The notes under the pieces were generated by a model. The model had not been told where the DNA came from. It made no database searches and saw only the letters and a list, made by a program, of their open reading frames with translations. Both the position numbers and the translations under genes were made by a program. A stretch of DNA of 64,000 nt from Methylocaldum sp. (lineage in GTDB: Bacteria; Pseudomonadota; Gammaproteobacteria; Methylococcales; Methylococcaceae), in assembly GCF_035627495.1 (NCBI RefSeq), contig NZ_DASPLO010000012.1:591-64590 (forward strand). The letters are read 5' to 3'. This document shows, one piece after another, positions 1 through 64,000 of the stretch; position 1 is the first letter of the stretch, and the number at the start of each line of letters is the position of its first letter.

Positions 1-222
1 GAGGCTGTCCATGCACATCGTCATGCTCTTCGGCATGGCGCTTGCGCCCTCTCCGTTGTCTTCCATGCCGTCGAACTTGAGAATCTCCATGCGCCATTGA
101 CCCTTTTGGGCCGGAGCGTCGCGAAACACTTTGGGCGTGGGCATTTCTTCCGCGGCAACGGCGGACACGCCGCCCGCGATCAACAAAAGCCCCACGACAC
201 CGAACTTACCGATCTTGTTCAC
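1..222 (-). CDS. hypothetical exported protein, N-terminal part only (runs off the window)
   Basis: Minus-strand frame is open to the window edge. GTG at 222 is preceded by GGAGA. The N-terminus VNKIGKFGVVGLLLIAGGVSAVAAEE looks like a signal peptide. Absent from the ORF track because there is no stop in the window. Confidence 0.45.
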   Translation of the reverse strand, partial: MNKIGKFGVVGLLLIAGGVSAVAAEEMPTPKVFRDAPAQKGQWRMEILKFDGMEDNGEGASAMPKSMTMCMDSL

Positions 223-435
223 AGATATCTCCTATGGAAAAAGCACTCAGGGCACCGGCAGGCAACAACGCCGGTTCCGGTGCCCGAAAGCTTAGCCAAG
301 TTCGCGCCTTACGGCCTAAAGCGCATAGCTCTCCTTTGTCCGATTGCGTGCAACATGACAGTCGCTATTTGTGCGAAACCCGACATTCCTTTAGCCGCAG
401 TATCCACTGACAATTGCCGTTCAAGCGCTTCGCAT

Positions 436-460
436 CGGTATGTATATTTATATATAGCGG
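436..460. promoter_or_regulatory. candidate ModE-type operator
   Basis: CGGTATGTATATTTATATATAGCGG contains TATGT-N7-TATAT, resembling the E. coli ModE half-site arrangement TAT(A/G)T-N7-TAYAT. It lies between the divergent gene at 1-222 and the porin/mod operon. Confidence 0.3.
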
Positions 461-589
461 CATGCTAGCAGGACGATAAACCGTGACTGAAAACGCATTT
501 CCATCGGACATTCAACAATATGCATGCAGGTTTGTGGTTGTCACGGTAAGAATATGGCCGAAAACAACGTTCCGATTCATGTTGCTGGT

Positions 590-783
590 GTAGGTGGGTT
601 AGGCGCGCACCGCACCGAATCTGGAAAGTTCCTGTGGTGTTTCCGCGCGCCGTAACCCACCAGGCAAGGCCGCGGAACCGGTGGGTTACGGCGCGCGGAG
701 AGTCCTGCGGCCATGGCATGGTTCGTGGCCGTGCGCGCCTAGCCCACCATCGATGGGTTTCGCTTCGCTCTACCCATCCTACA
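590..783. repeat. REP-like nested palindromes
   Basis: GGTGGGTTAGGCGCGCAC (592-) pairs with GTGCGCGCCTAGCCCACC (731-). GCGCGCCGTAACCCACC (645-) pairs with GGTGGGTTACGGCGCGC (680-). A GATGGGT..ACCCATC unit follows at 752-778. Track ORFs across it (465..821, 681..866) are artefacts. Confidence 0.75.
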
Positions 784-997
784 ATCGTTTTCGAGTAGAA
801 CGGGATGTTATTGGCGGCCAAATCCTAAGCAAGCCATTACCAGGCAGTCCGCGCTCGCCGATCTAGTTACCCCAATTTTGGCCCCGCTTTTGCTTGATCT
901 TCGTTATTACTACACAGTAATAACGATCATCGCGATCGGAGACTTCGTGGAAAGTGCTGTCGCAGCTTACCGGCAAAACCAATTGGGGAAACATCTC

Positions 998-2542
998 GTG
1001 ACGATAAAAACAAAAACAGCGCTCGCCGTCGCTTGTCACGGCTTACTCCTTGTCGCGCCTGACGGCGCTTCGGCGGCCACCATGGAGGAACGCATGCAGG
1101 CGATGGAGCGGCGCCTTATGGAAATGGAAGATCGCCTGGAACAATCGGAAAAGGAAAATACACAACTCCGCAAACAGATCGCTGCGAAGACGCAGGAAAC
1201 GAATCCGACGAGCCTCCCTGTTGCCGTGCCTGGTGGCGAGGTGAAGGCGCTGAACGACAAGGTCGCCACGCTAGAGAAAAAAATCGAGCTGGATCGCAAG
1301 GCGACAGCGGAAGCGGCGAAGAATGCGCCTAAAATCGATATGAACGGCAACGGCCTGGTCATCAAATCCGCCGACGAGAACTATCGCCTGAGCCTCCGCG
1401 CCTATGCCCAGGCCGACGGCAACTTCTTCATGGATGATTCGTCCGGCGACACGATTCCAGACAAGTTCACCATCCGCCGCGCCCGCCTGACCATCGACGG
1501 CACCTTCTTCAAATGGGCGGATTTCCGTTTTTCGCCTGATTTCGGCCAAGGCAATCTGCGCCTCTTCGACGCCTTCGCCGATCTACACTATTTTCCGTAC
1601 GCCAGTCTGATGGCGGGTAAATTCAGACCGCCGGTCAACGGCCTGGAACGCCAGCAAGGGGCGCCCAATATCGCGTTCGTCGAGCGCGCCTTGACCCAGA
1701 ACCTGACTCCGGCGCGAGACATCGGCGTGATGCTGCACGGCCAGATTCCCTATCCCGGCTATAGCACGCAGTACACGATATTGCCGGTGTTCCGGGAGTT
1801 CTTAGGGTATCAACTGGGCGTCTTCAATGGTGCCCGCGACGGGGGAAACACGGACAGCGAGCGGGAAGACAACAAGGAATTCGCCGGCCGTCTTTTTTCC
1901 CATCCGTTCCTGCACAGCGGCATCCCGGCTTTGGAAGGCTTGGGCGTCGGCATTGCCGGCAGTTGGGGGCAGCCCAGGCGGAACAGCTTGAACAATCTGG
2001 TTTCGGCCGGACAGCAGGCCTTCCTGACTTATAACCCGAATATCACCGCTTCCGGAGACGCCTACCGTGTCACGCCCCAGGCTTATTGGTACTGGGGACC
2101 GTTCGGACTGCTGACCGAGTACGTCATTTCATCGCAACGCCTGGCCAATAGCACGAGAACCAGGACCGCGCGCCAGGACAATACCGCTTGGCAAGTGCAG
2201 AGCTCTTATGTGCTGACCGGCGAAAGGAACTCGTTCTTCGGGATCAAACCGGCCCGGAACTTCGCCCCCTTCGCCGGCACCTGGGGCGCTTTCCAGATCG
2301 CCGCCCGCTGGGGCGAACTGGATGTGGACGACGATACCTTCAAATTCAACGGGGTCTTCGTCAATCCATCCACATCGGCCAGCAAAGCCACCGAGTGGGC
2401 GCTCGGCTTGAACTGGTATATCAACGGCAATATCAAGTTCATGGCCGATTACGCCCAGACTTATTTTGACAGCGGCGCAGCCCGGGACCGGGATCGTCCG
2501 ACCGAAAAATTGTTCCTGACCCGGTTTCAGTACCAGTTCTGA
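998..2542 (+). CDS. phosphate-selective porin O/P family outer-membrane porin with N-terminal coiled coil
   Basis: GTG at 998 gives the signal peptide VTIKTKTALAVACHGLLLVAPDGASA. A coiled-coil stretch MEERMQAMERRLMEMEDRLEQSEKENTQLRKQ follows, then a beta-rich body ending in the OMP signature ...TRFQYQF. The start position is uncertain. Confidence 0.75.
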   Translation: MTIKTKTALAVACHGLLLVAPDGASAATMEERMQAMERRLMEMEDRLEQSEKENTQLRKQIAAKTQETNPTSLPVAVPGGEVKALNDKVATLEKKIELDRKATAEAAKNAPKIDMNGNGLVIKSADENYRLSLRAYAQADGNFFMDDSSGDTIPDKFTIRRARLTIDGTFFKWADFRFSPDFGQGNLRLFDAFADLHYFPYASLMAGKFRPPVNGLERQQGAPNIAFVERALTQNLTPARDIGVMLHGQIPYPGYSTQYTILPVFREFLGYQLGVFNGARDGGNTDSEREDNKEFAGRLFSHPFLHSGIPALEGLGVGIAGSWGQPRRNSLNNLVSAGQQAFLTYNPNITASGDAYRVTPQAYWYWGPFGLLTEYVISSQRLANSTRTRTARQDNTAWQVQSSYVLTGERNSFFGIKPARNFAPFAGTWGAFQIAARWGELDVDDDTFKFNGVFVNPSTSASKATEWALGLNWYINGNIKFMADYAQTYFDSGAARDRDRPTEKLFLTRFQYQF

Positions 2543-2609
2543 TCCACGACTCGAAAATCGGGACAGTTGTGAAAAACCTCGATCTTTTCAATCCATTGGG
2601 AATTCAGCC

Positions 2610-3422
2610 ATGAATCGTTTTTTGTTGATTTTTTTGCTCCTTCTGCTGACCATAGGCCACTCTGCCCAGGGCGCCGAGCCGGTCAGGCTCACCATCGCCG
2701 CCGCGGCAGATCTCAAGTATGCAATGGACGAGGTCGTGAAAGCCTTCAAAGACCAACATCCTGAGGCGATGGTGGATCTCGTCACCGGCTCATCGGGCAA
2801 GTTTTACGAACAAATCGCTCACGAAGCGCCTTTCGACATCTTCTTTTCGGCCGACGTCAAGTTTCCCGAAAAGCTCAAGGAACAGGGCTTGACCGCTTCC
2901 GAGGTGCGGATGTACGCCCGCGGCCGCATCGTTCTCTGGAGCGCGAACATGAATGCCGGCAAGATGACGCTTCAGGACCTGGCCGACCCCAGGATCAAGC
3001 AAATCGCCATAGCCAATCCCAAACATGCGCCTTACGGCCAGCGTGCTCAGGAAGCCTTGGAAAATGCCGGTCTTTGGACCAAAGTACAGAACAAGCTGGT
3101 ATTCGGCGAAAACATCGCGCAGACGGCGCAGTTCGCGGAAACCGGGGCAGCGGACGTCGGCCTCATCGCCCTGTCGCTCGCGGTAAGCCCTAGCCTCACG
3201 GCAAAAGGCGGGTACTACCTCATTCCCGAAACCCTGCACGAACCCCTCGACCAAGCTTACGTCCTCCTCAAGAGAGCCGAGAAAAATGCGTTAGCCGGCG
3301 CTTTCGCCGATTTCGTCGCCAGCGAGCCGGCCCGCGCCATCTTCCGCAGCTACGGCTTCATTCTGCCGGGCGAAGCTTTGCCTGGCGCCGCCGAGCCCGA
3401 AAGCAGGAGGTCATCGCAATGA
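2610..3422 (+). CDS. modA: molybdate ABC transporter periplasmic binding protein
   Basis: Signal peptide followed by ModA-like motifs (TIAAAADL, TGSSGKFYEQI, ANPKHAPYGQRAQEAL). modB and modC lie downstream. Confidence 0.9.
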   Translation: MNRFLLIFLLLLLTIGHSAQGAEPVRLTIAAAADLKYAMDEVVKAFKDQHPEAMVDLVTGSSGKFYEQIAHEAPFDIFFSADVKFPEKLKEQGLTASEVRMYARGRIVLWSANMNAGKMTLQDLADPRIKQIAIANPKHAPYGQRAQEALENAGLWTKVQNKLVFGENIAQTAQFAETGAADVGLIALSLAVSPSLTAKGGYYLIPETLHEPLDQAYVLLKRAEKNALAGAFADFVASEPARAIFRSYGFILPGEALPGAAEPESRRSSQ

Positions 3423-3598
3423 AAGAGATGAAACCCGGATTGCTGCTCGTTTGCTTGTGGTTAGCGTTCGGCCAGGGCGTAATGATCCTCAAGCACGGTC
3501 AGATTCACCACAGAGCGGCTTCGCATCGGTTTTACGACTTTTTGTCCTCGCCCATGGCGCGAGCCATTTTCACCCGCTTGGGTCATCTTCTACCATGA
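3419..3598 (+). CDS. unlisted 59-aa small hydrophobic/His-rich protein
   Basis: ATG at 3419 overlaps the modA stop (ATGA) and is preceded by AGGAGG with an 8-nt spacer. Its stop overlaps the ATG of the next gene (ATGA). Sequence: MKEMKPGLLLVCLWLAFGQGVMILKHGQIHHRAASHRFYDFLSSPMARAIFTRLGHLLP. One residue below the track cut-off. Confidence 0.5.
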   Translation: MKEMKPGLLLVCLWLAFGQGVMILKHGQIHHRAASHRFYDFLSSPMARAIFTRLGHLLP

Positions 3599-4008
3599 AT
3601 CGGCTCCCGGCCCGGATTACCGCCATCGCCAGTCAAGGGGGCATCTCCCTGGTAGATGTGGCGGTGGCGGAGGATACCCTGACCGCCATTATGGTCGAAA
3701 CGCCGGCAACCGCGCCTTATCTGACCGTGGGAGGAGATGTCTCGGTGATGTTCAAGGAAACGGAGGTCTCCCTCGCCAAGGGGCTTTCGGGCCGCCTGAG
3801 CCTGCGCAATCGTTTGAAAGCCGTGGTACGAAACATCAACAAGGGCGAACTGCTGGCCGAGGTGGAACTGGACTATAAAGGACATCGACTGATCTCCATT
3901 ATTACCAGCCGGGCTATCGACCGCCTGGAGCTGACCGTGGGCGATCATGTCGAAGCCCTGATCAAGGCCAACGAAGTGATGCTTGGGGAGGCGACCCATG
4001 GCCTATGA
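3595..4008 (+). CDS. tandem TOBE/Mop-domain molybdate-binding protein (ModG-like)
   Basis: Two TOBE-like halves (RITAIASQGG...VMFKETEV and SLRNRLKAVVRNINKGELLAEVEL...ALIKANEV). Sits between modA and modB. Confidence 0.7.
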   Translation: MNRLPARITAIASQGGISLVDVAVAEDTLTAIMVETPATAPYLTVGGDVSVMFKETEVSLAKGLSGRLSLRNRLKAVVRNINKGELLAEVELDYKGHRLISIITSRAIDRLELTVGDHVEALIKANEVMLGEATHGL

Positions 4009-4669
4009 CTGGCAACCTTTGATCCTCACCCTCAAGCTCGCCACGGTCACGACGGCGATATTGATCCTCATCGGTGTGCCCCTCGGTTACTGGCTGGCTT
4101 TCGGCCGCTTCCGCCTCAAGGCCGTGGTGGAAACCCTGGTCGCCATGCCATTGGTTCTGCCGCCTTCGGTGCTCGGATTCTATCTCCTGCTTGCCTTCAG
4201 TCCGAAAAACGCCTTCGGCCGCTTTTTGGATGACACGCTGGGGCTGCGGCTGGTGTTCAGCTTCGAAGGGCTGGTGGTAGCCTCCGTGCTCTTCAGCATG
4301 CCGTTCATGGTCCACCCGGTGCAGTCGGGTTTTCAGAACCTGCCGCGCAGCCTCATGGAAGCGGCTTATACGCTGGGGCTGTCCAAATGGCAGACATTGA
4401 TACGTATTCTTCTGCCGAACATTAAGCCGTCCTTGCTTGCCGGGGTAGTAATCAGCTTCGCCCATACTATCGGCGAGTTCGGAGTCGTGCTGATGATGGG
4501 CGGCAGTATTCCCGGCGTGACCAAAGTAGCGTCCATCGCCATTTATGACGAGGTTGAATCCCTCAATTACTCAGCCGCCAACTTTTATGCGTTCATTCTG
4601 TTCGCGGTCAGCTTTTCGATCCTGCTCGCGGTGTTTTTCTTCAATAAACGCGCATTGAGACCGCTCTGA
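3998..4669 (+). CDS. modB: molybdate ABC transporter permease
   Basis: ATG at 3998 follows GGAGG. Polytopic membrane protein with the EAA-type loop SLMEAAYTLGLSKWQTLIRILLP. Confidence 0.9.
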   Translation: MAYDWQPLILTLKLATVTTAILILIGVPLGYWLAFGRFRLKAVVETLVAMPLVLPPSVLGFYLLLAFSPKNAFGRFLDDTLGLRLVFSFEGLVVASVLFSMPFMVHPVQSGFQNLPRSLMEAAYTLGLSKWQTLIRILLPNIKPSLLAGVVISFAHTIGEFGVVLMMGGSIPGVTKVASIAIYDEVESLNYSAANFYAFILFAVSFSILLAVFFFNKRALRPL

Positions 4670-5577
4670 TGCTGGAGCTGTCGCTGCGAAAACACCTGCA
4701 CACGGCGGAAGGGAACGTGACGCTGAATCTCGAGTTCGAAGTCGAGACAGGACAGTTTCTGACCTTATTCGGGCGATCAGGCGTGGGAAAAACCACCTGC
4801 TTGCGCTGCATCGCCGGGCTGACGGAGCCCGATCACGGAAGAATCGTCGTAGGCGGCGAGGTGTGGTTCGACCGGAACCGACGCATCAACGTCCCGCCCC
4901 AGAAACGCGGAGTCGGTTTTGTGTTCCAGGATTATGCCCTCTTTCCCAATCTGAGCGTGCGCGAGAACCTCCACATCGCGTTGGCGGACCCTAAAGACGA
5001 GCACTATGTGGATGAACTCTTGAACCTAATGGGCATCAAGGAGCTGGAACGGCGTCTTCCGGCCACCCTGTCCGGGGGACAACAGCAGCGGGTAGCGCTG
5101 GCGCGGGCTTTGGCCCGTAGACCTCGGCTATTGCTGCTCGACGAGCCGCTTTCCGCCTTGGACGGTGAAACCCGGCTCCGTCTTCAGAATGAAATCCTGG
5201 GAATACACCGCCATTTGCACATGACCACGCTGATGGTCAGCCATGATCTCGGCGAAGTCTACAGGCTGTCCAATCAGGTCATCGTCATCGAGGGCGGCCA
5301 AGCGGTTGTCCGCGGCCGACCCGCCGAGGTTTTCAGCAATCGCCGGATCAGCGGGAAATTTCAGTTTACCGGCGAAGTGCTCGCGATCGATCGCAACGAC
5401 GTCGTATTCACTCTCTCGATCCTGATCGGTAACCGGGTGGTGCAAGTGATCGCCACTGCGCAAGAAATGCAGGATATCCAAGTCGGCGACACGGTAATGC
5501 TGGTTTCCAAGGCATTCAATCCGATCGTGATGAAAGTGGATCGGAATCCCGGCCGTACCTCGCGACCCAGTTCATGA
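4669..5577 (+). CDS. modC: molybdate ABC transporter ATPase
   Basis: Walker A GRSGVGKT, signature LSGGQQQRVALARAL, Walker B LLLLDEP, and a C-terminal TOBE-like tail. The start overlaps the modB stop. Confidence 0.9.
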   Translation: MLELSLRKHLHTAEGNVTLNLEFEVETGQFLTLFGRSGVGKTTCLRCIAGLTEPDHGRIVVGGEVWFDRNRRINVPPQKRGVGFVFQDYALFPNLSVRENLHIALADPKDEHYVDELLNLMGIKELERRLPATLSGGQQQRVALARALARRPRLLLLDEPLSALDGETRLRLQNEILGIHRHLHMTTLMVSHDLGEVYRLSNQVIVIEGGQAVVRGRPAEVFSNRRISGKFQFTGEVLAIDRNDVVFTLSILIGNRVVQVIATAQEMQDIQVGDTVMLVSKAFNPIVMKVDRNPGRTSRPSS

Positions 5578-6407
5578 AAGGCCATCGATTAATGACGAAT
5601 CCAAGTCCCGAGAAAGTCGATCCGCCCTCCTTGGTAGAGGGCGAATTGCGCCTCGCCGGCGGCCTCAATGAGCGCCTCTTTCGGCTGCTCGCGGCAATCG
5701 AGAAGACCGGTTCGATCAACCGGGCGGCCAAAGATGTCGGCTTGAGCTATAAAGGCGCTTGGGAAATGGTGGAGCGGGCCAACAACCTTTCTCCCCGAAT
5801 TCTGGTTTCCACCGCAGTCGGCGGCCGGCACGGAGGCGGCACGAAGCTCACTGGCGGCGGCCGGGAATTATTGGAACTCTTTACCAGACTACAGGAAGAG
5901 CACCGCCGCTTCCTGGATTCGAAAAATCGGCAATTGGCGGACAACCCGAATCTCGTTTTCTTATTCAGGAGATTAAACGTGAAAGCAAGCGCGCGTAACC
6001 AGTTCTTCGGCAAAGTGACCGATATCCGCACCGGCGCGGTCACCGTGGAGGTGTGCATCGGTCTCAAGGGCGGTGACACCATCGTGTCGTCCATCACCAA
6101 GGAATCGGCGGAGTCGCTCGGCATCAGAAACGGTGACGACGTGATAGCCCTGATCAAGGCCCCGCTGGTCATGATCGTCAAGGATTTCGGCGGATACCGC
6201 CTGTCGGCGCGCAATCAGTTGAAAGGCACGGTCAAACGCATTCAAAAAGGCGCGGTGAATTCCGAGATCGTGATCGAACTGGCGGGGGGCGACTCGGTAG
6301 CCGCTACGATAACCAATGAAAGCATGGATTCGATGGGACTCCGCGGAAGCGATACGGCGTACGCCGTGTTCAAGGCGGGGTCGGTCGTTCTCGGGGTTGC
6401 CACCTAG
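5574..6407 (+). CDS. modE: molybdate-responsive transcriptional regulator ModE (HTH + di-Mop)
   Basis: N-terminal HTH (IEKTGSINRAAKDVGLSYKGAWEMVE) and two Mop domains, each opening with SARNQ. ATGA overlap with modC. Confidence 0.9.
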   Translation: MKGHRLMTNPSPEKVDPPSLVEGELRLAGGLNERLFRLLAAIEKTGSINRAAKDVGLSYKGAWEMVERANNLSPRILVSTAVGGRHGGGTKLTGGGRELLELFTRLQEEHRRFLDSKNRQLADNPNLVFLFRRLNVKASARNQFFGKVTDIRTGAVTVEVCIGLKGGDTIVSSITKESAESLGIRNGDDVIALIKAPLVMIVKDFGGYRLSARNQLKGTVKRIQKGAVNSEIVIELAGGDSVAATITNESMDSMGLRGSDTAYAVFKAGSVVLGVAT

Positions 6408-6510
6408 AAGGTGGGCTTTCCGCGGGTATCGGCTTCCCGCTAAAACACAACTCTGAAATATGTAGGACACGATTACGCGGATCAGAGCGGCCCCTGAACC
6501 TTTCAGGCGT

Positions 6511-6545
6511 AAATAACGCTTGCTGTTATTTTATGTTTCTATAAT
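6511..6545 (+). promoter_or_regulatory. ars promoter region: 7-bp inverted repeat plus -10 box
   Basis: AAATAAC-N7-GTTATTT at 6511-6531, followed by TATAAT at 6540-6545. The -10 box is only 9 nt upstream of the arsR ATG, so the mRNA is leaderless or nearly so. Confidence 0.45.
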
Positions 6546-6554
6546 AATTGAACC

Positions 6555-6896
6555 ATGGAAATTAAATTTATAGTCACCGCGCTTGCAGCGCTCGCCCAAG
6601 ATTCCCGCTTGGCTATCTTCCGCTTGTTGGTGCAGGCCGGGCCTGAAGGCCTATCCGCCGGGAAAATCAGCGAGGCGCTGGGCATTCCGCCCTCTTCGCT
6701 CTCCTTCCACATGAAGGAACTCGCCCACGCCGATCTCGTTTCGTCCCGGCAGGAAAGCCGTTACGTCATTTATTCGGCGAATTTCCGGACCATGAACGAG
6801 CTGCTCGGCTTTCTGACCGAAAACTGCTGCGGCGGCAAGCCCTGCAAGCCGACCGCCACATCCGACTGCACCAGCATCGAGGAGACCCAGGCATGA
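6555..6896 (+). CDS. arsR: ArsR/SmtB family metalloregulator
   Basis: Winged HTH (LAQDSRLAIFRLL..., ISEALGIPPSSLSFHMKEL). The C-terminal Cys cluster ENCCGGKPC resembles the C-terminal As(III) site of the Acidithiobacillus-type ArsR. Confidence 0.85.
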   Translation: MEIKFIVTALAALAQDSRLAIFRLLVQAGPEGLSAGKISEALGIPPSSLSFHMKELAHADLVSSRQESRYVIYSANFRTMNELLGFLTENCCGGKPCKPTATSDCTSIEETQA

Positions 6897-7396
6897 GTGA
6901 AAAAACCTTCAATGTCCTTTTCCTGTGTACCGGTAACTCGGCGCGCAGCATCATGGCGGAAGCCTTGCTGAACACCATGGGTTCGGATCATTTCCATGCC
7001 TTCAGCGCGGGCAGTCACCCGACGGGAACGGTCAACCCATTCGCCCTGGAAAGATTGGAAAAAGAGCGAATTCCCACCGAGGGCGCGCGGAGCAAGAGCT
7101 GGAATGAATTCGCTCGACCGGCGGCACCGGTCCTGGATTTCGTCATCACCGTCTGCGACAACGCGGCGGGAGAGGTGTGCCCGGCCTGGCCAGGACAGCC
7201 GATCACGGCCCATTGGGGTGTGCCCGATCCGGCAGCGGTCGCCGGTTCGGATGGCGAGAAACGCCTGGCCTTCAGCAAGGCATTCGCCGTTCTCCATCGG
7301 CGCGTCTCCTTGTTCACGAGTCTCAATCCCGCAAGCTTGGAGCGGCTCGCGCTGGAACAAAAAGTCCGCGAGATCGGGCGCGTAGTCGAGACCTGA
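6893..7396 (+). CDS. arsC: arsenate reductase, LMW-PTP/thioredoxin-coupled type
   Basis: P-loop LCTGNSARS, plus FSAGSHPTG and VITVCD..AGEVCP. Confidence 0.85.
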   Translation: MSEKTFNVLFLCTGNSARSIMAEALLNTMGSDHFHAFSAGSHPTGTVNPFALERLEKERIPTEGARSKSWNEFARPAAPVLDFVITVCDNAAGEVCPAWPGQPITAHWGVPDPAAVAGSDGEKRLAFSKAFAVLHRRVSLFTSLNPASLERLALEQKVREIGRVVET

Positions 7397-7447
7397 AGCA
7401 GAGATTTTCCACGCATCAGCCACTTGTTTAACTTAGGAGATACCCGG

Positions 7448-8020
7448 ATGAAAAAGCTAGAAATTTACGAACCGGCCATGTGCTGCAGCACCGGCGTGTG
7501 CGGTGTCGAGGTGGATCCCGTCCTCGTGCAGTTCGCCGCCGATTTCCAGTGGTTGTCCGAACAAGGCGTGGAGGTCGCCCGCTATAACCTGTCCCAAGTC
7601 CCTCAGGCGTTTGCGGCGAACCCCGTCGTGAAAGCTTCGCTGGAGAAAGAAGGTAACGAATGCCTGCCTCTGATCCTGGTGGACGGTCAGATTGGCAGCA
7701 AGGGGAGATATCCGGCCCGAGAGGAATTGGCGTGTCTGTCAGGCGTGGGCATGGGAACGCCTGCACCAAGTATTTACACGGACGCCGTCGCCGAGCTCGT
7801 TGCGATCGGTGCTGCTATCTCAGCCAACTGCGAGCCATGTTTCAAGTACCACTTTCAGCAGGCCAAGAAGCTGGGTGTCTCGCGCGAGGACATGATGCGC
7901 GCCGTGAAAACTGCCCAGAGTGTGAAGGAGACACCCGCAAAAGCGATGCTGCAACTGGCACACCGTTTTCTCGAAGGAGACCCGGTCGAGCTTCCCGTTG
8001 TACAGAGTTGCCGCGGCTAA
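7448..8020 (+). CDS. arsD: ArsD metallochaperone fused to a carboxymuconolactone-decarboxylase (AhpD-like) domain
   Basis: ArsD motif EPAMCCSTGVCG after AGGAGA-N6-ATG. The C-terminal ~85 aa carry the CMD-type CxxC (AISANCEPCFKYH). Confidence 0.8.
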   Translation: MKKLEIYEPAMCCSTGVCGVEVDPVLVQFAADFQWLSEQGVEVARYNLSQVPQAFAANPVVKASLEKEGNECLPLILVDGQIGSKGRYPAREELACLSGVGMGTPAPSIYTDAVAELVAIGAAISANCEPCFKYHFQQAKKLGVSREDMMRAVKTAQSVKETPAKAMLQLAHRFLEGDPVELPVVQSCRG

Positions 8021-8029
8021 GATATTGCA

Positions 8030-9814
8030 ATGACGAACACGACGTTCCTCGAACAGCCTCCGCGCTTCCTGTTCTTCACCGGCAAGGGCGGCGTCGGCAA
8101 GACATCGATGGCCTGCGCCACGGCGATTCAACTGGCGGAAAGCGGCAAACGCGTCTTGCTCGTCAGCACCGATCCGGCCTCCAATGTGGGGCAGGTGTTC
8201 GGCGTCACGATCGGCAACCGCATGACGCCGCTGGACGCCGTTCCGGGCCTCTCCGCCCTGGAAATCGACCCGCAGGCGGCGGCGCAGGGCTACCGCGACC
8301 GTATCGTCGGCCCGGTGCGCGGCGTCTTGCCCGACGCCATCGTCAAGGGGATCGAGGAACAGCTCTCCGGCGCTTGCACGACCGAAATCGCCGCCTTCGA
8401 TGAATTCACGGCGCTGCTGACCGATTCCGCTCTGGTGGCGGGCTACGATCACATCGTGTTCGACACGGCGCCGACCGGGCACACCATCCGCTTGCTGCAA
8501 CTGCCGGGAGCCTGGAGCGGCTTTCTGGAAGCGGGCAAGGGTGACGCCTCGTGTCTCGGTCCGCTGGCCGGTCTGGAAAAACAGCGGGCGCAATACAAGG
8601 CGGCGGTGGAAGCCTTGGCCGATTCCAACCGCACCCGGCTGATCCTAGTGGCCCGCGCCCAGCAAGCCACATTGCGGGAAGTGGCGCGCACCCATGAGGA
8701 ACTCGCCGCCATCGGGCTGACGCAGCAGCATCTGGTGATCAACGGCATCCTGCCGCCCGGCGAGGCCGAGGACGATCCGCTCGCCGCCGCCATCGTGCGC
8801 CGCGAACAGGTCACCCTGGCCGAAATTCCCGAGTCGTTGCAGGCACTGCCCCGCGATCAGGTCGCGCTCAAGCCCTTCAATCTCGTCGGGGTAGACGCGC
8901 TTCGCCGCTTGTTGACTCCTGAATCATCGCTATCAACACCCGTCCATGGGGCATCGTGGATACTGAACGCCCCCGACCTGAACAGCCTGGTCGAGCCTAT
9001 AGCCGCCGACGGCCATGGCTTGGTGATGCTCATGGGCAAGGGCGGCGTGGGCAAGACCACTCTGGCCGCGGCCATCGCCGTGGCGCTGGCGCGGCGCGGA
9101 CTGCCAGTGCATCTCACCACCTCGGATCCGGCTGCGCATCTGGCCGAGACGCTGCCCAACGTGCCCGACAACCTGGCGGTGAGCCGCATCGACCCCCAGG
9201 CCGAGACCGAACGCTACCGTGCGCACGTGCTGGAAACCAAGGGCAGCACCCTCGACGCACAAGGCCGCGCCTTACTCGAAGAGGATCTGCGCTCGCCTTG
9301 CACCGAGGAAATCGCCGTTTTCCAGGCTTTCTCGCGCATCATCCGCGAGGCGGGCCGAAAGTTCGTGGTGATGGACACGGCACCCACCGGCCACACCCTG
9401 CTGCTGCTCGACGCGACGGGAGCCTACCACCGCGAGGTCACCCGCCAGATGAATGCCACGAGCCTGCACTACACCACGCCGATGATGCGGCTGCAGGACC
9501 CGGAACAGACCAGGGTAATCATCATCACCCTGGCGGAAACGACGCCGGTGCTGGAAGCGGCCAACCTCCAGGCTGACCTCGAACGCGCCGGCATCGAGCC
9601 TTGGGCCTGGATCGTCAATCAGAGCCTCGCCGCCGCCCAGACCCGCTCGCCGCTGCTGCGACAACGGGCGCTGAACGAACGCGCGCAGATCGAGGAGGTA
9701 GCCGCCGGGCACGCCGTGCGCTACGCGGTGGTCGCGCTTCAGGAAGAGGAGCCAGTCGGCGCCGAACGCTTGCGGGCACTGACCGAAATGCCGGCAGACG
9801 CCGCTGCCACATGA
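8030..9814 (+). CDS. arsA: arsenite-transporting ATPase ArsA (two-halves)
   Basis: Duplicated P-loops GKGGVGKTS and GKGGVGKTT, and the DTAPTGHT motif in both halves. Confidence 0.95.
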   Translation: MTNTTFLEQPPRFLFFTGKGGVGKTSMACATAIQLAESGKRVLLVSTDPASNVGQVFGVTIGNRMTPLDAVPGLSALEIDPQAAAQGYRDRIVGPVRGVLPDAIVKGIEEQLSGACTTEIAAFDEFTALLTDSALVAGYDHIVFDTAPTGHTIRLLQLPGAWSGFLEAGKGDASCLGPLAGLEKQRAQYKAAVEALADSNRTRLILVARAQQATLREVARTHEELAAIGLTQQHLVINGILPPGEAEDDPLAAAIVRREQVTLAEIPESLQALPRDQVALKPFNLVGVDALRRLLTPESSLSTPVHGASWILNAPDLNSLVEPIAADGHGLVMLMGKGGVGKTTLAAAIAVALARRGLPVHLTTSDPAAHLAETLPNVPDNLAVSRIDPQAETERYRAHVLETKGSTLDAQGRALLEEDLRSPCTEEIAVFQAFSRIIREAGRKFVVMDTAPTGHTLLLLDATGAYHREVTRQMNATSLHYTTPMMRLQDPEQTRVIIITLAETTPVLEAANLQADLERAGIEPWAWIVNQSLAAAQTRSPLLRQRALNERAQIEEVAAGHAVRYAVVALQEEEPVGAERLRALTEMPADAAAT

Positions 9815-9859
9815 GTGAAATCAAGAGAGCCGCAAATTTTACTTATCGGAGCATTCGCC

Positions 9860-10303
9860 ATGAAAAGATTCCATGTCCACATCGCCGTCGATGATCTCGA
9901 AAAGAACATCCGTTTCTACAGCGCCTTATTCCAAACCGAGCCCAGCGTCCGGGAAACCGACTATGCCAAGTGGATGCTGGACGATCCGCGCATCAACTTC
10001 GCCATCTCCGCACGGGGAAGCAAATCTGGCCTGGATCATTTGGGGATACAGGTCGAATCCACCGAAGAATTGGAAGCGGTGCAACAAGGGCTGACAACCG
10101 CCGCCTTGCCGGTCGCGGCGCAGAAGCAGGCGGCCTGCTGCTATGCCCAATCCGACAAATACTGGACGGTCGATCCCCAAGGCATCGCCTGGGAGGCCTT
10201 TCACTCGTTGAGCACCATCCCGATGTTCGGCGAAGACACGGCCATACAACTCAAATCCGCTTCGAACTGTTGCAACCCCTCCCAACAAGGAATCCGTACG
10301 TGA
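9860..10303 (+). CDS. arsI: ArsI/CadI-family glyoxalase-fold metalloenzyme (possible C-As lyase)
   Basis: VOC fold ([25 protein letters not shown]) with a vicinal Cys pair (QAACCYA), as in ArsI. Confidence 0.7.
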
Positions 10304-10791
10304 ACCCGCGTCCGCTCGATGTTCTCGTTCTCTGCACCGGCAATTCCTGCCGCAGCATCCTCGGCGAAGCTCTGATCAACCACTTAGGGAAGGGCCGCTT
10401 GCGCGCCTTCAGCGCCGGGAGCCATCCGACCGGCCGGGTCAACCCGAACGCCCTGGCAACGCTGTCGCGTCACGGTCTGCCGACCGAAGGCTATGCCAGC
10501 AAGTCTTGGGATGCGCTCGAAGAGACGCCGATCGATATCCTGATTACGGTCTGCGATTCGGCGGCGGGGGAAACCTGCCCGGTTTACCTGGGATCGGCCG
10601 TTCGGGGTCATTGGGGCTTGCCCGACCCGGCCCACGTCACCGGCAATCCCGAAGTCATCGAGGCCGCTTTCGAGGCGACTTATTCCGCCCTGGAGAAGCG
10701 TATCCGCCAACTGCTGGCGCTGCCGGTGGAAACGATGTCCCGGTCCGAACTGACCGAGGCGCTGAATCGGATCGGCGCGGGAACCCTTTGA
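10300..10791 (+). CDS. arsC: second LMW-PTP type arsenate reductase
   Basis: The GTG start overlaps the arsI stop (GTGA). Motifs [18 protein letters not shown] and [13 protein letters not shown]. Confidence 0.85.
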
Positions 10792-10811
10792 ATAGCTTGA
10801 GAGCTACCGTC

Positions 10812-11951
10812 ATGAACAAAGAAATATCCATCAATTCCGACCGGACTCTTCACCCGCCAGCTTCAGCCCGCGAGTCCCGCAAGCGGCTGGATTTCGTGGC
10901 GCGGTTTCTGACGCTGTGGATTTTTGTGGCCATGGCGGGCGGGGTCGCGCTGGGCTATTTCGTCCCCGGCGTCACCCAATGGCTGACCCGGTTTCAGGTG
11001 GGAACCACTTCCATTCCCATCGCCATCGGCCTCATCCTGATGATGTATCCGCCGCTGGCCAAGGTGCGCTACGAGGAACTGCCCCAGGTCTTCAAGAACC
11101 TCAAGGTCTTGACGCTCTCCCTGATCCAGAACTGGGTGATCGGCCCGATCCTGATGTTCGCGCTGGCCATCCTGTTTCTTCGGGACTACCCGGAATACAT
11201 GGTGGGCCTGATCATCATCGGCCTCGCCCGCTGCATCGCCATGGTCCTGGTCTGGAACGATCTGGCCCGGGGCGATACCGAATATTGCGCGGGGCTGGTG
11301 GCGTTCAACTCCATCTTTCAGATGCTGTTCTTTTCCCTCTACGCCTATGTTTTCGTCACCGTCCTGCCCGACTGGCTGGGAATCGCATCGGGCCTCGAAG
11401 TATCGATCACCATTCTCCAGGTCGCCGAAAGCGTGTTGATCTATCTGGGAATTCCTTTTTTCGGCGGCATGCTCACCCGTTTTTTTCTGGTGCGGCGCAA
11501 AGGCCGGCAGTGGTATGAGGAAAAATTCATCCCCAAGATCAGCCCTCTAACCCTAATCGCCCTCTTGTTCACCATCCTGGTGATGTTCTCGCTCAAGGGC
11601 GAATACATTGTGCAGCTGCCCCTGGATGTGGCGCGCATCGCCATCCCCCTGGTCCTCTATTTCATCATCATGTTCTTGGCCACGTTTTACATGTCGGCCA
11701 AGGCGGGAGCCGGGTATCGCATCAGCACCACCCTGTCGTTCACCGCCGCCAGCAATAATTTCGAATTGGCCATCGCCGTGGCCGTGGCGGTTTTCGGTCT
11801 CCAGTCGGGGCAGGCCTTCGCCGCGGTCATCGGCCCTCTGGTGGAGGTTCCGGTGCTGATCGGCCTGGTCAAGGTGGCCCTTTACTTCAGGCAAAAATAT
11901 TTCACGCCCGGCGACCGAGCCGCCGAACCAATCGCGGAAAGACTCTCATGA
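10812..11951 (+). CDS. acr3: ACR3-family arsenite efflux permease
   Basis: About 10 TM segments with ACR3-like sequences ([44 protein letters not shown]). Confidence 0.9.
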
Positions 11952-12766
11952 ATGACCTGAAAGAAGCAAAAGCCCGAGCCGCCAGAGCCTACAACGCCGC
12001 AGCCGACTATTTCGACCATCCCGTCAGTTCCTTTTGGCACCGCTTCGGAAAACAAACCGTAGAGCGGATCAACCTTCTTCCCGGCGAACGGGTGCTGGAT
12101 GTCTGTTCCGGAAGCGGGGGTTCCGCATTGCCTGCGGCGGAACGGGTAGGCCCGAATGGCAACGTGGTCGCGGCCGATCTTGCGGAAAACCTGATTGCCT
12201 TGGCTCGAGCCAAGGCGAACGCCAGGGGTTTGGAGAACATCGAATTCCGGGTCGGCGACATGCTTGCCCTGGGCTATCCGGATGCCGGTTTCGACGCGGT
12301 GGTCTGCGTCTTCGGCATCTTCTTCGTTCCGGACATGGCTGCAGCGGCCAGGGAGTTATGGCGCATGGTCCGCCCCTGCGGCCGTCTGGCCATCACCACC
12401 TGGGGACCTAAGCTCTTCGAGCCGGCCAACGGCGCTTTCTGGGATCTCATCCGCCAGGAACGGCCCGATCTCCATCGCAGCTTCAATCCCTGGGACCGCA
12501 TTTCCGAACCGTCCGGCTTACGCGAAATGCTTGCGGACGCGGGTGTACACACTGCGAACATCGTCGCGGAACCCGGCACTCATCCCTTGAACGCGCCGGA
12601 CGACTGGTGGGCCATCGCTATGGGCAGCGGCTACCGGGGCACCCTGGAGCAATTGGATGCCGAGACCTTCGCCCGAGTGCGCGAGGGCAATCTGTTCCGC
12701 CTTCACCAGGAGCGGGTAAGCGCCATAGAGACGAACGTCATTTATGCCGTGGCCACGAAAAGCTGA
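11948..12766 (+). CDS. class I SAM-dependent methyltransferase (possibly ArsM-like)
   Basis: Motif [17 protein letters not shown] overlap with acr3. Assignment to ArsM rests on context only. Confidence 0.6.
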
Positions 12767-12771
12767 TTCCG

Positions 12772-13568
12772 ATCCTGATACGCCAGCATAAGGCTGCGGT
12801 GGCCAATGCCTCGCACGCGTTAATCGTGGGTGGGGGATTCATCGGTCTGGAAATGGCCGATCAGGTGTTGCCGCCGCTCGATCCGGAAATGGCCGGTTAC
12901 GCCGCCGAAAGGCTGATAAGCCACGGCGTCAGCCTGGGGCTTCGCGAAGGTGTCGCGGCCTTCGACAAGCGCCCGGAGCGCGGTTTGAACGTGCGACATC
13001 CAAGGGCGAAACGCTCGCTGCCGACCTGGTCATCATGGGAATCGGCGGGCGCCCGGATTCGGAGCTGGCGACCGCCGCCGGATTGGAATTAGGCGCCCTC
13101 GGCGGCATTCGCGTCAATGAGTACACGCGCATCAGCGATGCCGCTATCTGGGCCGTGGGCGACGTGGTCGAAGTCAAAAATCGAGTTACTGGGAAATGGC
13201 AACTGGTCCCGCTGGCCGGGCCCGCCAACCGGCAGGGACGCATCGCGGCTACGGCCATACTTCACCACTTTTCGTGCAGCAACGGCGAGACGCCGCCTCT
13301 GGCTTTCGAGGGCGTTCTCGGAACCGCCGTGTGCGAAGTGTTCGGCCTGACAGTGGCGGTTACAGGCGCCAACGCACAAAATCTTCCTCTCGAAACCTTG
13401 CGCGACCGGCTTCACGAACTGCCCCGCGATCGGGACATCTGGCTAGTCTGCGGTGTCGGACAACGCGCCTATTACGCCTTTCGGGTATTGATGCAGAACG
13501 GCCTTCAGGTCAAAGTGCTTTCCGGCGGCATGCAGACCTATCAGTCCCGGATGCAAGCGAGTGGCTGA
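12772..13568 (+). pseudogene. decayed CoA-disulfide reductase/NADH oxidase-rhodanese gene
   Basis: Starts mid-protein at the NAD-binding LIVGGGFIGLEMA, so the FAD domain is missing. Has an internal gap after LEMAD and a frameshift near 13000 (..GLNV / SKGETLAADLVIMGIGGRPDSELA). WAVGDV is followed directly by a short rhodanese tail (DIWLVCGVGQRAYYAF). Confidence 0.7.
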
Positions 13569-13859
13569 GAAGGGTAAGCACCGTAGGCGGAATAGAGGGA
13601 CGAAACCCGGCGACATTTGACATGAAGGTCTGCTTGATCATAGTTTGGTAAACGATCACGCCCGAACCGATGGCGCAGCCGACGGGTCTCACCAAACAGA
13701 TATCAAGTTGAAATGCCCGCCGGAAAAGGCCGCCATCATCGCGGACAAGCTTTGCCGTTCTTCCCGTTGCTTCTCCAGAATGGGCGGTTCCGGTCAGTCC
13801 GCTTCCGAAGGCTCCGGTTCCCATAACGGTATTCCTGTTATCCGTTCAAAGGAAAAGCG

Positions 13860-14222
13860 ATGAAAGCTGACGTTGGAAAATGGGCCGTCATTGTTCTCTT
13901 GAGCGTTCTCGCCACCGGCTGTTCGAGCATACGTGCGAGAACGGAAACACCCGCGACGGAATGGAAGATTTACCCCGGCGTTCGGCAAGACGTGAAAGAG
14001 ATGGGCGAAATTTTCAGCGGCGAGCGTCCACAACCGGGATGGCTCAACGGGCTAGTGGCATCCATTCTTATCTTCGACCTGCCTTTCTCGTCCGTCTTCG
14101 ATACTTTCGTATTGCCATACGACCTGAATCGCGTCCGTAATCCGGAAGCTTCTCAAGTAGCCCCCGACACATCCAAAGGATCGCCGGACCGGGAATCGCA
14201 GGAAATTGAAGAAGACAGATGA
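13860..14222 (+). CDS. YceK/YidQ-like small lipoprotein
   Basis: Lipobox LATGCSS. The motif IFDLPFSSVFDTFVLPYD is typical of DUF1375-type lipoproteins. Confidence 0.6.
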   Translation: MKADVGKWAVIVLLSVLATGCSSIRARTETPATEWKIYPGVRQDVKEMGEIFSGERPQPGWLNGLVASILIFDLPFSSVFDTFVLPYDLNRVRNPEASQVAPDTSKGSPDRESQEIEEDR

Positions 14223-14512
14223 CTGTCGGCGGCTTTTCGAAAAATAGGGGGCGATTACCGGATTTGGTTGCTGTCTTCGTTCAGCCATACGAACCAGGGT
14301 GGCCAAGGCCTGAGCGCCTCAAAAAGGTCGCGCTTTGGCCGATAGTCGTGCTCGTGTTAGCCCAAAATCGTTTTGGTCAACCTGGAGACCCTTCGTTAAC
14401 CGAGGCGGACAGTCCTGATTTGGCAGGAACTTCAGGCCTGCTTGGTGCTGCGGCCGGCAAAAAACAAAGAAGTGGTCCGAAACGAAAGACCCGCGCTTAT
14501 GCGGCATGCCTA

Positions 14513-15952
14513 CTACAAGTGAGTTGTCAACCAACTCCAGGCTTTGCTCCAATTCCTACTGATGTGTTCAACAAGTAGGCCGTCTTCCATCCACTGGATC
14601 TCCACGGTGATACCAATCAAAAGGGCAAAAACAACTACCAAGACTACGATAGTTGTGCGTGCTTGCGTATTTCGATATGCCGCGACGGCATCTGTGAGAG
14701 GTTTGTCCGCCAGTGTTTGGTAGTCATCGTCATCCAAAAATGCATAGAGTTTGGTGCGCCACGACTTTCTTGATGTCTCGACGATATCCAAAAATCTTCC
14801 GTAAGTGGCAACGGTAATGACGTATGAAGTAACGATATAGATTGCGACAAGAAGATAGATTGCAGCAAAACCAAAAGTACCTTTACCTGCTTTTGTGCCG
14901 TCCATAGCAACGCGAATACCAACCACTCCGATCGCAATTGCCACGTCACGCCATACAGCGCTCGATAAATCTCGCGCTTGTTGAAGGAGTTTCTGGACTT
15001 CGTCGGCAAGCGTTTTCCGAAGATCGGCCAAAGCCTTGAGGGTATCTTTGCTTCCAGAACGCAGATGAGCCTTATAGACGAGACGCGCAGAATCGAGTGC
15101 GCCGACCAGACGCGATTCGAGGCCAACGCAGAAAGAGGCATCTGGGGTCCAGGCACGCGCTAGCTCCGCTGACAGAAACGTATGCCTGACTTCCACATCG
15201 TCCCCTTCCAAATAGACCCAAGTCGCCGCTTCCTGGAGAGCCTGAAACGGCACTTCATCAGCTTGAAAGGTGCCGAGATCAAGCCGCCGTGGCGGTTGCC
15301 CGGAGAGACCCACTTTTGAAATTCCTCCATCTTTATAGAGATCATTTGGCAGAGACTTCGCGATCATCTGGGCGGCAATTTCCTGCCAGATGGTGACAGC
15401 TTCGCAATTATCGGGAGCAGGTCCGGCCAGTATCCAAGGCTCAATTTGAGCGGGGGCCATTAAATCAGGCGATTGGCATCTGACCTGGCGCCTCGGACCG
15501 CTGTCACTTACTCGTCTTTCGTCTTGAAGTTCAAGCGTAGTTGGGGAATTGATCCAAGGCTCGATACTGAACGCCCTTGTATTAAAACCATTCTTGGTAA
15601 AAGCTAGCCTGACAGTCCTAGCCGAGGAAATCGCCAAATCTTTTTGAAGGAAAGAGCGCCAACCTTCGGGAGTGAAAAGATGAGGCGTGGCATCAGATGA
15701 TTGAAATCTGAGACTTAATCGTTGTTTTTCACCTTCTCTGCCGTCTTTCGGCTCTATGGTATCTTGAGCTTCATCTTTGCATTCCAATGTGAGCCAAGAA
15801 CATTGATCGTCGACAACGGCCTGCCAGGCCGATAAAGCGGCACGCGACATCGCCCCGCCGATCCAAAGATGGCCGGGATCCTCGCTGATATTGAAGTCAG
15901 CCGCAGCACGGCTGGCTTCAATTGCCTCGTGAACCTTTTTCAATGTCGACAT
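14513..15952 (-). CDS. hypothetical protein: ~330-aa soluble domain plus 3 C-terminal TM helices
   Basis: Long ORF in an AT-rich islet that overlaps the upstream gene by 35 nt. TM segments: VAIAIGVVGIRVAM, FGFAAIYLLVAIYIVTSYVITVATY, TTIVVLVVVFALLIGITV. I recognise no family. Confidence 0.65.
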   Translation of the reverse strand: MSTLKKVHEAIEASRAAADFNISEDPGHLWIGGAMSRAALSAWQAVVDDQCSWLTLECKDEAQDTIEPKDGREGEKQRLSLRFQSSDATPHLFTPEGWRSFLQKDLAISSARTVRLAFTKNGFNTRAFSIEPWINSPTTLELQDERRVSDSGPRRQVRCQSPDLMAPAQIEPWILAGPAPDNCEAVTIWQEIAAQMIAKSLPNDLYKDGGISKVGLSGQPPRRLDLGTFQADEVPFQALQEAATWVYLEGDDVEVRHTFLSAELARAWTPDASFCVGLESRLVGALDSARLVYKAHLRSGSKDTLKALADLRKTLADEVQKLLQQARDLSSAVWRDVAIAIGVVGIRVAMDGTKAGKGTFGFAAIYLLVAIYIVTSYVITVATYGRFLDIVETSRKSWRTKLYAFLDDDDYQTLADKPLTDAVAAYRNTQARTTIVVLVVVFALLIGITVEIQWMEDGLLVEHISRNWSKAWSWLTTHL

Positions 15953-16971
15953 CGTTTCTCGTAATTTGCGCCGTCACGATCACAATTTCTGTGCGACCAT
16001 CGCCGTGAGGTCTTGTCTCCGGTTCATGTTCTTCATCGAAAATAATGTGAGTGCCTTCTACTGTTTCTAGCCGCCGACGTTTAGGCTTCGGAATGTGCTC
16101 CGGATCAATGTCGAATGTCTCCTCCGCAATTCCCTGTTCCTTCAATTTCCGCTTTAGCGTCTTGCGAACAGGCGCATCCTCAGCAACATGTCCAAAAATA
16201 GCCGTAATCAGTGGCTCTGGATTATCAGGATCAAAACGGTGTCCACCCTGACGCAGAACATCATAGATACGATTGACCCCGCTAGTCCGAATATCGGGAG
16301 GCAGTTCAGTTCGATGTTCTTTGAAGGTCTGCTTAAATGCCTCTACCACCTTACCGCTCATGTCTTCGGGTGAGTTCACACGGCGCGCCTCAAGAAATCC
16401 TTGAAAGTAATCAGAAATATGGGCCGGTTCACTTCTATCACGCACGACGATCTTGCCGCCTTGACCATCCGTAAGACGAACTAGAGCAATTTTTTGCATA
16501 GCCTCGGCCTTTACGCACGAAGCTTTCGCGAAATCGTTCTAGGCGCGGTACTTGAGGCCCATCTGTATCGTTCAATACATAACGAACAACATCTTCATTA
16601 TCGTATTTAATAAGCGCATAGATTGTCTCGCCATCCCCCACGCTCAATTCGAAAACGAAGAATACCCCCATGCTCATCGTGCGAGAAAGGTGTAATCTCT
16701 GGAAATCTCTAGCTAAATTCTGAGTGTGCTCAGTAAAAACACCTTCATTCTTAGCGATTAAGCGCAGGATACGTTCAGCATTTGACAGTGGCTTAAACTC
16801 AAAGAGATTGCCCCGCAAAGCGGATTTCACGCGCTCTAAAAAGAAATCGGTATGCTGCGGAGGAGCAATCTCCTCGAGCAATATCGGTTCTTCGAGAGAC
16901 TTACCAACCACATGGAAGATCATCCGTCTGATCGACAGCGCTTCCTTCTCTTCATCTGTCAATAAACTCAT
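15918..16971 (-). pseudogene. NdpA/YejK-like nucleoid-associated protein, split by a 1-nt frameshift
   Basis: Track ORFs 16438..16971 and 15918..16499 overlap. The N part has MIFHVVGK and IYALIKYD, and FVRKGRGYAK resembles YejK FLKGRVGRKV. The C part has IALVRL and ISDYFQGFLEA. Removing one A from the A6 run (plus-strand T6 at 16490-16495) joins them. Confidence 0.65.
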
Positions 16972-17285
16972 TCGCCCCCCTTGTCAGCCTCGACTACTCC
17001 CAAAACGCCCAGATTCACGGCTATTTTTCTATTGATTAAAAAATAATTATCGACAACACAAATAATATACAACGCTGGGCTCGAGCGGGTATGAGTGAAC
17101 AGCCTTTCTGCTGTTTTTGCTAGTTCCCAAGCGGGAGCTTAGAAATCAGCAAAAGCCGTGGCCTTCGCCGCAGATTCCCGTGCAAGTGGCAAGGCGCGTA
17201 ATTGCTGCCGCCTTCAAAGCAGGCGCTCCTCGAAAGCGGGTGCGTAGCGCCTGCTGAAATGTTTATTTGAGCGGAAAGGAAACGT

Positions 17286-19502
17286 ATGAAAGCTGTCAGG
17301 TGCATCCTGCTTGTTTTGTTGGCGGCCATGGCTCCCGCGGTGTTGGCGGAACCCGGGAAGCGCGAATGCCGGTTCCCGGAGGACCCGTCTTATCCGGGGA
17401 ACATTTTCGAGCCGCCGGCATGGCCTGTGACGGACCTCGAAACGTACGCGCGAGGTCGGCTAGGCGTGATCAAGCCGACCTACGATCATTTTTACCTGTT
17501 CATCGCCTATCGAAGCTTGGCTGGCTTGCCGATCACGCAGAACGACATAGAACGGCTCCGTCCCCACGATCCCTGCTGGTACACGGATGCACGCGCATTC
17601 TTCCACTATGAACCGACTGCCGAGGATAAATTCCAGTCTGCCTTGAGCAGCTGGCTGGATGTGCGGGCAAAGGTCGGCGCGCTTCCCGAAGTTCCGACGA
17701 TCGAAGCCCGTGCGTCTCACCCTGAATACAGCTTCGTGGAATTTCTGAATTGTCACGCGGATGCGTTCAGAAACGCGGCCACGGTATTGAACAGCCTCTT
17801 GTCGACCTATGGGCAAAGCCCGGAAGTGCTCGACTGGGTTAAAGCTCAGGATCAGGTATTCGCCAATTGTGCGGCGCCGTCCGGTCAGCCTGCCGATGCG
17901 CCCGCGTCCGCGCCGAAATGGTTACGGCTGGATCGGGACTATCAAAAGGCCGCCGCTTATTTTTATGCCGGACGATATGACGAGGCGGTCAAGCAATTCG
18001 ACGCCATTGCCATGACCGCCGATTCGCCATGGCGCGAAATTGCTCCCTATCTGGCGGCTCGTGCCGTTATCCGGTCGACCACCACTCAACAGCCGCCACA
18101 AGGCGGCTCCCTAGATCCCCAGAAGCTGGCCGAGGCCGAATCCCGCCTGAAAGCACTCCTGGACAAACCCGTCGGAGATGAACTGCGCAAGGACGTTGGG
18201 CGATTGCTGCAGTTCGTACAGCTTCGAACGCGACCGGACGAAGTTTTGCGTCGTCTCGACAGCGAACTGACGGCAAGCGAACTGCCGGATTTGATCGGGC
18301 AGGATGTGACCGACTATTGGATGGCCTACACCAAAGGGGAAGGCGAGGAATCGCCGTTGCCGTTCGCGTCGTGGTTGTCGGCCATGCGTCGTGGCAGTGA
18401 CGCGGCCGGAGCTATCGAGCGGTGGCGGGAGAATCGTCAGTTACCTTGGTTGGTTGCCGCACTTCAATCGGCCGGGCCGGACACTCCCGGACTCGATGGA
18501 ATCCTGGCCGATGCGGAAAAAATCCCTCCAGGCTCGGCTGCCTATTTGACGGTGCGGTATCACTTGGCGCGGCTGACCGGCGATCACGCGACAGCCATCG
18601 GTATTATCGACGATGTACTCAAGCTGCCGAACGGATCGGTCGGCATTCAGGATTCCAACGCGTTTAGGCGCATAGGGCTCGCACGGGCCGCAACGATCGC
18701 CGAGTTCGCCCGCTTCGCCCCTCGCACCAGTGCCATGTCGATATATGGGATTCCTCCCACGATCGACAGCGACTCGGTACGCATCTTCAACGAGGGGCTT
18801 CCGCTCGATGAACTGGCGCAAATCGCAGCCATGAAGAAACTGCCGGACAAGTTTCGCCACGAGCTGACGCTAGTGGTCTGGACGCGCGCATTCGTTCTCG
18901 AACGCTGGGATGTGCTAAGGCGATTCGCGCCCCGAATCAAACGCCTGATCCCCGAATCGGGAAATCTGGTCGACGATATGCTTCGAGGATCGAACGGAAA
19001 CAGGCGCCGGGCCGTCGGTGCCATGCTGGTCGCGCGCTATCCAGGCATGGTCGGCAACATGAGCGACAAAATAACCTATTCGGTAAAGCTGGACGACTTC
19101 GCGCGGGCCAATGTGCGTCGCTCGATGGCCCAGGATGGAGAACGAGAGAACTGGTGGTGCGGCTTTCCCTCCAGTGTTTACTGGGCCGAGATGGGCTACG
19201 AAACGAGTGCGGAAGAACCGCCTCCCAAGTTTCTCTCACGAAAGTCGATCCAGGCGCTCCGGCTGGAACGACAGAAACTGCGCGAAACTCCCAATGCTAC
19301 CGATTACCTCGCCAACCTGGTTACCGCATGGGCGAGAACGGCGCCGCGCGACCCGAGATTGCCGCAGGCCTTGCACATGTTGGTACGGTCATCCCGTGGA
19401 GGGTGCGTCCGCCAATCCAACTCCGGCGCCATGTTCAGGCATCTTCATAAGTATTTCCCGGACAATCCTTGGACCAAGATCACCAAAGTTCACTACCGGT
19501 AG
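17286..19502 (+). CDS. hypothetical secreted protein, 738 aa
   Basis: Signal peptide MKAVRCILLVLLAAMAPAVLAEP. Long uninterrupted ORF at host-like GC. No recognisable motifs. Confidence 0.7.
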   Translation: MKAVRCILLVLLAAMAPAVLAEPGKRECRFPEDPSYPGNIFEPPAWPVTDLETYARGRLGVIKPTYDHFYLFIAYRSLAGLPITQNDIERLRPHDPCWYTDARAFFHYEPTAEDKFQSALSSWLDVRAKVGALPEVPTIEARASHPEYSFVEFLNCHADAFRNAATVLNSLLSTYGQSPEVLDWVKAQDQVFANCAAPSGQPADAPASAPKWLRLDRDYQKAAAYFYAGRYDEAVKQFDAIAMTADSPWREIAPYLAARAVIRSTTTQQPPQGGSLDPQKLAEAESRLKALLDKPVGDELRKDVGRLLQFVQLRTRPDEVLRRLDSELTASELPDLIGQDVTDYWMAYTKGEGEESPLPFASWLSAMRRGSDAAGAIERWRENRQLPWLVAALQSAGPDTPGLDGILADAEKIPPGSAAYLTVRYHLARLTGDHATAIGIIDDVLKLPNGSVGIQDSNAFRRIGLARAATIAEFARFAPRTSAMSIYGIPPTIDSDSVRIFNEGLPLDELAQIAAMKKLPDKFRHELTLVVWTRAFVLERWDVLRRFAPRIKRLIPESGNLVDDMLRGSNGNRRRAVGAMLVARYPGMVGNMSDKITYSVKLDDFARANVRRSMAQDGERENWWCGFPSSVYWAEMGYETSAEEPPPKFLSRKSIQALRLERQKLRETPNATDYLANLVTAWARTAPRDPRLPQALHMLVRSSRGGCVRQSNSGAMFRHLHKYFPDNPWTKITKVHYR

Positions 19503-19773
19503 GCATTCCAGCGGCACGCGCGCCCACTCCATGGCTCGATGAGTTTCAATCCAGGGTATAGAGAAATCCGGCGATATTCCTTGCATCCTGTTCGGTCATG
19601 CCCGGGTTGGGCATGGCGGTGAGCGGGTCTGCGTCCGGCGGGTTCAGAAGCCAGTGGAAAGTGAATACGGCTGGGCCGAGAAACGAACCGCAGCGATTAC
19701 ACAGCCGGCTTCATAATAATGGCTATATTTGTAAACTCACCTGCGGTGCTGACCTATCCGTTTCGGAGAAAAA

Positions 19774-20259
19774 ATGATGAGCACATCCAATATGCTGATG
19801 CTATCCGTCGCTTTGACCGTTTGCTGCCTCGGCGCAGCAGTGGCGGATGAAGGAAAGGACGAGTCTGGAAAGGGAAAGGACAGGTACTACTTAGAGAAGG
19901 ACTGGAAGGATAAGAAACACCGGGATGTTGAGAAGGACTGGAAGGATGATGGGCGTGGCTCTTACTTCCACGAGCATGGCTACACCCGTCTTGATATCCC
20001 TCCTGGACATTATCCTCCGCCGGGCGAGTGCCGCATCTGGTATCCGGATCGACCCGCCGGACACCAGCCCCCTCCCGGCAAGTGCTATCGGTTGCGCACC
20101 AAGGTTCCGCCGGGTGCCTGGCTCATCCGTCATCCGGAAGATAATGCCGAGCATGTCCATGTGATTGTCTATGACGACTATCGCCGCGGTGCCATCCGGG
20201 TAATCGGAGAGTTCGATATCGGTACGGGCGTATTTGTGGACATTGTCGTGGATAGATGA
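19774..20259 (+). CDS. small secreted protein with duplicated EKDWKD and PPG-x-C motifs
   Basis: Signal peptide, then repeats EKDWKDKKHRDVEKDWKDD and PPPGECRIWYPDRPAGHQPPPGKC. Confidence 0.6.
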   Translation: MMSTSNMLMLSVALTVCCLGAAVADEGKDESGKGKDRYYLEKDWKDKKHRDVEKDWKDDGRGSYFHEHGYTRLDIPPGHYPPPGECRIWYPDRPAGHQPPPGKCYRLRTKVPPGAWLIRHPEDNAEHVHVIVYDDYRRGAIRVIGEFDIGTGVFVDIVVDR

Positions 20260-20483
20260 TGCTCGACCCTGAACGGCTGCTCCTTTACACCGAGAAGTCA
20301 TTCGCAAGCGGCTCATTAAGGAAACACGTCATCAACCCTCCCTTTTGACTTCGATCCCATCTTTTAAAAATTGAAGGACCGCTTCTGGCGGATCTGAAAA
20401 ACGGCTTTTCTACAGCTTCGCTAGGTGTCGCGAAGGAACACAGAGGCATGGGTGACCGTCCTACAAGGAGGAGGATAGAACCA

Positions 20484-21296
20484 ATGGAACGTGTCAACCT
20501 CAACGGTGTGGACCTTGAATATGACGTGCAGGGCGCGGGGGAGCCGTTGCTGCTGATTCATGGCAGTATCTTCGCGGATGCGTTTTTCCCCCTGCTTGTC
20601 GAGCCCCGTATCGCCAACAACTATCGCGTGATCTCGTATCACCGCCGCGGCTTTGCGGGCAGCACCCATGCCGGAGACCCATTCACGATAGAGCAGCAGG
20701 CCGCTGATGGCCGTGCCCTGCTCCGACACCTCGGCATTCCCCGAGCGCATATCGCCGGGCACTCCTATGGTGCCGCCATCGCGCTGCAGTGGGCGCTCGA
20801 CGCTCCCGCAGAGGTGCAGAGCCTGGCACTTCTTGAGCCCCCACTCGTCGCGTCGGCTCCCTCAGGACCGACGTTCTGGGAAGAGATTGCGTCCGTCCGG
20901 GCGATGTATGAACGCGGGGACAAGGCGGGGGCGACCGATGCCTTCTGTGCTGGGGTGGCGGGACCAGAGTATCGTCAGGTCATCGACACGGTCTTGCCGT
21001 CTGGCGCGTTTGAGTTGGCGGTTACTGATCTCGACACCTTTTTCCAAGTCGAACTGCCAGCCTTGCACCAGTGGCGGTTCACCGCCGAGGAGGCCACGCG
21101 CATCCGACAACCCGTGCTATCGGTTGTTGGTAGCGAGACCGAGCCGGTCTTCAGAGAGAGCCATGCGCTGATCCAGCAGTGGATGCCACACGCCGAGATC
21201 CTGGTGGTGCCGCAGGCGACCCACGCGCTCCAGATGATGAATGCAAGCGGGGTTGCCGATGGCCTGGCACGTTTTTTCACCCTACACAAGCTATAA
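20484..21296 (+). CDS. alpha/beta-fold hydrolase
   Basis: ATG follows AGGAGG. HG oxyanion motif LLLIHGS, nucleophile elbow GHSYGA, and a C-terminal His (ATHAL). Confidence 0.8.
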   Translation: MERVNLNGVDLEYDVQGAGEPLLLIHGSIFADAFFPLLVEPRIANNYRVISYHRRGFAGSTHAGDPFTIEQQAADGRALLRHLGIPRAHIAGHSYGAAIALQWALDAPAEVQSLALLEPPLVASAPSGPTFWEEIASVRAMYERGDKAGATDAFCAGVAGPEYRQVIDTVLPSGAFELAVTDLDTFFQVELPALHQWRFTAEEATRIRQPVLSVVGSETEPVFRESHALIQQWMPHAEILVVPQATHALQMMNASGVADGLARFFTLHKL

Positions 21297-21496
21297 GGAG
21301 CTCGACCGTCAAGTGGAGGGTGTTCGTCCGGTGGAGATCCAGACCGGCGGTTGAGAATCCTACAGCGCGTTACCTGACGAAGGCAGGCAAGCGGCGCTCT
21401 CAGCGTCGGCTGCCTCCTGCTTTCGGGCGCACCTGATGCCCGGCGTTATGCTCCCGCTGATCCTCCGCTTTGCAACCAGCCGTTCACTTGTATTTG

Positions 21497-21775
21497 TTAA
21501 CTGGCAGGTCGTGGCCGAATGCGGTCCATCCAAGGCTGGAATGACGTTAAGCCGCAAAGATCTAACCTGCTCATCAGAAGCCGAACATCCATTTCCCGGT
21601 CCAACTGCCGCTGCGGGACGACCGGTGCGGCGGTTGGATCGGTAAGGTCCGGGTTTAGCTGATGGTTTGATAAGGCTTCTTTAGCGAGCGCCTGTTCGGG
21701 AAAGGCACCCAGCACCTTCCTGTCCGCCGTCATGAGAGGTAACTGCGACCTCCGGGCAAGCCACACGAATTCGCA
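21497..21775 (-). pseudogene. 3' remnant of a RES-domain toxin gene
   Basis: The minus frame reads AYDCEFVWLARR...VLGAFPEQALAKEALSNHQ...PQRQLDRE, parallel to the C-terminus of the intact RES toxin at 40194..40919 (...LAVLAPQPFKSVKEPYRNHQ...LQRQLDRE). A 2-nt indel removes the normal stop, and the 5' part is replaced by AT-rich DNA. Confidence 0.55.
21513..21700. repeat. direct repeat copy 1 (partner 40132-40315)
   Basis: GGCCGAATGCGGTCC..GGCTGGAATGACGTTA.GCCGCAAAGATC.AAC..GCTCATCAGAAG...CCAACTGCCGCTGC...GGTGCGGCGGTTGGATC is shared with 40132-40263 in the same orientation. Weaker similarity continues for ~60 nt. Confidence 0.8.
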
Positions 21776-22030
21776 GTCGTAAGCGCTGCAGCCGGTTTTT
21801 GAATGGTCCTGATTCAGCTTTCACGGCAATATGTGATTCACACATACCGGAATATGTAAAAAAGGTATGCAAAATTGCGTATTGGAAGACTATAGGCTTT
21901 TCGTAACTATGGTACTCGGACTGAAAATCCGAGTATGGTGATTAAGAGCTGGATTGGGTATCAAGAGCGTCCCGAACATTTTTCAATTATGGAAAGGATC
22001 GCTCGCAAATCATTAACCGGGAGGAAGACC

Positions 22031-22252
22031 ATGGAAAGAATCATTCAATCTCGTGACACAAGATCCAAAGCCAAGCAAATTTCATTGCTTTGGGCCAAGT
22101 GGCTTAGAAAAAACGGCAAGGAAGTTAAACGGGCCCAGCGAGTAGCGTTTGAATCGGATCTGGATTCCTTCTTGCGAAAGTATCCGGATTATTGGGGCGG
22201 GAATGAGATCGAGATGCGCTTAAACCCTATATCTACCGAGCATAATAATTGA
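22031..22252 (+). CDS. hypothetical small protein (73 aa)
   Basis: ATG after GGGAGGAAGACC, within a low-GC stretch. No similarity recognised. Confidence 0.35.
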   Translation: MERIIQSRDTRSKAKQISLLWAKWLRKNGKEVKRAQRVAFESDLDSFLRKYPDYWGGNEIEMRLNPISTEHNN

Positions 22253-22387
22253 ACGATCCTCGACTTTAAATCAGGAATATTCCAGTTGAAAACCCGAATA
22301 TTCCTAAGCGGCGGTCCGTGTAAATCTCCGCCGAGTACAACTACCGAGGAATAAATTTCGTTAAGACTCGTTTTAATTATCGGCCGG

Positions 22388-23353
22388 TTAATTGCGAAAA
22401 TTTTGGGTCACCATCAAGCCGCGCACGCCGCCATCCATGATGCCGATGCCGATACGCCCGAATTGCGGTCGCAAGATATTCGCGCGGTGTCCGGGTGAGT
22501 TCATCAGGCCGGTGTGCGCGAGGTGAATGCTGGGGGCGAGGGCCAGGTTTTCACCAGCGATCAGAAAGCGCACCTTGGATTCGCGCATCCGGTCAAATGG
22601 GCTTTTGTCTTCCGGGGTGTAATGAGAAAAATAACTGCGCGTGAACATGTCGGCCGAATGGCCTCGGGCGACTTCGGTCAAGGCGGGGTCAAGCTTAAGC
22701 GGCGAGAGTCCGGCCGCGGCACGTTCACGGTTGACGTATTCAAGCATTTGTTTTTCAAGCACGGGTCTCGGCTGAGGGGTTTCGACTTTAAACGGCAACG
22801 GAATGTGCTCGTTCGATTCCGGGTAAATCGTGATCCGACGATTCAGCGTATGGGTGAGCGCATCCTCGAAAATCGGCATCAGGGCCGTTGTCAGTCTTTC
22901 GGCCAAGACAGCGAAGCGGTTGGCCGTCACGCTTTCGCGGGCGTCTTCGCGTAACTGGCCGGGCAGCGGCACAACAAACAACAAAGCGGCGGCAATGGCT
23001 GCCGTTATGAGCCCGTTGGTCAATCCCGGGAGTGTGCCGAGAAGGCGATTGAGGAGCCGTCGGTGAATATCGCGTGGCAAGCGTTTAAGCAGCGCATTCC
23101 CGAGCAGCCGAATCGTCAAGCTGGTAAGCAGAACAACCAGAAAAAACGCGGCAGGTTGCCGCCACACTTCGGATAAGCCCGTTTCCGAAGCCAGCAAACC
23201 CGCCACCGGTTGATAAAAGAACCAGCCCGCGAGCAAGCTGCCCAACCAGCGCAGAAGATTGAGAAAACCCAAGATAAAACCACGCCGCCATCCGCCCCAG
23301 ACGCTGAGCAGAATCAGCAGAAAGAGAACAACGTCGATTACGTTAAAGACCAT
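22388..23353 (-). CDS. CvpA-family membrane domain fused to a CAP/SCP (YkwD-like) domain
   Basis: N-terminal TM block VIDVVLFLLILLSVWGGWRRGFILGFLNLL. The C-terminus reads NRERAAAGLSPLKLD...ARGHSADM...GENLA...GLMNSPGHRANIL. Confidence 0.75.
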   Translation of the reverse strand: MVFNVIDVVLFLLILLSVWGGWRRGFILGFLNLLRWLGSLLAGWFFYQPVAGLLASETGLSEVWRQPAAFFLVVLLTSLTIRLLGNALLKRLPRDIHRRLLNRLLGTLPGLTNGLITAAIAAALLFVVPLPGQLREDARESVTANRFAVLAERLTTALMPIFEDALTHTLNRRITIYPESNEHIPLPFKVETPQPRPVLEKQMLEYVNRERAAAGLSPLKLDPALTEVARGHSADMFTRSYFSHYTPEDKSPFDRMRESKVRFLIAGENLALAPSIHLAHTGLMNSPGHRANILRPQFGRIGIGIMDGGVRGLMVTQNFRN

Positions 23354-23576
23354 GTCGACAATCCCGTTACCGGCAAATGCAACTTAGATGTGCGTGGTGG
23401 CTGGCCTATCCAGTGCCTATCGCTGAATTTATCGACCATGCTGGCGCCCCACACGGGCTGTGCGGTAGTCCAGCGACGGTAAGATGTTTCGGCGTTGTCA
23501 AAGACGGACTAATCCGCTCCGGGGCAGTTGTCGATGCCTTATAATGCGCGCCCCAACTTATTTTTTGAGCGGAATC

Positions 23577-23918
23577 ATGTCCACTATCCCAGCTTGCCCC
23601 CAGTGCACTTTAGAGAACACCTACCCGGACGGCGACAACTATGTTTGCGCCGACTGCGGCCATGAATGGCCGATGAAGCAGACCACAGATTCAGATGACG
23701 ATGCAGGTGCGGTAGTAAGGGATGCCAACGGCAACGTGCTGGCCGACGGCGACACGGTCGTGCTGATCAAAGACCTGAAAGTTAAGGGATCGTCCATCAC
23801 GCTGAAAATGGGCACCAAGGTTAAGAGTATCCGTTTGGTCGGCGGCGATCACGAAGTGGACTGCAAGATGGATACCGGTAATTTCATGCTGAAGGCCTGC
23901 TTTTTGAAGAAGGTCTGA
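23577..23918 (+). CDS. yjdM: zinc-ribbon protein YjdM/PhnA
   Basis: MSTIPACPQCTLENTYPDGDNYVCADCGHEW...VVRDANGNVLADGDTVVLIKDLKVKGSS...LKACFLKKV is diagnostic of PhnA/YjdM. Confidence 0.9.
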   Translation: MSTIPACPQCTLENTYPDGDNYVCADCGHEWPMKQTTDSDDDAGAVVRDANGNVLADGDTVVLIKDLKVKGSSITLKMGTKVKSIRLVGGDHEVDCKMDTGNFMLKACFLKKV

Positions 23919-23954
23919 TAGACCGCCTCTGACCGGATGTGGTCCATCCAAGAG

Positions 23955-24095
23955 CACGGTAGGCTGGGTCGAGGAACGAGACCCAGCATTATTAAGGACC
24001 GCAGATGCCGGATTGCGCTGGGATTTCGCAAAGCTTCATCCCAGCCTACGGGCTTAGCACGGTAGGCTGGGATGAAGCTTTGCGAAATCCCAGCG
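23955..24095. repeat. REP-like hairpins including a perfect 34-bp inverted repeat
   Basis: GTAGGCTGGGTCGAGGAACGAGACCCAGC unit at 23959-23987. Arms 24016-24049 and 24062-24095 (CGCTGGGATTTCGCAAAGCTTCATCCCAGCCTAC) are exact reverse complements. Confidence 0.8.
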
Positions 24096-24198
24096 TTAAC
24101 CCTCCCAGACCGGGAATAAACGCTGGGTTTTCCAACTCAGCCTACGGTGCTGACGGATATCCCGAAAACAAGTCTTCCGATCCTGAAGTGAACCTCTA

Positions 24199-24360
24199 AT
24201 CCATGGCCAAGCAACAATCGAACAGACTCGGCAACGGTCGTTCTCCAGCGCTCTCAAGCTGACTTCTAAATGATCTTCCGGGAAATCCGTGCTTTTGAAG
24301 ACACGGTTGTGAAAGGCCTTCTCCCGTAGTTCGTCCTACAGGCGTTCAATCGGGTTGCGG
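24199..24360 (-). mobile_element. IS630-family transposase C-terminal remnant
   Basis: The minus frame reads RNPIERL*DELREKAFHNRVFKSTDFPEDHLEVSLRALENDRCRVCSIVAWPWI. The NPIERLW Trp codon is TAG (24336-24338). There is no N-terminal part and no inverted repeats. Confidence 0.65.
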
Positions 24361-24568
24361 CCAGGCTCTCAGAAGTCTACTGTCACGGTCGAAGCAAAAT
24401 GTTTGAGGCTCCGGTAGAGAGATCAGCATGACTAATCCTGCTAAAAGCACGAAGGCGACCGTTACTCCAGTCCTTCGATATCTAACGCGCCCGCTGCGAT
24501 CGAACGGCTATGGCGGACATTCGGTTTTGAGAAGCACTTGATTGTGCCGGTTCATGGGATCGGGACAC

Positions 24569-25837
24569 ATGGCGGATAACGACCCACAAGCCCACGGTGT
24601 CTCGGCCGAGCAGGCACGCCAGACAGTTGACGCCGTCTACCGCTCCGATTCGCGCCAGGTCTTCGCGACTCTGATTCGCTTGCTCGGCGACTTCGATCTC
24701 GCCGAGGAGGCGTTGCACGACGCCTTCAGAGCCGCGCTGGAGCAATGGCCGCGCGACGGCGTGCCCGCCAATCCGCGGGCGTGGCTAGTCTCGACCGGAC
24801 GCTTCAAGGCGATCGACGGCATACGCCGGCGCGCCCGATTCGAGCCGTTGCCGGACGATATCGATGAGCGGCTCGCGGCCGATACCGGTAAAGCGCCGGG
24901 CGACGACGGTGTCGAGGACGATCGGCTGCGGCTGATCTTCACCTGCTGCCATCCGGCCCTGTCGTCGGACGCCCAGGTGGCACTCACCTTACGCGAAGTG
25001 TGCGGCCTGACGACCGAGGAAATCGCACGCGCGTTCCTGACCGCCGCGCCCACGCTGGCCCAACGTATCGTGCGCGCCAAGGCGAAGATCCGCGAGGCGC
25101 GTATTCCTTACGAGGTGCCTTCGCTCCCCGACCTCCCCGATCGATTGGACAGCGTGCTGCGCGTGGTCTACCTGGTATTCAACGAAGGCTACTCGGCGTC
25201 ATCGGGCGAGTTGCTGACGCGCCACGATCTCTCGGGCGAGGCGATCCGCCTAGGAAGGCTGTTGATCGGACTGTTGCCGGAGCCCGAAGCGATAGGACTC
25301 CTGGCGCTGATGCTGCTGCACGAATCGAGGCGTGCCGCGCGCAGCTCGCCGGCCGGCGATCTGATCCTGCTGGACGATCAGGATCGCTCGCTCTGGAACC
25401 AAGATTACATCGCGGAAGGTTCAGCGCTGGTGGAAAGGGCCCTGTTGTCGCGCCGGTTCGGTCCGTACACGCTGCAAGCAGCGATCTCGGCCGTGCACGC
25501 CAACGCGCCCGACGCCGCGGCGACGAACTGGGCCGAGATCGTCGGACTCTACGATGTGCTGGCACGCATCGAACCATCGCCCGTGGTCGAACTGAACCGC
25601 GCCGCGGCGGTCGCGATGCGCGACGGCCCTTTAGCGGGGCTTACTCTCGTCGACGCCATCCTCGCGCGTGGCGATCTTGCGGACTATCACTTGGCGCACG
25701 CGGCGCGGGCGGACCTGTGCCGGCGACTCGGGCGAACGGCTGAAGCCCGGACGTCCTACGAACGCGCCCTCCGCCTTACCCAACAGGAGCCAGAGCGACG
25801 CTTTCTCGAGCGAAGGCTACGCGAACTGCCGGGCTGA
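24569..25837 (+). CDS. ECF sigma factor with long C-terminal extension (ECF42-like)
   Basis: Sigma-2 (VFATLIRLLGDFDLAEEALHDAF), sigma-4 (LREVCGLTTEEIARAF) and a ~230-aa helical C-terminal extension. DGPF/YciI genes follow. Confidence 0.85.
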   Translation: MADNDPQAHGVSAEQARQTVDAVYRSDSRQVFATLIRLLGDFDLAEEALHDAFRAALEQWPRDGVPANPRAWLVSTGRFKAIDGIRRRARFEPLPDDIDERLAADTGKAPGDDGVEDDRLRLIFTCCHPALSSDAQVALTLREVCGLTTEEIARAFLTAAPTLAQRIVRAKAKIREARIPYEVPSLPDLPDRLDSVLRVVYLVFNEGYSASSGELLTRHDLSGEAIRLGRLLIGLLPEPEAIGLLALMLLHESRRAARSSPAGDLILLDDQDRSLWNQDYIAEGSALVERALLSRRFGPYTLQAAISAVHANAPDAAATNWAEIVGLYDVLARIEPSPVVELNRAAAVAMRDGPLAGLTLVDAILARGDLADYHLAHAARADLCRRLGRTAEARTSYERALRLTQQEPERRFLERRLRELPG

Positions 25838-26102
25838 GCCGGCGAGCGCAGACTCAGTCTGCACTGCCCACTTCAATGGCGATAAGCGATTGAAAAGGTG
25901 GGAAAACGCCTTTTGGTTTTCGCCTCTGAAAAACGCCACGGATGACTTTTTCAGAGCTGCCCTAACTAGGGCAATCCGATCGTCTGTCTCGATGCAGGTT
26001 CAAAAAAGCATCGCGCTCGGTACTCCCGATGTCGAATTTTTCCTTCCCCGAACGACTATCCGATGTGAACGAGCTTTCCACGCCAAACCGGAGGTGTTGA
26101 CC

Positions 26103-26504
26103 ATGAAGTACCTATGCCTGATCTGCGCCGAGACCGTCATGGAGCAGATGCCAGAGGCCGATGCGGAGAAGCACTACGAGGAGTACAGCGAGTTTACCGA
26201 AACTATCAAAAGGAGCGGCCATTATCTCGGATGCAACCGGCTGCAGCCTCCACATGCCGCGATCACCGTGCGGGTACGGAACGGCAAGGTCATGACTACC
26301 GACGGCCCCTTTGTGGAGACCAAAGAACAACTCGGCGGCTATTACCTCATCGAGGCCAAGGATTTGAATGAGGCGATACAGGTGGCCTCGCGGATTCCGG
26401 GGGCCCGGATCGGGTGCGTCGAGGTGCGGCCGATCGCGGAGGACGCACGGACGCTCCAGGCGCTCGGGTTTGTCGATCCGGGTACCCGCCATTCGACTAA
26501 TTGA
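26103..26504 (+). CDS. YciI-like (DGPF) domain protein
   Basis: MKYLCLI..., TTDGPFVETKEQLGGYYLIEAKDLNEA. GGAGG lies upstream. Confidence 0.8.
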   Translation: MKYLCLICAETVMEQMPEADAEKHYEEYSEFTETIKRSGHYLGCNRLQPPHAAITVRVRNGKVMTTDGPFVETKEQLGGYYLIEAKDLNEAIQVASRIPGARIGCVEVRPIAEDARTLQALGFVDPGTRHSTN

Positions 26505-26515
26505 TGGAGGCGTCC

Positions 26516-26872
26516 ATGAAGTACCTGTTGCTGATTTACGGTGACGAGCAGGCCTGGGACGAGGCCGGGCGGGAGCAGTGTTACGAGGAATCCGCGCAGC
26601 TCGCGCGTCAGATCAAGTCGAGCGGGCAGTATCTCGCCGCTGCCCCTCTACACCCTACGTCGACGGCAACCAGCGTCCGAGTGCGCGGCGGCAAACGGCT
26701 GGTGACCGACGGTCCGTTCGCGGAGACACGCGAACAGCTCGGCGGCTATTTCCTAATCGACGCCAAAAATCTCGACGAGGCGATCGGCATCGCCGCACGG
26801 ATTCCAGGAGCACGCCTGGGCACTGTCGAGATCCGGCCGGTGATGGAAATCGCGGGTCTGCCGGCTGATTAG
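26516..26872 (+). CDS. YciI-like (DGPF) domain protein
   Basis: MKYLLLIYGDE..., VTDGPFAETREQLGGYFLIDAKNLDEA. Confidence 0.8.
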   Translation: MKYLLLIYGDEQAWDEAGREQCYEESAQLARQIKSSGQYLAAAPLHPTSTATSVRVRGGKRLVTDGPFAETREQLGGYFLIDAKNLDEAIGIAARIPGARLGTVEIRPVMEIAGLPAD

Positions 26873-26964
26873 TGTCTGCAACGGGCGGAAGCCATCAAAT
26901 GAAGAACATAGGCACACACTTCGACCAACAATGCCGATCAATCACGAAGAAATAGGAGATACCG

Positions 26965-27447
26965 ATGAAGACCGAACCTCAGAAAGAACACGCGTGGCTG
27001 CAGAAGCTCGTTGGTGAATGGACGTATGAGTCCGAGTGCTCGATGGAACCCGGCAAGCCGCCGGAGAAGTTCAAGGGATCGGAGAACGTGCGCTCGCTGG
27101 GCGGCCTCTGGGTATTGTGCGAGGGCCGCGGCGAAATGCCCGGCGGAGGCATGGCGACAATGTTGATGACGCTTGGCTATGACCCGCAGAAGAAACGGTA
27201 CGTGGGGACTTGGGTGGGATCGATGATGACCCACCTATGGGTGTACGACGGGTCGCTGGACGCGGCGGAAAAGGTGCTGACGCTCAATGCCGAAGGCCCG
27301 AACTGCGCTGAGGAGGGAAAGCTGGCGAAGTACAAGGACGTGATCGAGATAAACAGCGACGACCACCGTGTGCTGACGTCGCACATGCTGGGTGATGACG
27401 GAGAATGGCACCAATTCATGACGGCGAACTATCGGCGGAAGGCATAG
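26965..27447 (+). CDS. DUF1579 family protein
   Basis: HAWLQKLVGEWTYE...GGLWVL...TLGYDPQKKRYVGTWVGSMMTHLWVYDG matches the DUF1579 pattern. Confidence 0.7.
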   Translation: MKTEPQKEHAWLQKLVGEWTYESECSMEPGKPPEKFKGSENVRSLGGLWVLCEGRGEMPGGGMATMLMTLGYDPQKKRYVGTWVGSMMTHLWVYDGSLDAAEKVLTLNAEGPNCAEEGKLAKYKDVIEINSDDHRVLTSHMLGDDGEWHQFMTANYRRKA

Positions 27448-27556
27448 CGGCCGTAGCGCTCCGAACATCGCCGCCTGGGACCAACGGGTGTAGGCCGGGG
27501 CGGGAATTCACGTCCGGTCAAAACTATCGGGAAGCGCGGCTTTCAACCGAAATCCT

Positions 27557-28096
27557 ATGGAGAAAATCATGCTCAAGACAATTGCTATCGTAGTCGTCGT
27601 TTTCGTTGTCGCGCTGCTCATCTTTGCCGCGACCAAGCCTGACACTTTCCGTGTCCAGCGCGCGGCGAGCATCAAAGCGCCGCCGGAGAAGATCTTTGCC
27701 TTCATCAACGACTTGCACCGTTGGGGCGCCTGGTCACCCTACGAGAAAAAGGACCCCGCGATGAAGAGAACCTACAGCGACGCGCCAAGCGGCAAGGGCG
27801 CGGTGTATGAGTGGGAAGGTAACAATGACATCGGCAAGGGACGCATGGAGATCACGGACACATCCCCACCTTCCAAGATCACGATCAACCTCGATTTCGT
27901 CAAGCCGTTCGAAGCCCACAACATCGTCGAGTTCACGATCGAACCCAAAGGCGACGCCACAAACGTCACGTGGGCCATGCACGGCCCCGCGTCCTTCATT
28001 TCGAAGGTAATGCAAATGTTTTTCAGCATGGACAAGATGGTCGGCAAAGACTTCGAAGCGGGTCTTGCCAACCTGAAGATCCTTGCTGAAAAGTGA
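27557..28096 (+). CDS. SRPBCC (polyketide cyclase/AHSA1-like) protein with N-terminal TM/signal anchor
   Basis: TM segment IAIVVVVFVVALLIFAA, then FRVQRAASIKAPPEKIFAFINDLHRWGAWSPY. Confidence 0.7.
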   Translation: MEKIMLKTIAIVVVVFVVALLIFAATKPDTFRVQRAASIKAPPEKIFAFINDLHRWGAWSPYEKKDPAMKRTYSDAPSGKGAVYEWEGNNDIGKGRMEITDTSPPSKITINLDFVKPFEAHNIVEFTIEPKGDATNVTWAMHGPASFISKVMQMFFSMDKMVGKDFEAGLANLKILAEK

Positions 28097-28208
28097 GAAG
28101 TGAGCGGCGGACGACTTCGGTCCTGCAATCACGCCCGAACTCCGGACGGAATCGATGGATGCCCCCGTAACGGCAGGGAAATTGCGCAGTTTGAAATGGT
28201 GCGAGCGT

Positions 28209-30089
28209 CTAGCCCTCTGTTGCGCTTAGCTGGGGCTGACATGACGGCTCATAGACCGGCAACCGCACCACGAATTCACTGCCTTTCCCAACGCCCTCAC
28301 TGTGGGCTTCCACCCGCCCGCCGTGCAGCTCCACGAGGCGGCGGACCAGGGTCAGACCAATCCCCAGTCCGCCCCCGGGACGGTCCAAGCTCTGCTCGGC
28401 TTGGACGAAGGGCTCGAAGACCCGCGACAGCAGATCCGCGGCCATGCCGATGCCGGTATCCTTCACCCGAAGCACCACCCCGGCATCCGCGCGCTCCACG
28501 GCCAGTTCAATGGTTCCGCCATTGGGGGTGTACTTGGCGGCATTGCTCAGCAAGTTTTCGAGGATTTGGACCAGCCGGCTGGGATCGGCCATCAGCCGCA
28601 CGGGCTCCGGCGGGAGGATCAGCGTCAGCCGGTGCTGACGCGCCTCCATCAGAGGCCGCGCGGTCTCGATAGCGTCGGTTACGACCTCCGCCAGTTCGAC
28701 AGTTTGGAGGTGCAGTTGCATTTTACCTTGGGTGATGCGCGAGACATCCAGAAGCTCATCCACCAGGCGGGTCAGGTGCATGACCTGCCGCTCGATCACG
28801 TCGCGTACCCATTGCAGTCTGGCTTCGAGAGGACCCAGCTTGCGCATCACCTGCACGGCATTGCGGATCGGCGCGAGGGGATTGCGCAGCTCATGGGCGA
28901 GCATGGCGAGGAATTCGTTCTTGCGGCGATCCATCTCAAGCAAGGCTTCCTGCGCCCGCTTTTGGTCATGGACATCCGCCGTAACCCCGAACCATTTGAT
29001 GATCTGGTCTTGATCATCGCGGATCGGAATGCTGTGGTTGCAGAACCACTTGTAAGTGCCGTCATGATGCCGCAAGCGGAATTCCGTATCAAAGGGCACG
29101 CCTTGGGTCACCGATTCCCGCCAGCGGGCCTGCATGCGGGCCTGATCCTCGGGATGCACCGCATCGAGCCACCCCTCGCCGAGCGCCTTTTCCGGAGTTT
29201 GCCCAGTAAACGTGTAATGGCGCTGATTGAGATAGTCATAGTGGCCGTTCGGGTCCGCGGTATAGAGAATTTCGGGCACATTCTCCGCCAACAGGCTGTA
29301 GCGTGCTTCCCGTTCACGCAAGGAGGCCTCCAGCCGCTTGCGTTCGCTGATATCGACAATGGAGGCGAGGACCAGGATCCCTTCGGCTGCGGCGATGGGA
29401 CTCAGGCCGATTTCGACCGGCACCTCGCGGCCATCCTTCCTCCGCCCGTACAAATCCCGCCCCTTGCCCATCGGTCGGATTTCGGGCAGGGCCAGGAACC
29501 GCCGCCGGTCCTGCTCATGCCGGGACCGGAAGCGTTCCGGCACCAGGGTCTCGATCAGTTCGCCCACCAATTCGTCCCGGGCATAACCGAATAGCCGTTC
29601 CGCTTGGGCATTGGCCAGGAGGATCGTGCCGTCCTGGCTCACCAAGATCATGCCGTTCGGAGCGGCTTCCACGGCCCATTCGAACCATTTCGTGGTTTCT
29701 TTCTGCTCATGCAGCGCAAGCTCCAGCTGGCGCTGTTTTTCAACCGACCGATCCAGCGCCTGGACCTCGGTTTTCCGCAGTTTGCTTATCAGCAGCGTAG
29801 TCAGAGAGCCCATCCCCACCAGCAGGAGCATCTGCAGCCGTGCGCCCGGCGGCGCGATGCGTGGATCGAAGGGAACTTGCAGGAAAAAGGCACTATTCAG
29901 TGCGCTCAGTGCCGTGGCGAAAAGACCGGCCCGGGTCGCGCCATACCACGCCGCGAGCATCACCGCGATCAGAAACAGCAGCAGCGGCGGATTGCCGCCG
30001 GTCAGCGGTTTTAGCCACCAAAGGAAGAACAGAATTGCCGACGTCGCGAGTACCGCTATGACAAAGCCATTCGATAATAATCGCTTAAT
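28209..30089 (-). CDS. PAS/PAS sensor histidine kinase (orphan); start probably upstream of the track start
   Basis: HisKA FLAMLAHELRNPL and HATPase NLLSNAAKYTP..DTGIGM..GGLGIGL. The track start (GTG 29963) falls inside a TM helix. The frame stays open upstream with no ATG/GTG/TTG, but an ATT at 30089 lies 8 nt after GAGGAGG. Confidence 0.8.
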   Translation of the reverse strand: MKRLLSNGFVIAVLATSAILFFLWWLKPLTGGNPPLLLFLIAVMLAAWYGATRAGLFATALSALNSAFFLQVPFDPRIAPPGARLQMLLLVGMGSLTTLLISKLRKTEVQALDRSVEKQRQLELALHEQKETTKWFEWAVEAAPNGMILVSQDGTILLANAQAERLFGYARDELVGELIETLVPERFRSRHEQDRRRFLALPEIRPMGKGRDLYGRRKDGREVPVEIGLSPIAAAEGILVLASIVDISERKRLEASLREREARYSLLAENVPEILYTADPNGHYDYLNQRHYTFTGQTPEKALGEGWLDAVHPEDQARMQARWRESVTQGVPFDTEFRLRHHDGTYKWFCNHSIPIRDDQDQIIKWFGVTADVHDQKRAQEALLEMDRRKNEFLAMLAHELRNPLAPIRNAVQVMRKLGPLEARLQWVRDVIERQVMHLTRLVDELLDVSRITQGKMQLHLQTVELAEVVTDAIETARPLMEARQHRLTLILPPEPVRLMADPSRLVQILENLLSNAAKYTPNGGTIELAVERADAGVVLRVKDTGIGMAADLLSRVFEPFVQAEQSLDRPGGGLGIGLTLVRRLVELHGGRVEAHSEGVGKGSEFVVRLPVYEPSCQPQLSATEG

Positions 30090-30585
30090 GGAAGCAACCT
30101 CCTCGACACAAAGGCATTCCCGCCCGGATAAATGAATTGGGGCAAGACTATGGAGTCGGGCAGCAGGGCGAAAAGGAAGTTCTTCTTCTTGGAAGATAAT
30201 GAAGACAACCGATCCGTACTACTTCCAAGGCCCAGGAGTGAGTAAGCGGACAGAGGGATTATCTTTTAAATCAGACTAGTTTACTAGGAATTTTCCTAAT
30301 AGACTGTTTGGCGCCCGAAAGAATTCCCGTTAGGAGAAAGAGCTGATCTTCCTAATCGTTCCACTTTGTCCGTCCTCTTGCTCCGGAACGGAAAAGGGGC
30401 GCACTGACCCGCACTATCCGGTCGTCAGACGGTCTTGTGATATATGAGGGATAGGGACGCAGGAATCCGCAACGCCGGAATGCACGGCCGTCCGCTGCCG
30501 CATTCCCAATGGTTTGGTCCAGCCCGGCGGGATCAGTACCGGCACGCGACCTCAAAATCCGCTGAAGGAGCCGGAGGAAACCAGG

Positions 30586-31545
30586 ATGAATGAAGAAAGA
30601 AAGCCAAGTGCCGAATGGCCGCTGATGCAGGAAATGGGGATTACCGATCGGGAAATCGCCAGACACCAAGCGTTTTTGGAATTCGGCGACGAGGACATCC
30701 AGGAACTGATGAGCATCAATGAACTTGCCCAAAAGTATGCAGATCCCATCATCGAAGACTTTTACAAGCATCTTCTCTCGTTCGAGGAAGCCCGTGCGTT
30801 TTTTCCAAACCCCGAGCTCATCGAGCGTGTCAAGCGTGCGCAGAAAGCCTATTTTCGAAGGCTCACGCAAGGCGAGTACGATCAGGCTTATATTGAAGAT
30901 CGCCTAAAGATCGGCGCGGTTCACGAGCGCATCGGCCTGCCCGTCAAGCTGTACTTGGGGATGTACACCTTCTACCTGAGAGCCGTCGCGGCTCGACTTT
31001 TCGAGGCGTATCGAGACGCGCCGGAAAGAGCGCTGGAGGCTTATCTCTCCTTGATGAAAGTGGTTTTTCTGGACATTGGCCTTGCGATCGACACGTACAT
31101 CTACCGCCGTGAGCAGCTGATCCGCCAGCAGCAGGAAGCCATGCGCGAACTCCCTACCCCGGTACTTCAGGTCCGCGATCGGCTGCTGATCCTGCCGATC
31201 GTCGGCGTGCTGGAATCGCATCGCGCCCGCCAGCTCACCGAGCAGTTGCTCAACAGTATCAGCGCCACCCGAGCGAAAGTCGCGATCCTGGATATTACCG
31301 GTGTGCCGATTGTGGACTCCAAGGTGGCCAACCATCTCCTGCAGACGGTCAGCGCTGCACGGCTCATGGGAACGACCGTGATCCTGACCGGCTTATCGCC
31401 CTCGATTGCCCAAGCGCTGGTGGTGCTCGGCATGGACCTGAGCCCGGTCAAAACCACGGTCGACCTGCAGAGCGGTCTTGAAGAGGCGGAACGGCTGCTG
31501 GGTTACAAGCTGATCCCTGTCGGAGAGGGGATGGCCCAGATGTAA
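30586..31545 (+). CDS. rsbR: stressosome sensor RsbR-like: globin-coupled sensor domain + STAS
   Basis: Protoglobin-type N-domain (ITDREIARHQAFLEF..., IGAVHERIGLPVKLYLG). C-terminal STAS (LILPIVGVLESHRA..., DITGVPIVDSKVANHL). Confidence 0.8.
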   Translation: MNEERKPSAEWPLMQEMGITDREIARHQAFLEFGDEDIQELMSINELAQKYADPIIEDFYKHLLSFEEARAFFPNPELIERVKRAQKAYFRRLTQGEYDQAYIEDRLKIGAVHERIGLPVKLYLGMYTFYLRAVAARLFEAYRDAPERALEAYLSLMKVVFLDIGLAIDTYIYRREQLIRQQQEAMRELPTPVLQVRDRLLILPIVGVLESHRARQLTEQLLNSISATRAKVAILDITGVPIVDSKVANHLLQTVSAARLMGTTVILTGLSPSIAQALVVLGMDLSPVKTTVDLQSGLEEAERLLGYKLIPVGEGMAQM

Positions 31546-31563
31546 CGCGGACCAAGCCTCTTT

Positions 31564-31941
31564 ATGAAAGCGCCAATTCTGAAAATCGGCCCCTATCTGA
31601 TCGCCTCTCTTCAGGCCGAGCTGACCGATACCGATTTGCTGGAATTGCAGGACGCCCTAGTGGAGCAGGTGGGCCGTTTTCGCTCGCGCGGCGTCATCCT
31701 GGACGTGACCACGCTGGACGTCATGGATTCCTTCGCGACCCGCACCTTGCGCAACATCGCCCAGGCGGTCGGATTGCGTGGCGCCGACGCGGTGATCGCG
31801 GGCATCCGGCCCGAGGTGGCGTTGGCCATGGTGCAGTTGGGTTTGGATCTGCGACTTTCCTGCGTGCGAACCACGCTGGATCTGGAGGAAGCACTGGCAA
31901 TTCTTGATCATGAAAGCAAAGGATCTGGCCGCCGTGGCTGA
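31564..31941 (+). CDS. rsbS: stressosome scaffold RsbS (STAS)
   Basis: Single STAS domain with the phosphorylatable Ser context LDVMDSFATR. Confidence 0.85.
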   Translation: MKAPILKIGPYLIASLQAELTDTDLLELQDALVEQVGRFRSRGVILDVTTLDVMDSFATRTLRNIAQAVGLRGADAVIAGIRPEVALAMVQLGLDLRLSCVRTTLDLEEALAILDHESKGSGRRG

Positions 31942-32335
31942 CGAAGTGCGCGTGATGATCCAGTCGGATGCCGACATCGTGCTGGCCCGCCAGCAAGCGC
32001 GCGGGCTGGCCAAGGAGCTGGGATTTTCGGCCAGCAACCTGGTCGTGATCGCGACCGCCCTCTCCGAATTGGCGCGCAATATCGTCCAATATGCTCAGTG
32101 CGGAGAAATCCTCCTGAGCCGAATCGAACACGGAAACCGCCGCGGATTCGTGATCATCGCCCGCGATCAGGGGCCGGGTATCGCCGACATCGAACGGGCC
32201 ATGCAGGACGGCTACTCGACGGGCGGAGGATTGGGATTGGGCCTGCCGGGGACCAAGCGGCTGATGGACGAATTCGAAATCACCTCCGGTGTCGGCCAAG
32301 GCACTACCGTGAGGGCCACGAAATGGATGCGTTGA
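31904..32335 (+). CDS. rsbT: RsbT serine kinase (GHKL ATPase)
   Basis: ALSELARNIVQYA, ARDQGPGI, GGGLGLGLPGTKRLMD. Overlaps the rsbS end. Confidence 0.85.
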   Translation: MIMKAKDLAAVADEVRVMIQSDADIVLARQQARGLAKELGFSASNLVVIATALSELARNIVQYAQCGEILLSRIEHGNRRGFVIIARDQGPGIADIERAMQDGYSTGGGLGLGLPGTKRLMDEFEITSGVGQGTTVRATKWMR

Positions 32336-32943
32336 TCGAGCATGGCGTCGCTGCACGGGCTTTTCCCGGAGAAAACGTGTCGGGCGACCGTCCTATGGTC
32401 AAGCTCGTTCCGAACGGGGTGCTGATAGCAGCCGTGGATGGCCTGGGCCATGGCGTGGCGGCCGGCATCGCCGCCGGAATCGCGGTCGCCACGCTGGAAG
32501 ACCACGCCGGGGAGGAACCGGAAGCGCTGGTGCAACGCTGTCATCAAGTGCTGAAAGGCACGCGCGGTGTGGTGATGAGCTTGGCCTCCATCGACGTGCG
32601 CGAAGGAAAGATGGCTTGGCTGGGCGTCGGCAATGTGGATGGCCTGTTGCTGCGGACCGCCGGTTCGCCCCCGACGCGCGAGGCGCTGTTGATGCGCGGC
32701 GGCGTGGTGGGCGATCAGCTGCCGCCCCTGCGCACCGCGTATCTTCCCATCGCGGCAGGCGACCTCCTGATCTTCACCACCGACGGCATCCGCAGCGACT
32801 TCGCGACAAGATTGTCCCTCATCGATCCGCTTCTTCGGCACCAGGACGTGCAGGAGATTGCCGACCGCATTCTGGCCCGCTTCGGCAAGACGACCGACGA
32901 TGCGCTGGTGCTCGTCGCGCGCTACCTGGAGGCCGCTCCATGA
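32323..32943 (+). CDS. rsbX: RsbX-like PP2C phosphatase
   Basis: VSGDRPMV...AAVDGLGHG... and TTDGI motifs of SpoIIE/PP2C. Overlaps the rsbT stop. Confidence 0.75.
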   Translation: MDALIEHGVAARAFPGENVSGDRPMVKLVPNGVLIAAVDGLGHGVAAGIAAGIAVATLEDHAGEEPEALVQRCHQVLKGTRGVVMSLASIDVREGKMAWLGVGNVDGLLLRTAGSPPTREALLMRGGVVGDQLPPLRTAYLPIAAGDLLIFTTDGIRSDFATRLSLIDPLLRHQDVQEIADRILARFGKTTDDALVLVARYLEAAP

Positions 32944-34541
32944 ACGATACGTTGCGCGAGTTCGCGAAACACTATGCCTCGGAGCTGCGGAACTACCTGG
33001 CGGGCGCGGGGGAGGCCGGCCTACAGCGCGCTTATGAACTCGGACGTCTGGCAGTCGAATCCGGCCTGGGCGTGCTGGATATCGAATCGATTTACCGGGA
33101 GGCGCTGGCGTCCGTGTTGGAAGGCCTGCCTTCCGCCGAAGAGAGCAGACATACAGTGGCGATGGCGGCGGAGTTCTGGGCCGAGAGTCTCGCGCCTTTC
33201 GAGATGACCCATCGCGGCTTCCGCGAAGCCAACGATGAGCTGCGCCGGCTCAACCAGACGCTGAAAGGCGAAATCACGGAGCGCAAGCGCGCCGAGGCGG
33301 CGCTCCAGAAAGCCCATGACGACTTGGAACGGCGAGTTCGGCTCCGCACCGCCGAACTGGCGCAAGCCAATGCCGAGCTTGGCGAGGAAATCACCGAGCG
33401 CAAGCACTACGAGGCGGAGCTGCGCCTACACGATCGCGCCATCGAAGCGTCCAGCGTAGGCATCATTATCACCGATGCGAGGCAGCCGAATTATCCCATC
33501 ATCTATGCCAATCCCGCCTTTGCTCAAATGATAGGCTTTTCCCGGGAGGAACTGATCGGGCGCAATCCCCGCATTTTGCAGGGGCCGGACACCGATCCGG
33601 AAGCGATTGCGGAAATTCGTCAGGCCTTGCGTGAAGGACGCGACTGCCATCTGACCCTGAAGAATTATCGGAAGGATGGAACCCCGTTCTGGAATGAGCT
33701 GTTCCTCTCTCCGGTGCGGGACAACCAGGGCAATCTCACCCATTACATCGGCACCCAAACCGATGTGACCGAGTTGCGCCGGGCGGAGGAAGAGCGCCAT
33801 GAGATGGAAATCGCCAAACAGATTCAACTGTCCCTTTTACCCGGCTCACCCTTGCAGCTTCCCGGTGCCCTCATTGCCGGCTACTGCCTGCCGGCCACCC
33901 ATGTCGGCGGGGATTATTTCGATTATTTTTGGGGGCCGGACACCATCGATCTCGTCGTTGCCGATGTCTCCGGGCATTCGATGGGTGCGGCGCTGGTCAT
34001 GGCGGAAGCACGCAGTACTCTTAGAGCGGAGGCCCTGCACAGACAGCAGGCACAACACGGCCTAGCACGGGGAACCGGGGAAATCCTCCGCGCCTTGAAC
34101 GCCTTACTTTACGATGATCTGAGCCGGGCGGACCTTTTCATCACCATGTTCTATATGAAATACCACCGCGCTACCCGGCAGTTGAGCTACGCCAATGCGG
34201 GACACAACCCCCCGCTGCTGCTGCGTTGCGGCGAAACGGCGTGCCGGGAGCTGGATGCCGAGGGGCTTATCTTTGGGGTGATCAAGGAGGTGGCGTTCGA
34301 AGAGAAAGGCACCGTTCTGGACAAGGGAGACCTCGTGCTGCTCTACACCGATGGCGTAACCGAGGCACAGAACCCGGAAGGCAAGTTTTTCGGCGCCGAC
34401 CGCCTCAGCGAGCTCTTGGCCGCCCAGGGGGCAAATACGCCGCAGGAGATCATCAACACAATCATCGAAGCACTGCAGACCTTCTGCCGCAGCCATTCCT
34501 TCGCCGACGATGTCTCCATGGTGGTTCTTAAGGTCACGTAG
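32940..34541 (+). CDS. RsbU/RsbP-like output phosphatase: RsbU_N-like helical domain, coiled coil, PAS, PP2C
   Basis: ATGA overlap with rsbX. N-terminal YELGRLAVESGLGVLDIESIYREAL, coiled coil (RKRAEAALQKAHDDLERRV), PAS (IIYANPAFAQMIGFSREELIGRN), and PP2C (GGDYFDY, VADVSGHSMGAALVM, LLYTDGVTE). Confidence 0.8.
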   Translation: MNDTLREFAKHYASELRNYLAGAGEAGLQRAYELGRLAVESGLGVLDIESIYREALASVLEGLPSAEESRHTVAMAAEFWAESLAPFEMTHRGFREANDELRRLNQTLKGEITERKRAEAALQKAHDDLERRVRLRTAELAQANAELGEEITERKHYEAELRLHDRAIEASSVGIIITDARQPNYPIIYANPAFAQMIGFSREELIGRNPRILQGPDTDPEAIAEIRQALREGRDCHLTLKNYRKDGTPFWNELFLSPVRDNQGNLTHYIGTQTDVTELRRAEEERHEMEIAKQIQLSLLPGSPLQLPGALIAGYCLPATHVGGDYFDYFWGPDTIDLVVADVSGHSMGAALVMAEARSTLRAEALHRQQAQHGLARGTGEILRALNALLYDDLSRADLFITMFYMKYHRATRQLSYANAGHNPPLLLRCGETACRELDAEGLIFGVIKEVAFEEKGTVLDKGDLVLLYTDGVTEAQNPEGKFFGADRLSELLAAQGANTPQEIINTIIEALQTFCRSHSFADDVSMVVLKVT

Positions 34542-34586
34542 GGGCTGGCCACCGCCTCCATGTGGGCTAGAGCGTTTTCTGGTCTG

Positions 34587-34825
34587 GTGTAGCGCCCGCA
34601 TGGCGGGCACTACACGTCTTAGTCCCGTTCGGACGCCCCCGAGCATCGGAGTCCGGAACCGGAATCGCCCGAAAGGGGCGCGGCGACCGAGGCACACGGA
34701 GGTGCCTTCGGTCGGCCCCGGTGCCGGACGAGACGCGCAGGATCAGGGCGTCCGCCGGGTGTCCTTTCTTTTGGTTCCTTTTCTTTGGACAAGCAAAGGA
34801 ACCCGCGTGCGGGGCGGCTCCCCGC
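34587..34825. repeat. cluster of REP-like hairpins
   Basis: Four hairpins: GTGTAGCGCCCGC/GCGGGCACTACAC, GACCGAGGCAC/GTGCCTTCGGTC, GGTTCCTTT-N13-AAAGGAACC, and GCGGGG-N5-CCCCGC. Track ORFs across the cluster are artefacts. Confidence 0.7.
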
Positions 34826-35413
34826 TCTAAAACAAGATGCCGCGACAAGCGGCACCTTGGGGTATGCTTCCGGATATCGCTCATCGCTACATCTTACCGA
34901 AAAATGCTCTAGCTAGTTGTTTCCCATCGAGATTTGCGTATAAGGCTATGGGTTCAGACCCTCCACGATGTGAGGCCGGTCGGCAATAGTGGACGCCCTG
35001 GCGCGCAGATTTGATGCAGACGCATGCGGACTCCGGGATATCGAGACCGGTCTCAAAGGCGTAGAACAAGGATCTTTCCACTTTCGCCGAAAGCGCTTGA
35101 TCTCAACCGCCAGGGGTGACTACATACAGGTCATGAGCGTAGAGCAGATTGAAAGCCTTTCGAAGCTCTTGATCCCGCCGCTGTCTCAGAAATTCATACC
35201 GAACGCCGCGGGCCTCGCCCAGGCCAAAGGCTTTATTCCATTGGTTGACCGGGCAGGATCTTACCGATGCTCTCAGACAGACAGCCGGCCAGTTCAGGGG
35301 ACAGGTGACCGGTTTTGGCCGAAAGCGCCTATCAACGGATCGGCGGTTCGCGACCCATTCCGGTCATTCAAGCAGCACAGATAAACACTGTTTTTACTTC
35401 GAACAAGCCTAAT

Positions 35414-38400
35414 TCAATGTTTCTTAGTCCTTCTCCATTTTCGGCGACAAACGGACGTGGTCGAGGCTTGCTGTGGCGTGCGTTTGTCCAAGTCCAGCAA
35501 TATCTCGCGCGCCTGTGGGACGTTAAACTCCAGCATTCTCTCGAACAATGCAGTGCCCTGTGCCTGGTGGGGAGCACCTAAATCCTGGAGAACCAAGGCA
35601 ATGGTCACAAAGGACTCGCTCATTAAATAACGGGATGAGGCAATATTCCCCATATCCATTCCGGCGAAATCGAGAAGGATATTGCAAACCTTGTATACAC
35701 GTTCGGGTTCTACGTGAACAAGCTCTTCCAAACACTCACCCACGAATTCCGCCGATTGATAGCTAAGAATCGAGGGATAGTCGCAGAGGGTGTCGAGTAG
35801 TTCTCGGCTGGCCCAATCAGGAAGGAAACCTCCGAGACGGAAAATACTGGCAAGAGCCCTGAGGACAGCTTCATCCTGGTCTTCGAGCAGTTGCAAGAGA
35901 TAGCCATGAACAGTGTAGCGGTGCTGAGATTCCCGCCAAAGATGCGCTATCGAGTGAGCGACACCCACACGGACGGCACGTCGCTTTTCGTTCGTTTCAT
36001 CTCCATGGATGAGATCATTCAACCATTCGGCAATCCAGCATTCATCTGGGAACCAGACACGGCGCAGCATAACCAATTCGCCCATGCCTTGAGCGGCTGT
36101 CTCCCCGCCCTCTTTGAGCATCCTGTCTAACCAATGCTGGGCTACGTCCGGTTCGATCCAGTGCTGACAGTGCGCTAACAGATGCGCCCCTTCTAACGTA
36201 TCGAGGATGGACGGATAGGTTAGGAACAGCCCGTTCAGGAATGCTTGCGCACGGCTGCGGTCGGCGAGATGCAGCCACTGAAGATAGTGGAACATGGCGA
36301 TCCAGACGCGGGGAGATTCGGGGCGAAGCAGATGTCTTTGCAAGATGCTCAGCCAGTGATCCGTCCTAGGTGGCTGCGCAAGGAGACAGGCTTTCGACAA
36401 AGCCGCCAATATCGGGTAATTCCCATGCGGCAAGATCCTACCACCCGCAAGGTCCCAAAGCAGGCTGCCCTGCGCTTTTTTGCTTTCGTCATGCGACTCG
36501 CATGCCTCCTCTGAAGATTCGCCAGCGGGAGCAAGCCAAGTCTCCAGAATGCCGAACAGAGGTTCGGGCAAGGGATGATCGGCATCAACGGCCTTCTCCA
36601 CAGCCCTCGCTGCCGGGCGGCGGAAATGTTCACTGGCAAACCCTTTCTCTGCCAACTCCAAGATAAGACTATAGAACGCGTTGCGGTCATAGTTGGTTTT
36701 GGCCAAAGCCTCGAGGACATCACCCACCGGGATTTCGTTGTGTCCAGGCAGCATTTGCCGCACCAGCCGAACCGCACGCTCGGGGTCCCCTTCCGCCAAC
36801 TTTGCCAGCTCTCGCCCCGCCTGAATAGCTCCACCTTCCATCCTCTTTCTCGGATGGTCCCAACCGTATTCGTCCGTCAATTCGGAAAACAGGTTGAGTA
36901 CATCTTTATCTTGTGCGGCCTCCATCTGCTCGGCACTGACTCGGCTGCCGATCTCACGAAAACCTGAAAACCACATATCACGGTCATGGAGGTCAGGAAA
37001 AGCCCGTTCCTCTTCCTCCACATGGCGGCGGCAGATCGCGCTCATCCGTTCCCGTGGCAGGACCTTAAGCAACCGCAGCCTGTACTCCCGTGTCCAGCGT
37101 ATACGATTACGCCGAGTCTTAGCGTCATCATCCGGTACATGGCTGTAGCGGTTCCAACTCCGGAGAAGCTGCTCCAGACGCAGGAACTGCCCTGCGTCAA
37201 GGTGAGGGACCAGAACCTGTATCAGTTCCTTGGTGTTCCGATGAACGTCTGAATGTGAGCCTAGGACCAGTCGCCGTGGGTCCGCGCAAAGGAATTCGAG
37301 CGCAACATCGGGGTGGATTTTTACGATATGGGCCATGCCTTTCGCCAGGAGGCGCTGCACGAGCATGAGGTCGATTCCCTCATTGGCCTTCTGGAAGGCG
37401 AGAAAAGCGTCGGGCTGGCATTCCGCTAATTTTTCTACTGCCTGGACCATGGCGGTTAGGAAAGGCCGTTCGATGCGCGTTTCCCGTTCATCGTCAATGC
37501 CATCGATCAAGCTTAAGCCCTGTCGGTATCCCACTACGAAGAGATGAGCCTCCCGCGCAGTAGTGGTTATTACCTGTACGAACCAGGGCCAGACGGCATC
37601 TAAGAAGGCACCGGCGGCGGCTTCCGCCAGGGCGGGCAGGTCGTGCAACTCATATCCCTCCAGCAATTTACGACAACGTTTGAACTGGTTCGATTCTTGC
37701 CAGAGGTCCTGAAATGGGGTTTCGCTTTCTGCTACTTGAGTCTCCACGTGGGGTTCAGGCGGAAACTCCTTCTCCCACTCCCATCTGAACCAAGTCGCGA
37801 TCAACCGCGGAGCCTGTTCGGGCAGCTGCATGCTGACTACACCGGCCAGATGGTTCACGGCCCAAGCCGCCACATCGGTCCGGGTCAGAATGCGGCAACA
37901 GCGGTCCACTACGTCGGTCTGCCACCCACTGATATGCTCTAACACCCGCCAAGTGAGAACGTCCTTGTCCGCGTGGGGGAGCCAGTGGTCGTCGATCAGA
38001 TGGAGAACGCTGGGCTGATCAAAGTCGAGGGCTTTAATGAGGATGGGCACTACCGGCCATGCCTCCTGTGCTGACCTGACTATGATCATGGGCAGGTGAG
38101 TGGGCGAAAGCCGTGCAAACCAGCCCTGACTGCCGACTACGGCGGCAAGGATGCGGCTCTGATGCCAGGCATCATCGAACCTCTGGAAAAACAAGGCAGC
38201 TTCGGCAGGTTCAGGGTCCTGAAGCTGGCCTAGGAATTCGATCAACAACATGCGCAGGTGGAGGCGCAGTTCGGAATCCCAGAGTCGGCGGATTTCGTCC
38301 CGATAGGCGTGTCGGTCCACCGCTCGCATGTAGCCTAGAGCATGCCAGACTTGGGGACGTATACGTAGACTGTCTTGCCGCGCCAATACGGCTTCCATTA

Positions 38401-39721
38401 GTTGTCCGGCTGCGTCTAAGAAGGTTCGTGCTCGGACAAATTCAAACAGCGTCTGATGACGGAAACCGATACGTCCCCTTTCCTCAATCAGGACACCGGC
38501 CGCTTCCAGTTCCAGAATCACGGCATAGCGGTTCTCGAAGGCTGCCAGAGGCAGCCAAAGCACTTCCTGGTCCGCCATACGCTCGGTTAAGTCCAACAAC
38601 AGGCGACGGCGGTTGCCACTGGTATCACAAAGAACGGCCTGCTTCCACAGCGATTCAAGCATGTGCTGATAGCCTTGCAACAGCTCGGCCTCGTCGGTGG
38701 TCTTGATCAGACGTAGGAATGTATCTAGGGCATGTGGGGAGCGCAGATCCTCCCGCATGGTTTTATTCCAAGCCGCAGTCCGAACTCCATGGGCTTGCAG
38801 GGCAGCGTCTACCTGTTCCCAAGCAGGCAGAGCCAAGGTCAGGAGTTCAGCCTCTAGATTTCGCAGGCGCGGATCGTGGCGATGCTCGAACACTCGGCAG
38901 GAGGCTACCACATGCACGTTATCCAACCCGGCTAGATCGCGGATCAGTTCTAGCGGAACACGCAGGCGACTGGAATGCTGTACCACCAAGTCGGCCAGCG
39001 CATCGAGCTGATCCAACAGCACTACCACCTTGCTCTCCCGCGCCAGGGTACAGATACAATCCACGGCGGCCGCGGGTAGGCCAAGGTATTCCCCTAAGCC
39101 GTTCTGATCCTGAATAGATTCGGGCAGAAAATCTAGCTTGATGCCGAGAGCTGGAATGGAAGCTGCTTCGAGTTGCTGCCCCAAGCGGGCTAGCAAGGCC
39201 GACTTGCCGCAGCCAGGCTCGCCCACCAGCAAGGTCAAAGAGTGGATATCACCTTCGATGCGTTGCATCAGAGCATTCAGCTCCGGGCGTTCCAGCCATT
39301 GACCGTTTGACAGGGAGACCTGCCAAGTCAGCAGATCGGAGGATGCGCGGTGGAACAGGTTACGCAGCTCGTCAGTGGTAGGTGCCGGATTGCGTAGCTT
39401 GTCAAACGCTCGGTCAATACCGGTGCTGAGAGCACTGATTAACCCCGCTTCGTCAGAAAATACGCCAGGCCGTCGATCCCTGCTGACCTCGTCACGAAAT
39501 GCCGTGATCCTTTGCAGCTTTTCAGGATGATTCATATCGGACAAGGCAACATCCGGAATGCTCGTGCGCAGCAAGACAATCGTCGGAATCCCCTTAGCCT
39601 TCGCTCGGCGATATTCCAGATGGGTGATCGAGAGGTTCTCTGGATTATCCGCCTCGGGCTGGTGGCCATAACGGTGTCCAAGTATGAGTACGTAAATGTC
39701 GCAACCCTCAACGTCTTCCAA
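35414..39721 (-). CDS. STAND-type P-loop NTPase with DUF4062-like N-terminus and >1000-aa helical-repeat C-terminus (body after an in-frame amber)
   Basis: CDIYVLILGHRYGHQPE...ITHLEYRRAKAKGIPTIVLL is the second half of a DUF4062-type domain. Walker A LLVGEPGCGKS, Walker B VVVLLDQLDAL, and VVASCR follow, then a long Leu/Arg/Ala-rich helical region. Confidence 0.75.
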   Translation of the reverse strand: MEDVEGCDIYVLILGHRYGHQPEADNPENLSITHLEYRRAKAKGIPTIVLLRTSIPDVALSDMNHPEKLQRITAFRDEVSRDRRPGVFSDEAGLISALSTGIDRAFDKLRNPAPTTDELRNLFHRASSDLLTWQVSLSNGQWLERPELNALMQRIEGDIHSLTLLVGEPGCGKSALLARLGQQLEAASIPALGIKLDFLPESIQDQNGLGEYLGLPAAAVDCICTLARESKVVVLLDQLDALADLVVQHSSRLRVPLELIRDLAGLDNVHVVASCRVFEHRHDPRLRNLEAELLTLALPAWEQVDAALQAHGVRTAAWNKTMREDLRSPHALDTFLRLIKTTDEAELLQGYQHMLESLWKQAVLCDTSGNRRRLLLDLTERMADQEVLWLPLAAFENRYAVILELEAAGVLIEERGRIGFRHQTLFEFVRARTFLDAAGQLMEAVLARQDSLRIRPQVWHALGYMRAVDRHAYRDEIRRLWDSELRLHLRMLLIEFLGQLQDPEPAEAALFFQRFDDAWHQSRILAAVVGSQGWFARLSPTHLPMIIVRSAQEAWPVVPILIKALDFDQPSVLHLIDDHWLPHADKDVLTWRVLEHISGWQTDVVDRCCRILTRTDVAAWAVNHLAGVVSMQLPEQAPRLIATWFRWEWEKEFPPEPHVETQVAESETPFQDLWQESNQFKRCRKLLEGYELHDLPALAEAAAGAFLDAVWPWFVQVITTTAREAHLFVVGYRQGLSLIDGIDDERETRIERPFLTAMVQAVEKLAECQPDAFLAFQKANEGIDLMLVQRLLAKGMAHIVKIHPDVALEFLCADPRRLVLGSHSDVHRNTKELIQVLVPHLDAGQFLRLEQLLRSWNRYSHVPDDDAKTRRNRIRWTREYRLRLLKVLPRERMSAICRRHVEEEERAFPDLHDRDMWFSGFREIGSRVSAEQMEAAQDKDVLNLFSELTDEYGWDHPRKRMEGGAIQAGRELAKLAEGDPERAVRLVRQMLPGHNEIPVGDVLEALAKTNYDRNAFYSLILELAEKGFASEHFRRPAARAVEKAVDADHPLPEPLFGILETWLAPAGESSEEACESHDESKKAQGSLLWDLAGGRILPHGNYPILAALSKACLLAQPPRTDHWLSILQRHLLRPESPRVWIAMFHYLQWLHLADRSRAQAFLNGLFLTYPSILDTLEGAHLLAHCQHWIEPDVAQHWLDRMLKEGGETAAQGMGELVMLRRVWFPDECWIAEWLNDLIHGDETNEKRRAVRVGVAHSIAHLWRESQHRYTVHGYLLQLLEDQDEAVLRALASIFRLGGFLPDWASRELLDTLCDYPSILSYQSAEFVGECLEELVHVEPERVYKVCNILLDFAGMDMGNIASSRYLMSESFVTIALVLQDLGAPHQAQGTALFERMLEFNVPQAREILLDLDKRTPQQASTTSVCRRKWRRTKKH

Positions 39722-39793
39722 GCAGCTCTCACAGACCGTCTCACTGTCGGGGGCGTAACTGTGGACAGGTTGATGCCCCGCAGTGATCAGCTA

Positions 39794-39859
39794 GTCCATG
39801 ACCGCCTGGCGTTCGGCTTTAAGGTCGAGAAGGGTGGAGGAGACGTAAACTGTAGCCAT
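39794..39859 (-). other. 22-codon N-terminal segment of the STAND gene, upstream of in-frame TAG 39791-39793
   Basis: ATG 39859 MATVYVSSTLLDLKAERQAVMD, then TAG, then LITAGHQPVHSYAPDSETVCESCLEDVEGCD... in the same frame as ORF 35414..39721. Together these read as one DUF4062-like domain. Confidence 0.65.
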
Positions 39860-40131
39860 CAGCATCTTTCTTGAGTGGAATGCTAATTATTCACTTAAAA
39901 GAGCTATAAATTGTATTTCCATCTTACTGTGGATTTAGGCTTGAGCGTCTGTTCCTGGCCCAGTCTGTCTAAAAACGTGAAAATCGAAAATCTAATGGAG
40001 AGACTCAACTGGTTTTTGCCTGAACCTCCTGCCGAGGTGGAGTCAACGATTAAGAATTCACCCGGTTTTGACAGGTTAATGGAGTAAATTCCACGTCAGA
40101 ATGGCTCGCTCGTGAGTTTTTACACAGCCTG

Positions 40132-40315
40132 GGCCGAATGCGGTCCCTCTGAGGCTGGAAATGACGTTAGGCCGCAAAGATCAAACCCGCTCATCAGAAG
40201 TCAAATACCCAGCTTTCCCGATCCAACTGCCGCTGCAGAACGATCCGGTGCGGCGGTTGGATCAGCAGGGTCCAGGTTTGCTGGTGGTTTCGGTAAGGCT
40301 CCTTTACCGATTTGA
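40132..40315. repeat. direct repeat copy 2 (partner 21513-21700)
   Basis: Covers 62 nt downstream of the RES stop plus the last ~120 nt of the RES gene. Same orientation as copy 1. Confidence 0.8.
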
Positions 40316-40919
40316 ACGGCTGTGGCGCCAGCACGGCCAGGCAGAAACCGCCGGGCGCGCGGACCGATTCATAGCGAATCAGACCGATGCCGGCTTCCCG
40401 TGCGTGTTCCGCCAGCAATTGCGTTCCCGCGTAATCGACAGGGTGCGTCCAGGATTCCCGATCGGAGGCCAGGGGCGGCGCTGAAAGATCGATGGCTTTA
40501 TGGGCGTCCACATGAAATTCGAACAGCGTCAACTCGACGCTCGCGGAGCGGCCCGACAAGCCTTCGCTATCCAGCCAAAACCGCAGCCGCCAGTAGCTGC
40601 ATTCGGCGCAGGCCGTTCGGCGGTCCTCGGCGCCGTAAAAAACGCCGGGGTCGGCGCGTCGGCGAAATTGCGACCCGCCCGGCAGCGGCCAATAGCGGAA
40701 AGGCGTTGCCAACAGCCAGTGCAAGCCGTGGGCCTCGACGGGCAGGCGGGGCTTGGCTTCATCGAGGATGTCCTCCAGCAGCGTCTGATCTTCCAGATTG
40801 CCCGAGGTCAGGTGCATGGTGGCGACCCGATGCTGGGCCTCCACCGCCCGCCAGCCGTTCCCCCGCCAAGGGCGGGACTCAGACGCGAGCGCGGTGGGCG
40901 TCCAGATATTCGCAGGCAT
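40194..40919 (-). CDS. RES-domain toxin
   Basis: GWRAVEAQHRV, ATPFRYWP..GSQFRR, GVFYGAEDRRTACAECSYW, and IGLIRYESVRAPGGFCLAVL give the R-E-S pattern. Overlaps the antitoxin gene. Confidence 0.85.
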   Translation of the reverse strand: MPANIWTPTALASESRPWRGNGWRAVEAQHRVATMHLTSGNLEDQTLLEDILDEAKPRLPVEAHGLHWLLATPFRYWPLPGGSQFRRRADPGVFYGAEDRRTACAECSYWRLRFWLDSEGLSGRSASVELTLFEFHVDAHKAIDLSAPPLASDRESWTHPVDYAGTQLLAEHAREAGIGLIRYESVRAPGGFCLAVLAPQPFKSVKEPYRNHQQTWTLLIQPPHRIVLQRQLDRESWVFDF

Positions 40920-41259
40920 GTATCAGGCCGTCGACGCGCTTGATGACCTCCATCGGCCGCTGTCCGTCGAAGGCGCGGTTGGTCGATTTCAACCAGCTTC
41001 GGGCCAGCTCGTCGTCGCCGCCTACCAGCGAGGACAGCGAACGATACAGGCGCACGAAATGGGCGGCCAGCTCCCAGGGCTTGCCGCCTTCGGGAAGGGC
41101 GTATCGGCCGTTCAACAGCCGGGAAGCGGTCGGTTGGCTGGCACCGATGATGCCTTTCAGATCGCTGGGACCCAATCCCAGGCGGCGAGCGGCCTCGATC
41201 ACCGCTTGAGTGAGGACGCGTGAGCGGTCTGTAGCAGGAGCGGAAGCCGAGCGTGTCAT
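40879..41259 (-). CDS. Xre-like/DUF2384 antitoxin of the RES toxin
   Basis: LGLGPSDLKGIIGASQPTASRLLNG (HTH), and the C-terminal ARSWLKSTNRAFDGQRPMEVI is typical of DUF2384. ATG at 41259 follows AGGGA; an alternative ATG is at 41274. Confidence 0.8.
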   Translation of the reverse strand: MTRSASAPATDRSRVLTQAVIEAARRLGLGPSDLKGIIGASQPTASRLLNGRYALPEGGKPWELAAHFVRLYRSLSSLVGGDDELARSWLKSTNRAFDGQRPMEVIKRVDGLIHACEYLDAHRARV

Positions 41260-41344
41260 GGTGTCGTCCCTCATTTGCTTGCCGATATATTTATTCTCAG
41301 GAATAAAATTATCACAAAATATCTTATGTGAATATCCATTAGAG

Positions 41345-41478
41345 GGCGGCGTTTGCAAAACCAGCCAGGAATTATTGGAACTCTTCATGCATCTACAGGA
41401 GCCCCCGCTTTCTCGATGCGAAAAATTCTCAACCGGCTGACAATCCGAACCTCGTTTTCCCTACTCAGAAGATTGGCC
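41345..41478 (+). pseudogene. frameshifted remnant of the modE linker region
   Basis: Nucleotide-level match to modE 5865-5988 (CCAGGAATTATTGGAACTCTT..., AACCTCGTTTTCC...). The ModE frame reads SQELLELFMHLQEPPLSRCEKFSTG* and then breaks. The HTH-coding part is absent. Confidence 0.7.
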
Positions 41479-41694
41479 ATGAAAGCAAGCGCGCGCAATC
41501 AGTTGAAAGGCATGGTCAAACATATACAAAAGGGCGCGGTGAATTCCGAAATCGTGATCGAATTGGCAGGCGGTGACTCGGTGGCCGCCACCGTAACCAA
41601 CGAGAGCGTGGATTCGATGGGACTCCGCGTGGGCGATACGGCGTGCGCCGTGTTCAAGGCGGGGTCGGTCGTTCTCGGGGTTGCGGCTTCTTAA
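41479..41694 (+). CDS. single-domain Mop/TOBE molbindin derived from a modE-like gene
   Basis: MKASARNQLKGMVKHIQKGAVNSEIVIELAGGDSVAATVTNESVDSMGLRVGDTACAVFKAGSVVLGVAAS corresponds to the ModE Mop1 start fused to Mop2. Confidence 0.75.
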   Translation: MKASARNQLKGMVKHIQKGAVNSEIVIELAGGDSVAATVTNESVDSMGLRVGDTACAVFKAGSVVLGVAAS

Positions 41695-41754
41695 CCGCAC
41701 TCTGTTGACTTACGGTCGGTATTCGCCCCCCTAACCCAGAAAGGCCAAAACCAC

Positions 41755-44193
41755 ATGGATTCGCTAGCCGTATTCTTCGATCAGCAAACCAGGCTTCACG
41801 GCTCCCGGACAGCCGTTCGCTACCGGCCGAGATATCGGACCATCCGCTGGAGTTACGACGAGTTGAGGGAGCACGTACTCGGACTGACGCAAGCACTGTC
41901 CGCACATGGCGTCGAATCGGGAGACCGGGTCGTTCTTTGCGCCGAAAACTCGCCGTACTGGGTCGCGGCCTTTTTCGCTATCCTAGCCCGTGGCGGAGTG
42001 GTGGTTCCGCTGAATCCGAAAAGCACACCGGACCAGATCAACCGGATCAGCAAGTCCGCCGAGCCTAAGCTCGCCCTGCTGTCGTCCTCGCTCGTCTGGC
42101 CCAATGAGGCCGTGCCTTTCTTGCCGGTTGATTCGGCCTACCCCATTGACGAAGCTGCGGCCATTCGGGATCGGACCATATTCGAGAAACCCGGCGAACT
42201 TGCCGAGATCATCTATACCTCGGGGACTACCGGCGATCCGAAGGGTGTCATGCTCTCTCATCGAAATCTCCTGGCCGATCTCGACGCCGTGGCGAAAGCG
42301 GTACCTTTGACGCCCGACGATCATGTCCTCACCTTGCTCCCGCTGTTTCACGTATTCGGTCAAATGACGAGCCTCTTGTGCTCGCTGCACAGCGGATGCT
42401 CGGTCACCTACCTCGCCGCCCCGACGACCCGCGCCATCCGCGAAGCCCTGACCCATACGCCGGCGACTCATCTGGTCGTGGTGCCCGAAGTGCTCAAAAC
42501 GATGATGGACCGTCTCGAAAGCCGGCTGGGCCGAATGCCGGGTTTTCTCCGGCGCGTGCTGCGCGACCGCATCCGCTCCCGCATCTCCGGCACGCTGCGG
42601 ACCATCGTGTGCGGCGGCGCGCCGCTCGATCCGACGCTCGAGGAAAAATGGTGGAACCTCGGCTTCGAAGTCCTGCAAGGCTACGGACTCACCGAAACGA
42701 GCCCCGTCATCAGTACGAACACCTCCGCTGCCCACCGTACGGGATCGGTCGGAAAACCCTTAGACGGAGTCGAGGTCAGGCTCGCTCAGGACAGCGAGAT
42801 TCTGGTCCGCGGCCCGATCGTGATGCACGGATACTATCGGGATGCTCAACGCACCGAAGCCGTTCTGGCCAATGGCTGGCTCAAAACCGAGGATGCCGGA
42901 CGATTCGACGAAGACGGATTTCTGTATGTTTTCGGGCGCAAGAAATACATGATCCTCGGACCGAGCGGCGAAAACGTCTTTCCGGAGGATCTGGAAGCCG
43001 AGCTGAACCGCGTTCCCGGCGTCATCGACAGCGCCGTGGTCGGCTTGCCGAAAGACGGCCGGACCATCATTCACGCCGCGCTCCTCTGCGAGCCTAACCA
43101 GGCTGCCGGCATCGTGGCCGAGACCAACCGTCACTTGGCGCCGCACCAACAAATCATGAGCTGGTCGGTCTGGCCCGAACCCGATTTTCCACGCTCCGTC
43201 ACGCGCAAAGTAAAAAAAGAGGAGGTCATCAAGAAACTCGGCAGCCAGCCTGCCAGCCAAGCGCCCCAAGGCGGACGGATCACGCCGCTCAAGCGGCTGC
43301 TGGCCGAGGTGACGCAAACCGATATCGGAGCCGTCGGCGATTCGACGCAAATCGTATCCGACCTGAATCTGGATTCTCTGCTGCGGATCGAACTGGTTTC
43401 GCGGATCGAGGACGAACTCGGGGTTTACGTCGAAGAAGTGCAAATCACGCCGGAGCTGACTGTCGCCGACTTGGAAGCGCTGGTGCAAAGCCAAAAGGGG
43501 CAAATGCCCAAGCTCGGCCGATATCCGCGCTGGTCGAACTCCGCCTGGGCCAGCCGATTACGTCCTTTGGCACAACAGATTCTCTTCCGCTGGTGGCTTC
43601 CGGCCTTTTGCAGGTTGCGCGTAGACGGCGAGGAGCACCTGGCGAACCTCCCGGAGCCCGTGATTTTCATGGCGAATCACCGCAGTTTCCTCGATCCCGT
43701 CATCGCAACCTGGGTCATTCCCGCAGCCGTTCGCTCGCGCCTCGGCATCGCGGCCGGCACCGAGGTACTTTACGGCGAGTACGGGTGGTTTGCGCCGCTG
43801 GCGGAACTCACGTTCAATTCCTTTCCGTTTCCCACCCGGGCCGACGAAAACATCCGGCCGGGACTCGATTATACCGGCCGCATGCTCGATGACGGCTGGA
43901 ACGTTCTGATTTTCCCCGAAGGACAACTGAACCGTTCCGAACGGCCGCTGCTGAGCTTGAAAGGCGGTACCGGTGTGGTCGCCGTCGAGATGGGAGTTCC
44001 CGTCGTTCCACTAGTCATCCAGGGGTCGGAGAAAATCCTGCCTCCCGGCGCGATCCTCCCGAAGAGACGGAGTCAAGTGACCGTGCGCTTTGGGCAGCCT
44101 CTACGTCTGGCGGGAGAGGGATACGCTGACGCAACGGCGCGCATCGAATCGCATCTGCGGCATTTACTGGGAGATTGGGAAGGAAGCGAATGA
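41755..44193 (+). CDS. tri-domain acyl-AMP ligase / acyl carrier domain / PlsC-type acyltransferase
   Basis: AMP-binding cores IIYTSGTTGDPKGV, YGLTETSP and GWLKTEDAGRFDEDGFLYVFGRKK. Carrier domain SDLNLDSLLRIEL. Acyltransferase motifs MANHRSFLD (HX4D) and IFPEGQ. Confidence 0.8.
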   Translation: MDSLAVFFDQQTRLHGSRTAVRYRPRYRTIRWSYDELREHVLGLTQALSAHGVESGDRVVLCAENSPYWVAAFFAILARGGVVVPLNPKSTPDQINRISKSAEPKLALLSSSLVWPNEAVPFLPVDSAYPIDEAAAIRDRTIFEKPGELAEIIYTSGTTGDPKGVMLSHRNLLADLDAVAKAVPLTPDDHVLTLLPLFHVFGQMTSLLCSLHSGCSVTYLAAPTTRAIREALTHTPATHLVVVPEVLKTMMDRLESRLGRMPGFLRRVLRDRIRSRISGTLRTIVCGGAPLDPTLEEKWWNLGFEVLQGYGLTETSPVISTNTSAAHRTGSVGKPLDGVEVRLAQDSEILVRGPIVMHGYYRDAQRTEAVLANGWLKTEDAGRFDEDGFLYVFGRKKYMILGPSGENVFPEDLEAELNRVPGVIDSAVVGLPKDGRTIIHAALLCEPNQAAGIVAETNRHLAPHQQIMSWSVWPEPDFPRSVTRKVKKEEVIKKLGSQPASQAPQGGRITPLKRLLAEVTQTDIGAVGDSTQIVSDLNLDSLLRIELVSRIEDELGVYVEEVQITPELTVADLEALVQSQKGQMPKLGRYPRWSNSAWASRLRPLAQQILFRWWLPAFCRLRVDGEEHLANLPEPVIFMANHRSFLDPVIATWVIPAAVRSRLGIAAGTEVLYGEYGWFAPLAELTFNSFPFPTRADENIRPGLDYTGRMLDDGWNVLIFPEGQLNRSERPLLSLKGGTGVVAVEMGVPVVPLVIQGSEKILPPGAILPKRRSQVTVRFGQPLRLAGEGYADATARIESHLRHLLGDWEGSE

Positions 44194-44234
44194 GCCGACG
44201 CCATCCCCGGCGGCATCGGCCATCCGAGAAGCGG

Positions 44235-45626
44235 TCAGGTCTTTTTCTTGTGCCTGATCAGGCGCCGGCGCTTTCGGACCTGCCGGGCGGTCAGCTCGTT
44301 GCGCTTGCCCTTGAACGGATTCTCGCTGCTCTTGAATTCGAGCTTGATCGGCGTTCCCTGGATGTCCAAGGCATCCCGAAAGGTGTTGATCAGATAGCGT
44401 TTGTACGCGCCCGGAACTTCTTCCGTCTGGTTGCCGTGGATCACGATGACCGGCGGGTTCTGACCGCCCTGATGGGCGTATTTGAGCTTGATGCGACGGC
44501 CCCGGACCAAGGGAGGTTGGTGGGCGACCAAGGCATCCTGAAGGATTTTGGTTAGCCGCGAAGCGGACAAATCCCGCATCGAGGCATCGTAAATGGATTC
44601 GACCGTATCGAGCAGATTGCCCACACCGGTACCGTGCAGGGCGGAGATGTAATGTTTCTCCGCAAAATCGAGAAACGGCAGTTTCAAATCGATCTGGCGG
44701 CGGATTTGATCCTTCTGGTCCGGGCTCAGTCCATCCCATTTATTCAGGCCGATGATGAGCCCGCGGCCGATTTCCAGAACCATTCCCAAAAGATTCGCGT
44801 CCTGGTCGGTCACCCCCTCGCGGGCATCGATCAGGAAGATCACCACGTGGGCCTTTTCGATGGCTTGAAGGGCTTTGATGACGCTGAATTTTTCGATGGT
44901 TTCCGAAACTTTCCCGCGGCGGCGGATTCCGGCCGTATCGATCAGGGTATAGGCTTTGCCATGACGCTCGAAGGGGATGTAGACGCTATCCCGCGTGGTT
45001 CCGGGCTGGTCGTAAACGACCATCCGATTCTCGCCCAGAATGCGGTTCACCAAGGTGGATTTACCCACATTGGGGCGTCCCACCACGGCAATGCGGATGC
45101 CCGGCGATTCTTCCATGGATTCAGGCTCTTCCGGAGTCGGCAATCTTGCTTCCAGCTCGTCCAGCAGCGTGTCGATTCCGAGGGCATGGGAAGCCGAGAT
45201 GGGATGTGGTTCACCGAGGCCAAGCGCGAAGAACTCGCCCGCCACTACGGCCAAATCCGCCCGGTCGATCTTGTTTACCACCAGAAAAACGGGTTTCCCG
45301 GTCTTGCGCAAGCGTTCGGCTATGGCTTCGTCGCCGGCATTGAGGCCGTGCCGGGCGTCGACCAGCAACAGGATCAGGTCCGCTTCTTCCAACGCGTAAC
45401 TCACCTGCCGCATCGCCTGCTCGTCGATGCCGGCGTCGGTCTCGACGATACCGCCGGTGTCGACCACGAAATAATCCCGCTGACCGCGTCTTACCCGGCC
45501 GTACTGCCGGTCGCGGGTCAAACCCGGAAAATCGGCGACGAGTGCGTCGCGGGTCCTGGTCAGATAATTGAATAAGGTGGACTTGCCTACATTAGGGCGG
45601 CCCACCAGGGCGACCACGGGCAACAT
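44235..45626 (-). CDS. der: ribosome-associated GTPase Der/EngA
   Basis: Two GTPase domains: [20 protein letters not shown], and [22 protein letters not shown]-like C-terminus. Confidence 0.95.
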
Positions 45627-45629
45627 GGG

Positions 45630-46859
45630 CTACTCCAATCGCAAACGGTCATCCGGGGAGCGCCCGGATGACCCTTCCACCGCAACGGCGGCCACGGTGC
45701 CGCCGCTGGTATAAACGTAGATGACGTCGTCGAACACGACGGGCGCCGCCTCGATAGGATTCTTGTCGACTCTCACCCGCCCCACCAGGCTACCGTCTTC
45801 CTGGGAGAGCAGATGGAGATAACCTTCTAAATCGCCGACCACCACGTAATCCTTGACCAAAACCGGAGTCGTCAGACGCCGCTGGTGTAACTCGTCCTGC
45901 TTCCACAGATCGGCGCCGCTGCGTATGTCCAGTTGCCACACGTCGCTGCTGGCGTCGGTCACAAACAGGGTGCGGCGAGCCGCCGCCATACCGGCGTAAG
46001 AAGAAAGCTCGGTTCGGCGCCACTGCACCTCGCCGTCCCTTAACGATACTGCGGCCACGCCGCCTTGATAACCAGTCACGTAGATTGTGTCTCCCTTCAC
46101 TATTGGATCGGAATCCATGTCGACCAAGCGCTCTATTTCGGAGCGGCCGTGAGGCAAGGCGACGGTCGCTTCCCACTCGGGTTTGCCGTCCGAGAGGCTC
46201 AGGGTGATCAGTTTGCCGCTGCCATAACCGTCCAGCACCAAATCGTCTGCAATCGTCGGCGAACCTCGGCTGCGAATCGAAAGCGCCGGTATCGTGCGGT
46301 CATGATACCAGCGTGTCGCACCGGTTTTTTCATCGAGCGCGGTGATGCGTCCGTCGCTGCTCCGCACCACCACCGTGTCGCCCTCGACGCGCGGCAAGGC
46401 GAGAATCTCGCTGGACACGTTAGTCTTCCAGAGAATCGAACCGTCGCCGTCACTCAGAGCGACCACCTCGGCGTTGCTGGTGCCGAGTATGAGCTTGCTC
46501 TCACCGGCCACGGGTCCGGCGGAAACGGGCAGCTCGATATCCACTGACCACAGCTTGTCGCCGTTGAGGCGACTGCGGGCCTGTACTTTGCCTTTACGGT
46601 CGGCAGCGAAAACCTTGTCTTCGGTGACGGCGGGAACCAAGTTGACGTACTGCTTGGCATAGCCTTTACCCACCGAGGCGTCCCAAAGCACCGTCATCTT
46701 AACCGCCGGCTCGAAATCTTCGAGTTCCGCGGGAGGGTCGACATTGTCCGAACTGCCGAAATACTCTCCGATACCGGAAGCCGCCTCTTTCAGGGCGCCC
46801 AGACCGCTACAGCCCGTCAGCAGCAAGCTGTACAAGAACAAAATAAGAAAACGACGCAT
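45630..46859 (-). CDS. bamB: outer-membrane assembly lipoprotein BamB
   Basis: Lipobox LLLTGCSG and repeated PQQ-like beta-propeller blades. Conserved position between yfgM and der. Confidence 0.85.
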   Translation of the reverse strand: MRRFLILFLYSLLLTGCSGLGALKEAASGIGEYFGSSDNVDPPAELEDFEPAVKMTVLWDASVGKGYAKQYVNLVPAVTEDKVFAADRKGKVQARSRLNGDKLWSVDIELPVSAGPVAGESKLILGTSNAEVVALSDGDGSILWKTNVSSEILALPRVEGDTVVVRSSDGRITALDEKTGATRWYHDRTIPALSIRSRGSPTIADDLVLDGYGSGKLITLSLSDGKPEWEATVALPHGRSEIERLVDMDSDPIVKGDTIYVTGYQGGVAAVSLRDGEVQWRRTELSSYAGMAAARRTLFVTDASSDVWQLDIRSGADLWKQDELHQRRLTTPVLVKDYVVVGDLEGYLHLLSQEDGSLVGRVRVDKNPIEAAPVVFDDVIYVYTSGGTVAAVAVEGSSGRSPDDRLRLE

Positions 46860-47506
46860 CAGGGCCCAGCAGGTTTCGGCGCGGTCGGCAAATCGTTGAG
46901 CTTCAGCTCCAGCAGCGGGGAGGGTTCACCGAATTGTTTCGCCGTTTCGTAAGCCTTGCGGGCTTCATCCGGCCGATTGGCGGCGGCGTACAAATCGCCT
47001 TTGAGCTCTTCGTAGAGTCCCGCAAATTTGCCCATCTGCTCCGAGGTCAGGGGTTCCAGCATGCCCAGCGCCGGGCCGATTTCGCCCGAAGCCAGCATCA
47101 CCTGCCCGAGACGAAGCCTTGCGATATGCTTGAAATTTTCGTCCTTGGTTTTGGCGAGGGTTTCTTCCAGGATCGTCTTCGCGCCGGCCAAATCGTTGGA
47201 GTCGACCTTGAGCTTGGCGAGCAGCAACCGGGCGTAATCGGCATACGTGGTCGACGGATACGTGGCAACGACCCGCTCGCCCAATTTGATTGCCGGTTCG
47301 GTTTGCTTGGTTTCGGCCGCCTTCAGCATCTGCTGATAAAGATTGGACGCCTGCTCCTGCTGGGTCCGGACATTGCCTTGCCACATGTTCCAACCGATGA
47401 TAACCGCGACACCCAGCAGAACACCGAGAATTAGCGATTGCCGATTTTCTTTCCACCACCGCTGGAGCGCTTCTAACCGCTCTTCTTCCGTCAAATAAGC
47501 TTCCAC
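46859..47506 (-). CDS. yfgM: YfgM-family membrane-anchored TPR-like protein
   Basis: EEERLEALQRWWKENRQSLILGVLLGVAVIIGWNMWQ anchor plus a helical repeat body. Synteny hisS-yfgM-bamB. Confidence 0.7.
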   Translation of the reverse strand: MEAYLTEEERLEALQRWWKENRQSLILGVLLGVAVIIGWNMWQGNVRTQQEQASNLYQQMLKAAETKQTEPAIKLGERVVATYPSTTYADYARLLLAKLKVDSNDLAGAKTILEETLAKTKDENFKHIARLRLGQVMLASGEIGPALGMLEPLTSEQMGKFAGLYEELKGDLYAAANRPDEARKAYETAKQFGEPSPLLELKLNDLPTAPKPAGP

Positions 47507-47521
47507 TCGAACCTCGTCGCG

Positions 47522-48790
47522 TTAAATGAGTGTTTGCAAAAAAGGGATCAATTCGGATTGCGAAAGAGTCGCCTGATCGGCGTCCGTGCGTAAGTGCTTG
47601 ATGCCGATCAGCTGATCTCGCGCCTCATCGTCGCCCATGATCAATGCCAGAGCGGCGCCGCTTTTGTCCGCCCGCTTGAACTGGCTTTTAAAACTGCCGC
47701 CCCCGCAGTTCACCAGGAGCCTCAAGCCCGGCAGAGCATCGCGCAAAGTCTCGGCCAGCAAGGCTCCCCGCCGTTCGGCGTGCTCACCCACGCGGATCAG
47801 ATAGGCGTGGGGATGCGCCGCGGCATCAAGCTTTTCGGGGGCATCGAGGAGCTCGATCAGCCGCTCAACTCCGAGGGCAAACCCGATCGCGGAGGAGGCT
47901 TTGCCACCCAGCTGTTCGATCAGACCGTCGTAACGCCCACCGGCGCAGACCGTACCCTGAGCCCCCAGCTCGTGAGTCACCCATTCGAAAACCGTCCGCG
48001 AATAATAATCGAGACCACGCACCAGCCGGGGGTTCACCGAGTATGCGATGCCGGCCTCGTCGAGAAGCTCCTTCAGCCGTTGAAAGTGAACTCTGGATTC
48101 CTCGCCCAGTTCATCCGCCAAAATCGGAGCCGCCTGAATCAGCTCGTGCATGGCGGGATTTTTGGTGTCAAGAATACGCAAAGGGTTGGATTCCAAGCGT
48201 CTCTGGCTGTCTTCGTCCAGCTGCCCGTAGTGCGCGCGGAAGAACTCCACCAGCTTGGCGCGATACACGTGCCGCTCTTCGGCCGTGCCCAGGGTGTTGA
48301 TCTGCAATTCGAGCTTGTGCGCGATCCCCAGTTCCCGCCACAACCGGAAGCTCAGCAAAATCAGCTCGGCATCAATGTCGGGACTCGCCATGCCGTAAGT
48401 TTCAACACCAACTTGGTGGAATTGGCGGTAGCGGCCCTTCTGCGGGCGCTCGTGCCGAAACATCGGCCCTGCATACCACAACCGGCTCACCTGGTTATGC
48501 AGCAGGCCGTGCTCCATGCAAGCTCGTAAGCAGCCCGCCGTACCTTCCGGACGCAAGGTCAAAGAATCGCCGTTGCGGTCCTCGAAGGTATACATTTCCT
48601 TTTCGACGATGTCCGTGACCTCGCCGATGGAGCGTTTGAACAGCTCGGTCTTTTCCACCAGCGGCAGACGGATTTCCTGATAGCCGTAGCTCGCCATGAC
48701 GCGGCGCACGACCGACTCGACATGCTGCCAGCGCGGCGCGTGATCCGGCAAAATGTCGTGCATACCGCGAACGGCCTGAATTTTTTCCAT
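47522..48790 (-). CDS. hisS: histidine--tRNA ligase
   Basis: Class II motifs: [32 protein letters not shown], and GGGRYDGL-type (CAGGRYDGL). Confidence 0.95.
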
Positions 48791-48829
48791 GATCGAAAGG
48801 TATGTCGTGGGGTTGTTTAACAGCGGGAA

Positions 48830-49600
48830 TCAATCCACGGTGGCGTAGCGCTTGGCCTGCACGGCCTCCTTGCTGCCGGGAAACCGGGTCCGCAAAGTCT
48901 TCGCATATTCTTTGGCCGTTCGGAAATTGCCGAGCGCCGCTTCGGTCTCCATGCCGACCCATAGCGATCTCGGGTCCGGCGCCGCCACGGCATGGTAGCG
49001 CTCCAAAAAAGCGCGCGCGGACATGTGTTGACCGGTCTCGCGGCTTAGCTCAGCCATCTCGAGCAGGGCCGGCGGGAAACGGGAGTCATATTCCAGCGCC
49101 TGACGCAGATATTGCTCGGCGTCCGCCTTTTTACCCGCCGACCGGGCGCAAAGCCCGGCATTGGTGAGCGCAATCCAGGGCGAGTTATAGAGCTTCGAAC
49201 CGATAACCGTCTGGAACTGGCTCATGGCCTCGGCATACTGGCCCTGGGCACACAAAAAACGGCCGTAATTGTTGCGGACGCCGAAGTTATCGGAGTTTGC
49301 CGATAACGCCTTCTTGAACTGTTGTTCGGCGTCGGCCGGCTGATCCAGCCGCTGATAGAGCACCGCCAGCGCGTTGTAGGCCTCGCTGTTTCGTCCATCC
49401 AGCTCGGTGGCCCGCGTCAGATCCTGCAAGGCAACCTGGTAGTTGCCCGCCTCCATGTATTGAACGCCCTTCTGGACGTAGACCTCGGATTCGCTGAGCG
49501 AGCCGTAGGGGTCGTTAGAGCCGGTATTGCGCGCTTTCGACGCGCTGCAGGCGGCGAGCACCATGCACAATACCAGACAAACCAGAACGCGAAGCTTCAT
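48830..49600 (-). CDS. pilW: type IV pilus biogenesis/stability TPR lipoprotein PilW (PilF)
   Basis: Lipobox VLAACSAS and six TPR-like repeats. Lies between rlmN and hisS. The ATG at 49600 overlaps the rlmN stop. Confidence 0.7.
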
Positions 49601-50697
49601 GACTGTGCAACCTGTAACCGGTGATGCCGACGCGTGCGATCGTTCACCCGTCCGACCAATTGCCCGCAGGCCGCGTCGATATCGCCGCCACGGGTCTTGC
49701 GAGTAGTGGTGGTCAATCCGGCGACGTGCAGCATCTCGCTGAACCGGCGTATGGTTTCGGGGCTGGAGCACCGGTAGTTGGAGCCGGGAAACGGGTTAAA
49801 CGGAATCAGGTTGACCTTGGATGGCACATGGCTCAACAGCCGAATCAAAGCCTTGGCATGTGCGGGCGTGTCGTTGATGCCATCCAGCATCACGTATTCG
49901 AACGTCACCTTGCGGCGGTTTTCGCGGCCCACGTAGCGCTTGCAGGCCGCCAGGAGCTCCTTGATCGGGTATTTCCGGTTGATCGGCACCAGTTCGTTGC
50001 GCAATTCGTCGTCCGGCGCGTGCAGCGAAACGGCCAGGCTGATGTCGGTCACTTCGGCAAGCCTGTCCAAGGCCGGAACTATACCTGAGGTGCTGAGCGT
50101 CACCCGCCGCTTGGAGAGCCCGTAGGCGAAGTCGTCCAGCATCAAATTGGTGGCAGCGACCACGTTGTTGAAGTTGAGCAAGGGCTCGCCCATGCCCATG
50201 AGCACCACGTTGGTCACCCGGTCTTCGCCGAGTTCGCGCCGGGCCACCCAAAGCTGGCTGATGATTTCGGCAGCGCTCAGGTTGCGATTGAAACCTTGTT
50301 TCGCCGTAGAGCAAAACGAACATTCCAGGGCGCAACCCACCTGGGACGAAATGCATAAGGTGCCGCGGCCATCCTCGGGAATGAATACCGTCTCGATGCG
50401 ATTCTGCTCATCCAGTCGCAGCAGCCACTTGCGAGTGCCGTCCGAGGATTTTTGCGCGTAGACGATCTCCGGCACCCGAATTTCGCAACGCTCGGCCAGC
50501 TGCGTACGCAGCGACTTGCTCAGGTTGGTCATCGCCGAAAGGTCGTCGACGCCGCGCTGATGTATCCATTGCAGCAGTTGCGTCGCACGAAAAGGCTTTT
50601 CCCCGATCTCGACGAAGAAGGCTTCCATTGCCTTCCGGTCGAGGCCGAGAAGATTCAGCTTTTCGCTGGAATTAGCGGGTACGGGGGCAGAGCTCAT
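49597..50697 (-). CDS. rlmN: 23S rRNA/tRNA m2A methyltransferase RlmN (radical SAM)
   Basis: [11 protein letters not shown], the radical-SAM cluster motif [10 protein letters not shown], and the C-terminal [11 protein letters not shown]. Confidence 0.9.
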
Positions 50698-51103
50698 TCT
50701 CTTTGAAGAAAAATGCGATTTCCTGTGCCGCCGTATCCGGTCCGTCGGAACCGTGCACCGCATTTTCGTCGATGCTGACGGCAAAATCGGCACGGATGGT
50801 GCCGGGTGCGGCTTCCTTAGGATTGGTGGCGCCCATGATGTCACGGTTCTTGGCAATAGCGTTTTCGCCTTCGAGCACCTGCACCATCACGGGCCCGGTG
50901 ATCATGAAGCTCACCAGATCGTTAAAGAACGGCCTTGCTTTGTGAACGGCATAAAATCCTTCCGCTTGCTCGCGGGAAAGATGCAGCATTTTAGCCGCGA
51001 CAATTTTAAGCCCCGCTTTTTCGAAGCGGCTGTAAATCTCGCCGATCACGTTCTTGGCTACAGCGTCGGGTTTGATGATGGACAAGGTGCGTTCGACCGC
51101 CAT
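50672..51103 (-). CDS. ndk: nucleoside-diphosphate kinase
   Basis: [12 protein letters not shown], and NAVHGSD with the active-site His. Confidence 0.95.
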
Positions 51104-51319
51104 GGGATCTCCTTGATTCGGATTCGCCGGTGTTGTGTAGTGAATGAAAGCCGAGCGCTCTCGGCTTTCGGAAAAAATGCTTGCCGCCCAAATACGGGCA
51201 GATAAAACACCGGGATTCTACTGGAAATTTCAGCCGATGATAAGAAATACCCAACCTAGAAGCTGTTTTCAAGCACCAGGGGCATTGCCATGGCGGCGCA
51301 CAGCAGGCTGAAGACCGTT

Positions 51320-51643
51320 CTAGACGGCGAAACTCTCCCCGCAACCGCAAGTGGCTTTAACATTGGGATTGTCGAACCGAAACGCTTCGTTGATGCCTTC
51401 CCGGCGATAATCCACCTGAATGCCTTCCAGATAGGCCAGATCGCTATCTCTAACGATGACTTTCACGCCATGCTGTTCGAATACGGCATCGTCCGATTCG
51501 ACCGCGTCTGCATAATCGACCACGTAGGCAAAGCCCGTGCAGCCGGATTTTTTCACGCCGAGCCTGAGCCCTACTCCCTTGCCGCGTTTTTGCAGTTGTT
51601 TGGCGATCTGCTGCGCCGCTTTTTCGGTTAACGTAACGGACAT
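51320..51643 (-). CDS. iscA: IscA/HesB-family Fe-S cluster insertion protein
   Basis: GLRLGVKKSGCTGFAY and the C-terminal CGCGESF. Confidence 0.8.
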   Translation of the reverse strand: MSVTLTEKAAQQIAKQLQKRGKGVGLRLGVKKSGCTGFAYVVDYADAVESDDAVFEQHGVKVIVRDSDLAYLEGIQVDYRREGINEAFRFDNPNVKATCGCGESFAV

Positions 51644-51764
51644 AAGCTATCTCTCGAATCGCTGGTTCAAAAAACTTGCAGGCGCTTAAAGCATGCTCTT
51701 AGAGGCTGGTTTCAGACATCATGAGCAACGCCGGCAGGCGGTGCGTGAGCTTGAAGACAGCTTC

Positions 51765-52925
51765 TTAGACAATCGGCATCGCCGGTGTTGCGCCCCGGCT
51801 TTCAGGAATGGGTACGCGGACGACCTTTTTCAAGGCCTCCAGAAAACGGTCGGCCTCCGCCTCGGTGTTGCCCTTGCCGAAGCTCGCGCGAATCGCGCTT
51901 TTGGCAATCACAGGGTCGACTCCCATGGCTATGAGTACCGGGCTGGGCTCGCCCGCACCGCTGGCGCACGCGGAACCGCTGGACAACGCGAAGCCTTGCC
52001 GGTCCAGACTCATAACCAGCGCCTCGCCATCGTAGCCGGCCACGCCGAACTGCACGGTATTGGGTAGCCGCTCCACATGCTCGGCGAACAAGGTCGCACC
52101 GGGCATAGCCTTCAGCCCGGCTTCCAGCCGCTTGCGGAGGCCGAGCAGATGAGCCTGTCTTTCCGCCAATTCGGACAACGCCAACTCCGCCGCTTTACCG
52201 AAACCGACGATAGCCGCCACGTTCTCGGTGCCGCCGCGCAGCCCTTGCTCCTGTCCGCCGCCATGCAACAAGGGTTCGATCGTGACGGTTTTGTCGAGGA
52301 TCAGCGCGCCCACGCCTTTGGGACCATAAATCTTGTGTCCCGAGAGGGACATCGCATGCGCGCCGCTAGCTTTGAAGTCGACCGGAACCTTGCCCGCCGC
52401 CTGCACCGCATCGCAATGAAAAACAACGCCGCGCTCGCGAAGCAAGCCGACAATCGGCGCGATATCCTGTATCACGCCGGTTTCATTGTTCGCCATCATG
52501 AGCGTGACGAATCGGAGATCACCAACCGGCAAAGACTCTACGAAAGAGGGATCGGCCACGCCGTCCCGATTCACCGGGATCGTCGCCACCCGCCAGCCTC
52601 TTGGCTTTAAAAATTCCAGCGGCTCCAAAACCGACGGATGCTCGGTGGCGCCTGCGGCGATCAGTCCCGGCTCGCGGGAAAAAGCCAGGCCCTTCAAAGC
52701 CAAGTTGTTGGCCTCTGTCCCGCCGCTGGTAAAAACAATCTCGGACGGATGCGCGCCAACCAAGGCAGCAACCTGTTCCCGCGCCGTATCGACCGCGCCG
52801 CGGCAGACCCGTCCCATGCGGTATAGGCTGGAGGGATTGCCGTAAAAGGCGCTCAGATAGGGCGCCATTGCGTCCAAGACGCGCTCATCCAGCGGTGTGG
52901 TCGCATTGTGATCGAAATAGATCAT
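51765..52925 (-). CDS. iscS: cysteine desulfurase (IscS/NifS type)
   Basis: MIYFDHNATTP, PLP-Lys SLSGHKIYGPKG, and active-site SSGSACAS. Confidence 0.85.
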   Translation of the reverse strand: MIYFDHNATTPLDERVLDAMAPYLSAFYGNPSSLYRMGRVCRGAVDTAREQVAALVGAHPSEIVFTSGGTEANNLALKGLAFSREPGLIAAGATEHPSVLEPLEFLKPRGWRVATIPVNRDGVADPSFVESLPVGDLRFVTLMMANNETGVIQDIAPIVGLLRERGVVFHCDAVQAAGKVPVDFKASGAHAMSLSGHKIYGPKGVGALILDKTVTIEPLLHGGGQEQGLRGGTENVAAIVGFGKAAELALSELAERQAHLLGLRKRLEAGLKAMPGATLFAEHVERLPNTVQFGVAGYDGEALVMSLDRQGFALSSGSACASGAGEPSPVLIAMGVDPVIAKSAIRASFGKGNTEAEADRFLEALKKVVRVPIPESRGATPAMPIV

Positions 52926-52937
52926 TTCGGCAGAACG

Positions 52938-53426
52938 CTAAAGCCGCGTTTCCCGGCGCAACAGAATATCGATGCCTTGGACGCCGGTGGCCTGCTTGTC
53001 CTGACGCTCGGCGACCTGGCGAACGCTCTTGCGCTGCAGGACGTCTTGCAGACTGATGGATGCCAGATAGCCGCGGATTTGATCGCTCAGCCCCATCCAC
53101 AGATCGTGGGTTAGGCAGGGCTGGTTGTTTTGACAGTTGGCCTTGCCGCCGCAGCGCGTCGAGTCGATGGCTTCGTCGACCGCGACAATGATGTCGGCGA
53201 TGCTGATTTGGCTGGCATCGCGGCTCAATTGATAGCCGCCACCGGGCCCTCGCACCCCCTCAACCATTCCCGCCCGACGCAAACGCGCGAACAATTGCTC
53301 CAGGTAAGACAACGAGATGTGTTGTCGCTTGGCGATATCGGTCAACGTCACCGGCCTTTTTTCGCTATGATAGGCCAGATCCAGCATGGCGGTGACGGCG
53401 TAGCGGCCTTTCGTCGTTAAGCGCAC
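52938..53426 (-). CDS. iscR: Rrf2-family regulator IscR
   Basis: MRLTTKGRYAVTAMLDLA, ISLSYLEQLFARLRRAG, and a Cys cluster (C..C.....C: TRCGGKANCQNNQPC). Confidence 0.85.
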   Translation of the reverse strand: MRLTTKGRYAVTAMLDLAYHSEKRPVTLTDIAKRQHISLSYLEQLFARLRRAGMVEGVRGPGGGYQLSRDASQISIADIIVAVDEAIDSTRCGGKANCQNNQPCLTHDLWMGLSDQIRGYLASISLQDVLQRKSVRQVAERQDKQATGVQGIDILLRRETRL

Positions 53427-53679
53427 GGAATGACTCCCGAAATTTCACACTAATATCGTGGGAATTCAGGTTCACATATCCTAGAAAAATAGTCAATTAT
53501 TCGGGCATCATTTCGTTTTTTCTGTCAAGACGAATCGGTGCTTTTCTATCTCGCTTCGCGGGGCCATCAGCCATAACGGGGTTAAAAAACAGATAGCGCC
53601 GCTCTCGTCAATGCTGAACCAACCCGAAAAAACGCCCTAGACACCGGCACAAAAGCCGCAAGATTGAATCGGCGCGAAG

Positions 53680-54294
53680 TCAGGCCAAAAGGCCGGCAAT
53701 CAAGTCTTTATATTTCTCGGACTGCCGCCCCGTCTTGAGCCGGCTGATAACCACCACGTTGCGCAGTTCCGCAAGCGCCTGATCGAAGTCGTCGTTCACG
53801 ATGAGATAGTCGTATTCGCCGTAGTGGGACATTTCCGAGATGGCGTCGCGCATACGGCGGGCAATGGTGTCCGGATCGTCCTGACCGCGGGCTTTGAGCC
53901 GCTCCTCCAGCGTGCTGCGCGAAGGCGGCAGGATGAAGACCGAGACGCAACCGGGCATCAGGCTCCGGATTTGCCGGGCGCCTTGCCAGTCGATTTCGAG
54001 CAGCACGTCCTGCCCTTCGGATAAGGCTTTTTCCACCGTGGTCCGAGCCGTGCCGTAATAATTGTCGAACACCCTGGCGTGCTCCAGAAATCCGCCCGCC
54101 TCGATCATCCTTTCGAATTCGGCACGGCTCACGAAGAAATAATCCTGACCGTGCACCTCGCCCGGACGCTGCGCTCGTGTCGTATGCGACACCGACACCG
54201 TGAAACCGTCGAGGCTTTCCCGCAAGGCCCTGACCAAGCTGGTTTTTCCCGCCCCGGATGGAGCCGAAACGATGAACAGCGTGCCGATACTCAT
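53680..54294 (-). CDS. gmk: guanylate kinase
   Basis: P-loop SAPSGAGKTSL, SHTTRAQRPGEVHGQDYFF, EIDWQGA. Confidence 0.95.
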   Translation of the reverse strand: MSIGTLFIVSAPSGAGKTSLVRALRESLDGFTVSVSHTTRAQRPGEVHGQDYFFVSRAEFERMIEAGGFLEHARVFDNYYGTARTTVEKALSEGQDVLLEIDWQGARQIRSLMPGCVSVFILPPSRSTLEERLKARGQDDPDTIARRMRDAISEMSHYGEYDYLIVNDDFDQALAELRNVVVISRLKTGRQSEKYKDLIAGLLA

Positions 54295-54466
54295 GTGCCT
54301 TCGAAATGATCCGGATTGGTTTTAAGAATTACTTGATGGATTACGGCTCCGGGCGAGCCCACGATTACAGTGGCGGCTCCAATCGCAAAACGGAGGCGGC
54401 CGAAATCGGGCGTATTGGACTATTAGCTTAACATGTCCGTGCCGGCCGCGAGAGCGGGCGGCACAC

Positions 54467-54868
54467 CTACTGCAGCGTGTAGAGAAAGCTGGCGAGATTC
54501 CGGGCATCCGCTTCGGTAACACCCGTGTTCGGCATGGCCGTCAAAGGATCGACCGAGGGCGGATCTTGAATCCAGCGCATCAGATTCTCCGGGGTGTTGG
54601 TCAGCACGCCGGCGATGTAGACGCGATTGGCGATCCCGCTCAAAGGCGGACCCACCAAGCCGTTCGCGCCTTGGATGCCGGGGATGATATGGCAGGACCC
54701 GCAGCCGTATCGGGAGATGGCCGCTCTCCCTAGTTCGGGATCGCCGCCCGTTACAAATGCCGCCACGGGCTCCTCCCGGCGATCGCAAGCGCCAAAAGAG
54801 GCGGACAAGATCGCAAGTCCGGCAACAAGCACGCTTCTGCGATGCCCGATTTTAATTCCCTTGCTCAT
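54467..54868 (-). CDS. mono-haem c-type cytochrome (exported)
   Basis: Signal/lipobox-like LSASFGAC, haem motif CGSCH, and a distal Met region (LTAMPN). Confidence 0.7.
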   Translation of the reverse strand: MSKGIKIGHRRSVLVAGLAILSASFGACDRREEPVAAFVTGGDPELGRAAISRYGCGSCHIIPGIQGANGLVGPPLSGIANRVYIAGVLTNTPENLMRWIQDPPSVDPLTAMPNTGVTEADARNLASFLYTLQ

Positions 54869-55037
54869 ATCCGCGGTCCTGTCGATTAAGGTTGCGAATC
54901 GAACCCGGTTCTCATTTATCGCAGGGGCTCAAAATGAGTTGCGGTATCCATTGCGCGAGGATGACGAACGGAGCGGCAACCGTCGCGGCTCCGCCCGACA
55001 ACATCCTATGGATCTCATCACGCATTACGAACTGTCC

Positions 55038-55634
55038 TCATAGCCATCGGGGGCCGGAATAAACGACTGCGTAGAGCGGAATCCACGCCAGCACTACGAA
55101 ATACCAGTAGAACGCGTTGTCGCTGACATCGGAGAAACGCCTTCCCTCCAGAGGGCCGGTAAACATCAGCACAGTCAGCACGGCCGCATCGATAGCGAGG
55201 TGAACCGTGTGCAATCCGAGGATGATCCACACGATGGAGCCGTAAGCGTTATTGTCCCAGCGGATGTTCAGCGCCCCGAACTCGAACGCCCGAATGATCA
55301 AAAAGACAATCGCGAACCCCAAACATACCGGCAAACCGATCCGCACCGCCCGAAGGTCGTGGCGTTTGGCGGCCCCGTCCGTCCAATAGTTCGGGACGAG
55401 ACTCACGAGCAGCACCAATGTATTCAGCGTGTCCCACAGCAATTTGGGGGCGGGCAACCCGCCCGGCGGCCATTCGGCCGTGCGCTGCCGGAGATAAAAA
55501 TAACTCGCCAGCACGAGGGCGAACACCGTCCCCTCAATAGCGATGATGCCCAGCGTGCCCCACCACATCAAGCTGCGGCTGCCGAAGACGTAACTCGGCA
55601 ATTGCGAGACATCGATGATCCGATGACTGCTCAC
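55038..55634 (-). CDS. cytochrome c oxidase subunit III-family membrane protein
   Basis: The GTG at 55634 overlaps the upstream stop (GTGA) and follows GGAGA. Motifs MWWGTLGIIAIEGTVFA, AFEFG, and YGSIVWIILGLHTVH. Confidence 0.7.
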   Translation of the reverse strand: MSSHRIIDVSQLPSYVFGSRSLMWWGTLGIIAIEGTVFALVLASYFYLRQRTAEWPPGGLPAPKLLWDTLNTLVLLVSLVPNYWTDGAAKRHDLRAVRIGLPVCLGFAIVFLIIRAFEFGALNIRWDNNAYGSIVWIILGLHTVHLAIDAAVLTVLMFTGPLEGRRFSDVSDNAFYWYFVVLAWIPLYAVVYSGPRWL

Positions 55635-56104
55635 GGCGGCTTCTCCAGGGGCAAGTCCTTTTCGGCTTCTCCCGGCTTCGGCCAAAACCAGCCGATGAGC
55701 CCGATAGCCACGGGGATGCTTCCGCCGAATGCGGGCATACCGTTGGGGCGCCCCTGAATAATGGTGGCGAAGATATTCTGGGGTTCGCCGCCGTAAATCC
55801 ACTCATCGTCCATCAAAGGCGGCCCTATGCCGCCGCCACCGTGAAAATGGCAGCCCACGCAGTTGTACCAGGAGAACAGGCGCTTTCCTTCCGCCAAGGC
55901 ATAGGCGTTTGCCTCGTAGGGATTTGCTATCGCGGGGACCGGTGTCGGAGTCCCCGGCTGCAAATCGCTCAGGCGGATGGATTCGATGGCACTCGCAGCG
56001 GGCGGCGGCTCGCGGAAGCGACGCTCTTCACGTTCGCAGCCAATCAGAAGGAGAAGAACCGCAATCGGATTGGCTAATGCCGAGAACTTATCGACGATTT
56101 CCAT
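55631..56104 (-). CDS. c-type cytochrome downstream of xoxFJ (XoxG position)
   Basis: ATG at 56104 (MEIVDKF...). Haem motif CVGCH and the GRPNGMPAF Met ligand region. Confidence 0.7.
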   Translation of the reverse strand: MEIVDKFSALANPIAVLLLLIGCEREERRFREPPPAASAIESIRLSDLQPGTPTPVPAIANPYEANAYALAEGKRLFSWYNCVGCHFHGGGGIGPPLMDDEWIYGGEPQNIFATIIQGRPNGMPAFGGSIPVAIGLIGWFWPKPGEAEKDLPLEKPP

Positions 56105-56964
56105 TCCGACCGTCCCTTTCGGCTGGAAAGGCGGGTTCCGATCCTTGGCACGCCATAATCGTCGAGAATGGCTTCGATCTCTTTGCTCCTCCGCTCGATG
56201 ACGCGTTCCAGTTCGCGCCGTAGCCGTTTGTCGCCGTGCCGCACCCCCATCGCGATATCGAATACGAAGGGAAGAGACCGGTCGGCCGATGGCGAGACGG
56301 GTACGACAGCGAGCGGAACCGCTTGCCTTTTCGCAAAGTAACCCGCCAAAGGTCCCCATACGATGGCTATGTCGATATCGCCCGCCACCACTGCATCGAT
56401 GATCCTGGCCGGCGGATTTTCCTGTGAGTAATCGCCATACACGGTATAACCGACCACGTTGTTGATGATCTTCCGGCTGGTCAGGGCATGGGCCGGCGGC
56501 GTATTGGCAAAGTCGTCGCCGACGATTTGCACGCCGATCCTGACATCGTGCAACGCAGGATCGTTGAAGGAGCGAATGTTCAGTCCCGAGTCCCGGCGGT
56601 AGACGAACACATAGCTGGACCGATAGTACGGCGTCGTCGTCAGCGTAGGTGCGAAATCGCTCGGGACACCGAGAACCACGTCGCACTGGTGGGATTTGAG
56701 CGTGTTGCGGATAAAGCCGCGGCGCTGCACCCACCAGGTGTACTTGACTTCGGCGTTCAGATCATGGGCGATGAGATTGCCGATTTTGTTCTCGAAGCCT
56801 TCCTGTTTTTGGTTGGAAAAAGGCAGGTTGTTAGGGTCCGAGCAGATGCGGAGCGCGCGCTTTGGAAGATCATCGTTCACCGCCGCAATAGCCGCGGCGG
56901 GCCAAAACGCCCAGAGCAAGGCCAGCACCGAGAAAAACCCGGATCTACGGCAACGCGAAAACAT
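56074..56964 (-). CDS. xoxJ: MxaJ/XoxJ-like periplasmic binding protein associated with quinoprotein dehydrogenase
   Basis: LRICSDPNNLPFSN, YYRSSYVFV, and DIAIVWGPLAGYFA are typical of the MoxJ family. Immediately follows xoxF. Confidence 0.75.
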   Translation of the reverse strand: MFSRCRRSGFFSVLALLWAFWPAAAIAAVNDDLPKRALRICSDPNNLPFSNQKQEGFENKIGNLIAHDLNAEVKYTWWVQRRGFIRNTLKSHQCDVVLGVPSDFAPTLTTTPYYRSSYVFVYRRDSGLNIRSFNDPALHDVRIGVQIVGDDFANTPPAHALTSRKIINNVVGYTVYGDYSQENPPARIIDAVVAGDIDIAIVWGPLAGYFAKRQAVPLAVVPVSPSADRSLPFVFDIAMGVRHGDKRLRRELERVIERRSKEIEAILDDYGVPRIGTRLSSRKGRSEWKSSISSRH

Positions 56965-58804
56965 AGAGCATCCCTCCCCGCGTCGTATGCTCCGGCAAAT
57001 CCTTCATGGCGTTGACGAATCCCAGCGCGCCCGTGCCGTCGCGCGGGTCGAGGCCGGCGGCAACGATAGCCCCCGACCAGCCGCCGACGCCGGACAGAAT
57101 CGCCACATACTGCTTGCCGTCGGGCCCTCGGTAGGTGATCGGTTGACCGATAATCCCGGAGCCGCACTTGAACCGCCACAGCAACTCGCCGGTCCAGGCG
57201 TTCACCGCCTTGAACCAGCCTTCCATTGTCCCGTAGAACACCACGTCGCCCGCCGTTGCCAAGGCGCCGCTCCAAACCGGAAACTTCTCCTTGATCTTCC
57301 AGACCGCCTTAGCCGCAACAGGGTCCCAGGCGGTGAACTCACCCCGGTGTCCACCCGGACCCGCGTACATCCGGACATTAGCGCCGACGTAAGGCGTGCC
57401 GGCAATGTAGTTGGCCTCGATGCCCTCTTCGTCCATGCACATGTTCTGGTGCGGAATGTAAAGCCAGCCGGTTTTCGGGGAATAGGCCGAGGGCTGCCAG
57501 TCCTTGCCGCCGGGCGCCGTAGGGCAAATGTCGTGCACGACGGTGTTGAACCGGGGCGTTTTCTCATGCACCTCGATCGGACGCCCGGTTTTCAGGTCGA
57601 CGCCCTTGGTCGTCGTGATGTGCACGAAGGGCGTGGCGGACAGCACCTCGCCGGTGGTGCGGTCGAGCACATATACATAACCGTTCCGCTCCGGATGAAC
57701 CAGGACTTTCCGCATCTGCCCGGCGATGGGGAGGTCCAGCAAAACGTTCTCGTTGACACCGTCGTAGTCGTAAAGGTCGTGCGGGCTCCACTGGTAAAAC
57801 CAGTGGGCTTCGCCCGTGTCCGGATTGCGCGCGAAAACTCCCGCCGTCCACTTGTTGTCGCCGGGGCGCTGCTCGGGATTCCACGGCCCGGGATTGGCCG
57901 TGCCGTGATAGATCAGATTCAGCGCGGGATCGTAGGAAATGAAACCCCACACGGTGCCGCCGCCGATTTTCCATGCCTCGGGCGGCCATGTCGCAACGCC
58001 CAGATTCTGCCCTTGGTCATGTCGGTAAAACGGCTTGAAGTTGGGGCCGATCAGTACATCCTTATCGGGTCCCGTGGAATACGCCTTCCAGACGACATGG
58101 CCGTTGTTCGCATCAAGCGCCGTAAGCCAGCCGCGCACGCCGAATTCGCCGCCGCTGTTCCCCACCAGCACCTTGTTCTTCACGACCAGCGGCGCCATCG
58201 TAATGGATTCGCCCAGGTTGATATTGCCGATCCGGGTTTTCCAGACTTCGTTGCCGGTCTTGGCATCGACCGCCACGGTCTGTCCGTCGAGCGTATTGAA
58301 GAAAATTCTTTCATTCGAGTACACCGCCCCGCGATTCACGACATCGCAGCATGCCAGCCCTTGAGCCGCGGATAGCGGTTTCGGCTCGTACTTCCATTTG
58401 AGGGGCCCACCCGGCCGGGTCAAATCCAGAGCGTAGAGGATGTTCGGGTAAGGAGTCACGATGTACATCGCGTTATCGGCCACGATGGGCGCGGCCTCAT
58501 GGCCGCGGGACACGCCGGTGGAGAAGGTAAAACTCAGTCGGAGATCATGGACGTTTTCGGCCTTGATTTGATCGAGGGCGCTGAAACGGGTGTTGGCGTA
58601 ATCCTTGGCCGAAATAAGCCATCGCCCGTCTTCGTCGGACGCTTTTTGCAAAGCAGTGACCGGAGGCCCGGTGTTTTGGGCGAATACCGTTCCTCCGGAT
58701 AACAGAACCAGTAGAAACGCGGGAAAGATTATCAGCAGGAGGAACCGATCGGTGCACCGGTTATGAAAAGATGGTGAACACGTTCTCCCCGACTTTTGCA
58801 TCAA
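56945..58804 (-). CDS. xoxF: PQQ-dependent methanol/ethanol dehydrogenase, XoxF (lanthanide) type
   Basis: Eight-blade PQQ propeller with the vicinal CC (GLACCDVVNRG). The DYD motif (HDLYDYDGVNE) carries the extra Asp that distinguishes XoxF from MxaF (DYA). Confidence 0.9.
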   Translation of the reverse strand: MMQKSGRTCSPSFHNRCTDRFLLLIIFPAFLLVLLSGGTVFAQNTGPPVTALQKASDEDGRWLISAKDYANTRFSALDQIKAENVHDLRLSFTFSTGVSRGHEAAPIVADNAMYIVTPYPNILYALDLTRPGGPLKWKYEPKPLSAAQGLACCDVVNRGAVYSNERIFFNTLDGQTVAVDAKTGNEVWKTRIGNINLGESITMAPLVVKNKVLVGNSGGEFGVRGWLTALDANNGHVVWKAYSTGPDKDVLIGPNFKPFYRHDQGQNLGVATWPPEAWKIGGGTVWGFISYDPALNLIYHGTANPGPWNPEQRPGDNKWTAGVFARNPDTGEAHWFYQWSPHDLYDYDGVNENVLLDLPIAGQMRKVLVHPERNGYVYVLDRTTGEVLSATPFVHITTTKGVDLKTGRPIEVHEKTPRFNTVVHDICPTAPGGKDWQPSAYSPKTGWLYIPHQNMCMDEEGIEANYIAGTPYVGANVRMYAGPGGHRGEFTAWDPVAAKAVWKIKEKFPVWSGALATAGDVVFYGTMEGWFKAVNAWTGELLWRFKCGSGIIGQPITYRGPDGKQYVAILSGVGGWSGAIVAAGLDPRDGTGALGFVNAMKDLPEHTTRGGMLYVFALP

Positions 58805-58997
58805 GCCTCCTGCTGAAATGCCCTCTCCTTTCGCTTGTATCGGGAAATGCGGTTTTAATTTATGACATGTCTGAAACAGAGGGAGTTCCTACGGGCGAGA
58901 AACCTTGGGAGGAGCATTTCGGGCAGCGCGGAACTGAGTTCGGTTGCGTCGATATTTCCGAATTCGACCAGGTAGATCTGCTTCCGGTGGCATCGCG

Positions 58998-59025
58998 CAA
59001 AAAATACCCCGCCGCAGCGGGGTAT
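58998..59025 (-). terminator. rho-independent terminator after the BON gene
   Basis: On the minus strand: TACCCCGC-TGCG-GCGGGGTA followed by TTTTTTG. Confidence 0.7.
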
Positions 59026-59107
59026 GAAGCCAAAACGGATAAGCTTTCGGCTTAATTCGGATTTGCCGCCCTTCTACATTTTCCCGTCGAAAGAACAAAC
59101 AAAGCGA

Positions 59108-59515
59108 TCACGGGGCATTGATTTCCAATTGATTATCAACCTGCTTGACGCCGGCTACTTTACGGGCAATCGATTCCAGCTTTTGTTTTTCCGCCTGATT
59201 TTCGACGGGGCCACGCAAGGTTACGAGTCCGTTACGGGTGATAATCTTCGCATTGCGCGCGTTGAGCGAGAGAGATTTGTCTTTGACGATTGACTTTCGT
59301 ATTGCGGCCGTGATCTTTACATCGCCGCGAGTCTCCTTTTGATCTTCGGGCGTCAAAGTGGCGTCGCCACGATCGCGCACATTCCTTCCCGTATCGTCCA
59401 CGTCCGTATCGGCGGGCGGAGAATAGGGCTTTGCCTCTTCGGCCTGGACGATGCCGGCCATAAGTATCAAACCGATCGTCAAGGCGAAGGTGCTTGGCAA
59501 TAATCGTATCGACAT
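59108..59515 (-). CDS. BON-domain (OsmY-like) periplasmic protein
   Basis: Signal peptide, then VKITAAIRKSIVKDKSL...ITRNGLVTLRGPVENQAEKQKLESIARKVAGVKQVDNQLEI. Confidence 0.75.
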   Translation of the reverse strand: MSIRLLPSTFALTIGLILMAGIVQAEEAKPYSPPADTDVDDTGRNVRDRGDATLTPEDQKETRGDVKITAAIRKSIVKDKSLSLNARNAKIITRNGLVTLRGPVENQAEKQKLESIARKVAGVKQVDNQLEINAP

Positions 59516-59711
59516 CGAGATCTCCTTATCTTGTCGTCTTGATACCCTAAATTAGAACGACGCACCAACCTTACAAATAAGCTTGAATGCATATGTAGAG
59601 CTTCTTAATTCCGGAGCCGCGAAGGAGTAAGAAAAATTTCCTGGCAGGGCCACGCCAAAGGCAAAAAGAGACCCGCTAAAACTGGATCAGGACTTGTAAA
59701 AGCCCGGGCTT

Positions 59712-59936
59712 TCAGCTCAGTTCTGAAACGCCACGGGTCAACCCGGCCCGCCGTCGAAACGCCGCCTCGCTCTCGTCCTGACCTCTTTTGACGTCCAGAT
59801 AGGGGAAGCATCCCGCTTGACGGCAGATGATGCGGCGTAGCCCGCTGCTGTCGTAAATTAGCCGGGTAATCCGCATGGGCGTAGCTTGGCTGTTTTGCCT
59901 CTCCTGGGCGGCAATGTGCGGTTCATGTCGGTTCAT
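59712..59936 (-). CDS. hypothetical 74-aa protein
   Basis: The ORF ends exactly at the palindrome AAAGCCCGGGCTTT (59699-59712). No similarity recognised. Confidence 0.3.
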   Translation of the reverse strand: MNRHEPHIAAQERQNSQATPMRITRLIYDSSGLRRIICRQAGCFPYLDVKRGQDESEAAFRRRAGLTRGVSELS

Positions 59937-60595
59937 TTCCGTTGCTCCAACAGGTTAACACGACCCTCAATCGAAGCCTTTTACTGCTCATCTACTCCAC
60001 CTCGGCAGTGAGTTCAGTGTTCATTTTGATCGCGAAAAGAGCTGCTTGGTTTCCAAAAGTCATTCACGCTCAAATCGATCCCGCCGTCTGCCCGATTCGG
60101 TACCGAACAGCGCCCGATAAACCGCACCGAGAGTGCGCTGGTTTACACAGACAGCTCGGCCGATCGTCTGACTAAGACCGTAATACTAAACCTCCAAAGA
60201 TCTCTGCCCAATACCGCAATCATCGTGAGTTGACGGCAGTTGCGGAACCGGTATTTCGCCTGCATCGGAGATACCGGAATGGTAGCCGATATGAGCGTGA
60301 AATACCGTTCGGCTGACGAACGACGAATGTCGCCATTGGACTAAGGGCCAAGGACATGGGACGGCCTTTAACTAAGGTATGTCCGAATCGCTGACGCGTT
60401 GGACAAGACGTTATTCATAATTTATCAGGTACGCCAAGCCTTTGTGAAACACGGAAAAAAAGGCCACTCAATAGCCTGTGATTGAATAACGAATAATAGA
60501 TTAAATCCTTTTTTACAAGGCGTACGACCATCGGTCATTAGGTATATCCTTGAGTACGCCACTAAGCCGAGATCACGTGAATCGACCGGTTGCCA

Positions 60596-60632
60596 ATAAA
60601 AAAACCCGGCCAAGGTGGAGCCCGGCCGGGTT
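60596..60632 (-). terminator. rho-independent terminator (minus strand)
   Basis: On the minus strand: AACCCGGCC-N12-GGCCGGGTT followed by TTTTTTTATT. Confidence 0.6.
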
Positions 60633-60789
60633 GTATCGCGTGCCGAAAGCAACTGTAAGGAGTTGAATCGCGACAGTTTCAGCTTAGACCAGTTCTGCCA
60701 GGTGGCAACCCGAACAAGTGCAAATACGGATTCACCTACGGGTGGGGGATCTCACGCACTTTGTAAATCAGGATATTAACGGACTCTGA

Positions 60790-60814
60790 GCCCCGATTCA
60801 TTCGGGGCTTTTTT
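60790..60814 (+). terminator. rho-independent terminator (plus strand)
   Basis: GCCCCGA-TTCAT-TCGGGGC followed by TTTTTT. Confidence 0.65.
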
Positions 60815-60827
60815 GCCGTTGGTTCAG

Positions 60828-60853
60828 CCAAAAGAAACCCCGCCGAAGCGGGG
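60828..60853 (-). terminator. rho-independent terminator of the 60929..61330 gene
   Basis: On the minus strand: CCCCGC-TTCG-GCGGGG followed by TTTCTTTTGG. Confidence 0.65.
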
Positions 60854-60928
60854 AATTCCCGGACTAGCCACGGTGGACAGCGGAGGTTGGCCCGCGGCCC
60901 CCCAGGTCCTGAGCCGGGTGATTTCTGC

Positions 60929-61330
60929 TTATCTATTCTTGCCTTGGCCTCGACCTCCTCTGCCCGAGCCGGCGTCGTCAGTCGTACCTCGCAGGCTCTT
61001 CCTTTCCTCGCGCAACTCTCGGTACTGGTCTTGGTAACCGCCACGTTCCTCCGGCGTCATGAGAGATCCACGGCCACCTTCCATCTCACTCGGACGCGCG
61101 CCCTCCCTTCCGACTCCCCTGTCCCTTGCACGCTCTTGAACCTCGTCGCGGTACTCTTGCTGGAGGCCCTTTCGATCCTGTCGCAGCTCCTGGTACTGCT
61201 CCTGGTATTGTCCGCCCTGCGGCTTATCGACATTCGGACCGTTGCCGCCATCCTTTCTCGCCCAAACTTCGTCAGCCATTAAGGCGGAAAATCCGAATAA
61301 CATCGCAAAAATAGCGTTCTTGCATTTCAT
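60929..61330 (-). CDS. small secreted low-complexity (Q/E/R/G-rich) protein
   Basis: ATG at 61330 gives the signal peptide MKCKNAIFAMLFGFSALMA. Repeated QEQYQELRQDRKGLQQEYRDE and QDQYRELREERK motifs follow. Confidence 0.5.
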   Translation of the reverse strand: MKCKNAIFAMLFGFSALMADEVWARKDGGNGPNVDKPQGGQYQEQYQELRQDRKGLQQEYRDEVQERARDRGVGREGARPSEMEGGRGSLMTPEERGGYQDQYRELREERKSLRGTTDDAGSGRGGRGQGKNR

Positions 61331-61529
61331 CTCGTTCGCGTCCTCTACTGATGGTTGACCACACGTTCGGCTGCCTTTGCGCGCAGCCCGGCGTGAAAAA
61401 ACTTGCGCAGCCTCTGCCACGGATATGGCCGGGGTTTTATTGTGCCAACAGATCCGCCAAGGCGAAAGCCGATAACGCAGCGGCTACGAAGGGCTTGTCA
61501 TTCGAGCAAGGAACCCTGACCATGCCGCC

Positions 61530-62426
61530 ATGAGATTGCTGTTGATCCTCTGTCTGGCGCTGGTCCCGCGAAATCCGGCCGCGGCTCAGGTACCGGGTGT
61601 CACTCAGGAGCCGGCCCGGCAAATCGGAGGGGTTCCCGTCTCGCTCTGGACCTATCCAAGCGATGGGCTGAAGGTGAGGGGCTTGCTGTTTCTGCCCCGC
61701 ACCAAGGACAAGCTGCCGCTGGTTCTCTTCAACCATGATGGCGTGTCGGGCATTTCGAAGGAGCACATGCGGGCTTGCGCGCGTCTGGCGCGAGCCGGCT
61801 ATGTTGTGTTTGCCCCGTCCTATCGCGGCGAGGACGGTTCGGAAGGATTCATCGAGGTGGCCGCCGGCGAAGTGCGTGATGTGCTGAACGTTCTGCCGCT
61901 GCTGGCCCGGGTACCTGGTATCGACGGCGGGCGTGTAGCCCTGGTCGGCCTCTCGCACGGTGCCTTGATCAGCGTGTTGGCGGCTGCCCGGCAGCCCGAA
62001 ATTGATGCCGTGGTGGCAGCCGATGGCGTGATGGACATCTACGGCTGGTGGCGCTATCTCCAGCAAACCGGCACGTTGGGCCAAGACAATTTGACCCAGC
62101 GGGTTTACGGAGACGGCCCGGACGACAAGCCGCTAGCCTTCTCAACCCGCCACGCATTGGCGCAGATTCCAAAGTTGAAAGCGCCGGTGTTGATTCTACA
62201 CGGCGACCAGGACGACATCGTGCCTGCCGAACAGGCCCTTACGTTCAAGGCCGAATTGGACAGGGCTGGAGTTCCGGCCATCGTGAAGGTCTATCCCCAC
62301 TGTGGACATGGGTTCCTGGTCTATGTGCCTTACCTCCAGGATGGCGTGGCTCCCGCGGAGTGCACCGAGGCCGAGCAAGCCTGGCAAGCAGTCCTGGCCT
62401 TCCTCAAGGAGCACCTCAAATCTTGA
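61530..62426 (+). CDS. secreted alpha/beta hydrolase (dienelactone hydrolase / S9 peptidase-like)
   Basis: Signal peptide, nucleophile elbow GLSHGA, and C-terminal LILHGDQDDIVP and HCGHGF. Confidence 0.75.
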   Translation: MRLLLILCLALVPRNPAAAQVPGVTQEPARQIGGVPVSLWTYPSDGLKVRGLLFLPRTKDKLPLVLFNHDGVSGISKEHMRACARLARAGYVVFAPSYRGEDGSEGFIEVAAGEVRDVLNVLPLLARVPGIDGGRVALVGLSHGALISVLAAARQPEIDAVVAADGVMDIYGWWRYLQQTGTLGQDNLTQRVYGDGPDDKPLAFSTRHALAQIPKLKAPVLILHGDQDDIVPAEQALTFKAELDRAGVPAIVKVYPHCGHGFLVYVPYLQDGVAPAECTEAEQAWQAVLAFLKEHLKS

Positions 62427-62479
62427 AACCGTCTTTGAAATTGCGGGAATGATCCCGAAGAATCGGCGCGAGGGGCATT

Positions 62480-62725
62480 ATGGCGAACAAATGCGGCATC
62501 AAGCTGCGATACCCGGTGAAGATCGTGGTAATCAACGATGACGGTTCGAGCACCGATGGCCCCGTCATTGACGATGCCGGGACGCTGAGTGAGGCCGTCG
62601 CAATGGCTGAGCGTCAGGGATTCCATCCACGAGATAAAAGCGACGGCGGAAATAGCCGGTTGCTCGTTAATCGCGGAAGCGATTTAGGACAAGGTTATTT
62701 CGTAGTTACTGTTTATCCCGATTAA
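62480..62725 (+). CDS. hypothetical 81-aa protein
   Basis: ORF only. No motif recognised. Confidence 0.3.
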   Translation: MANKCGIKLRYPVKIVVINDDGSSTDGPVIDDAGTLSEAVAMAERQGFHPRDKSDGGNSRLLVNRGSDLGQGYFVVTVYPD

Positions 62726-62781
62726 GGATTTCCCGAAAACTCGTCAGGCGGCACCCTTTCGGCTTTCTAGTTTCGGTACCA

Positions 62782-62859
62782 TAGGCTGAGTTGGTAAACC
62801 CAGCTATTATCCTAGCCTGGAAAGGTTATCGCTTGGGTTTCGTTCCTAAACCCAGCTAC
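62782..62859. repeat. REP-like units of the GTAGCTGGGTTT..AAACCCA type
   Basis: TAGGCTGAGTTGGTAAACCCAGCTA and GCTTGGGTTTCGTTCCTAAACCCAGCTAC. Same family as the unit at 23959-23987. Confidence 0.65.
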
Positions 62860-62896
62860 CGGGCTGCCGGCGATGAGACCGATCTTAATAATAATG

Positions 62897-63766
62897 TCAC
62901 TCAATATTCTGCGTCTGCTCCCGCATTTGCTCGATCAGCACCTTCATTTCGACCGAAGTTTTGGTCGTTTCGGCATCGGCGGATTTGGAGCCCAGGGTGT
63001 TGGCTTCGCGGTTCATTTCCTGAAGTAGAAAATCGAGGCGCCGGCCCACCGGCTCTTTTTGGCGCAAGGCTCGCGTGACTTCGTCGACATGGGCGTTGAG
63101 CCGGTCCAACTCTTCGTCGACGTCCAGTTTCTGCGCGAGATAAACCATTTCCTGCTCCAGCCGGTCGGAGTCCGGATTGGCGGATATCTCGGCCAACCGC
63201 GCGACGATCTTCTGCCGGATGGATTGCAAGACTTCCGGCATCCGCGCCCGCGCCGCCGCCACGTGCTCTCTCAGTTTGAAACAGCGTTCTTCCAATAAAA
63301 CCGCCAGTTGACGCCCTTCGTTTTCCCGTACGGCGATGGCTTGCTTTAGGACGGCGGTCAAAAGGTCGAGAACTTCCGCCGCCAGTTGTTCCCGGTCGGC
63401 CTCCGGCTCGTGCAGGGCGCCCGGCCATTTCAAGACATCGAGAGCGCTGAAGCCGACCAGCGGCCGATCGCTCAGATCGTCCACTTCGCGGGCGGCGGCC
63501 AATAATTTGGCCACCAGGTCGCGATACACGCGGATGTCGGCGCCGCCTTCGGTGCTCTTTTTGCACGACAAGGTGCAATCCAGACGGCCTCGATTGATGA
63601 GCGAACCGATGCGGCTGCGGGCGGCCGGCTCCAGAAAACGGAAGGCATCCGGCAAACGCAGGGAAAGATCGAGGTACCGGTGGTTGACCGAACGGACCTC
63701 CCAAGTGAAAAGCCAGCCCTGAATTTCTCGTTCGCCGCTGGCGAAAGCGGTCATGCTGCGGATCAT
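62897..63766 (-). CDS. yicC: YicC-family stress-induced protein
   Basis: MIRSMTAFA, VNHRYLDLSLRLP, and the C-terminal EMNREANTLGSKS...KVLIEQMREQTQNIE. Confidence 0.85.
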   Translation of the reverse strand: MIRSMTAFASGEREIQGWLFTWEVRSVNHRYLDLSLRLPDAFRFLEPAARSRIGSLINRGRLDCTLSCKKSTEGGADIRVYRDLVAKLLAAAREVDDLSDRPLVGFSALDVLKWPGALHEPEADREQLAAEVLDLLTAVLKQAIAVRENEGRQLAVLLEERCFKLREHVAAARARMPEVLQSIRQKIVARLAEISANPDSDRLEQEMVYLAQKLDVDEELDRLNAHVDEVTRALRQKEPVGRRLDFLLQEMNREANTLGSKSADAETTKTSVEMKVLIEQMREQTQNIE

Positions 63767-63854
63767 AGGAAATCTTGCTTTATACTGATTAAGTTGGAAG
63801 TTGGGCTTACGCATTTACCTCCTTCTCGCCGATCTCAAAATTCCCTCACCCTAG

Positions 63855-63875
63855 CCCTCTCCCAGGAGGAGAGGG
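63855..63875. repeat. REP-like hairpin
   Basis: CCCTCTCC-CAGGA-GGAGAGGG within TCCCTCACCCTAGCCCTCTCCCAGGAGGAGAGGGGAC. Confidence 0.55.
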
Positions 63876-64000
63876 GACTAAAGGCGGCTCTGCGTAAATC
63901 CTGATCAGAAAAATTTGAATGTTAAGCTGAATCACCCCCATGCGGAAACCCTGGCCAGCCTCTTCGGACAAGCCTCCGAAGGAGTGGTATTTTTTGAAAT

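Follow-up and report, generated by a model that had tools for sequence, protein, structure and literature searches.

The window analyzed here is a 64,000-nucleotide stretch of DNA from Methylocaldum sp. Within it, a low-GC islet is made up of two overlapping minus-strand genes, i.e., an NdpA/YejK-like gene and the gene of a 479-aa partner protein. The features of the islet, in the order in which they are transcribed, are as follows:

16972..17120, minus strand: intergenic stretch upstream of the genes, AT-rich, including a G-rich ribosome-binding site (ggggggcgaATG)
16510..16971, minus strand: N-terminal portion of the NdpA/YejK-like (NA37) gene in its authentic frame, starting with the ATG at 16971 and running to the frameshift (~residues 1-154)
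16508..16509, minus strand: frameshift site, GG against a single G in homologues (1-nt insertion), from DNA alignment
15918..16507, minus strand: C-terminal portion of the NdpA/YejK-like gene, read in the shifted frame, with its stop at 15918-15920
15918..15952, minus strand: out-of-frame overlap of the two genes, 35 nt, between the partner start (15952) and the NdpA stop (15918-15920)
14513..15952, minus strand: partner gene, intact, 479 aa; candidate membrane effector (Pag2B-like), from the ORF, family alignment and AF2 model
14474..14491, minus strand: hairpin resembling a terminator, its tail T-rich, 22 nt past the stop codon of the partner

The two-gene pair has a GC content of 49.3%, as compared with a window mean of 58.2%, and is the lowest-GC stretch of 2.46 kb in the 64 kb. 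A first-pass annotation of the same DNA had described an AT-rich block in which individual 60-nt lines fall to about 30% GC. GC profiling confirmed that the pair is the window's minimum, but the contrast is more modest than had been written, with values of 45-52% across the islet in 300-nt windows. As 30% is reached by one 60-nt line only (16561-16620), that figure describes an extreme line and not the whole block. The AT-rich region upstream of the genes is presumed to be the promoter region of a two-gene operon; a scan for consensus promoters there returned nothing above chance. The hairpin downstream is considered weak, since it was a single match that did not exceed the shuffled expectation. 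A search of the islet borders for flanking direct or inverted repeats yielded none that were credible, and a 21-nt "repeat" at 13849 and 17275 was rejected as two gene starts sharing a ribosome-binding site and ATGAAAGCTG. No tRNA genes were found within the 64-kb window, nor was any integrase or defence gene found near the islet. The pair is flanked in the window by ars genes, a DUF1375 gene and one gene with no assigned function, so that these flanks do not show the association with defence systems or with mobile elements described for type II PANGU (see below). Another fragmented gene lies nearby, at 12607-13568.

The NdpA/YejK-like gene is split by the 1-nt insertion into two ORFs, 16438-16971 (minus strand, 177 aa) and 15918-16499 (minus strand, 193 aa), at the coordinates that the first-pass annotation had given, and this copy lacks the intact frame of a ~335-350-aa NA37 protein. 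The extra G lies in the string cgtaaaGGcc (16508/16509), where three homologous loci have cg[ct]aaa-gc. Programmed frameshifting was dismissed, because the homologues are all encoded in one frame; tblastn with the repaired protein gave single full-length HSPs at nearly all of 69 other loci. The repaired 350-aa protein matched positions 1-317 of 325 in the PF04245 (NA37) profile with 39.9 bits (E=4.3e-10; gathering cut-off 24.6 bits). It thus belongs to the NA37/NdpA/YejK family over the whole domain, as had been proposed from motifs. Without repair, the C-terminal fragment (ORF 15918-16499) scored 23.9 bits over profile positions 146-317, just below the cut-off, and the N-terminal fragment gave no match to PF04245. 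Homologues of the protein carry precomputed PF04245 annotation, and it is 84% identical to an intact homologue. Amongst the motifs on which the original proposal had rested, MIFHVVGK, IYALIKYD and ISDYFQGFLEA are present, but the likeness of FVRKGRGYAK to YejK is spurious, because this string consists partly of out-of-frame residues created by the frameshift; the family sequence at that site is FVRKxEAMQKIALV.

Although housekeeping E. coli YejK/NdpA is a member of the same PF04245 family over its full length, the window protein differs from it in reaching only 39.9 bits, in having no match in NCBIfam (equivalogs included) and no relative amongst PDB sequences by phmmer, and in belonging to a clade whose members are always coupled to a membrane partner and reside on mobile DNA. 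PADLOC models likewise gave no match, PHROGs gave only the function-unknown phrog_1974 (E=2.7e-5), and a PDB fold search with an AF2 model of the NdpA-like protein found nothing at E<=0.001 (best E=0.45). By these sequence comparisons the family is a divergent accessory clade of NA37, coupled to a membrane partner on mobile DNA, and it should not be read as housekeeping yejK.

The 479-aa partner is intact and full length when compared with 87 homologues. Its residues 1-270 form an acidic alpha/beta region (net charge -11, pI 4.9), and the region is acidic in the family at large too, with a median net charge of -11 and a pI of about 5. Residues 274-353 form long, very conserved juxtamembrane helices containing the motif LDSARLLYKAHLRSGSKDTLKALADLRKTL. 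Strong hydrophobic segments are present at about 360-383 and 430-455, with a weaker one at about 336-350; these are consistent with the three transmembrane (TM) helices noted initially and give a self-consistent predicted topology with three C-terminal helices. A cytoplasmic loop is also conserved (SRxSWRTKLYAFLDDDDY; motif SWRTKLYAFLDDDDY). The soluble region had been considered unassignable, and the searches agreed: no model in Pfam, NCBIfam or PADLOC matched the partner, no relative was found amongst PDB sequences, and no known unrelated family was found to include it. In a PDB fold search nothing reached E<=0.001, the best match being to F-BAR-like long helices (E=0.033, TM 0.17). A BFVD fold search gave nothing usable and no relative at E<=0.001, and a profile search from a wider alignment added no new relatives among the 8000 candidates that it covered. 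The family comprises 626 clusters at 50% identity.

Adjacency of the two genes was surveyed in species-representative genomes of Alpha-, Beta- and Gammaproteobacteria, down to ~26% identity. An NdpA-like gene lay directly upstream of the partner at every one of the 69 genomic loci, and on all nine of the IMG/VR viral contigs (9/9). The 35-nt overlap seen in the window was confirmed, and the first start codon of the partner is upstream of the NdpA stop, in a constant relative frame, at 68/69 loci, which would be consistent with translational coupling of the two genes. The bit scores of the two proteins correlate (r=0.98), conservation does not extend to any third gene, and all named family members found are Pseudomonadota. 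At one locus an 802-aa ORF fuses both genes. Such a fusion would support physical interaction; it was given little weight, because the genome is metagenome-assembled and a single indel in the overlap would create it.

The family was found in many mobile contexts. The pair is present on 10 plasmids, five of which are predicted to be conjugative, and in Thiobacimonas phage vB_ThpS-P1, near its Cro/CI family regulator gene. Further contexts were an island with tRNA-Leu and an integrase, adjoining a retron-type HNH and an N6-methylase; a lambdoid prophage, in which the pair lies between hok and the Q antiterminator; and settings with resolvase/ParE/ParA, TniQ/TniB, CcdAB/IS3/TacAT and NERD-helicase/integrase/WYL genes. 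Amongst 135 immediate neighbours were integrase (7), the Septu genes PtuA (4) and PtuB (3), NERD+UvrD (4), DRT (3), SoFic (3), PDC-S24 (3), GajB (2), AbiJ, Mrr and RES. Septu, Gabija, DRT and Abi genes, integrases and prophages thus accompany the family, which as a whole is genetically linked to defence systems or to mobile elements. The first-pass annotation had proposed a horizontally acquired functional pair; with pairing invariant, flanks that vary and abound in mobile and defence genes, and copies on plasmids and in prophages, the view that the two genes form a functional pair that moves horizontally is supported.

That annotation had also stated that no described system has this pairing. 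In fact, operons of a nucleoid-associated protein (NAP) and a TM protein have been described and tested as PANGU (Li et al., bioRxiv 10.64898/2026.04.06.716658), and a different NAP-containing pair, DS-17, has been validated (PMC13092281). Type II PANGU consists of Pag2A, a YejK-like NAP, and Pag2B, which has an acidic N-terminal "DMK" domain and a C-terminal TM region. Both genes are needed for its 3-4 log protection against T4, neither alone is toxic, and the phenotype is abortive infection; on infection Pag2A leaves the nucleoid, and its binding to the DMK domain has a KD of 19 nM (bioRxiv 10.64898/2026.04.06.716658). The suggestion that the window pair might combine a DNA-binding sensor with a membrane effector therefore coincides with the model that experiments have demonstrated for type II PANGU.

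The window family resembles type II PANGU in several respects. Both are bicistronic operons with a YejK/NA37-family NAP gene first, followed by the gene of a membrane protein whose N-terminal cytoplasmic domain is acidic and whose TM domain is C-terminal; both have E. coli members, and both are linked to defence genes and mobile elements. DNA mimicry by that domain is putative, the comparison covering the net charge of -11 and pI of 4.9 of residues 1-270 and the C-terminal position of the TM helices. The window copy differs in that its NAP gene is frameshifted, and the likeness drawn here to Pag2A/Pag2B is one of architecture. Furthermore, PANGU Cluster 2 is described as inter-phylum (bioRxiv 10.64898/2026.04.06.716658), whereas the named members of the window family are all Pseudomonadota. 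Cluster 3 of the same preprint is a NAP with a downstream conserved hypothetical protein, and the window family might be another PANGU cluster such as this one.

We consider that the islet is probably an anti-phage cassette of the PANGU kind, acquired horizontally and made up of two genes, for a NAP sensor and a translationally coupled membrane effector. The working mechanism is borrowed from experiments on type II PANGU, and we infer it for the window pair. In an uninfected cell the NAP would sit on the chromosome. Upon infection, degradation or remodelling of host DNA by the phage would release the NAP, which would then be free to bind the acidic, DNA-like N-terminal domain of its membrane partner. 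Such binding may switch on the C-terminal helical/TM module and so damage membrane integrity or energetics, whereupon the infected cell would stop growing and the phage would fail to spread (abortive infection).

The cassette in the window is most likely a recently inactivated copy, because a 1-nt insertion disrupts its NAP gene midway through the N-terminal domain, the effector gene being intact. It is predicted to be probably inactive in this genome and, since it is frameshifted, no function can be claimed for it there. An intact effector beside a dead NAP gene also fits an activator logic, in which the NAP would turn the effector on, and does not fit an antitoxin logic.

DS-17 ("D390"; WP_000355468.1, a NAP, with WP_000150292.1) is an E. 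coli pair with experimentally demonstrated anti-phage activity (Science 2026, PMC13092281). In it, too, an NA37-domain protein is followed by a protein of ~400 aa with an acidic N-terminus (net -9) and C-terminal hydrophobic helices, and it occupies the same prophage hotspot as the window family, adjoining the Q antiterminator. Its NAP has an extra N-terminal zinc ribbon, however, and its genes abut, whereas those of the window family overlap by ~35 nt. Homology of the partner to WP_000150292.1 was rejected, the hhalign probability being 0.09% with a single sequence and 0.58% when two profiles were compared. In E. coli the orthologue of the window partner (WP_001586996.1, 34% identity) adjoins the NAP WP_001586997.1, which DefensePredictor scores as a predicted novel defence gene with a log-odds of 8.4 (PMC13092281). 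The assayed "type II" could be the DS-17 family or another cluster. It is conceivable, if somewhat doubtful, that the 479-aa family is not the assayed Pag2B, and is instead a separate effector family that NA37 sensors recruited independently. If so, it and DS-17 would be convergent effectors, each with an acidic decoy domain and a TM module, that exchange at the same prophage hotspot; the allele with a dead sensor and an intact effector would then be in-genome evidence that the effectors are silent without the NAP.

Kiwa, in which the membrane protein KwaA and the DNA-binding protein KwaB act in phage defence, is similar in concept, pairing as it does a membrane protein with a DNA-binding protein, but it differs in gene order and sizes. 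Membership of Kiwa was rejected, as PADLOC KwaA/KwaB models gave 0 matches, Pfam gave no DUF4868 at E<=1, and no PDB fold match was obtained at E<=0.001.

A role in the housekeeping of mobile elements is an unlikely alternative to anti-phage defence. The element would bring its own NAP, as plasmid pCAR1 does with Pnd, and the membrane partner would tether or sequester it, so as to organize, silence or partition incoming DNA or to exclude competitors. Occurrence of the pair on plasmids (half of them predicted conjugative), in ICE-like contexts and in prophages fits this role, and NdpA-type NAPs on mobile elements are documented (PMC6606824, PMC10561277). The cassette moves alone, however, between element types and chromosomal sites that are unrelated, and no gene for replication, partition or transfer is conserved with it; defence genes are enriched amongst its immediate neighbours; its prophage copies occupy moron sites, next to the Q antiterminator or near a Cro/CI regulator gene; and pairs of the same architecture defend against phage (bioRxiv 10.64898/2026.04.06.716658).

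We regard it as quite improbable that the cassette still functions in this genome, whether because the extra G is an assembly or consensus error or because NdpA is made as two separate fragments that reassemble. The lesion is single, and neither fragment contains a further stop; the second one starts at a conserved Met with GAGG just upstream; and the fragmented gene at 12607-13568 could hint at indel-prone sequence. Against this, a Logan assembly of run SRR7003767, made independently, matches 13854-17435 (3582 nt) at 100% identity, extra G included, and two Gs do not make a long homopolymer. The GAGG-ATG spacing is just 2 nt, and, placed on the AF2 model of a homologue with 77% identity, the break separates strands of the N-terminal beta-sheet domain, such that the two halves would be unlikely to fold. 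Finally, a toxin-antitoxin or addiction module, with the membrane protein as toxin and the NAP as antitoxin, would accommodate the compact overlapping operon on mobile DNA, the frequent proximity of other such systems (CcdAB, TacAT, ParE, hok) and a small, membrane-inserted partner protein, but it is very unlikely: as far as the sequence can tell, the antitoxin that a type II system needs beside an intact toxin is frameshifted in an evidently viable genome, the order and sizes (350 aa first, 479 aa second) are atypical of type II systems, and the analogous PANGU genes are singly non-toxic, with the NAP activating and not inhibiting (bioRxiv 10.64898/2026.04.06.716658).

For this genome the practical message of the anti-phage reading is modest, the cassette being probably dead. 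NAP-sensor defences were first described in 2026, and what is added here is a large, uniform and unannotated family of candidate effectors with a confident AF2 model (pLDDT 90.7), its invariant coupling to an NA37 protein and a map of its mobile carriers. Where a "hypothetical protein" adjoins an accessory "nucleoid-associated protein", the two can now be interpreted as a candidate defence pair, in which LDSARLLYKAHLRSGSKDTLKALADLRKTL of the juxtamembrane helix and SWRTKLYAFLDDDDY of the cytoplasmic loop are the conserved motifs to mutate.

The two overlapping minus-strand genes of the low-GC islet likely belong to a very recently described defence class, perhaps as a new variant, and are present here as a probably pseudogenised copy. 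The pair, an NdpA/YejK-like nucleoid-associated protein (NAP) gene and its membrane partner, is encoded by three open reading frames (ORFs):

16438-16971, minus strand, N-terminal half of the NdpA-like gene (177 aa)
15918-16499, minus strand, C-terminal half of the NdpA-like gene (193 aa)
14513-15952, minus strand, partner gene (479 aa)

The first two ORFs are halves of a single gene. As encoded, the C-terminal half scored just under the cut-off for Pfam NA37 (PF04245), the family of YejK and NdpA, and the N-terminal half had no match in the Pfam search. Once repaired in silico by deleting one G and joining the halves, the 350-aa protein scored 39.9 bits (cut-off 24.6) with a match spanning profile positions 1-317 of 325, bearing out the NdpA/YejK-like identity proposed in the first-pass annotation. 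The motif FVRKGRGYAK, also cited there, did not survive: half of it is out-of-frame sequence, and the family consensus is FVRKxEAMQKIALV. Alignment with the DNA of three intact homologues located the lesion at the GG in cgtaaaGGcc (window 16508/16509). An independent Logan assembly of run SRR7003767 was 100% identical across 13854-17435 and carried the same extra base, and the frameshift was therefore judged to be reproducible and probably real. In an AlphaFold2 model (pLDDT 88) of a homologue with 77% identity, it falls after approximately residue 154, between beta-strands of the NAP N-terminal domain. The Logan contig itself (3582 nt) ends within a few hundred bases of both islet edges; branching of the assembly graph at the borders, caused by strain variation, may explain this.

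The observation of paired genes within an AT-rich islet was confirmed. Between 14.3 and 17.2 kb, GC content was 45-52% in 300-nt windows, compared with approximately 59-62% on either side, and the 2.46-kb two-gene stretch (49.3%) was the minimum among such stretches in the 64 kb (window mean, 58.2%). The claim of individual lines at about 30% GC applied to a sole 60-nt line (16561-16620). The pair was less GC-rich than the flanking sequence at 51 of 68 loci (median difference, -1.9 points; p=6e-6). The islet is flanked by ordinary chromosomal genes, encoding a molybdate transporter, ArsA, an ACR3-type transporter, a methyltransferase and a broken oxidoreductase, as well as a DUF1375 lipoprotein, a 738-aa predicted secreted protein and signalling proteins; its surroundings in the window yielded neither an integrase nor a tRNA gene nor a border repeat. 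Features noted in the window were:

8030-12766, plus strand, arsenic-resistance-type cluster of an ArsA ATPase (594 aa), an SBF/ACR3-type transporter and a UbiE/ArsM-like methyltransferase, immediately upstream of the islet
12607-13568, plus strand, broken pyridine-nucleotide-disulphide oxidoreductase and rhodanese gene, in at least two overlapping ORF fragments
17286-19502, plus strand, 738-aa protein with a signal-peptide-like N-terminus, directly flanking the islet, no Pfam match
19774-20259, plus strand, 161-aa protein, likewise directly flanking the islet, no Pfam match
35414-39721, minus strand, 1435-aa protein approximately 18 kb from the islet, with DUF4062 at its N-terminus plus an AAA ATPase region

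The fragments at 12607-13568 cover Pyr_redox_2 positions 142-214 and 234-286, followed by Rhodanese, and constitute an apparent second pseudogene within 4 kb of the frameshifted NdpA gene. The DUF4062 and AAA protein resembles STAND/Avs-like defence NTPases in architecture.

The 479-aa partner had no match in Pfam, NCBIfam, PADLOC or PHROGs, no relative in a sequence search of the PDB, and no relative at E<=0.001 in fold searches of the PDB and BFVD. A word-indexed search nevertheless yielded 87 homologues of approximately 450-490 aa, and when 1.84 billion representatives were scanned in full with an HMM, 626 clusters at 50% identity were obtained (E<=1e-3), 376 of which reached E<=1e-30. The family is sizeable and uniform, without annotation. 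All members with an organism name were from Pseudomonadota, including Methylomonas, Methylobacterium, Bosea, Bradyrhizobium, Rhizobium, Sphingomonas, Pseudomonas, Dickeya, Sodalis, Klebsiella, Citrobacter and E. coli. A confident AlphaFold2 model (72-sequence alignment; pLDDT 90.7, pTM 0.76) comprised an alpha/beta region (residues 1-270), two very long helices (274-353) and three more long helices. Hydropathy indicated two strong transmembrane (TM) segments (approximately 360-383 and 430-455), with a weaker third at approximately 336-350; three TM helices would place both the N-terminal region and a loop rich in lysine and arginine (384-427) on the cytoplasmic side. With a net charge of -11 and a pI of 4.9, the N-terminal region is acidic (family median charge -11), and conservation peaks in a juxtamembrane helix (LDSARLLYKAHLRSGSKDTLKALADLRKTLADEVQKLLQQ) and the loop SRxSWRTKLYAFLDDDDY.

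Adjacency of the two genes proved invariant in the loci covered. Using one genome per GTDB species, we identified 69 loci with a partner relative, and in all 69, as in 9/9 IMG/VR viral contigs, an NdpA-like gene lay immediately upstream on the same strand. The pairing was also kept in four further loci found by exact protein look-up (L071-L074), in the one plasmid locus examined (Pantoea) and in the cultured temperate phage Thiobacimonas vB_ThpS-P1. The partner start in the window lies 35 nt ahead of the NdpA stop, the figure originally given; in 68/69 loci the first partner start codon preceded that stop, always with an unchanged relative frame, and the genes overlapped by approximately 8-41 nt. 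Similarity scores of NAP and partner to the window copies were closely correlated across loci (r=0.98), and no other family was common to more than 8 of 70 neighbourhoods. The pair is therefore a self-contained two-gene cassette.

Its surroundings elsewhere are rich in mobile and defence genes:

E. coli PapM-32-1: tRNA-Leu, integrase, pair, retron-type HNH endonuclease, N6-methylase
E. coli Ecol_316: pair flanked by hok and the Q antiterminator in a lambdoid prophage
Thiobacimonas phage vB_ThpS-P1: pair at the genome end, near a Cro/CI family regulator gene
L071: resolvase, ParE, ParA
L072: TniQ/TniB
L073: CcdAB, IS3 element, TacAT
L074: NERD-helicase giant protein, integrase, WYL regulator

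Approximately 30 other complete E. coli genomes matched the Ecol_316 NAP gene only, at that match level. The immediate neighbours of the 69 pairs, 135 ORFs in all, included phage integrase (7), Septu PtuA (4) and PtuB (3), a NERD+UvrD candidate (4), DRT, SoFic and PDC-S24 (3 each), and Gabija GajB, AbiJ, Abi_C, Mrr and RES (2 each).

That no described system has this pairing, as first stated, has been overtaken by work from 2026. PANGU systems are bicistronic operons of a YejK-like NAP and an effector (Li et al., April 2026, bioRxiv 10.64898/2026.04.06.716658). In type II, the partner of the NAP Pag2A is Pag2B, a protein with a TM domain at its C-terminus and an acidic N-terminal "DNA-mimicking" domain that, in isolation, was bound by Pag2A (KD 19 nM). 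The type II operon "upec" of E. coli lowered T4 plaques by 3-4 logs, required both genes, was non-toxic and showed the behaviour of abortive infection; in infected cells, Pag2A-GFP moved off the nucleoid. T4 escapers of type I mapped to EndoII, supporting host-DNA degradation as the trigger. Cluster 2 spans phyla, and Cluster 3 is "NAP + downstream hypothetical" (Li et al., 2026). DefensePredictor validated a different NAP pair, DS-17, and WP_001586997.1 stands among the predicted novel defence genes in its supplementary table (log-odds 8.4; Science 2026, PMC13092281). WP_001586997.1 is the Ecol_316 NAP, and the partner encoded beside it shares 34% full-length identity with the 479-aa protein (E=8e-108).

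In its architecture, composition, context and presence in E. coli, the window family fits type II PANGU as described for Pag2A and Pag2B, and on this comparison with a description it is probably Cluster 2/type II; placement in another PANGU-like cluster is less likely. The DS-17 partner (WP_000150292.1) shares an acidic N-terminal region (net charge -9), C-terminal hydrophobic helices and a prophage hotspot beside the Q antiterminator, but has no detectable homology to the window partner family. Therefore, at least two families fit the verbal type II description. No link to Kiwa was found in the PADLOC search or in PDB fold searches with partner and NAP.

Under either class assignment, a sensor-effector mechanism is the best-supported reading, and the earlier idea of a sensor with a membrane effector is well supported. 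The window cassette is probably inactive, because PANGU needs both genes and the frameshift lies within the NAP N-terminal domain; inactivation looks recent, given the single lesion and untouched effector. A NAP acting as activator of the effector would agree with an intact effector beside a dead NAP, and with the reported non-toxicity of pagB alone; the same arrangement opposes the NAP being an antitoxin of its partner. The NAP-sensor and effector concept is itself already known; the large, unannotated partner family, for which the fold libraries searched gave no relative at E<=0.001, bears on how such membrane effectors are switched on.

Several individual loci were also of note. In an alphaproteobacterial MAG (L034, 8717-11125), the NdpA-like gene and partner form a single 802-aa in-frame ORF, which may be a natural fusion or an artefact of a 1-nt assembly indel in the overlap. 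Both cassette genes seem degraded to short ORFs in a Pseudescherichia MAG (L019, 8965-11429), which appears to be a second example of module decay. In L072 (4792-7264), a metagenome contig from JGI, a gene encoding PfkB and nucleoside 2-deoxyribosyltransferase domains and, after it, a QueC gene lie upstream of the pair and near TniQ/TniB; these may form a DNA-modification module of 7-deazaguanine type. Finally, this family and the non-homologous DS-17 type occupy the same lambdoid-prophage position beside the Q antiterminator in E. coli and Klebsiella (L079, 7954-10417; L082, 1823-4224), which has the look of a defence hotspot where cassettes undergo allelic exchange.

Follow-up and report, generated by a model that had tools for sequence, protein, structure and literature searches.

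Organization of the locus

A single long minus-strand gene encoding a DUF4062-headed, Avs7-related STAND NTPase was found in the 64-kb window (the whole stretch of DNA analysed); its features are collected in Table 1. Directly upstream lies a toxin-antitoxin pair, identified as a RES toxin (E value 5e-31) and an Xre/ParS antitoxin, in agreement with the original prediction. The gene was also AT-richer than its surroundings, as had been judged by eye, its GC content being 56.4% and that of the two 5-kb flanks 60.4% and 59.5%. The "REP hairpins" proposed for the region proved weakly founded: the one clear palindrome, at 34587-34615, occurs a single time in the window.

The closest orthologue was P0002 of Methylocaldum sp. 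BRCS4, with exactly 1,481 aa and 83% amino acid identity. Nucleotide homology to the BRCS4 locus was limited to window positions 39960-35413, and the sequence upstream of 39960 was unrelated. The gene is a self-contained cassette, found in unrelated contexts in the two Methylocaldum genomes. Its own promoter and leader presumably lie within the conserved 5' flank that accompanies it; a consensus scan found no sigma-70-like promoter.

Table 1. Features of the gene and its 5' flank (window coordinates)
Feature	Position	Strand	Remarks
Conserved 5' flank travelling with the gene	39860..39960	-	~100 bp, ~90% identical to the BRCS4 locus
Whole gene (DUF4062-headed, Avs7-related STAND NTPase, W23amber allele)	35414..39859	-	1,481 codons plus stop, one internal TAG (translation)
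True start codon ATG	39857..39859	-	DUF4062-headed orthologues all begin M-A/T/V-K/R-V/I-Y here
In-frame amber TAG, codon 23	39791..39793	-	In place of a conserved Trp codon, TGG
TTG, codon 47	39719..39721	-	First canonical start after the amber; used by the JGI gene call
N-terminal head, residues 1-172	39344..39859	-	DUF4062 TIR-like domain plus extra helices
Codon for E82 (in SITHLEYRR)	39614..39616	-	Putative catalytic Glu of the predicted NADase head
STAND NTPase module, residues ~173-600	38060..39343	-	Linker, NBD, helical domain, winged helix
Walker A GEPGCGKS, residues 213-220	39200-39223	-	
Walker B VVVLLDQLDA, residues 278-287	38999-39034	-	
Sensor-1 Arg322, in VVASCR (317-322)	within 38888-38914	-	
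FRHQT His468	within 38444-38473	-	
All-helical solenoid, residues ~601-1457	35489..38059	-	Presumed ligand sensor
Disordered basic C-terminal tail	35417..35488	-	Low pLDDT at the model end

Reading frame and in-frame amber

The minus-strand frame reads from ATG (39859) through MATVYVSSTLLDLKAERQAVMD to TAG (39793-39791), continues with LITAGHQPVHSY... and ends at TGA 35416-35414. In translation, the TAG at codon 23 was the sole internal stop among the 1,481 sense positions, and the single frame upstream of the TTG was thus broken by an amber just as first described. The mechanical ORF (35414..39721) begins at TTG codon 47, as does the JGI gene call (P0001, 1,435 aa), and the NCBI call (HYE34071.1, 1,458 aa) takes a CTG start directly after the TAG. 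The contig itself measures 72,970 bp in the NCBI version and 72,983 bp in the JGI version.

Starts and codon 23 were surveyed at the nucleotide level in 12 DUF4062-headed orthologous loci. All 12 began at the same upstream Met and carried TGG, one step from TAG, at codon 23; an amber in so conserved a frame is therefore not a chance reading. Around this codon, TGG versus TAG was the sole difference between BRCS4 and the window. W23 was conserved in at least 90% of 55 DUF4062-headed proteins, and its position falls within helix alphaA (residues 10-26) of the head model. A second ATG at 39865, six bases upstream, was rejected as the start, being out of frame in BRCS4.

The N-terminal head

With the stop masked, the Pfam DUF4062 profile (PF13271) matched residues 4-86 (39602-39850) over profile positions 2-82 of 82, with an E value of 1.4e-21 and a score of 76.9 bits (cut-off 24.7). 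Since the match spans these residues, both the amber and the TTG at codon 47 lie inside the domain, and the 22 upstream codons and the next ~65 form one DUF4062 domain, as had been proposed. An AlphaFold2 model of the BRCS4 head (pLDDT 86) was compared with the PDB by Foldseek, and the top matches were plant TIRs, nucleoside 2-deoxyribosyltransferase, BcmB, and SARM1 (TIR entries 7xoz, 7crc, and 4c6t; deoxyribosyltransferase 2a0k; BcmB 4jen). The TIR/deoxyribosyltransferase-like fold suggested earlier was thereby recovered. According to the same model, a product started at TTG 47 would lack beta1, alphaA, beta2, and part of alphaB.

Among the 55 DUF4062-headed proteins, Y5, S7, D12, E82, and the S77/T79 motif were invariant. 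Two 2026 preprints describe DUF4062 as a TIR-like NADase (Swarozyc, Evangelion, TEP1) active in phage defence (bioRxiv 10.64898/2026.05.01.722283; 10.64898/2026.06.25.731849), and the earlier statement that no DUF4062-headed member has a defined activity is outdated. The motifs matching E82, Y5, and S77/T79 are required for NADase-dependent defence in those systems, where the catalytic Glu of KpSwz is E97 and Eva01 has E87-Y88 in an "acidic-SYT" region (bioRxiv 10.64898/2026.05.01.722283; 10.64898/2026.06.25.731849). Judged by the motif, E82 would be the counterpart of these glutamates, and by analogy the head of this gene is predicted to be an NADase. No bacterial DUF4062-headed STAND is reported as tested in the 2026 preprints on DUF4062 and Avs7.

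NTPase module and C-terminal sensor

The Walker A, Walker B, and VVASCR motifs named at the outset were all present, and K219, S220, D283, D286, R322, and H468 were invariant in 116 family sequences. Pfam AAA matched the NTPase region at 7e-6, and Pfam NACHT at 8e-4, under its curated cut-off. The family profile aligned with residues 166-670 of SeAvs7 (PDB 9n00_A) at an E value of 3e-26, hhalign of the family against SeAvs7-like proteins gave 99.8% for the NTPase module, and P0068, a family member with a Cap4-like head, was collinear with SeAvs7 residues 1-670 (E value 3.8e-34). Both the STAND/NACHT-type motifs and the homology to a solved Avs7 structure bear out the STAND-type P-loop region originally predicted. 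A partial match to PADLOC PDC-M54A was also obtained (E value 2.5e-13; residues 210-486 versus profile 321-615 of 1,621), and the same partial match was seen in family members with other heads; no PADLOC model matched this protein family full-length.

An AlphaFold2 model of residues 522-1481 (pLDDT 88.8) contained helices only, and Foldseek matched the sensor to HEAT/ARM solenoids with TM values of 0.2-0.35. On this model the C-terminal ~880 aa are an alpha-solenoid, consistent with the long helical repeats first noticed. SeAvs7 was absent from the best 50 Foldseek matches of the sensor model, in a library whose cut-off date may exclude it. [quoted passage not shown] The tail, DKRTPQQASTTSVCRRKWRRTKKH, is conserved family-wide as LD(K/R)RTP...RRRR (family consensus); SeAvs7-like C-termini lack a basic tail and end in ...AVERP.

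Family members and related systems

The body (residues 173-1481) was conserved in >100 proteins, joined to DUF4062, TIR_2, a lipase-like alpha/beta-hydrolase (PGAP1-like), a Cap4-like nuclease, or one of two unannotated heads. This swapping of effector heads on the same body upheld the proposed Avs/bNACHT-type architecture, and the gene would belong to a known kind of defence gene, an immune sensor made of a head, an ATPase switch, and a helical sensor. The distribution of the family was patchy across phyla. At 36 family loci, the adjacent genes included GajA/AriA/PtuA/Old-type ATPases, TIR, ThsB-TIR, SAVED-TIR, Schlafen, and CHAT, and many other neighbours were housekeeping or metabolic genes; the defence context of the family loci is of moderate strength.

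The nearest characterized relative is SeAvs7, the antiviral STAND 7 of Salmonella enterica (PDB 9N00/9N01/9YIX); Avs7 recognizes the major capsid protein of phages, and 3,272 homologues are listed (Lee et al., bioRxiv 10.64898/2026.01.04.697583). Both are tripartite single polypeptides with an NTPase-plus-sensor of ~1,300 aa, the residues that bind ATP correspond (K219/S220 to K292/T291, D283 to D358, R322 to R395), and in both families the N-terminal effector takes many forms, among them a Cap4-type nuclease (P0068 here). They differ in the head, predicted here to be a DUF4062 NADase type and in SeAvs7 a Cap4 nuclease, in the sensor C-terminal lobe, which has no detectable similarity, and in the conserved basic tail that follows the final helix in the present family.

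Swarozyc (KpSwz) and Evangelion (Eva01) share the effector domain family, PF13271 above threshold with a TIR-like fold, and apparently also the N-terminal aromatic residue (Y5 here) and the S-x-T-x-x-E-Y catalytic motif (E82 here); their NAD+ hydrolysis and abortive infection would be the expected output of this gene. In contrast to the 1,481-aa STAND, both are small and have a short auxiliary region beside the domain, and the phage portal activates KpSwz by way of fibre/bouquet assemblies, whereas activation here would come from NTPase-driven oligomerisation. The same domain order of DUF4062 head, STAND/NACHT-type NTPase, and C-terminal repeats occurs in TEP1, NWD1, NWD2, and NPHP3, and the TEP1 DUF4062 is reported as an active NADase (2026 DUF4062 preprints). 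However, the eukaryotic proteins have WD40 or TPR repeats, with an added TROVE domain in TEP1, and the present NTPase, which scores under the Pfam NACHT cut-off, most resembles that of bacterial Avs7; orthology is not implied. PDC-M54A has a similar NTPase region, but the match covers only ~280 aa, and PDC-M54 is a multi-gene candidate, whereas the gene here travels alone.

Status of the amber codon

The change from TGG to TAG at Trp23 is a single G-to-A transition. Ribosomes starting at the native ATG should therefore terminate once 22 residues have been made. A product restarted downstream would, judging from the head model, begin too late to include the opening strand and helix of the effector domain. 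No further stop or frameshift was found across the 1,481 codons, and dN/dS against BRCS4 was 0.21 for the whole gene and 0.23 for the head. We infer that the TAG is real in cells and that the allele most likely lost its function recently, making this copy a young pseudogene. Overall, the gene is probably an Avs7-clade single-polypeptide antiviral STAND with a DUF4062 NADase head, disabled here by a recent W23amber mutation.

It is unlikely, though by no means negligibly so, that the TAG is absent from the dominant genotype, having entered the assembly through an error in sequencing or consensus calling or through binning of a minority or strain-specific allele, and that the organism has a functional intact gene. 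The source is a metagenome-assembled genome, outside codon 23 the gene shows no defect and evolves under purifying selection, and frames are interrupted, perhaps by error, in several family members assembled from long reads. Gene calls on the JGI, NCBI, and Logan/ENA contig versions were all shortened, consistent with the same stop; these assemblies probably come from one dataset, and hence an error or minority allele retains some weight. However, a stop-creating single-base error is unlikely in a high-coverage short-read consensus, and nonsense loss is common in costly abortive-infection genes.

Rather improbable is a real but leaky or bypassed amber, at which UAG read-through or re-initiation would keep a toxic effector very low, giving attenuation and not loss. 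The base after the stop is C, and UAG-C reportedly terminates weakly in E. coli; the remainder of the gene is intact, and the NCBI pipeline set its CTG start immediately 3' of the stop. Yet TAG is an ordinary stop here, since it terminates 6/22 long ORFs in the window, and no tRNA genes, suppressors included, were found within the window. Nor is codon 23 a conserved recoding site, as none of the 12 orthologues had a stop there, and products from CTG24 or TTG47 would lack the invariant Y5/S7/D12 and beta1-alphaA of the TIR-like fold.

Proposed function and mechanism

By analogy with Avs7 and the DUF4062 systems, the gene is best read as an abortive-infection sensor with an NADase effector. It is very improbable that the family is instead a housekeeping or signalling STAND (regulator or scaffold) using DUF4062 for nucleotide binding or signalling and not for killing. 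Many STAND clades are not defence related (Lee et al., bioRxiv 10.64898/2026.01.04.697583), NPHP3 and NWD1, both eukaryotic DUF4062-NACHT proteins, have non-immune roles, and metabolic genes are frequent neighbours; against this, immune receptors typically exchange heads on a conserved body, as seen here with DUF4062, TIR, Cap4-like nuclease, and lipase-like hydrolase, SeAvs7 is an experimentally validated homologue, defence genes recur among the neighbours, and the patchy distribution is accompanied by a context that varies even within one genus. There is scarcely any case for a head-less product, made from TTG47 or the NCBI CTG24 and otherwise functional as a sensor-only decoy or dominant-negative STAND partner: both the NTPase, with every catalytic motif, and the sensor are preserved, and GAGAG 6-10 nt upstream of TTG47 could be a weak ribosome-binding site, but no orthologue has the shorter architecture, every relative surveyed bears some effector head, no start or ribosome-binding site is conserved at TTG47 or CTG24, and SeAvs7 requires its effector (preprint).

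For an intact antiviral STAND with an NADase head, the preferred reading, a mechanism can be drawn by analogy with SeAvs7, Dsr1, and the DUF4062 systems, from which both the defence function and the trigger are likewise taken. At rest, the protein would hold ADP, with its sensor folded back on the NTPase. Upon infection, the sensor would bind a conserved phage protein; the best guess, and only a guess, is a structural component, for instance the major capsid protein. Binding would lead to nucleotide exchange and oligomerisation, which would bring the DUF4062 heads together as an active NADase, so that NAD+ would be hydrolysed and the infection aborted. A comparable coupling of a large helical sensor to an NAD+-degrading effector is found in Dsr1 (defence-associated sirtuin 1), which shares the Avs7 sensor and is triggered by a phage capsid protein (Lee et al., bioRxiv 10.64898/2026.01.04.697583). 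The likeness, drawn here by description, does not extend to the head, which is SIR2 in Dsr1, or to the STAND NTPase, which Dsr1 lacks.

Reading frame and public gene calls

On the minus strand, translation from the ATG gave 22 sense codons (MATVYVSSTLLDLKAERQAVMD) followed by an in-frame TAG, after which the frame stayed open to a TGA, so that 1,481 sense positions carried one internal stop (coordinates are listed in the table below). The mechanically called ORF begins at a TTG inside this frame. The closest relative, the orthologue from Methylocaldum sp. BRCS4 (P0002), was a DUF4062 protein of exactly 1,481 aa with 83% identity; its N-terminus was MAKVYVSST..., and it read ...VMNWLITAGHQPV across the amber site. 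DNA identity between the window and BRCS4 was 86% over a segment that begins about 100 bp before the ATG and ends with the stop codon; outside it, the two were unrelated. Six bases before this ATG the window has another; because that one is out of frame in BRCS4, the downstream ATG was taken as the true start. By comparison with BRCS4, the upstream frame is to be regarded as real, as the original prediction had proposed in extending the frame to this same ATG; P0002 has the same length and start.

The contig exists in public versions of 72,983 bp (JGI) and 72,970 bp (NCBI and Logan/ENA). The JGI call (P0001) is a 1,435-aa protein starting at TTG codon 47, and the NCBI call (HYE34071.1/WP_324872355.1) is a 1,458-aa protein starting at the CTG directly after the amber. 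In both annotations the true ATG and the premature stop go unmarked, and the public calls therefore conceal where the gene starts and that it is interrupted; a proper label would be DUF4062-STAND (Avs7-related), prematurely terminated. A 54-aa cluster member (P0122) proved to be an unrelated fragment, uninformative for the N-terminus.

Features of the STAND gene and its surroundings (window positions)
Feature	Position	Strand	Remark
STAND gene	35414-39859	-	1,481 codons
ATG	39859-39857	-	start
TAG (amber)	39793-39791	-	codon 23
CTG	39788-39790	-	start of NCBI call
Mechanical ORF	35414..39721	-	1,435 aa; TTG start is codon 47 of the longer frame
Basic tail	35417-35488	-	predicted disordered
TGA	35416-35414	-	end of frame
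RES-Xre pair	40194-41388	-
RES-domain toxin	40194-40919	-	Pfam, E 5e-31
Xre/MbcA/ParS-type antitoxin	40879-41388	-	pairs with RES toxin; pair directly upstream of STAND gene
Stressosome-type operon	30514-34541	+
RsbR-like ORF	30514-31545	+	343 aa; by eye
STAS (RsbS-like) ORF	31564-31941	+	125 aa; by eye
RsbT-like kinase ORF	31904-32335	+	143 aa; by eye
PAS-SpoIIE/RsbU-N phosphatase	32616-34541	+	Pfam; last gene of the stressosome-like operon
Interval downstream of STAND gene	34541-35413		~870 bp; no convincing gene
ORF in this interval	34989-35384		no Pfam match
Palindrome	34587-34615		29 nt; GTGTAGCGCCCGCATGGCGGGCACTACAC

The DUF4062 head

When the stop was masked, Pfam DUF4062 (PF13271) matched residues 4 to 86 over profile positions 2 to 82 of 82 (E 1.4e-21; 76.9 bits against a cut-off of 24.7), a match that requires bridging the amber. 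The Pfam check suggested for the stitched N-terminus was thereby borne out, and both the amber and the TTG "start" fell inside one domain, as had been read from the sequence. The structure of the head was examined on an AlphaFold2 model of the BRCS4 head (87% identical), used in place of the window's own sequence. Strands and helices alternated in this model (pLDDT 86) in a TIR-like or flavodoxin-like fold, with W23 near the end of helix alphaA. The top Foldseek matches in the PDB (E 2e-4 to 1e-3; TM about 0.5 to 0.6) included the plant TIRs 7xoz (RPPT-TIR), RPP1 (7crc), and RPS4/RRS1 (4c6t), together with nucleoside 2-deoxyribosyltransferase 2a0k, the CMP N-glycosidase BcmB, and SARM1, in line with the TIR/deoxyribosyltransferase-like fold for which a search had been advised.

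The original prediction had credited no DUF4062-headed member with a defined activity, a statement superseded by two 2026 preprints (10.64898/2026.05.01.722283; 10.64898/2026.06.25.731849). The first (Osinski et al., 10.64898/2026.05.01.722283) identified DUF4062 as a TIR-like NADase in which a Glu is the catalytic residue. Swarozyc, a group of small bacterial DUF4062 proteins, defend by abortive infection in response to the phage portal; NADase activity was also shown for human TEP1, and in TEP1, NWD1, NWD2, and NPHP3 the domain adjoins a NACHT ATPase. In Evangelion proteins, the catalytic region has the form acidic-SYT...E-Y and an aromatic motif lies at the N-terminus (Ibarra-Chavez et al., 10.64898/2026.06.25.731849). 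The window protein has Y5 and the motif S77-x-T79-x-x-E82-Y83 (in SITHLEY); among 55 DUF4062-headed orthologues, Y5, T79, and E82 were invariant, and S77 was at least 90% conserved. Matched by motif description, E82 and Y5 would correspond to the published catalytic Glu (KpSwz E97, Eva01 E87-Y88) and N-terminal aromatic motif. Swarozyc and Evangelion are small single proteins composed of a DUF4062 core and a short auxiliary region, whereas here DUF4062 precedes a STAND NTPase of ~430 aa and a solenoid of ~880 aa, an arrangement that mirrors the DUF4062 head on a STAND chassis in TEP1 and the NWD proteins.

The STAND NTPase and its relationship to Avs7

Walker A (GEPGCGKS, 213-220) and Walker B (VVVLLDQLD, 278-286) were located, and G213, G216, G218, K219, S220, D283, and D286 were invariant in 116 sequences; all three motifs first noticed by eye (GEPGCGKS, VVVLLDQLDA, and VVASCR) were recovered. 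The single solved relative found by the family profile was Salmonella enterica Avs7 (SeAvs7; 9n00_A/9n01/9yix), with profile positions 113 to 599 collinear with residues 166 to 670 of 9n00_A (hmmsearch, E 3e-26). In this alignment, the SeAvs7 ATP-site residues T291/K292, D358, and R395 corresponded to K219/S220, D283, and R322, and its winged-helix FGHQT to FRHQT (H468); K219, S220, D283, R322, and H468 were all invariant in the 116 sequences. The predicted order of NBD, helical domain, and WHD is that of the structurally defined SeAvs7. With its P-loop motifs, NBD-HD-WHD, and a tripartite architecture of DUF4062 head (from Pfam), NTPase (from the SeAvs7 profile alignment), and all-helical solenoid (from the model), the protein belongs to the STAND NTPase superfamily. 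The profile check on the ATPase core was positive for SeAvs7 homology, whereas Pfam NACHT (PF05729) did not reach its threshold (19.7 bits against 26.7; E 8e-4). LLDQLDAL and VVASCR resemble NACHT motifs despite this score, and some orthologues carry a precomputed PF05729 match.

The body, which spans residue 173 to the C-terminus, recurred at 42 to 83% identity among more than 100 proteins of 1,450 to 1,600 aa, and at least six head types were found on it: DUF4062 (about 170 aa); TIR_2 (in P0044); a lipase-like head of the alpha/beta-hydrolase/PGAP1/DUF7379 type (about 293 aa); a head of ~250 aa with a weak Cap4-nuclease match and a D...(D/E)xK-like signature (MSIAARRSHRGDEYQ...VDDIV...QAKK); and two without Pfam annotation, of ~206 aa (P0094, P0099, P0106, P0110, and P0115) and 153 aa (P0006). 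The sequence of one of the latter two is MGFSATVLRFLGSAISALRPMLKQRYAERSAGK..., and that of the other, MTVKVLIAHAKGESELAEQLAEPITTAGYEV..., has a TIR/flavodoxin-like look by eye; each is a candidate for a new effector domain. The family extended across more than eight phyla and was found in Beta- and Gammaproteobacteria, Planctomycetota, Nitrospirota, Acidobacteriota, Verrucomicrobiota, Myxococcota, Chloroflexota, and Spirochaetia, with the DUF4062-headed form mostly in Betaproteobacteria, plus Methylocaldum.

A family member with the Cap4-like head (P0068) was collinear with SeAvs7 from residue 1 to about 670 (phmmer, E 3.8e-34), and hhalign of the body family against SeAvs7-like proteins gave 99.8% probability. 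By these alignments, the NTPase is assigned to the same clade as SeAvs7, and the proposed Avs/bNACHT-type architecture held. SeAvs7, which has a Cap4-nuclease head, forms tetramers, takes up EF-Tu, and binds the major capsid protein of the phage; the Avs7 family has at least 20 alternative effectors, its sensor is of a bilobed TPR type common to Dsr1, and EF-Tu is involved in activation in one clade (Lee et al., 10.64898/2026.01.04.697583). As in Avs7, varied N-terminal effectors are exchanged on one conserved body in the present family and the genes are transferred horizontally, as seen from its heads, phyla, and unrelated genomic contexts. OJX47172.1, an Avs7 query of Lee et al., was not among the cluster members of the body family, and a search with SeAvs7 residues 1 to 670, rebuilt from the alignment, returned nothing identical and no match longer than 1,172 aa. 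Several matches of ~1,100 to 1,160 aa lay on long contigs; either full-length Avs7 was lost to the word filter or variants with shorter sensors exist.

The PADLOC candidate PDC-M54A matched only in part (residues 210 to 486), as was also the case for the other heads of the family, and in contrast to the multigene PDC-M54 locus, homology with the BRCS4 locus was limited to the single gene and ~100 bp of 5' flank.

The helical sensor and C-terminal tail

Residues 522 to 1481 were modeled with a pLDDT of 88.8 as helices only, which completed the anatomy originally proposed. The model resembled generic HEAT/ARM solenoids (SF3B1, CAND1, and karyopherins) at TM 0.2 to 0.35 in a Foldseek search of the PDB, and 9N00 was absent from the top 50 matches (library to 2026-04-08). 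A sensor-only hhalign against SeAvs7-like proteins, for which a thin profile was built from C-terminal fragments returned by the SeAvs7 search, aligned 259 columns collinearly in the N-terminal part at 89% probability (E 2.3e-6). The C-terminal lobe, for which the comparison comprised only six Avs7-like sequences, showed no similarity to Avs7-like sensors. The last sensor helix is followed by the basic tail (LDLDKRTP...RRRRxR), which was kept in all head types; SeAvs7-like proteins lack it, and their C-termini end ...WLKAVERP.

The amber at codon 23

The codon aligned with the amber was TGG in BRCS4 and in 12/12 readable DUF4062-headed orthologous loci, and W23 was at least 90% conserved in the 55 DUF4062-headed proteins. 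The amber is therefore a G-to-A transition found only here, at a Trp that is otherwise conserved, which answers the earlier call to see what orthologues carry at codon 23. TAG terminates 6/22 long ORFs of the window and is thus an ordinary stop here, which rules out reassignment of the genetic code; a conserved recoding site at codon 23 was likewise ruled out, as the orthologues all have TGG. No tRNA gene was found anywhere in the 64-kb window.

The first canonical start downstream of the amber is TTG47. Placed on the BRCS4 head model, its product lacks beta1 (residues 3 to 8), alphaA (10 to 26), beta2, and part of alphaB, along with the invariant residues Y5, S7, and D12; as modeled, the effector domain of such a product would be unable to fold. 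W23amber most likely abolishes the system in the window genome. Relative to BRCS4, dN/dS was 0.21 overall (head, 0.23; NTPase, 0.12; sensor, 0.27), and no further stop or frameshift was found across the 1,481 codons. These values indicate that either the amber arose recently compared with the separation of the two strains or it is not real. We consider it probable that it is both real and inactivating. An artefact or minority allele is unlikely; the stop was consistent across the JGI, NCBI, and Logan/ENA versions of the contig, which probably share one read set. That the stop is leaky or merely attenuating is highly improbable. Read as a real and inactivating change, the amber shows how, in nature, a single base substitution can silence a costly abortive-infection gene and leave the rest of the 4.4-kb sequence pristine.

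Broken frames were also seen in other family members, at L036, L042, L045 (a Hydrogenophilales MAG), L058, and L061; several came from long-read assemblies, in which error and real pseudogenization are indistinguishable. One member was split on a single contig into a 181-aa head and a 1,310-aa body (P0284/P0285).

Proposed function

To the domain anatomy, the homologies, and the position and uniqueness of the stop, all directly observed, a mechanism can be added by analogy with SeAvs7 for the STAND switch, Dsr1 for a helical sensor combined with an NADase, and Swarozyc, Evangelion, and TEP1 for the DUF4062 NADase. The sensor would bind a conserved phage protein, and this binding would free the STAND protein from autoinhibition; ATP-dependent oligomerization would then gather the DUF4062 heads, and the resulting NAD+ hydrolysis would kill or arrest the infected cell. 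By this analogy, the gene very probably encodes a defense STAND protein with an NADase effector, and a role outside defense is highly improbable. It is very unlikely that the family is the bacterial counterpart of the eukaryotic DUF4062-NACHT proteins TEP1 and NWD1/2, a STAND-driven TIR-like NADase with a distinct sensor lobe for a new phage or non-phage ligand and with the amber as a tolerated leaky attenuator.

An Avs7-related chassis, a DUF4062 NADase effector, and nonsense loss of a defense gene were each already known by 2026, and after that year's preprints little here is surprising to a specialist. A DUF4062 head on an Avs7-type chassis was not reported as tested in the Avs7, Swarozyc, and Evangelion preprints, and the gene adds a putative TIR-like NADase head to the effector set of that chassis. 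Should a repaired allele prove active, it would provide a simple bacterial model for the way in which a STAND switch turns on a DUF4062 NADase, a question that also arises for human TEP1 and NWD1.

Genomic neighborhood

The STAND gene had a G+C content of 56.4% against about 60% in its flanks, which agrees with the AT-richness noted by eye, and its contexts in the two Methylocaldum genomes were unrelated, indicating that it moves alone. The RES-Xre toxin-antitoxin pair described beside it was present, directly upstream on the same strand and with a 41-bp overlap between its genes; it was absent at the BRCS4 locus. RES toxins are NAD+-targeting enzymes, so that two NAD+-directed modules, the putative one of the DUF4062 head and RES, would lie side by side. 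Beyond the pair were a TOBE protein, an acyl-AMP ligase/acyltransferase, and the der-bamB-yfgM-hisS core genes, and on the other side of the STAND gene lay the stressosome-type operon. The REP hairpins reported earlier were not supported, since the palindrome has a single copy in the window. Rfam gave no match in 33500-42000, no sigma-70 consensus promoter was found in 34500-40300, and a search for flanking direct or inverted repeats as marks of a mobile element gave only short, chance-level matches.

Among 134 immediate neighbors from 36 family loci, a handful were GajA/AriA/PtuA/Old-type ATPases, TIR_2, ThsB-TIR, SAVED-TIR, Schlafen-AlbA2, and AbiLi proteins, subtilases, and a 1,818-aa DUF7379-CHAT protein, and many were housekeeping genes; the defense-island signal around the family was moderate. 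The 1,818-aa protein (L002:1395-6848, plus strand, in a Sulfuritalea MAG) adjoins a DUF4062-headed orthologue; its DUF7379 domain (E 6e-35) is accompanied by an LCAT-like lipase segment and by a CHAT protease domain (E 6e-34). One of the alternative heads of the STAND body family is likewise formed by DUF7379/PGAP1-like domains.
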